From a virus (Duplodnaviria; Heunggongvirae; Uroviricota; Caudoviricetes): a stretch of DNA of 6,771 nt. Of the stretch, positions 1 to 6,771 are shown in pieces. Within the stretch, counting starts at the first letter, position 1; each line of letters begins with the position of its first letter. Where the stretch lies: IMG/VR virus record IMGVR_UViG_2778261503_000003, positions 1-6,771 of that record; one strand, written 5' to 3'. Under the pieces are notes generated by a model. That model was not told where the DNA came from and made no database searches. It worked only from the letters and a program-made list of their open reading frames with translations. Both the position numbers and the translations under genes were made by a program.

Positions 1-77
1 AGCTGATAGAAACAGAAGCCACTGGAGCACCTCAAAAACACCATCATACACTAAATCAGTAAGTTGGCAGCATCACC
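1..77 (-). mobile_element. IS1 terminal fragment: inverted-repeat end plus the first codons of insA; the element continues beyond the window start
   Basis: Reverse complement of 1-77 reads GGTGATGCTGCCAACTTACTGATTTAGTGTATGATGGTGTTTTTGAGGTGCTCCAGTGGCTTCTGTTTCTATCAGCT, which I recognise as the IS1 left end; the insA GTG start lies at 22 on the minus strand (GTG GCT TCT GTT TCT ATC AGC = M A S V S I S). The match stops abruptly after 77. Confidence 0.85.
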
Positions 78-529
78 TACGTTGTAAATGGTTACAGGTA
101 GCACTTTGTTATTGAGCATGATGCCTGTGTGAGTCAGTGTAAATATACTTTCAGGAGGTAAGAAAGCATCCGATTGATACCAGATTATTAATTTTATTTT
201 ACTCCATATGACTGAAAAAGATATTCCGCATGATGGCTGGATAACTGTATCAATCACAATCCACTTCATTTGGTTTCCTTGTTTATGCCTTGCTGGTGAT
301 GTCCTGAAAAGTATAAATGATATTTTTGAATGTAAACCATAGAGCAGAATTATTTTTCTGATGTTGTTTATTGTTTATTTAAATGCAGGGTGGTTTATAT
401 CTCGTCTTGTAGTTTATCCATGCATATCTGCTTGATAATCAGGTTTTTATTTAAGGTATAGTTTTGTGTTTTTTCTGTATTACATGTCAGGTATTTTAAA
501 GAATTATTTTTCAGATAGTGGAAAGAACC

Positions 530-718
530 ATGGCATTTAAACACTATGATGTTGTCAGGGCGGCGCCGCCGTCAGATCTTGCGGAAAAGCTGACACATAA
601 ACTGAAAGAGGGCTGGCAGCCGTTTGGTAGTCCGGTGGCCATAACCCCTTATACCCTGATGCAGGCGATTGCAGCAGAAGGTGATGTGGTGGTCAGTGGT
701 GCAACTGAGCCGGAGTGA
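530..718 (+). CDS. Small conserved lambdoid late-region protein, 62 aa, possibly DUF1737-like
   Basis: ORF track 518..718; the first ATG is at 530 (MAFKHYDVV...), preceded by GGAAAG. Soluble, with a ...EGWQPFGSPVA... motif that resembles small phage DUF1737 proteins as I remember them. The family label is uncertain. Confidence 0.55.
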   Translation: MAFKHYDVVRAAPPSDLAEKLTHKLKEGWQPFGSPVAITPYTLMQAIAAEGDVVVSGATEPE

Positions 719-762
719 TACTACGTCATCGTACTGGCCCGGCATTCCAGGCCATAAAAGAC

Positions 763-862
763 AGTCTGGCAGTGGGACTAAATGCACTGACGCTGACGGA
801 TATTACCAAAAATGCAACGTATGGCGTTGAGATAGAAAGTCTGGCGCTGGAGATAAATGCAC
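763..862 (+). repeat. Imperfect 25-bp direct repeat, two copies (763-787 and 838-862), 75 bp apart
   Basis: AGTCTGGCAGTGGGACTAAATGCAC versus AGTCTGGCGCTGGAGATAAATGCAC, 20 of 25 identical; both share the TAAATGCAC core. Confidence 0.5.
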
Positions 863-959
863 CGGCATCATCATAAAAAGTGAGCCAGTCAAATGGAAGG
901 TATCGTTAAACTCACCGGTAGTGTCAGTGGGTCGTCTGAGACGCTTGCATGAGTTATCA

Positions 960-992
960 GAGCCATCAGTAGTTAACTGGTGGCTTTTTTAT
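960..992 (+). terminator. Intrinsic-terminator-like hairpin and T-tract about 35 bp upstream of the holin start; candidate late terminator (tR'-like)
   Basis: Stem 960-969 (GAGCCATCAG) pairs with 977-986 (CTGGTGGCTT) with two G-U wobbles, 7-nt loop, followed by a run of six T. Confidence 0.45.
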
Positions 993-1025
993 TGTTGTCA
1001 GCTTCCGGATAACGGGAGACGGGGT

Positions 1026-1241
1026 ATGGACCAGATGGAAAAAATCACAACAGGTGTGTCATACACCACGTCAGCGGTGGGAACGGGCTACTGGTTCCTG
1101 CAGTTGCTGGACAGGGTTTCCCCGTCTCAGTGGGCGGCAATAGGCGTGCTGGGAAGTCTGCTGTTTGGGCTGCTGACATATCTGACTAACCTGTATTTCA
1201 AAATCAGAGAGGACCGTCGTAAGGCGGCACGGGGAGAGTAA
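1026..1241 (+). CDS. S: Class II holin (pinholin, phage 21 S-like), 71 aa, with dual-start motif
   Basis: [71 protein letters not shown] is near-identical in pattern to S21/EssD as remembered. Two TMDs, the first weakly hydrophobic; Met1 and Met4 give the antiholin/holin dual start; basic C-terminus. The GTG-initiated extension from 921 is rejected. Confidence 0.9.
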
Positions 1242-1245
1242 TTCA

Positions 1246-1590
1246 ATGACTCAAAACTATGAACTGATTGTGAAAGGGATCCGCAATTTTGAGAATACAG
1301 TTACGGTAACTTTAGCGTTACGGGACAAAAAACGCTTTGACGGTGAAATTTTAGACCTGGACATCTCGCTGGACCGTGTTGAAGGTGCCGCGCTGGAGTT
1401 TTATGAGGCAGCAGCCAGAAGGAGCATCAGACAGGTCTTCCTGGATGTTGCTGCCGGGTTATGTGAAGGGGATGAGCAGTCACCGGAAAAGCGCCCCATA
1501 ATTTTAGAGGCGCAGGGTGTGTGGATAACCTACAAAGGAAAACTGCCGGGAAGAATTACTGGTTCACTGAAGACTCCGCCGAAATGGTAA
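1246..1590 (+). CDS. Hypothetical 114-aa soluble protein between holin and endolysin
   Basis: ATG at 1246 lies 5 nt after the holin stop, with GGGGAGAG upstream. No TM segment. No confident family recognition; may correspond to the ydfR-position gene of Qin-type prophages. Confidence 0.55.
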   Translation: MTQNYELIVKGIRNFENTVTVTLALRDKKRFDGEILDLDISLDRVEGAALEFYEAAARRSIRQVFLDVAAGLCEGDEQSPEKRPIILEAQGVWITYKGKLPGRITGSLKTPPKW

Positions 1591-1828
1591 TTTCACCAGC
1601 ATATTTTTCTTCCAGTAATACCGCCAGCCACTTGAAAGAATTTTGTTGTTGCTGGGACCATTTGGGGTTGAGTGATTCAAGCTGGAGCGATGCCAGTGTT
1701 GGTTGCATTTGTTCCTTGGGAATTGAGAATGCCAGATATGAAAATGCGACAGTAAGGGCATTTACATCATCCCGAAGCTTGGAAATGCAGTCGAGCAACT
1801 CCTGTAGAGAAATGGTGCTATTGTCCAT
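1556..1828 (-). CDS. Hypothetical 90-aa protein encoded antisense to the lysis operon
   Basis: Minus-strand ATG at 1828 is preceded by AGAGAGGATTGTTT (GAGG with 7-nt spacing). A candidate -10 TACAAT (plus 1843-1848) and -35 TTGAAT (plus 1868-1873) lie upstream. The 3' end overlaps the 114-aa ORF by 35 bp. The alternative plus-frame ORF 1521..1853 is Cys/Ser-rich and does not look protein-like. Confidence 0.4.
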   Translation of the reverse strand: MDNSTISLQELLDCISKLRDDVNALTVAFSYLAFSIPKEQMQPTLASLQLESLNPKWSQQQQNSFKWLAVLLEEKYAGEITISAESSVNQ

Positions 1829-1933
1829 AAACAATCCTCTCTATTGTATTTAACTATTCCTTGCCTGATTCAACAGGCCGGGACAGATAAACATATCCAG
1901 GGTTCAGAAACCGATAAATCCTGATAAATATCC

Positions 1934-2467
1934 ATGAACGCAAAAATCAGATACGGCCTGTCGGCTGCCGTTCTGGCACTGATTGCCGTCGGTGCGCCTG
2001 CGCCTGATATTCTCGACCAGTTTCTGGATGAAAAAGAAGGTAACCACACAACGGCATACCGCGATGGTTCCGGTATATGGACCATCTGTCGTGGTGCCAC
2101 AATGGTGGATGGTAAGCCCGTCATACCGGGAATGAGGCTGTCGAAGGAAAAATGCGACCAGGTTAACGCTATTGAACGTGATAAGGCGCTGGCATGGGTG
2201 GAGCGCAATATTAAAGTACCACTGACCGAACCACAGAAAGCGGGTATAGCGTCATTCTGTCCCTATAACATTGGCCCCGGTAAGTGTTTCCCGTCGACGT
2301 TTTATAAGCGGCTGAATGCCGGTGATCGTAAGGGCGCATGCGAGGCGATTCGCTGGTGGATAAAAGATGGTGGGCGCGATTGCCGCATACGTTCAAATAA
2401 CTGCTATGGACAGGTTATTCGTCGTGACCAGGAAAGCGCATTAGCCTGTTGGGGGATAGATCAGTGA
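1934..2467 (+). CDS. R: SAR endolysin (T4-lysozyme-like, GH24 family)
   Basis: N-terminal Gly/Ala-rich weakly hydrophobic segment ([17 protein letters not shown]), as in signal-anchor-release endolysins. Catalytic E-x8-D-x5-T arrangement in [16 protein letters not shown]. The stop overlaps the Rz start (GTGA). Confidence 0.9.
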
Positions 2468-2931
2468 GCAGAGTCGCAGCGATTATTTATACTCTGGTTA
2501 TCTGCACCATCGTCTGCCTGTCATGGGCTGTTAATCATTACCGCGATAACGCCATTACCTACAAAGCCCAGCGCGACAAAAATGTCAGAGAACTGAAGCT
2601 GGCGAACGCGGCAATTACTGACATGCAGATGCGTCAGCGTGATGTTGCTGCGCTCGATGCAAAATACACGAAGGAGTTAGCTGATGCGAAAGCTGAAAAT
2701 GATGCTCTTCTGCGGAAGCTTGATAATGGTGGCAGGGTGCTCGTCAAAGGAAAATGCCCTGTGCCATCCTCAGCCGAAACCTCCAGCGCCTCCGGCATGG
2801 GCAATGATGCCACCGTCGAACTCTCTCCAGTTGCTGGACGAAACGTTCTCGATATCCGGGACGGAATTATCCGCGACCAAACAGCACTGAGAACGCTTCA
2901 GGAATACATTAGGACGCAATGCCTTCGATGA
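2464..2931 (+). CDS. Rz: Rz i-spanin
   Basis: From GTG 2464: [40 protein letters not shown]..., N-terminal TM then coiled-coil region, strongly resembling lambda/DLP12 Rz as remembered. The ORF track start at 2449 is a TTG read-back. Confidence 0.85.
2684..2890 (+). CDS. Rz1: Rz1 o-spanin lipoprotein, embedded in the +1 frame of Rz
   Basis: Strong SD AAGGAG 7 nt before ATG 2684; signal peptide with lipobox VAGC; proline-rich mature part ([11 protein letters not shown]); entirely inside Rz. Confidence 0.8.
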
Positions 2932-3105
2932 TAGCAATAATTTTACTCATCATCCTTCACATCTGGCTCTGTAGACAGGGTGGTGATCACTTCTGGAGTA
3001 AATCCAGATTAAACATCTCATTGCTGATGCTTGATATTGAGCATCTGGCGCGCAGTAAGGGGCTGCGTTGAGATAAGAGCCAGTTCATTACAAATACCAG
3101 GATTT

Positions 3106-3131
3106 AGCCTCGCATTCGCGGGGCTTTTTAT
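3106..3131 (+). terminator. Rho-independent terminator downstream of Rz/Rz1
   Basis: GC-rich 8-bp stem (AGCCTCGC / GCGGGGCT), 4-nt loop ATTC, followed by TTTTTAT. Confidence 0.6.
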
Positions 3132-3139
3132 ATCTGAAT

Positions 3140-3167
3140 TTCACAGCGCATCTCACGCGCATATTAA
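3140..3167 (+). promoter_or_regulatory. Candidate sigma70 promoter for the Rha gene
   Basis: TTCACA (3140-3145), 16-bp spacer, TATTAA (3162-3167), directly after the terminator. The spacer holds a GCGCAT direct repeat (3146-3151 and 3157-3162). Confidence 0.3.
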
Positions 3168-3273
3168 CGAGAGCCTTTCAGTAAGCGAGCCTGAGAAATG
3201 CCGTTATAGGTGGCGACCTCTCTCGGGCGGCTTTTCTGTGAGACAGGCTCACTTTCTAAAAGGTAAAGACGCT

Positions 3274-3798
3274 ATGAATAATCATTCAGTTATTCCAGCC
3301 TTCGACTTCCGAGAAATGGTGCAAGCCAAAAACGGAGAGGTCGTTACCACATCCAGAAAAATTGCCAAGTACTTCGGCAAGCGACACGGTGATGTTCTCA
3401 GGAAAATCGAGCAGGTTAAGGCTGATTGCTCGCGTGAGTTTAGCCAACGCAATTTTGCGTCGGCTGATTATATCGATGAGCAGGGCAAGGTTCGCCCGAT
3501 GTACAGCCTGACGAAAGATGGCTGGATCATGGTTGTGATGGGGTTCACCGGGAAAGCTGCTGCGGCAATCAAGGAGAGCTATATCGCAGCATTCAACTGG
3601 ATGGCAGAGCAACTGAGCCGCCGCATGGCAATTGGCGAAGAAATGCAGCACCGCTACGCCACCAAAGAAACACGCTCAAAGCTGAAAGGTACGATCGGCA
3701 GTCGGTTAATGAACGAACGGAAGAAAGAGAAGCGTGTCCTGGCTGTCGAGCATGAATACATCTTGCAGGTGACACAGCCTGAACTGCTGATTAATTGA
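3274..3798 (+). CDS. rha: Rha-family phage regulatory protein
   Basis: MNNHSVIPAF...TSRKIAKYFGKRHGDVLRKIEQ...MYSLTKDGWIMVVMGFTGKAAAAIKESYIAAFNWMAEQL matches the Rha domain pattern as I remember it. The only in-frame ATG is 3274, with AGGT 9 nt upstream; the 3031 extension runs through a terminator and is rejected. Confidence 0.8.
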   Translation: MNNHSVIPAFDFREMVQAKNGEVVTTSRKIAKYFGKRHGDVLRKIEQVKADCSREFSQRNFASADYIDEQGKVRPMYSLTKDGWIMVVMGFTGKAAAAIKESYIAAFNWMAEQLSRRMAIGEEMQHRYATKETRSKLKGTIGSRLMNERKKEKRVLAVEHEYILQVTQPELLIN

Positions 3799-3854
3799 AG
3801 ATGTCATTACAAAGCCTATCTACGGGGGGATTGATAATGGCTTATACCCTGCAC

Positions 3855-3880
3855 GGGATAACTTAACTGATATCCCTTTT
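3855..3880 (+). terminator. Weak terminator-like hairpin downstream of rha
   Basis: GGGATA (3855-3860), 10-nt loop, TATCCC (3871-3876), then TTTT (3877-3880). Confidence 0.3.
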
Positions 3881-3930
3881 AACGGATAAAGGTATTCAAG
3901 CCTGACACATCATGCGCTGTATCGTCGCCG

Positions 3931-3995
3931 TATTCCCGCATTAACCATGACCGTAGCCCGACGGGGAATTCCTTCTGCGTGAGTGTGCGGGAATA
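3931..3995. repeat. Perfect 10-bp inverted repeat (TATTCCCGCA / TGCGGGAATA) flanking a 45-bp spacer
   Basis: 3931-3940 and 3986-3995 are exact reverse complements; the spacer contains GAATTCC and G/C-rich CCCGACGGGG. Confidence 0.5.
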
Positions 3996-4100
3996 ATCAA
4001 AAACGATGCACACCGGGTTATTAACGCGTCAACTGAACGCGGGGTTGCTCTTCATGTCAGCCAGTCCGGTGCAGGGGTAGAAGAAACCGGACGTTATGGT

Positions 4101-4511
4101 TTAGTGTGGAAACATTTGTGATGTGCTCTGTATGTTTTCAGTAAAGAGTAATGAATTATCAAAGGTATAGTAATATCTTTTTTGTTCGTGGATATTTGTA
4201 ACCCACCGAAAAACTCCTGCTTTAGCAAGGTTTCTTCTGTATTCCTGAAATGTGATCTCTCTGGATTTCAGCTTATTAGAGGTCGTTTCTATAAGATGCC
4301 TATCCTTTGAAAATTTGACAGACACAATGTTTTTTAGGCCCTTTAATAACACTGTATTATCATTTTTTAATACAATATGAACATTCTCTGTGGCTAAATA
4401 GTAAATGTAATGTGAGACATTGTGACGTTTTAGCTCAGAATAAAACCATTGATAGTTTAAATCGTTTCGAACTTTATCAAATATTTGTTTAAAAATGACT
4501 ACCTGATCCAT
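4101..4511 (-). CDS. DUF1398-like protein (YdfO/YbcV-like), 136 aa, AT-rich gene
   Basis: ORF track 4101..4526; the internal ATG at 4511 (MDQVVIFKQ...) has the better SD (GAAGG, 7-nt spacing), while the 4526 ATG has none. Size and position between lysis genes and terminase match the ydfO/ybcV morons of Qin and DLP12. The family label is from memory. Confidence 0.6.
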
Positions 4512-4568
4512 AGATAAACCTTCCATGTGATATGAGGGGGCGTAGTCTGCACGATTATCTAAATTGCT

Positions 4569-4802
4569 TCAATCTGGTCTGACCTGTTTTCTGAGCAATT
4601 CAGTAATGTCACTCTTTTCTTTGTTTGCTTCAGGAGAAACTCTTTTTTCTGAGCACAGTCTCCGGCGGCAGGCTTCAATGACCCAGGCTGAGAAATTCCC
4701 GGACCCTTTTTGATCAAGAGCGATGTTAATTTGTTCAATCATTTGGTTAGGAAAGCGGATGTTGCGGGTTGTTGTTCTGCGGGTTTTGTTCTTCGTTGAC
4801 AT
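4569..4802 (-). CDS. Small ribbon-helix-helix-like protein (YnfO/YlcI-like), 77 aa
   Basis: Basic N-terminus then RNIRFPNQMIEQINIAL...GSGNFSAWVIEACRRRL, which looks like a strand-helix-loop-helix RHH pattern. It lies 57 bp upstream of, and on the same strand as, the DUF1398-like gene. Confidence 0.6.
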   Translation of the reverse strand: MSTKNKTRRTTTRNIRFPNQMIEQINIALDQKGSGNFSAWVIEACRRRLCSEKRVSPEANKEKSDITELLRKQVRPD

Positions 4803-5001
4803 GAGGTTGCCCCGTATTCAGTGTCGCTGATTTGTATTGTCTGAAGTTGTTTTTACGTTAAGTTGATGCAGATCAATTAATACGATACCTGCGTCATAAT
4901 TGATTATTTGACGTGGTTTGATGGCGTAGATGCACGTTGTGACATATAGATGATAATTATTATCATTTTGCGGGTCCTTTCCGGCGATCCGACAGGTTAC
5001 G

Positions 5002-5013
5002 GGGCGGCGACCT
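5002..5013. other. cosN: 12-nt cohesive-end site GGGCGGCGACCT, flanked by lambda-like cosQ-side and cosB-side sequence
   Basis: 4966-5048 reads TTTTGCGGGTCCTTTCCGGCGATCCGACAGGTTACG|GGGCGGCGACCT|CGCGGGTTTTCGCTATTTATGAAAATTTTCCGG, which I recognise as the lambda right end, cohesive end and first bases of the left end. The Nu1 start is 195 bp downstream, as in lambda. Confidence 0.85.
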
Positions 5014-5039
5014 CGCGGGTTTTCGCTATTTATGAAAAT

Positions 5040-5160
5040 TTTCCGGGAACCATGTCCGGTTTCTCTTCAAGTTAACTATATGAAAAATAAAAAAAGAGGT
5101 CTTCTGTGAACCGGGCATGCACAAAAAATAGACATGTAAGCCGGACATGACCGGTTTTGT
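5040..5160 (+). promoter_or_regulatory. cosB-like region with a repeated CCGG(A/G)CATG motif; putative terminase small-subunit binding sites
   Basis: CATGTCCGG (5051-5059), its reverse complement CCGGACATG (5141-5149), and a near copy CCGGGCATG (5111-5119), with AT-rich stretches between them. Confidence 0.45.
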
Positions 5161-5196
5161 TGTGATTGTGAAGTGAGAGTTTTTGCGAGGTGAGGA

Positions 5197-5706
5197 GTGG
5201 CTACGCAGACTGAAGTTGCCAGGCATTTAAGTCTGACCGATCGCCAGCTTCGCAGATTGCAGAAATTGCCGGGTGCCCCGATATCGAATAAGCGAGGGCA
5301 ACTGGATCTGGATGCCTGGCGCGATTTTTACATATCGTATCTGAGAAGAAGTAAAAACGATGTGCCTGATGGCGATAGCGAAGACGACTATGAGGAGAAA
5401 TTGCTTATTGCCAGATGGGAACTGACAGCAGAACAGGCTGTTACACAGCAGTTAAAAAATGAGGTGTCAAAAGGAAAACTTATTGATACCGGGTTCTGTA
5501 TTTTTGCTCTCAGCAAGCTGGCAATGGCGTTATCCAGTACGCTTGATTCCATCCCTTTATCCATGCAGCGACAGTTTCCTGATTTAACACCGCGCCATCT
5601 TGACCATCTGAAAACCCTTATTGCGAAGGGGGCAAATCAGTGTGCGCGGGCGGGGGATAAATTACCGGATTTACTCGATGAATATATCAGAGCAACAACT
5701 GAATAA
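5197..5706 (+). CDS. nu1: Terminase small subunit (Nu1-like)
   Basis: GTG start with GAGG 7 nt upstream; N-terminal HTH-like TQTEVARHLSLTDRQLRRL; C-terminal half (TGFCIFALSKLAMALSSTLDSIPLSMQRQFPDLTPRHLDHLK...LLDEYI) closely parallels lambda Nu1 as remembered. Confidence 0.9.
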   Translation: MATQTEVARHLSLTDRQLRRLQKLPGAPISNKRGQLDLDAWRDFYISYLRRSKNDVPDGDSEDDYEEKLLIARWELTAEQAVTQQLKNEVSKGKLIDTGFCIFALSKLAMALSSTLDSIPLSMQRQFPDLTPRHLDHLKTLIAKGANQCARAGDKLPDLLDEYIRATTE

Positions 5707-5707
5707 T

Positions 5708-6771
5708 ATGATGAGTGCTGTCACAACAGCATTACAGCCCCTGATAAGGGCATTGCCGGTGACGCCAGTTGAATGGGCTGATCAAAATTATTATCTGCCT
5801 AAAGAATCTTCATATGGTGAGGGAGAATGGAAAACGCTGCCGTTCCAGATCGCCATCATGAACAGCATGGGGAATGATCAGATCCGGACTGTTAATCTGA
5901 TTAAATCTGCCCGTGTTGGCTATACAAAGATGTTGCTGGGGGTGGTCGGGTATTTTATTGAGCATAAATCCCGAAACAGTCTGCTTTTTCAGCCCACGGA
6001 TTCTGCCGCTGAAGATTTTATGAAGTCTCACGTGGAGGCGACGATTCGGGATGTTCCCTGCCTGAAAAAACTTTCTCCATGGCTGGGGCGTAAACATCGT
6101 GACAATACTCTCACGCTGAAACGCTTTTCATCGGGTGTGGGCTTCTGGTGCCTGGGCGGCGCTGCCGCCAAAAACTACCGTGAAAAATCCGTGGACGTGG
6201 TCTGCTATGACGAACTTTCCTCGTTCGAACCGGATGTCGAAAAAGAGGGTTCGCCAACCCTGCTTGGGGATAAACGTATTGAGGGCTCTGTATGGCCCAA
6301 ATCCATTCGCGGCTCGACGCCTAAAATCAAAGGCACCTGCCAGATCGAAAAAGCGGCCAACGAGTCGGCGCATTTCATGCGTTTTTATGTGCCCTGCCCA
6401 CACTGTGGGGAGGAGCAGTATCTGAAATTTGGCGATGAATCCACGCCTTTTGGCCTTAAATGGGAGAAGGACAGCCCCGAAAGCGTTTTCTACCTCTGTG
6501 AACATCATGGCTGCGTGATCCATCAGTCTGAGCTTGACCAGAGCAACGGGCGGTGGATCTGTGAAAACACGGGGATGTGGACCCGTGACGGTCTGACGTT
6601 TTTCAGCGCCGCGGATAATGAAATTCCGCCGCCGCGCTCCATCACGTTCCATATCTGGACAGCGTACAGTCCATTCACCACCTGGGTACAGATAGTCTAT
6701 GACTGGCTGGATGCACTGAAAGATCCCAACGGCCTGAAAACCTTTGTGAACACCACGCTGGGCGAGACCTG
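5708..6771 (+). CDS. A: Terminase large subunit (gpA-like), 5' portion; runs off the window end
   Basis: ATG at 5708, 1 nt after the nu1 stop. Translation MMSAVTTALQPL...VEWADQNYYLPKESSYGEGEWKTLPFQIAIMNSMG...FWCLGGAAAKNYREKSVDV...VPCPHCGEEQYLKFGD...FVNTTLGET matches lambda gpA as remembered. Absent from the ORF track only because no stop falls in the window. Confidence 0.95.
   Translation, partial: MMSAVTTALQPLIRALPVTPVEWADQNYYLPKESSYGEGEWKTLPFQIAIMNSMGNDQIRTVNLIKSARVGYTKMLLGVVGYFIEHKSRNSLLFQPTDSAAEDFMKSHVEATIRDVPCLKKLSPWLGRKHRDNTLTLKRFSSGVGFWCLGGAAAKNYREKSVDVVCYDELSSFEPDVEKEGSPTLLGDKRIEGSVWPKSIRGSTPKIKGTCQIEKAANESAHFMRFYVPCPHCGEEQYLKFGDESTPFGLKWEKDSPESVFYLCEHHGCVIHQSELDQSNGRWICENTGMWTRDGLTFFSAADNEIPPPRSITFHIWTAYSPFTTWVQIVYDWLDALKDPNGLKTFVNTTLGET

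Follow-up and report, generated by a model that had tools for sequence, protein, structure and literature searches.

The DNA analysed here, a stretch of 6,771 bp referred to below as the window, opens with the left end of a copy of IS1. In the reading that we hold with high confidence, this element sits in iraL of a CFT073-type prophage, is visible as a stub at a contig break and has likely cost its host iraL. The AT-rich DNA beside the IS1 end belongs to a known regulatory gene and its promoter and holds no phage late switch, which corrects the earlier sequence-only reading of this region.

The IS1 end and the interrupted gene

The features at the left of the window are the following.

1..77, minus strand: left end of IS1 (IS1 nt 77–1 read on the plus strand), 77/77 identity to IS1A
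51..269, minus strand: truncated fusion ORF of 72 aa, IraL residues 1–64 followed by GDAANLLI from the IS1 IRL (ORF list; exact protein on three contigs)
78..86, no strand: TACGTTGTA, 9 bp, candidate target-site duplication if the insertion is simple; single copy in CFT073 (L001 7002–7010)
78..269, minus strand: iraL codons 1–64 of 111, identical to CFT073 C_RS06710 / WP_000871291.1
270..302, minus strand: iraL 5′ UTR, with the transcription start at window 302 (5′-RACE match)
303..402, minus strand: iraL promoter and upstream regulatory region (−1 to −100), AT-rich (29–34% GC), intact and identical to CFT073

IS1 carries the insA and insB′ frames, which give the InsAB′ transposase through a programmed −1 frameshift; insertion duplicates 8–9 bp of target at both ends of the element. 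A copy of IS1 ending at base 77 had been proposed from the letters alone, with alignment to IS1 as the check. The alignment upholds it over the full length of the stub: the reverse complement of window 1–77 is nt 1–77 of IS1A of E. coli K-12 MG1655 (77/77; NC_000913.3 19796–20563, limits taken from the annotated mobile-element feature). Plasmid records, at least 5,000 of them, contain the same 77 bp with 100% identity and assign the site to the IS1A/IS1B transposase. The terminus is window base 77, and the exact end of the element is formed by the terminal inverted repeat typical of IS1 (IRL; 23 bp, GGTGATGCTGCCAACTTACTGAT), which occupies window 77–55, equal to IS1A nt 1–23. The minus strand of the stub also carries an inward insA promoter-like site, CTGCCA-16-TATGAT, at window 70–43 (consensus promoter scan) and the insA GTG start at window 22–20, of which the first seven codons (window 22–1) are present before the contig ends. 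The transposase genes of IS1 thus point leftwards, out of the window.

A comparison with an uninterrupted homologous prophage had also been proposed, and CFT073 provides one. Window 77–6771 aligns collinearly and without gaps to CFT073 NC_004431.1 1343608–1350302, with a single mismatch; base 77 (C) agrees with CFT073 as well as with IS1, by chance. With one difference in 6,695 bp, the source isolate is, at this prophage, a near neighbour of the CFT073 lineage. The sole difference, at window 3830 (A in the window, C in CFT073), is intergenic and follows a Rha-family gene.

In CFT073 the junction falls in iraL, at 7001/7002 of the CFT073 locus (L001), inside a 336-bp minus-strand CDS of 111 codons (L001 6858–7193; C_RS06710 / WP_000871291.1) annotated as ‘anti-adapter protein IraM’. 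IS1 cuts this gene exactly between codons 64 and 65. The intact CFT073 protein belongs to the NCBIfam family NF007393 (‘anti-adapter protein IraM’), with 162 bits against a cutoff of 121, and is 62% identical to K-12 IraM. The 72-aa remnant reaches 97.6 bits over residues 1–64 and remains below that cutoff because it is truncated. In a Pfam profile search the remnant had no match at E ≤ 0.01; the contig index lists PF11183 (PmrD) for it.

The gene iraL was discovered in uropathogenic E. coli CFT073 on the ‘potB island’ as the fourth RssB anti-adaptor (Hryckowian et al. 2014, mBio, PMC4045071), with a published identity between IraL and IraM of 58.9% (PMC4045071). The interrupted gene is this characterised locus, since the published 5′-RACE sequence ACATCACCAGCAAGGCATAAACAAGGAAACCA (32 nt; PMC4045071) matches window 302–271 on the minus strand exactly and only once. 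An iraL deletion has been complemented with a fragment running from −100 to +33 (PMC4045071). Among 5,426 complete genomes, 726 have iraL uninterrupted in the CFT073-type context.

In K-12 (L008 2181–3608), iraM adjoins ycgX (DUF1398), just beyond the annotated end of e14. In the window prophage, iraL (78–269) and a ydfO-like DUF1398 gene (4101–4511) are both prophage cargo. This pairing hints that the K-12 iraM–ycgX segment may itself be an old lambdoid prophage remnant.

The broken allele and its likely consequences

The iraL gene of the window is a disrupted member of the IraM/IraL group of RssB anti-adaptors. The fusion ORF ends at a TAG at window 53–51 (IS1 nt 25–27), in the IRL region and upstream of the insA start, so no IraL–InsA fusion is made. 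In the crystal structure of RssB-bound IraM, the construct comprises residues 1–78, a β-barrel flanked by a hairpin and a C-terminal helix; the contacts with RssB include Leu75 of the terminal helix and residues 61–62 of strand β6, and IraM 1–78 still binds RssB (PDB 8TWD, PMC10844676). The remnant stops at residue 64, 14 short of 78, and so holds an incomplete PmrD-like domain (residues 1–78), without its C-terminal helix and without the Cys-rich tail. Because the truncation removes the RssB-contacting C-terminal helix, the 64-residue remnant is probably inactive, a judgement based on the IraM structure and tempered by a margin of just 14 residues relative to the active 1–78 form.

Deletion of iraL in CFT073 lowers the log-phase level of σS and halves its half-life (PMC4045071), and the IS1 insertion is likely an iraL knock-out. 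The proposed course of events begins with IS1 inserting into iraL on a CFT073-type lambdoid prophage (the ‘potB island’ prophage) and splitting codons 64/65. The iraL promoter and 5′ UTR stay whole, and the predicted product would be the 72-aa protein made of IraL 1–64 plus eight IS1-encoded residues. By analogy with the CFT073 deletion, loss of IraL function would lead to faster RssB/ClpXP-dependent turnover of σS in log phase. Transcription from the iraL promoter would run on into IS1 with the same sense as insA. IS1 activity is reportedly lowered by transcription that reads in from neighbouring promoters (Machida et al. 1983).

The isolate is thus probably without IraL, a stabiliser of RpoS during exponential growth in CFT073, and its stress and virulence phenotypes could shift slightly. 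Insertional inactivation by IS1, iraL and the prophage layout have all been described before; the finding is an ordinary one and raises no new question.

The same IS1/iraL junction, at the same base and in the same orientation, occurs in a second prophage background, represented by a contig from DRR515279 (L005 1–930 against window 51–755). The two sequences are identical over window 51–271, have nine SNPs up to 566 and diverge after about 718, beyond which L005 continues into a full NanS-p-like esterase gene. With the IS1 stub removed, L005 is 100% identical to strain 4/1-1 (L009 4001–4904) and others. A shared junction of this kind implies one of two origins, an IS1 hot spot or transfer of the disrupted allele between prophages by recombination; with both backgrounds identical over window 51–271, they cannot be separated here. 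It seems unlikely that iraL has been inactivated repeatedly and under selection at such a hot spot, in CFT073-type and 4/1-1-type backgrounds. If true, log-phase σS would be lowered by an IS element in lineages of extraintestinal E. coli, a parallel to the recurrent attenuation of rpoS that is well known.

Contig break, junction and mode of insertion

According to an exact-protein look-up with the 72-aa junction ORF, the window is the entire 6,771-bp draft contig NLUX01000066.1 of assembly GCA_002232105.1. Its start within IS1 is the place where short-read assembly stopped at a multicopy repeat, which explains the 77-bp stub. A stub length of exactly 77 would fit a de Bruijn assembler run at k = 77. 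The right contig end (window 6572–6771) lies inside the terminase large-subunit gene (5678–6771). This end segment has two copies in CFT073 and a median of two copies per genome carrying it, and since it is duplicated, the right end of the window is likewise a repeat-induced assembly break and no biological boundary. Where an IS element is cut off at the border of an analysed sequence, the cause can simply be a break in the draft assembly.

A short-read draft contig ending in a multicopy repeat would accord with an artefact, in which a chimeric assembly put the stub at the contig end and the real genome has no IS1 at the site; the recurrence of the junction makes this extremely improbable. An exact protein match places the same IS1/iraL junction in three contigs from five samples; the two of them other than the window (SRR3466132 and DRR515279) were assembled independently and are identical to the base at the junction. 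On the right of the junction the second of these carries another prophage background. A true insertion is expected to break cleanly at the very terminus of IS1, as is the case here. An assembly chimera at the junction was ruled out by this repetition in independent contigs.

The 9 bp that a simple insertion would duplicate had been named as TACGTTGTA, and this stands: the sequence directly follows the terminus and occurs once at the CFT073 site. A simple insertion predicts a far junction in which the CFT073 flank (...GAATGGTAC) plus TACGTTGTA is followed by the right end of IS1 (GGTAATGACTCC...). Taken over another span, the predicted junction would join ...ATTGAATGGTACTACGTTGTA directly to GGTAATGACTCCAACTTATTG..., giving the IS1 right end flanked by these 9 bp, and for the IS1 right-end 77-mer, which begins GGTAATGACTCCAACTTATTGATAGTG, a simple insertion puts ...TTATTGAATGGTACTACGTTGTA before the 77-mer.

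None of the 5,426 complete E. coli genomes covers at least 80% of the predicted far junction. The near junction is equally missing from them, and not one spans window 1–1000 in a single piece. A far-junction 30-mer is absent from GTDB representatives and JGI metagenomes, as is the near junction, for which a 29-mer was absent from GTDB species representatives, IMG/VR and JGI metagenomes. Because the near junction is missing from the same collections, the absence of the far junction carries no weight. The predicted far junction has no callable ORF, the remainder of iraL following the in-frame insB stop without a start codon, and a protein look-up could therefore not reach the neighbouring contig.

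On balance, a simple IS1 insertion with a 9-bp duplication is fairly probable. IS1 could instead mark the edge of an IS1-mediated deletion or inversion, by which the 3′ part of iraL, and possibly the tRNAs, pR′ and Q, would have been lost or displaced, leaving a cryptic remnant. Two related cases speak for this: in ST131 isolate 46, an IS1 copy closely follows the holin gene and borders on a truncated tail-tip gene (L002 6213–6980), and in FCI23 and TUM1857 an IS1B copy at the 3′ end of iraL abuts a truncated major capsid gene (L007 4060–4827). The failure to find the predicted far junction in the 5,426 complete genomes, GTDB and JGI adds nothing either way, given the equal absence of the near junction there. 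In both examples, however, the deletions are on the lysis and structural side, which here is intact through to the terminase gene, and simple insertion is generally known to be the commoner outcome for IS1. A rearrangement is tenable but rather unlikely. The independent IS1/IS1B copies in L002 and L007 suggest that IS1-mediated deletions erode this prophage family in several lineages.

Late transcription and comparison with known systems

The features to the right of iraL, all on the plus strand, are as follows.

530..718, plus strand: DUF1737 ORF, the 5′ remnant of a NanS-p-like SASA carbohydrate esterase gene (Pfam DUF1737, 62.5 bits)
959..987, plus strand: terminator-like hairpin and T-run, with a 12-pair stem, a 5-nt loop and a TTTATTGTTG tail; also in L002
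1026..1241, plus strand: class II holin (Pfam Phage_holin_2_1; CFT073 annotation)
1246..1590, plus strand: YdfR/DUF1327 (Pfam DUF1327; CFT073 annotation)
1934..2467, plus strand: lysozyme (Pfam Phage_lysozyme; CFT073 annotation)
2464..2931, plus strand: Rz (Pfam Phage_lysis; CFT073 annotation)
2684..2890, plus strand: Rz1, embedded in Rz (Pfam Rz1; CFT073 annotation)

The lysis module as a whole is taken here as window 1026..2931 on the plus strand. The IS1 end had been placed 440 bp upstream of the late/lysis module. That distance is correct for the ORF at 518/530, but this ORF is the DUF1737 remnant and does not belong to the lysis genes, and the holin gene begins 949 bp from the terminus. 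In CFT073 the counterpart of the DUF1737 ORF is annotated as a pseudogene (‘incomplete, missing C-terminus’); strain 4/1-1 has a full-length esterase gene of 1,854 bp at the same position (L009 4454–6307). A 53-aa ORF (window 715–876) follows the DUF1737 ORF, within the position of the esterase gene in related prophages.

The AT-rich DNA reported to the right of the IS1 end is indeed there, with 29–36% GC over about window 76–525 against 46–57% further right. Its equation with the position of Q, pR′ and tR′ fails, since 78–520 holds the 5′ half of iraL, its 5′ UTR and its promoter. The ORF list and Pfam gave no Q-like ORF in the window, 78–520 included, and no Q/pR′/tR′ module is found in that interval; a location of Q, pR′ or tR′ in 78–520 is excluded by the identity of iraL and by the position of Q in CFT073.

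The CFT073 antiterminator Q is at L001 4021–4842 (Pfam Antiterm, 183 bits), 2.2–3.0 kb left of the junction, its end being 2,159 bp away. The order to the left of iraL is Q, IS200C, tRNA-Ile, tRNA-Arg, tRNA-Arg, a DUF3927 ORF, a small pseudogene, a hairpin terminator and iraL. In the ST131 relative (L002), which is without IS200C, a lambda-pR′-like motif (TTGATT-N17-TAAATT) stands directly after the Q stop at L002 3556–3583, followed by a GC-rich tR′-like hairpin and T-run at 3631–3650; these candidates are about 1.4 kb left of the equivalent position. Their CFT073 counterpart is at about L001 4848–4942, about 2.1 kb left of the junction. The IS200C of CFT073 (about L001 4951–5654) sits immediately after the tR′-like hairpin downstream of Q and is missing from L002-type ST131 relatives.

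The suggestion that IS1 disrupted the antiterminator or the late promoter is contradicted by this map: the insertion point touches neither Q, pR′ nor tR′, all of which are 2.1–3.0 kb to the left in CFT073. An insertion in these elements, or their displacement, such that the late genes can no longer be switched on, would be favoured by the place of IS1 in the CFT073 arrangement, where it stands inside the late transcription unit, downstream of pR′ and upstream of the holin gene, and by the polarity for which IS1 is generally known. It is very unlikely, given that the interrupted sequence is iraL, that Q and the pR′/tR′-like motifs are more than 2 kb to the left in CFT073 and that no ORF in 78–520 matches Q. 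Moreover, Q-modified polymerase is terminator-resistant, and the native unit already has terminator-like sites (window 959–987 and L002 4802–4823).

Placed in iraL, IS1 separates the late promoter from the lysis genes in the CFT073 arrangement, and late transcription could conceivably be affected. The element would add 768 bp to the late transcription unit. Read-through of IS1 by Q-modified RNA polymerase would be expected, since the enzyme already has to pass several terminator-like sites in the unit. Late transcripts must also read through the hairpin at 959–987, which is consistent with Q-dependent antitermination. This strong hairpin is about 40 bp upstream of the holin start and is conserved in the ST131 relative L002.

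IS1 carries an outward −35 box, which forms a hybrid promoter when the flank supplies a correctly spaced −10 (PMC8764528, PMC9330008); an example is afaA in ST131 (PMC8764528). The suggestion that the IS1 end supplies outward transcription holds for the first half of such a promoter: TTGGCA (5/6 to consensus) faces rightwards at window 64–69 on the plus strand, in the inverted repeat, as in known IS1 hybrid promoters. The second half is inadequate, unlike in those promoters. At spacings of 16, 17 and 18 bp the flank offers AAATGG (1/6), AATGGT (3/6) and ATGGTT (1/6), so that no −35/−10 pair of the hybrid type is formed, and a consensus promoter scan gave no plus-strand promoter-like site in window 1–1300. 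A hybrid promoter at the junction was dismissed as weak on account of its best −10 of 3/6. Any such transcript would run antisense to iraL, converge with the iraL promoter and meet the hairpin and T-run at 959–987 before the holin gene. An outward promoter serving the lysis genes is thus unlikely, and constitutive transcription of the DUF1737 and lysis genes from the IS1 end is highly improbable. Hybrid promoters generated by IS1 are said to have been described by Prentki et al. (1986).

Among known systems, the element is closest to IS1 of the IS1 family, isoforms IS1A/IS1B, of E. coli and Shigella. Its terminal 77 nt, with the IRL, insA promoter and insA start, are those of K-12 IS1A, and it lies in AT-rich DNA, the usual kind of target for IS1; it differs in that the stub alone is visible, without the remainder of insA/insB′. 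The interrupted gene compares with CFT073 iraL, the paralogue of K-12 iraM. Over window 78–402 the DNA is identical to CFT073 from the 5′ half of that gene through the 5′ UTR, where the mapped start lies, to the promoter region, and the prophage context is the same, whereas the gene here is broken after codon 64 of 111.

Stx-type lambdoid prophages are known for the layout Q – tRNAs – cargo – esterase – S/R/Rz, in which iraL fills the cargo slot here. The CFT073 reference shares the gene order of these prophages (Q – pR′ – tRNA genes ileZ/argN/argO – cargo – nanS-p – S R Rz): in the collinear CFT073 prophage it runs Q, tRNA-Ile/Arg/Arg, a small ORF, iraL, the nanS-p-like esterase/DUF1737 remnant, holin, lysozyme and Rz/Rz1. 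Unlike in the Stx-type prophages, the cargo here is iraL on the opposite strand, not stx, and the esterase gene is reduced to a remnant.

Follow-up and report, generated by a model that had tools for sequence, protein, structure and literature searches.

The antisense gene that lies between the holin and endolysin genes of the lysis cassette studied here, ybl58, is almost certainly a true gene under purifying selection, as judged from codon-level comparison of diverged copies, and the interval in which it lies consists of two independent accessory genes and not of one module, the independence of ybl58 being near certain. With a probability of roughly 60%, we read ybl58 as an independently acquired moron whose product would be made in the lysogen and would bind a conserved host component, outside the lysis machinery.

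Results

Lysis cassette and the genes inside it

Bases 1000-2500 of the window (the whole stretch of viral DNA that was analysed, 6,771 nucleotides) are 100% identical to the chromosome of E. coli CFT073 and to many other strains, and the surrounding CFT073 annotation is that of a lambdoid prophage late region, with an antiterminator, tRNAs, an IraM-like gene, holin, lysozyme, Rz, Rha and terminase. The features considered in this study are the following:

1026-1241, plus strand: holin, S21-type class II (pinholin), 71 aa (Pfam PF04971 Phage_holin_2_1, E=9e-33; RefSeq "class II holin family protein")
1246-1590, plus strand: ydfR-family late gene (DUF1327), 114 aa (Pfam PF07041, phrog_406, RefSeq "YdfR family protein")
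1487-1513, minus strand: weak terminator-like hairpin with a 7-bp GC-rich stem, a 9-nt loop and UUUU (RNA fold of 1380-1600, minus strand)
1537-1581, plus strand: C-terminal motif of YdfR (GKLPGRITGSLKTPP) (codon alignment and scripted check)
1556-1828, minus strand: ybl58-family gene, 90 aa (phrog_2411, E=4e-59; RefSeq WP_000370546.1, hypothetical; UniRef name Ybl58)
about 1587-1870, no strand assigned: inserted segment of about 280 bp carrying only ybl58 (alignment with PhiR55_1, an S-ydfR-R cassette)
1835-1840, minus strand: Shine-Dalgarno sequence AGAGGA, 6 nt before the ybl58 ATG (sequence and upstream alignments)
1843-1873, minus strand: weak promoter candidate, TTGAAT-19 bp-TACAAT (relaxed scan only)
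1863-1878, no strand assigned: inverted repeat GCCTG-N6-CAGGC that overlaps with the -35 candidate, at the insert's right edge (read from sequence)
1934-2467, plus strand: SAR endolysin (R21-like lysozyme), 177 aa (Pfam PF00959 Phage_lysozyme, E=1e-24)
2464-2931, plus strand: Rz spanin (Pfam Phage_lysis, E=7e-31; RefSeq "lysis protein")
2684-2890, plus strand: Rz1 lipoprotein gene, embedded in Rz (Pfam Rz1, E=3e-20)

The holin carries an MDQM dual-start motif and ends with TAA at 1239-1241, and the endolysin begins with ATG at 1934 and has, in translation, a hydrophobic N-terminus of the SAR type. Between the holin stop (1241) and the endolysin start (1934) there is a plus-strand ORF of 114 codons followed by a convergent minus-strand ORF of 90 codons, the two overlapping 3'-to-3' by 35 nt, so the extra coding DNA described in the original prediction is confirmed at these coordinates, because both ORFs were verified and are genes in the PGAP annotation of CFT073 too (YdfR family protein; WP_000370546.1). 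The RefSeq gene order on the identical DNA is holin, YdfR family, hypothetical and lysozyme (rrrQ).

The 114-aa ORF had been suspected to be a homologue of ydfR of the Qin prophage and to be tightly coupled to the holin, and it proved to be a homologue closely spaced after the holin gene: the protein scores 138.6 bits against PF07041 (cutoff 25, E=8e-41, residues 1-112), it matches phrog_406 end to end (E=2e-66), and its ATG follows the holin stop after 4 nt on the same strand. It sits in the slot of Qin ydfR, flanked by a class II holin and a lysozyme, an order shared by PhiR55_1, EC958 and REL606, and by these sequence matches it is an ordinary member of the YdfR/DUF1327 family. The protein collection holds 315 YdfR homologues, nearly all from Escherichia and Shigella, and ydfR is present in 101 phage records, mostly those of Stx phages. 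Family members share a conserved core of 112 residues ending ...KGKLPGRITGSLKTPP, beyond which the tails differ (KW* here, ESQP* in a 116-aa form, and extensions giving proteins of 176, 183 or 268 aa).

As ydfR starts 4 nt after the holin stop and on its strand, it is probably made together with the lysis proteins. For K-12, it is reported that a two-hybrid screen yielded residues 1-72 of YdfR, which interact with the RNase E N-terminal half, that Rne(1-598) and DNase-resistant nucleic acid co-purify with Strep-YdfR, that few transcripts changed on ydfR overexpression, and that the gene is silent in standard growth (PMC13232886, 2026). Since the K-12 homologue is reported to bind RNase E and to co-purify RNA, a role of YdfR in the handling of late mRNA is plausible by analogy. 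The AlphaFold model of the window's YdfR is poor (pLDDT 55), and no solved structure of a YdfR relative was found.

Boundaries of the insert

The interval had been taken as one two-gene insert of about 690 bp, which does not agree with the alignment to PhiR55_1: the flanks of the two cassettes are near-identical and are interrupted by a single indel of about 280 bp, which replaces the final few codons of ydfR and carries ybl58 only. The 64 nt upstream of the endolysin are common to insert-free cassettes in the same alignment. The G+C content of the insert is 0.42 vs 0.50-0.52 in the flanks, a modest difference. The insert was found in 1221 of 5426 complete E. coli genomes (22%), including EC958 and the Rac prophage of REL606; among phage records, ybl58 is present in 3 vs 101 for ydfR. 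These counts, together with the S-ydfR-R cassette of PhiR55_1, which is without ybl58, and with the ybl58 family members that live without ydfR in chromosomes, islands and plasmids, speak against a single two-gene module. The question whether the two ORFs travel together has a positive answer only in an altered form: ydfR and ybl58 are separable, but in the prophage contexts examined ybl58 always converges on a late gene with an ITGSL-type motif (see below).

What was found for ybl58 is additional DNA, placed between genes that adjoin each other in a related phage and of a base composition unlike that of its neighbours; such additional genes are called morons, a term reportedly defined by Juhala/Hendrix. 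In Stx2 phage 86, the same slot contains a long YdfR followed by an antisense gene (gp06) that was considered as a ybl58 homologue and rejected, being non-homologous and a member of phrog_1853. Because an unrelated antisense gene fills the same slot in that phage, the site between S and R seems to collect backwards cargo, as a moron hotspot.

Selection on the antisense ORF

For the selection analysis, seven copies of ybl58 were codon-aligned over the part outside the ydfR overlap and compared by pairwise Nei-Gojobori dN/dS; they comprised prophage copies at 80-89% amino acid identity, the iha-linked and plasmid copies, and the Citrobacter copy at 63%. The ratio ranged from 0.13 to 0.50 with a median of 0.21, no stop codon interrupted the frame in any of the seven copies (diverged to 63% amino acid identity), and the differences were concentrated at third codon positions (684, vs 326 and 277 at the remaining positions). 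Of the five other frames over the same region, four show ratios above 1 and contain stops.

One could take the antisense ORF for a frame that is open by chance, as a shadow of the plus strand with no gene behind it; in favour of this is the plus-strand frame at 1521-1853, which is open in the window too and shows a similarly low apparent dN/dS. The low ratio of this shadow frame is explained by its third positions, which coincide with those of the antisense frame, and the shadow frame is interrupted by stops in 5 of the 7 diverged copies, with none in the antisense frame. Furthermore, homologues from across Enterobacterales, in unrelated contexts and with identities as low as 30-40%, still have the ORF at its length and with its Shine-Dalgarno sequence. 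The chance that the frame is spurious is thus negligible, and on sequence grounds this reading can be regarded as essentially excluded. The original prediction had named an unconserved antisense ORF as the finding that would speak against it; since ybl58 is real and under purifying selection, this is not what was observed, and the antisense partner, which had been considered the less expected element of the interval, is a conserved gene (no stops in seven copies, median dN/dS as given above). Some copies are decaying, with premature stops in 3 of 85 viral-contig loci and with frameshifted variants of 94 aa.

Ybl58 protein

The ATG of ybl58 lies at 1828 on the minus strand, and its product matches phrog_2411 over the full length (1-90 of 90); the homologues from Serratia and Atlantibacter match the same family, and both CFT073 and the REL606 Rac prophage have an annotated protein identical to that of the window. 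The protein is acidic (pI 4.4) and has no transmembrane segment and no signal peptide. Its AF2 model (mean pLDDT 77) has helices at 8-34, 38-52 and 59-76 and a disordered tail, so Ybl58 is predicted to be a small, acidic, cytoplasmic three-helix protein. The last 11 codons of ybl58 lie in the complement of ydfR, and the terminal residues that they encode are predicted to be disordered (pLDDT 40) and are completely different in the non-phage copies.

Scans of Ybl58 with Pfam, NCBIfam and PADLOC gave no match, a lenient Pfam scan of 13 family members returned scattered noise only, a sequence-profile search of the PDB gave nothing below E=0.7, and the model had no informative fold match. In PADLOC-DB, neither YdfR nor Ybl58 found a match at E<=1. 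The literature searched on ybl58 and DUF1327 yielded nothing useful, including no paper on the Ybl58 family. Two specific candidates were rejected. An anti-adaptor of the IraP type (PF10796) obtained an hhalign probability of 0.3%, with the IraP query verified against Pfam. A type II toxin-antitoxin pair of ydfR and ybl58 is disfavoured by the convergent and not co-oriented arrangement, by the fact that each gene is commonly found without the other, and by the few transcripts that responded to ydfR overexpression in K-12 (PMC13232886).

Expression signals

The antisense ORF had been credited with a strong Shine-Dalgarno sequence and promoter-like signals of its own. The former is present as AGAGGA, and a GGAG-type sequence stands 5-9 nt before the ybl58 start in every lineage compared; the promoter signals are weak, as a stringent sigma-70 scan of 900-2200 found 0 promoters. 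The candidate -10 element TACAAT ends 14 nt from the ybl58 ATG and would leave almost no leader; a -10-like TA(C/T)AAT is conserved in the E. coli copies of ybl58, and the iha-linked copy has TATAAT. The inverted repeat at the right edge is kept, with changes, in the EC958 and SA53-3 copies. A LexA box before ybl58 was considered and is absent, the spacing of the inverted repeat being 6 nt vs 10 nt. At the Serratia locus a LexA-like box is present, and it belongs to dinI.

The terminator-like hairpin is situated about 45 nt downstream of the ybl58 stop, inside the ydfR coding sequence; it remained below the threshold of the terminator scan, and the whole fold of minus-strand 1380-1600 was no better than that of shuffled sequences (z=-0.7). 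Rfam gave no RNA family in the window, and no expression data for either strand of the interval were found in the literature searched. From the orientation of ybl58, and by analogy with other morons, we infer that it may be transcribed autonomously.

Homologues of ybl58 in other settings

Close homologues of Ybl58 number 63, most of them intact proteins of 90 aa at 76-99% identity. A profile search of 1.84 billion representatives gave 20 matches, and that of a larger collection gave 98, all of them in Enterobacterales. In Serratia, Chimaeribacter and related metagenomic genomes, a syntenic chromosomal homologue occupies position X of pyrC-dinI-X-bssS-solA, and further chromosomal settings were found in Sodalis and one other lineage; such orthologues outside phages speak against a role specific to lysis. 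In the assembly index, over 5000 data blocks list a copy that is divergent from iha, on an island, and a copy of about 61% amino acid identity was found on 73 plasmid records, mostly of conjugative E. coli plasmids; on the one IncF plasmid that was inspected, the ybl58 copy adjoins an autotransporter gene.

Other prophages carry ybl58 at different places. The Citrobacter copy stands between hicAB and a pertussis-like toxin gene on the upstream side and a lambda-type holin and a CHAP endolysin on the downstream side, whereas the copies of Atlantibacter and Yersinia are among tail genes, between L and M and between I and J, respectively. The orientation of ybl58 is antisense to the late operon in each of the prophage contexts examined.

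Convergent late-gene partners

Wherever ybl58 was found in a prophage, the convergent gene on the late strand ends in a motif of the type G.L....ITGSL..P, with the looser form G.L....I[TF]G[SDE]L..P across the prophage loci. The E. coli YdfR partner ends ...KGKLPGRITGSLKTPPKW, the 238-aa partner in Citrobacter ends ...GKIRNEKITGSLRVPMKL, the 52- and 71-aa partners in Yersinia end ...GELYSE(R/K)ITGSLFAP..., and the Atlantibacter partner (71 aa as called; an ORF of 85 aa) ends ...KGNIFSDQIFGDLKKPPSY. In a scripted check, the motif was present at 95 of 95 prophage loci and at 0 of 18 loci outside phages; most of the 95 are near-identical E. coli copies, and the independent contexts number four.

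In their N-terminal parts, the partners are unrelated to one another. The Citrobacter protein was also considered as a possible DUF1327 member, and it gave no Pfam match and an hhalign E=0.03 with a probability of 1.6%. As the match of the Yersinia partner to phrog_1805 is confined to residues 1-25, the ITGSL tail looks like a shared module. In the codon alignment, the I-T-G-S-L codons differ synonymously between genera, and because of this the peptide, beyond the DNA alone, is taken to be conserved. YdfR keeps the motif also in cassettes without ybl58. It is possible that ybl58 moves with a piece of its neighbour, and it is possible as well that the products of ybl58 and of its partner are functionally linked.

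Discussion

A segment of about 280 bp with ybl58 has been inserted at the 3' end of ydfR, against the direction of late transcription and independently of ydfR, and we hypothesize that the gene is transcribed alone from a weak promoter within the 100 bp before R. Ybl58 would then be made in the lysogen instead of during lysis, like the product of lambda bor, and it may bind a conserved host protein, serving as a connector or as a modulator in the physiology of stress or of the surface. A product made in the lysogen and binding a host component fits, because selection keeps the gene also where lysis genes are absent, in chromosomes, islands and plasmids. A host target also fits, since the syntenic core orthologue in Serratia adjoins small regulators of stress or biofilm formation, and since Ybl58 is acidic and helical and in prophages is always antisense to late genes. 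A purely host-directed role leaves the invariable pairing with an ITGSL-tailed partner in prophages unexplained.

This pairing is the starting point of the main alternative, a functional convergent pair in which Ybl58 works with the ITGSL-tailed late protein, here YdfR; for example, Ybl58 made in the lysogen could neutralise leaky YdfR, putatively an RNase E binder, up to the point where late transcription becomes too strong for it. We consider it unlikely, although all 95 prophage loci, in four independent contexts, have a convergent motif-tailed partner, the motif is kept through synonymous codon changes in partners whose N-termini are unrelated, and the tail of the Yersinia protein, where the phrog_1805 match stops at residue 25, looks modular. 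However, YdfR keeps its motif in cassettes without ybl58 (101 phage records with YdfR vs 3 with ybl58), Ybl58 homologues are maintained under selection with no such partner in 18 of 18 non-phage loci, and there is nothing obvious to neutralise, given the small effect of ydfR overexpression in K-12 (PMC13232886). With just four independent contexts, the pairing may also reflect mere co-transfer of flanking DNA. An extended form of the same idea, which we find rather improbable, would see in the convergent genes of Ybl58 and of the ITGSL-tailed late protein a conserved switch of temperate phages: Ybl58, of host origin, captured from the dinI-bssS locus of Yersiniaceae and made in the lysogen, would bind or counteract the C-terminal hairpin of the late protein (here the RNase E-binding YdfR), with the overlapping 3' ends adding antisense control. 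If true, this would couple the lysogenic state to the fate of late mRNA or to lysis.

It could also be the transcription unit that counts more than its product, with minus-strand transcription from before R into ydfR and S acting in cis, by collision or as antisense RNA, and thereby dampening leaky S-ydfR-R expression in lysogens or tuning the S:R ratio and lysis timing. The convergent overlap of 35 nt and the invariant antisense orientation in prophages are compatible with this, and as no strong terminator follows the ybl58 stop, transcripts could continue in antisense across ydfR and S. Purifying selection acts, however, on the sequence of the protein itself (dN/dS ~0.2), the gene is kept where no lysis genes exist, and late transcription is Q-antiterminated and strong while the evidence for a ybl58 promoter is weak, so we regard this explanation as quite improbable; a cis antisense effect could nevertheless accompany a function of the Ybl58 protein. 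It seems very doubtful that Ybl58 is a superinfection-exclusion or anti-phage factor of the prophage. Many prophage genes whose orientation allows expression in the lysogen, independently of late transcription, do protect it, and the gene is widespread (22% of complete E. coli genomes), but no PADLOC model matched, chromosomes of the Serratia group have ybl58 as a stable core gene in synteny with dinI and bssS on its two sides, other copies stand beside iha and autotransporter genes, and these settings are not defence-island-like. A cis-antisense role and a defence role of ybl58 are not mutually exclusive.

Both genes of the interval were already annotated, one in a named DUF and the other in a PHROG with a UniRef name, and a backwards cargo gene in the late region of a lambdoid phage is of a well-known kind. 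What is new is the selection on ybl58, the boundaries of the indel, the chromosomal orthologues and virulence-linked paralogues, as well as the invariant antisense placement of the gene and the C-terminal motif common to its convergent partners. The gene is present in about one fifth of complete E. coli genomes, including CFT073, the ST131 strain EC958 and the B strains REL606 and BL21, and it has paralogues next to iha, which encodes an adhesin/siderophore receptor, and on conjugative plasmids of large size. Additionally, the study marks the space between S and R as a hotspot of antisense cargo and brings out a C-terminal peptide motif that is conserved among otherwise unrelated late proteins; if YdfR truly modulates RNase E, the locus would be a handle on phage control of host RNA decay. 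Current ideas on the mosaicism of lambdoid phages are not overturned, and for the specialist the result is a reasonable lead more than a surprise.

Compared with known families, the antisense protein of the window is a member of PHROG 2411 (UniRef "Ybl58", WP_000370546.1) and shows no difference from it. The YdfR of the window shares with K-12 Qin YdfR the N-terminal region that was sufficient for binding the N-terminal half of RNase E in the K-12 study, but the C-terminal part of the K-12 protein (103 aa) is unlike its own. Here the 112-residue core ends in ITGSLKTPP and is followed by a KW tail made at the junction with the ybl58 insert, where other family members have ESQP or extensions of 60-150 residues. 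As in the lysis cassette of phage 21 (S21-R21-Rz/Rz1), the pinholin, the SAR endolysin and the embedded spanin genes are all present and in order; unlike in phage 21, S and R are not contiguous, as ydfR and the antisense ybl58 lie between them. A further comparison is with lambda bor, which encodes a lipoprotein, confers a serum-resistance phenotype and has a mapped promoter. Like bor and other morons, ybl58 is a small extra gene between genes that are adjacent in related phages, and like bor it lies in or next to the lysis region, against late transcription and with a G+C content below that of its surroundings, whereas, unlike the Bor lipoprotein, Ybl58 is predicted to be soluble and helical, without a signal peptide, and its promoter and terminator are candidates.

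Cargo genes around the holin

In Stx2-converting phage 86, the interval between the holin and endolysin genes (the S-R slot) carries a long YdfR of 268 aa and then an antisense gene, and because that gene is different from and unrelated to ybl58, the slot is suggested to be a hotspot for backwards cargo genes. Such genes lie on both flanks of the holin, since the IraM-like gene at the start of the window likewise runs against the late operon; this truncated ORF had no Pfam match. About 40 nt before the holin start there is a strong terminator-like hairpin, which late transcripts would be expected to pass only with antitermination by Q. For the embedded Rz1 lipoprotein gene the Pfam match is clear (E=3e-20), but the features annotated over the corresponding stretch of the CFT073 RefSeq record do not include it.

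Features around the holin and endolysin genes
L005 (phage 86) 2817-3131, minus: antisense gene, 104 aa, phrog_1853
Window 1-269, minus: IraM-like anti-adaptor gene, truncated by the window start (RefSeq annotation)
Window 959-987, plus: terminator-like hairpin, 12 pairs then TTTATTGTTG
Window 2684-2890, plus: Rz1 lipoprotein gene (Pfam Rz1)
L002 1285-2322; L091 2417-3454: cassettes with a second holin pair and M15 peptidase

Downstream of the S21 holin-ydfR-ybl58 block, phiSTEC1575-Stx2k and strain SA53-3 have another holin pair and an M15 peptidase in place of the SAR endolysin, which gives these phages two holin systems; their sequence stops resembling that of the window at the start codon of R.

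The convergent late genes

In all four unrelated prophage contexts, the late-strand genes converging on ybl58 homologues end in the motif G.L....I[TF]G[SDE]L..P, while the N-terminal parts of these proteins show no relation across contexts. The codons of this C-terminal hairpin motif vary synonymously between contexts.

C-terminal motif of the convergent late genes
Window 1537-1581, plus: the motif in the late-strand gene converging on ybl58
L087 3239-3290; L101 2677-2740; L113 3146-3210; L094 5261-5320: the motif at other loci

Copies of ybl58 beyond the cassette

The divergent neighbour of the adhesin/siderophore receptor gene iha is a ybl58 paralogue (approx. 72% nucleotide identity). As window homology in the iha island spans the intergenic region and reaches window 1956, approx. 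23 nt into the endolysin gene, this copy looks like a captured lysis-cassette fragment with its ORF still intact. A third lineage (approx. 61% amino acid identity) is carried by 73 E. coli plasmids; of the 75 records that match, 70 are conjugative and many come from cattle or sheep, and in pCeylon31IncF an autotransporter gene lies approx. 300 bp upstream of the copy. Nonsense mutations, or a frameshift beyond residue ~57, have inactivated a minority of the E. coli copies, so certain lineages can do without ybl58.

Serratia, Chimaeribacter and their relatives have a Ybl58 homologue as a syntenic core gene in the dinI-bssS interval, and in Serratia rne (RNase E) is only approx. 2 kb upstream, which is curious beside the published YdfR-RNase E interaction (PMC13232886), although it may be a coincidence.

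Copies and homologues of ybl58
L089 2446-2849; L096-L100 6001-6273: iha-linked paralogue
L088 (pCeylon31IncF) 2460-2738; plasmid matches H110-H133: plasmid lineage
Viral contigs L054, L077, L079; proteins P0044, P0045, P0049, P0051, P0058: inactivated copies
L092 1-5737; L109 1-4730; also L102, L103, L107, L108, L110: dinI-bssS loci

Comparison with Stx phages

In the Citrobacter prophage (L087 4087-5847), the ITGSL-tailed gene and ybl58 are directly preceded by hicA/hicB and a gene for a pertussis-toxin-S1-like ADP-ribosyltransferase; in Stx phages, the equivalent position is occupied by stx.

Follow-up and report, generated by a model that had tools for sequence, protein, structure and literature searches.

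The lysis region and its genes

The window, meaning the whole 6,771-nt stretch of viral DNA analysed here, is the lysis region of a prophage of Escherichia coli CFT073. Its gene order is holin, ydfR, a minus-strand gene at 1556-1828 referred to by the working name X, the SAR-type lysozyme R, and Rz/Rz1. Positions 1200-2000 are 100% identical to E. coli CFT073 (NC_004431.1) and to many other strains. Beyond R the RefSeq annotation continues with an Rz-type lysis protein, a Rha regulator, ydfO and ynfO on the minus strand, and terminase. The genes and associated features at and around X are as follows.

1026-1241: class II holin (RefSeq annotation), of the phage-21 type according to Pfam
1246-1590, plus strand: ydfR (DUF1327, 114 aa), RefSeq YdfR family, Pfam E 8e-41, convergent with X
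1556-1828, minus strand: gene X, 90 aa (Ybl58 / phrog_2411 family; WP_000370546.1), from the ORF, the RefSeq CDS and phrog_2411
about 1587-1864, no strand: stretch absent in phages that lack X, from alignment with vB_EcoS-733R4
1836-1839, minus strand: Shine-Dalgarno GAGG, 7 nt upstream of the X ATG, from sequence and conservation
1934-2467, plus strand: endolysin R (phage lysozyme, 177 aa), Pfam PF00959 and RefSeq, divergent from X

The product of 1246-1590 belongs to DUF1327 (PF07041), scoring 138.6 bits against a gathering cut-off of 25. X runs from a minus-strand ATG at 1828-1826 to a TAA stop at 1558-1556, and the distance from its ATG to the start of R is 106 nt. GC content is 0.415-0.455 over 1500-1999, across X, against about 0.50-0.55 on either side, a modest dip. 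The sole Rfam match in the whole window is a sub-threshold DicF-like one, far from X.

Gene X as a conserved protein gene

RefSeq already lists X as a 'hypothetical protein'. Its Shine-Dalgarno GAGG is invariant in the E. coli phage-type copies, is GAGGAG in a copy found in the iha island (see below), and takes the form AAGGA, AAAGGAG or GGAGG in Citrobacter and Serratia. The arrangement GAGG-N5-9-ATG occurs twice in the window against 4.6 expected occurrences, so the Shine-Dalgarno and ATG alone are not above chance. Across viral contigs, all 79 X copies with full flanks keep the ATG, the GAGG and ACAAT, and the ORF is intact in 77. The start, the frame and a length of 89-90 codons are held through eight divergent loci down to 72% nucleotide identity, and the X frame is open in 14 of 14 homologous loci, with protein identity as low as about 30% and with Serratia, Sodalis, Citrobacter and Atlantibacter represented.

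The dN/dS in the X frame is 0.23-0.41. This measure fails to separate X from the mirror frame, a plus-strand ORF of 110 codons at 1521-1853; both score 0.15-0.55, the two frames having their third codon positions in common. Stop codons were therefore counted instead, and the mirror frame, open only in this window, holds one to four of them in each of the 13 other loci. The idea that the X frame is open by chance or only shadows the mirror ORF, for which the indistinguishable dN/dS values could speak, is almost certainly wrong: it is refuted by a mirror frame broken where X is always open, and it has against it the profile searches, which find relatives of 83-106 residues in other genera, 30-45% identical and annotated on the X strand, and the full-length match to phrog_2411. 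On these comparisons the minus-strand frame is the one under selection, and X is a real conserved protein gene. By the same token it is conservation, and not the Shine-Dalgarno and ATG, that makes X a gene.

The X protein and its family

X matches the phrog_2411 profile with an E value of 4.3e-59 over profile positions 1-90 of 90, and is a member of that family, which is annotated without a function. Distant relatives also match this profile (P0081, 2e-33; P0068, 2.5e-17; P0086, 4.5e-10). The UniRef name for X is Ybl58. The protein is of 10.1 kDa with a pI of 4.4 and no membrane segment. An AlphaFold (AF2) model built with 47 aligned relatives places helices at residues 8-35, 38-52 and 59-76 and a disordered tail at 81-90, with a mean pLDDT of 80; X is thus predicted to be an acidic three-helix bundle. 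The family as a whole comprises soluble, helical, mostly acidic proteins of 83-106 residues without a Pfam, NCBIfam or PADLOC model.

Searches of X and ten distant homologues against Pfam, NCBIfam and PADLOC gave nothing above noise, and the PADLOC defence-system models gave no family for X at E values up to 1. A PDB sequence-profile search with X gave no match. Foldseek searches with the X model returned generic helical matches only, the best at E 1.4 against the PDB and at E 0.14 against the viral structures of BFVD. Literature searches on ybl58, WP_000370546 and DUF1327 returned nothing about gene X, and a paper on Gifsy-prophage resistance proved unrelated to it. At the weakest step of the argument, and as a guess, the most likely function would be that of a cytoplasmic protein-binding modulator acting in trans on a host or phage target.

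Distribution and genomic contexts

Of 5426 complete E. coli genomes, 1221, about a fifth, contain X DNA; the workhorse strain BL21(DE3) and the uropathogen CFT073 are among them. In NZ_CP053602.1 the counterpart of window positions 1591-1873 spans 1404982-1405264. Relatives at 30-45% identity, none of them named, were recovered by a full HMMER scan and a profile search in Citrobacter, Atlantibacter, Serratia, Sodalis, Chania, Gibbsiella and others. The profile of 47 sequences is too diverse for a locus scan. A scan of the genome collection yielded 9 loci only, and a scan of viral contigs with distant members only gave no match.

In Serratia the orthologue is a core-chromosome gene flanked by dinI and bssS and facing the same way as both; all Serratia loci examined have the order dinI-X-bssS, as does an unclassified Enterobacterales metagenome-assembled genome (MAG). 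Judged from these genome comparisons, the family is shown to be vertically inherited in Serratia. These orthologues have 30-39% identity to X, the same length and the same predicted helices, and have in common with it a core of L11, L12, I15, A28, F29, Y31, L32, F34, E51 and F65. They differ from X in being chromosomal, vertically inherited and co-oriented with their neighbours, and they have neither the CCCTGG block described below nor a convergent partner. The family is thus kept in the Serratia core genome, yet it has no name, domain model or paper. Relatives in Sodalis and in a metagenomic lineage occupy other chromosomal neighbourhoods.

The prophage copies lie in several positions. In prophages of E. 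coli and E. ruysiae, X is placed between ydfR and R. In phiSTEC1575-Stx2k it follows S-ydfR and lies ahead of a second, unrelated lysis cassette. In Citrobacter prophages, copies are immediately upstream of two different holins, and in Atlantibacter and metagenomic prophages X lies within tail clusters, where its neighbours are the tape-measure, M and L tail genes. Each of the six prophage contexts seen has X oriented opposite to the late genes. Released phages that carry X are Chlobot, 783R2 and phiSTEC1575-Stx2k. In 59 genomes an intact copy, 72% identical in nucleotide sequence, is found upstream of iha and divergent from it, in an island where ydfR is a stop-containing remnant and R is reduced to about ten codons. 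A further copy lies next to an autotransporter gene on an IncF plasmid.

X is missing from the same slot in some close relatives. In vB_EcoS-733R4 and its relatives, which have no X, R starts 63 nt after ydfR, and in the Qin prophage of K-12, also without X, ydfR overlaps rrrQ. About three quarters of the E. coli genomes that match the ydfR region have no X. Taken together, comparison of the loci shows a family that is mobile between chromosomes and prophages, and that lambdoid prophages of three genera (Escherichia, Citrobacter, Atlantibacter) have acquired at differing positions.

Candidate expression signals upstream of X

The ATG at 1828, the GAGG 7 nt from it, the TACAAT hexamer and the 35-nt overlap with ydfR all lie where the initial annotation had placed them. 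That annotation also credited X with a promoter of its own, with TACAAT as the -10. The candidate signals upstream of X are as follows.

1843-1848, minus strand: TACAAT, the -10 candidate of the initial annotation, conserved as (T/G)A(C/T)AAT, 3 nt from the Shine-Dalgarno, no -35 at 16-18 nt
1863-1879, minus strand: leader hairpin GCCTG-TTGAAT-CAGGC, about 10-12 nt after the 13-mer block
1890-1902, minus strand: conserved block CCCTGGATATGTT, holding a -10-like TATGTT at 1895-1890
1912-1917, minus strand: possible -35 TTATCG, 16 nt upstream of TATGTT, 3 of 6 matches, weak

The Shine-Dalgarno of the initial annotation is confirmed, its promoter is not: a sigma-70 consensus scan of 900-2600 found no site, and TACAAT has no usable -35, the best being TTGAAT at a spacing of 19 nt. 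Moreover, TACAAT ends 3 nt before the Shine-Dalgarno, and transcription beginning about 7 nt past the hexamer would leave the Shine-Dalgarno out of the transcript, so that the two elements cannot both work as had been described. An A/T-rich hexamer directly 5' of the Shine-Dalgarno is present in all X copies (TAAATT or TTTAAA in other genera, TATAAT in the iha copy). TACAAT may serve translation initiation as an A/T-rich element, or it may act as a second, weak promoter.

The block CCCTGGATATGTT lies farther upstream. As the 13-mer CCCTGG(A/T)TATG(A/T)T it is carried by 94 fetched loci, a single time in each, upstream of X on the X strand; loci from Citrobacter, Atlantibacter and Stx2 phage 86 are among them. 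In a phage without X it is altered to CCACGGACAGGTT. The TTATCG candidate -35 is TTATCA in the iha-island copy and is not conserved in Citrobacter or Atlantibacter. The TATGTT within the block is the better-placed promoter candidate, and it predicts a start at about 1884 and a leader of 55 nt that opens with the hairpin. Readings of the upstream regions as a LexA box or as sigma-E or sigma-54 promoters were rejected by eye, spacings or key bases being a misfit.

An equivalent of the leader hairpin, with an 8-bp CGYCAGYG/CRCTGGYG stem, is found in the Citrobacter, Atlantibacter and metagenomic copies, and Stx2 phage 86 has an 8-bp hairpin at the equivalent place in its leader. In six non-E. coli sequences, 97.9% of cells are paired, one pair is compensatory, and five G-U cells can pair on the X-sense strand alone. 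A shuffle control of this hairpin was not significant, 91 of 500 shuffles scoring at least as high as the real sequences, and its covariation is at most suggestive.

Downstream hairpin and predicted transcript

One further feature lies beyond the 3' end of X.

1487-1513, minus strand: terminator-like hairpin GCGCCTC-(9 nt)-GGGGCGC followed by TTTT, 42 nt past the X stop and inside the ydfR coding sequence

This hairpin, which folds at z = -2.1, was missed by the terminator scan, the loop limit there being 8 nt. Its loop is long and it has four U's only. In the iha island, where ydfR is a pseudogene, the hairpin is kept with a change that perfects the stem (GAGGCGC), and in Citrobacter a related stem carries a U-tract. 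It is also found in the ydfR of a phage without X and may for that reason belong to ydfR and not to X.

The conserved block, the leader hairpin and the terminator-like hairpin together suggest a transcript of about 400 nt, from about 1884 to 1487. X would accordingly offer a compact experimental target, consisting of a 10-kDa protein, a predicted RNA start at about 1884 and a predicted end at about 1487.

X as a probable accessory cassette of the lysis region

Overall, the best explanation of the locus is probably that X is an autonomous small protein gene, a reverse-oriented accessory cassette (moron) between ydfR and R of a phage-21-type lysis cassette, with its own transcript and expressed in the lysogen. 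In this scheme the cassette would make its own monocistronic mRNA of about 400 nt, transcription starting in the block CCCTGGATATGTT, proceeding through the leader hairpin and the Shine-Dalgarno and ATG, and ending at the hairpin and U-tract at 1513-1487. X would be expressed in the lysogen, with the late operon switched off. In lytic growth it would be the strong oncoming Q-dependent late transcription that silences X, rather than X controlling R, and the X protein would act in trans, probably by binding another protein.

Presence or absence of X at the same locus among close phages and a base composition that differs, modestly, from the surroundings are both observed, and the contexts of X are moron hallmarks, hard to reconcile with a device for regulating R. 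A lysogen-expressed moron protected from the late operon was one option in the initial annotation. The comparative evidence agrees with it, namely the presence/absence pattern, the reversed orientation in six prophage contexts, the GC dip, the Shine-Dalgarno, the block and the terminator-like hairpin; expression in the lysogen is a step that we infer. X is in this sense probably an ordinary kind of object, a moron, already annotated as hypothetical.

Morons as a class were reportedly defined for HK97/HK022 by Juhala, Hendrix and colleagues. The bor gene of phage lambda, a small accessory one next to the lysis genes, faces against late transcription, and its product is an outer-membrane lipoprotein with a known serum-resistance phenotype. 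X resembles lambda bor and the morons in being small, in lying by lysis genes on the anti-late strand and in being present in some related phages and not in others. By analogy, a promoter and terminator of its own and expression from the prophage would also be expected. Unlike bor, X is modelled as a soluble, acidic three-helix protein, without a signal peptide or known phenotype. It also differs in lying between ydfR and R and not after Rz, and in having a 3' end that overlaps the late neighbour.

Overlap with ydfR and convergent partners

The 35 nt common to X and ydfR (1556-1590) encode the conserved YdfR tail ...ITGSLKTPPKW. Changes in the overlap among E. coli copies, as read from the alignment, are synonymous for this tail, with a TAA, TAG or TGA stop, and the same changes alter the X tail, which reads ISAESSVNQ, ISVESSENQ, ISADSSENP and others. 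The X tail in the overlap is the part that is disordered in the AF2 model. Since the changes spare YdfR and alter this disordered tail, the overlap reads as the X frame running into ydfR to the next stop. Under the accessory-cassette scheme it would be a by-product, encoding the unconstrained C-terminal tail of X, with the YdfR tail as the conserved partner.

The pattern recurs in other prophages. In E. coli, two Citrobacter prophages, Atlantibacter and a metagenomic prophage, the 3' end of X overlaps a convergent late-strand ORF by 4-35 nt, and these partner ORFs end in ...ITGSLKTPPKW, ...KITGSLRAPIKL, ...IFGDLKKPPSY and ...IYGELMKPVC. All five prophage contexts examined at the X 3' end thus have an overlap with a YdfR-like tail, which hints at a functional link that a plain moron leaves unexplained, and is a small further lead.

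X and its convergent late-strand gene, whether the YdfR tail or small 'Y' ORFs, could on these grounds form a functional two-gene module. In one possible variant the X protein antagonises, or mutually excludes, a late protein ending I-x-G-x-L-x-x-P-x-x, and the 3' overlap would give reciprocal transcriptional or antisense coupling. The best pairwise value, E 7e-4 between YdfR and the Citrobacter partner over the tail, fits such a module, as does a report that K-12 YdfR binds the RNase E catalytic domain and possibly RNA (PMC13232886). The module is nonetheless doubtful. The X copies of Serratia, Sodalis, the iha island and the plasmid have no such partner, and most of the E. coli genomes matching the ydfR region, as given above, do without X. 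The similarity among partner ORFs is short, two of three pairwise BLASTP comparisons among them giving no match, and a shared recombination junction could explain the association.

A more elaborate proposal, which must be considered unlikely, is that of a portable two-gene switch, in which X is made in the lysogen from a conserved promoter-leader module with a 5' hairpin, is shut off by late transcription, and counters, or prepares the cell for, a YdfR-type late protein. If true, this would amount to prophage-encoded control of host RNA decay.

A weaker version of the switch concerns only the leader, and it comes from Stx2 phage 86. Its gp06 (phrog_1853) is a minus-strand ORF in the same ydfR-R slot and in the same orientation as X, and has the same leader, namely CCCTGGATATGTT, a hairpin, and then AGAGGATT-N4-ATG. 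Unlike X, gp06 encodes an unrelated protein, and ydfR is there a 268-aa form without an overlap. Homology between X and gp06 was rejected at an hhalign probability of 0.2%. Because the same leader precedes the unrelated gp06, the X leader of block, hairpin and Shine-Dalgarno is read as a module that carries different cargo. In this weaker version, the CCCTGGWTATGWT-hairpin-Shine-Dalgarno leader would be a reusable expression socket for swapped cargo ORFs, X here and gp06 in Stx2 phage 86. A leader common to unrelated cargo in one slot may indicate how passenger genes swap in lambdoid lysis cassettes.

The unlikely reading of antisense control of R

The initial annotation had also proposed antisense or collision-based control of R. 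In that reading, R expression and lysis timing would be governed either by X transcription running against the late operon or by its RNA pairing with the late mRNA, and the ORF is secondary. Geometry favours it: X is convergent with late transcription, any X transcript would be complementary to late mRNA over at least 1556-1836, and the DNA upstream of X overlaps the region before the R ATG, the -35 candidate at 1917-1912 being 17-22 nt from the R start. The reading is nevertheless very unlikely. X is under purifying selection as a protein, and its family is found without an adjacent endolysin at the Serratia dinI-bssS locus, in tail clusters, in the iha island and on the IncF plasmid; with contexts so varied and selection on the protein, the locus has no conserved tie to R through an RNA-borne function. 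The candidate X starts at about 1836 and about 1884 lie downstream of the R ATG (1934) on the minus strand, so that an RNA from these predicted, not mapped, starts would be complementary neither to the R initiation region nor to the R coding sequence. Related R genes follow ydfR with or without X, and Chlobot, 783R2 and phiSTEC1575-Stx2k, which carry X, are released phages.

The known cis-antisense RNAs of phages provide a further comparison. P22 sar, acting on ant, and lambda OOP, acting on cII, are short, non-coding and effective as RNA, and they span either the initiation region or the 3' end of their targets. X resembles them in being transcribed against a phage operon, with an RNA complementary to phage mRNA. 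It differs from both in encoding a conserved protein, in having an RNA that is not predicted to reach the R initiation region, and in belonging to a family tied to no single target. As a real, selected and independently organised gene, X removes a tempting but unsupported story, that of antisense control of lysis.

X 3′ end and its convergent ORFs

The 3′ end of X, the minus-strand gene between ydfR and the endolysin gene R, overlaps a convergent ORF of the late strand in four different prophage settings. Positions in the window and in comparison loci (L numbers) are:

Window 1556-1590: overlap of the X 3′ end with the convergent ORF
L013 5239-5430, minus strand: convergent ORF, X 3′ overlap
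L016 5261-5476, minus strand: convergent ORF, X 3′ overlap
L028 4239-4955, minus strand: convergent ORF, X 3′ overlap
L036 1221-1361, minus strand: convergent ORF, X 3′ overlap

The ORFs converging on X end alike, in the motif I-[TFY]-G-[SDE]-L-[KRM]-x-P-x-x-stop; M(T/S)L(E/D)xxVExLE is common to the N-termini of three. The tail motif is present in YdfR of the CFT073 type, whereas the C-terminus of K-12 YdfR differs. YdfR, encoded by the neighbour of X (window 1246-1590, plus strand), has at least four variants that differ at the C-terminus, with lengths of 103, 114, 116 and 268 aa. Binding of K-12 YdfR to the RNase E catalytic domain, and its co-purification with RNA, were reported recently (PMC13232886).

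A 110-codon plus-strand ORF mirrors X at window 1521-1853, has third codon positions in common with it and displays an equally low dN/dS. This mirror ORF was rejected as a gene and is regarded as a shadow ORF, because it is open only in the window and contains stops in all other homologues.

Leader and X-family genes in other settings

In Stx2 phage 86 the ydfR-R slot is occupied by gp06 (phrog_1853), a minus-strand ORF unrelated to X yet preceded by the same leader as X, consisting of CCCTGGATATGTT, a hairpin, AGAGGATT and ATG (L010 2177-2274 versus window 1826-1902, both minus strand). TTTTT follows this hairpin in phage 86, which therefore looks like a leader terminator there.

Intact X homologues are also known outside any prophage lysis cassette:

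L005 1446-1718, minus strand: homologue adjoining iha
L004 2460-2729, minus strand: homologue on IncF plasmid p04IncF, adjoining an autotransporter gene

The former lies divergently upstream of iha, a siderophore receptor/adhesin gene, and was found in 59 genomes, with identity of at least 99% throughout. dinI and bssS flank an X-family gene in the core chromosome of Serratia species, and likewise in that of an unclassified Enterobacterales MAG:

L011 5001-5282
L019-L021 4001-4285
L029-L035, X ORF start 3968-3974

A strong SD precedes the gene at this locus, and its upstream region has a conserved GGAAC...CTGTATTTAAC pattern, to which no sigma factor could be matched.

Lysis cassette and other features of the window

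Window 959-987, plus strand: 12-bp hairpin, then TTTATTGTTG
Window 1026-1241, plus strand: holin
Window 1934-2467, plus strand: R

The holin N-terminus, MDQMEK, has two Met codons three codons apart (71- and 68-aa products), as does the phage 21 pinholin, and the hydrophobic N-terminus of R resembles that of a signal-anchor-release (SAR) endolysin. The cassette thus looks like the pinholin/SAR-endolysin type, going by sequence and a Pfam name. The hairpin, about 40 nt 5′ of the annotated holin start, resembles an intrinsic terminator on the late strand ahead of the lysis genes.

Besides X, the late region holds further reverse-oriented passenger genes:

Window 1-269, minus strand: IraM-type anti-adaptor gene, upstream of the holin
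Window 4101-4511 and 4569-4802, minus strand: ydfO (DUF1398) and ynfO, between Rha and terminase

A weak DicF-like Rfam match at 6154-6183 (minus strand; 20 bits, E 0.77; gathering score 48), within the terminase large-subunit gene, is most likely due to chance.

Follow-up and report, generated by a model that had tools for sequence, protein, structure and literature searches.

A lambda-identical cohesive end followed by a different cosB in a lambdoid prophage of Escherichia coli

Introduction

The cos sites of lambda-like phages contain cosQ, a conserved 7-bp site (PMC4669245), cosN, which is defined in PMC9026076 (section 1.3), and cosB, with its R sites and IHF site, and the recognition helix of the small terminase subunit (TerS) has known specificity determinants at residues 20 and 24 in phages lambda and 21 (PMC4669245, Fig 2 legend). 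A further packaging type, that of N15/Monarch, has the R3 sequence GAGGTTGTTGTT at bp 48-59 (PMC4669245, section 16), and a panel that includes the PhiR12 series of plaque-forming temperate phages (PV340549-PV340554) was described elsewhere (PMC13190303). Sites of the same kind are found in the satellite EcCICFT073 of E. coli CFT073, for which published work could identify no phage cosB in the island, and reported that one of its sites, cos2, is not a target of Rpp and is not needed for transfer by lambda or phi80. The same chromosome carries a 44-kb lambdoid prophage that has been called phi-potB (PMC3573123).

Here, we describe the cos region in a stretch of 6,771 nucleotides (hereafter, the window), which is positions 1 to 6,771 of IMG/VR virus record IMGVR_UViG_2778261503_000003. 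An earlier note on this DNA had proposed from the letters alone that a 12-nt cohesive end with about 35 bp on each side matches lambda and then diverges sharply into a different cosB, and had assigned everything left of 5001 to the right end of the virion DNA and everything right of 5014 to the left end. We found no description of the cosB/TerS class of the window in PMC4669245, PMC9026076, PMC6739421 or PMC6092414, which is no proof of novelty, and the literature examined yielded no experimental study of this TerS family and nothing relevant on the Qin/nohA cos or on induction of the CFT073 potB prophage.

Results

The cohesive end and its flanks are of lambda type up to position 5046

To compare the window with lambda, we used the DE3 record, in which cos is annotated, as comparator in an ungapped alignment. 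The cohesive-end sequence GGGCGGCGACCT has a single exact match in the window, on the + strand, where 0.03 matches with up to one mismatch would be expected by chance, and all 12 of its bases are those of lambda (12/12). The 36 bases before it (4966-5001) differ from lambda only at 4966, 4970 and 4985 (33/36 identical) and the 33 bases after it (5014-5046) do not differ at all (33/33), so that 78 of the 81 bp in 4966-5046 are identical. This identity is lost abruptly at 5047, with 0 of 14 matching bases over 5047-5060 and 39 of 150 over 5047-5196. The lambda-identical end and the sharp change into a different cosB were thus borne out, as was the length of the shared flank on the right; on the left the earlier note had understated it, since 251 of the 262 bases in 4740-5001 are identical (∼96%), the identity with lambda and Qin reaches ∼4665, and ungapped identity with the lambda-type right end fails only beyond about -337, or ∼340 bp leftwards. 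The BLAST search that had been proposed as a check agreed, because in megablast of 4800-5250 the lambda-type phages matched over 4800-5046 (96-99.6% identity, E ∼1e-109 to 1e-124), and the match stopped at 5046 in dozens of lambda-like phages.

The cos annotations in the DE3 and phage 21 records line up with the window base for base: the same 12 bp are labelled 'cos site' in the DE3 record, and bases 1-12 of the phage 21 record (OL657228.1) are annotated as the cohesive end. In addition, cosQ begins exactly 30 nt before the first cohesive-end base, which is the lambda spacing. By homology, the assignment of the two virion ends on either side of the cohesive end is accordingly exact to the base, and nicks would be expected at 5001|5002 in the top strand and 5013|5014 in the bottom strand. 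The coordinates of these and the other features are collected in Table 1, where the right-end segment overlaps the start of ynfO (4569-4802, - strand); in the CFT073 annotation, ynfO and ydfO lie just upstream of this segment.

Table 1. Features of the cos-terminase region in the window.
Feature	Position	Strand	Remarks
Lambda/Qin-type right-end segment	4665-5001	+	Non-coding tail of virion right end; ∼96% identical to lambda and K-12 Qin
cosQ, GGGTCCT	4972-4978	+	Packaging-termination subsite; read directly from the sequence
cosN	5000-5015	.	12-bp cohesive end plus 2 bp on each side; identical in lambda, phage 21 and K-12 Qin
Cohesive-end sequence GGGCGGCGACCT	5002-5013	+	Predicted 12-nt 5' overhang of the left end
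cosN-cosB spacer (lambda I2 region)	5014-5046	+	Last lambda-shared stretch; mosaic junction 5046/5047
R3-like putative TerS binding site CATGTCCGGTTT	5051-5062	+	+50 to +61; repeat family
I1-like candidate IHF site TAACTATATGAAA (as read on + strand)	5073-5085	-	Followed by an A-tract; positional homologue of phage 21 and lambda I1
R2-like putative TerS binding site AACCGGGCATG (as read on + strand)	5109-5119	-	Inverted; repeat family
R1-like element	5138-5157	.	Near-palindrome of two overlapping copies, Rc 5138-5149 (-) and Rd 5146-5157 (+)
terS, small terminase	5197-5706	+	169 aa; GTG start; N-terminal winged helix-turn-helix (predicted, ∼aa 1-55), Nu1-like C-terminal half
terL, large terminase, gpA family	5678-6771	+	Overlaps end of terS; continues past the window end

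The cryptic prophage Qin of K-12 resembles the window most closely on the left, where the gene order is the same (rrrQ, ydfR, ydfO, ynfO), and across the region from cosQ through cosN to the spacer (33/36, 12/12 and 33/33 matches). Unlike the window, Qin continues into a lambda-type cosB and the Nu1-type NohA, and for this reason assignment of the window TerS to the Qin/NohA type was rejected; the database name of its family, 'prophage Qin DNA packaging protein Nu1-like', is an annotation transfer. When lambda, phage 21, the 21-like PhiR5_1, N15/Monarch and the window type were placed side by side, all shared the 12-nt end and a similar spacer, which is kept with 1-3 changes in phage 21, PhiR12, N15/Monarch-type loci and both PICI cos sites. 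While cosN is constant, the R motif and the TerS N-terminus are particular to each packaging type.

Most of the window is identical to a prophage locus of CFT073

From position 77 to 6771, CFT073, clone D and further ST73-like genomes match the window without a difference (100% identity). Positions 1-76 are the end of an IS1, so that the source strain carries IS1 at this place and is a different strain from CFT073. The locus belongs in CFT073 to the lambdoid prophage between potC and potB, which has an integrase at 1,328,014 at one end and, at the other, tail-fibre genes that stop before potB at 1,373,052, and which is annotated as intact, with int, xis, Q, lysis, terminase, portal, protease, decoration, capsid and tail genes. 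Its length of 44 kb is a packageable size for lambda-type heads. Judged by chromosomal order, the potB prophage corresponds to 'prophage 2' of Fillol-Salom et al. (PMC6092414); in the CFT073 numbering, 3 is the satellite EcCICFT073 and 4 is the lambdoid helper next to icd.

cosB carries a repeat family at the positions of R sites

Downstream of the spacer, four exact matches to CATGNCCGGYT were found, at 5051-5061 (+), 5109-5119 (-), 5139-5149 (-) and 5146-5156 (+). For matches with no more than one mismatch, the expectation is 0.74 in the whole window, and four were reached in none of 200 shuffles. The offsets of the copies from the cohesive end, +50, +108 (inverted) and +137/+145, resemble those of phage 21, in which R3 lies at 50-65, R2 at 107-122 and R1 at 150-166, and the curated R2 of phage 21 is likewise inverted. 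The R3-like site occupies the position of both lambda and 21 R3 (50-65) and is invariant in the E. coli group. The third R site is inverted or palindromic, compared to direct in the lambda layout, which is a difference of detail. Two copies in the window, and likewise in CFT073, deviate from their family, with a G at 5115 in R2, where every other member with Arg20 in TerS (see below) has A, and a G at 5140 in Rc that is off the family consensus.

The subsite order is that of lambda, with R3 at ∼+50 and terS at ∼+190-196, although cosB itself is unrelated, as the 39 matches in 150 bases indicate, and the lambda R motif CGTTTCC(T/G)TTCT differs from the CATGnCCGG of the window. The terS start at +196 compares with +190/191 in lambda and +189 in phage 21. 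Between R3 and R2, the candidate IHF site begins at +72, and I1 of phage 21 is annotated at 74-86. The copy in the window has 2 mismatches to YAANNNNTTGATW, a score equalled by 41% of spacer shuffles and not significant alone, and a scan of the whole window with the IHF consensus gave 78 matches where 79 were expected. Such a scan is uninformative, and weight can be given only to the position of the site in relatives, where the best YAANNNNTTGATW match, with 0-2 mismatches, was at +71 to +73 in 15 of the 16 loci described below.

The DNA-binding domain of TerS differs in sequence from those of lambda, 21 and N15

Pfam recognized Phage_Nu1 in TerS (1e-18), covering only aa 49-150, and in terL both GpA_ATPase (1.7e-56) and GpA_nuclease (2e-9); the terL of CFT073 is intact at 1929 nt. 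With the 12-bp end, the cosQ spacing, a complex cosB and terminases of the Nu1 and gpA families, the locus has the full set of sequence-defined parts of a lambda-like cos. However, the N-terminal domain of TerS showed no detectable sequence similarity to TerS of lambda, 21 or N15, and in BLASTP its first ∼60-70 residues did not align with lambda Nu1 or 21 gp1; only aa 64-166 align with gp1, at 40% identity. A search of PDB sequences with the TerS family profile returned nothing (best E 0.25), and a model of the full-length protein was poor (pTM 0.33), with weak Foldseek matches. When the N-terminal domain was modelled by itself, the result was usable, and residues ∼1-55 model as the same winged helix-turn-helix fold of Nu1/MerR type. 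These 55 residues are strongly conserved, and M1, A2, T3, Q4, E6, A8, H10, R16, L21, P28, G34, D39, R42, Y45 and L49 are invariant in 21 TerS sequences. Apparent domain swaps at TerS residue 68 in two loci (L005 and L006) were discarded, because their terS is truncated by an insertion sequence.

Neither the cosB nor the TerS N-terminus of the window is thus of the lambda (cosB-lambda/gpNu1) type, and the N15/Monarch motif is absent from the window. That motif is found in two loci (L007 and L008) from E. albertii and Escherichia sp., which have an N15-type R3 and a TerS N-terminus different from that of the window; the GGTTGTTGTTT of the E. albertii loci matches the published N15 R3. The window also differs from Rpp-dependent satellite cos sites of the cos1 type in having its own terS and terL within a 44-kb prophage.

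R sites and a recognition-helix residue change together in relatives

To determine which parts of the region are conserved, we compared 16 cos-terS regions, comprising 6 elements of the E. coli group and 10 distant relatives (TerS 60-80% identical), from five genera (E. coli, Klebsiella, Salmonella, Citrobacter and Enterobacter). Every relative whose cosN has the canonical layout keeps the cosQ heptamer, 30 nt ahead of cosN, and variation in cosN affects chiefly the right half, in line with the description of lambda-like phages by Feiss et al. (PMC4669245). An R3-like site at +49 to +51 and an inverted R2-like core at +109/110 were present in 16 of 16, while the start of terS ranged from +145 to +197. 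The inverted third copy, AACCGGACATG, is found in the E. coli group, E. kobei and P0025, and is missing in relatives with a short spacer (terS start at +145 to +159), and for this reason the R1-like third copy is probably accessory, as lambda R1 is.

The R sites vary together with TerS residue 20. In all ten loci in which this residue is Arg (recognition helix ...RQLRRLQK), R3 and R2 read [C/G/A]ATGTCCGG, and in all six with Asp20 or Asn20 they read CA[T/C]TTCCGG. The Arg20 and Asp/Asn20 groups are not separated by overall TerS identity to the query. Since the 16 relatives probably represent a few clades and the covariation lies between clades, there were fewer than 16 independent changes.

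These comparisons bear on whether 5047-5196 is a cosB at all. The region might instead act as a leader for terS, at the level of transcription or translation, with hairpins or an element resembling a terminator, and packaging might depend on cosN alone. Terminator-like hairpins can indeed be drawn at 5043-5059 and 5138-5157, each followed by a T-rich tail, and the second folds at -11.5 kcal/mol as RNA. However, it is the 9-11-nt motif copies that are conserved and not the pairing, as seen in E. kobei and P0025, which keep the inverted AACCGGACATG without a palindromic partner. R3 and R2 are held at fixed distances from cosN rather than from the variable terS start, the motif covaries with a residue of a DNA-binding helix, and Rfam gave no match in 4500-5400 (best 20 bits against a gathering threshold of 90). 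Furthermore, deletion of cosB in lambda makes nicking inefficient and inaccurate (PMC4669245). We therefore consider a mere leader to be very improbable.

A second alternative, that the site is recognized by a terminase of phage 21 type, including that of CFT073 prophage 4, so that 21 specificity is present in disguise, deserves more attention. The cohesive ends of phage 21 and prophage 4 are identical to that of the window, and R3, I1, R2 and R1 lie almost equally far from it. The R sites of phage 21, AATCGTGTCGGTACTT, TTTCATGTCGGACCTT (the reverse complement of R2) and TTTCATGTCGGGCCTTG, have a core, CATGTCGG, that is similar to the CATGTCCGG of the window, the large terminase shares 89% identity with phage 21 TerL over aa 17-364, and cross-packaging between N15 and lambda is known, if asymmetric (PMC4669245). 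Against this, the window core is one base longer, which moves the GG relative to CATG, and the recognition helix of its TerS (169 aa, compared to 182 aa in phage 21) is unrelated in sequence to that of gp1, with which the N-terminal 63 residues do not align; nor does Pfam Phage_Nu1 extend over the N-terminus. Tight readout is implied by the finding that one R-site base tracks one helix residue, and smaller differences than these allow lambda and 21 to discriminate more than 1000-fold (PMC4669245). Recognition by a 21-type terminase is accordingly unlikely, though less so than a leader function, and we continue with the reading that the window has a cosB and a TerS DNA-binding domain of their own.

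The module is widespread and is present in plaque-forming phages

Of 5426 complete E. coli genomes, 1149 contained the cosB-terS module (5047-5706) at a coverage of at least 80%, O157:H7 among them. Among phage-collection records, only the PhiR12 series contained it. These phages, which form plaques on K-12, have the cosB type, terL, cosQ and cosN of the window and a TerS that is 99.4% identical; left of cosQ they are unrelated, with homology beginning at ∼4951, and over +46 to +147 they match the window at 86 of 102 positions (84%). Their R2 and Rc fit the family consensus at the bases where the window copies deviate. The PhiR12 records were deposited in prophage order, and none of the phage records with this cosB type starts at a physical end.

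The satellite EcCICFT073 has a cos site with the same type of cosB

A scan of ∼110 kb of CFT073 around the prophage gave four cos sites of lambda type, each with cosQ and the same 12-nt end: one in the potB prophage, two in EcCICFT073 and one in prophage 4. Prophage 4 has the cosB of phage 21 and a TerS of gp1 (phage 21) type. In the satellite, cos1 is Rpp-dependent and followed by rppA (PMC6739421), and its sequence differs from the window from +46 on, while cos2 has the cosB type of the window, with R3, the I1-like site, R2 and the inverted third copy. This match suggests that cos2 may be aimed at helpers with the TerS type of the window.

The cos2 site is at CFT073 1,388,308 on the minus strand. 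Over +46 to +147 it is identical to PhiR12_1 at 101 of 102 positions and to the window at 85 of 102. No terS follows it, and homology is lost abruptly at +148 (9/48). The cos2 segment together with its island-specific flank was found, at a coverage of at least 80%, in 53 genomes.

Activity of the potB prophage

A well-preserved cos does not by itself imply that the prophage is productive, and the site could be a relic, good in sequence, in a prophage that no longer makes virions in its host, so that the 'virion ends' are historical. When CFT073 was treated with mitomycin C, deletion of prophage 2 was without effect on transfer of EcCICFT073, and only deletion of prophage 4 abolished it (PMC6092414); there is therefore no sign of potB prophage particles under those conditions. 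In CFT073 the late genes are separated from Q by an IS200, several pseudogene fragments are found in the early region and among the tail-fibre assembly genes, the IS1 end adjoins the left edge of the window, and R2 and Rc each deviate once from consensus. In addition, the immunity region looks Rac-like (with a YdaT family neighbour) and not like a LexA-type cI, and it may not respond to mitomycin C. On the other hand, the lack of help to the satellite may stem from a failure in inducing it rather than from a packaging defect. The head, tail, lysis and terminase genes are all annotated as intact in CFT073, the critical R3 site is unchanged, and the TerS protein (WP_000235436.1) recurs unaltered in prophages of unrelated strains, O157:H7 and APEC O18 among them. 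On balance, we judge a relic to be the less probable state, but of the alternatives considered here it is the one with an appreciable chance of being correct.

Discussion

The evidence presented above makes it very probable that the region 4966-5060 is the cos of the lambda-like, 44-kb potB prophage, either in the CFT073 lineage or as an identical copy adjoining IS1, and that it is a mosaic with a specificity class of its own. In this best explanation, the DNA is of lambda/Qin type up to 5046, and the cosB and the DNA-binding domain of terS that follow appear distinct from those of lambda, 21, N15/Monarch and the Rpp-dependent satellite class. Packaging of the potB prophage from cos, with 12-nt 5' overhangs, is inferred here by homology only.

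We propose that packaging proceeds as follows. During late lytic growth, dimers of TerS would bind R3 and the inverted R2 through their N-terminal winged helix-turn-helix, probably spanning a bend induced by IHF at the I1-like site, with the R1-like palindrome serving as an accessory site. Bound TerS would then anchor the gpA-type large terminase on cosN, and the predicted nicks would leave 12-nt 5' overhangs identical to those of lambda. Packaging would run rightwards from the terS side, until cosQ of the next cos in the concatemer directs the terminating cut.

A cos site with a differing cosB is an ordinary feature of lambdoid prophages, and the general picture of lambda-type packaging is unchanged by it. 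The locus does provide a physical map, in which the right end of the virion DNA carries the lysis cassette, Rha, ydfO and ynfO and the left end carries terS and terL, and it predicts cohesive ends compatible with those of lambda. Beyond this, its interest is modest, and comes from the distinct cosB/TerS class, the clean covariation and the match to cos2 of the satellite.

It is possible, though we would put it at somewhat less than an even chance, that cosB and the TerS domain represent a further uncharacterised specificity class, carried by about one fifth of complete E. coli genomes, with cos2 as a mimic of the class and residue 20 as a specificity switch. If so, the satellite would be packaged directly by helpers of the potB-prophage or PhiR12 type, without Rpp, by way of cos2, while the cos1/Rpp system would serve helpers of lambda, phi80 and 21 type. 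A change of Arg20 to Asp or Asn, together with G to T at base 4 of the R site (CATGTCCGG to CATTTCCGG), would then be a natural switch in specificity. The 76-kb stretch of CFT073 that holds four cos sites, with identical 12-nt ends and three types of cosB, offers a natural setting in which terminase specificity may separate co-resident elements, or in which a satellite may use more than one family of helpers, and the covariation of R site and recognition helix may give a simple, testable readout rule for this TerS family.

TerS residue 20 and the R sites

Base 4 of the R3 and R2 motifs was compared with residue 20 of the small terminase, TerS, in 16 family members (loci L002, L009-L013 and L017-L026), and the two co-varied perfectly, the motif being CATGTCCGG in members with Arg at this residue and CATTTCCGG in those with Asp or Asn. 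This pattern resembles recognition of guanine by arginine and a naturally occurring switch in specificity. The window's R3 is unchanged, unlike R2, where position 5115 is G rather than the A of all other Arg20-type relatives (AACCGGgCATG), and the inverted third copy, where position 5140 is G rather than the A of the others (AAgCCGG). Both changes may represent mild decay of accessory sites in the window's lineage.

The R1-like palindrome at 5138-5157 and the R3 region at 5043-5059 can each form a hairpin that is followed by T-rich runs, with RNA folding energies of -11.5 and -7.5 kcal/mol, respectively, and both were called terminator-like in a simple scan. They are probably incidental to the inverted arrangement of the motif copies.

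The source name for the window's TerS family, 'prophage Qin DNA packaging protein Nu1-like', is misleading, because the cos of the cryptic K-12 prophage Qin is of the lambda type, cosB included, and the NohA of that prophage is of the Nu1 type.

Features located in the window and in compared loci
Feature	Location	Strand	Context
TerS codon 20	window 5254-5256		compared with R sites 5051-5062 and 5109-5119
K-12 MG1655 Qin cos	L016 6368-6760	minus	between nohA and ynfO
Four CFT073 cos sites	NC_004431.1 1,348,533; 1,387,558; 1,388,308; 1,424,744		loci L003, L014, L015
EcCICFT073 cos2	L014 about 17120-17340 (NC_004431.1 about 1,388,120-1,388,340)	minus	cohesive-end first base 1,388,308
IS200C transposase gene	L003 18093-18551		CFT073 prophage, outside the window

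Cohesive ends and TerL in relatives

E. coli CEA224S (L009, about 520-620, NZ_CP166080.1) has retained cosQ, cosB, TerS and the right-hand part of the spacer; its cosN position is occupied by an unrelated sequence (GGGGGTCATAGCACGCGC...) of almost equal length. The P0013 locus (L022) likewise has a non-lambda 12-mer. On the basis of these two loci, the cohesive-end sequence is apparently exchangeable independently of cosB. The large terminase, TerL, is 89% identical to that of phage 21 from residue 17 onward, whereas residues 1-16 (5678-5725) do not align with the phage 21 protein, a mismatch that would be in keeping with the N-terminus of TerL having co-adapted with the divergent C-terminus of TerS.

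Insertion sequences

Positions 1-76 of the window are the end of an IS1 element (reverse complement GTGATGCTGCCAACTTACTGATTTAGTG...). Since no IS1 is present at this point in CFT073 or in the other genomes that are 100% identical, the source strain is set apart from them by an IS1 insertion beside the prophage late region, on its iraM side. In the CFT073 prophage, an IS200C transposase gene separates the gene for antiterminator Q from the tRNA genes and late genes, and late transcription of this prophage might be affected by IS200C.

Cos sites of the CFT073 chromosome

Four cos sites lie inside 76 kb of the CFT073 chromosome, all with cosQ and identical 12-nt cohesive ends, and among them are three cosB types: the window's class, the Rpp type and the phage 21 type. 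The window's type is present at cos2 of the satellite EcCICFT073, with R3, the I1-like site, R2 and the inverted third copy. Relative to the first base of the cohesive end, cos2 matches the plaque-forming temperate phage PhiR12_1 at 101 of 102 positions over +46 to +147, after which homology stops. Published work, in which no phage cosB was identified on this island, gives no explanation of what cos2 does. The cosB type of cos2 suggests that this site would be recognized directly, independently of Rpp, by a terminase of the potB-prophage/PhiR12 type.
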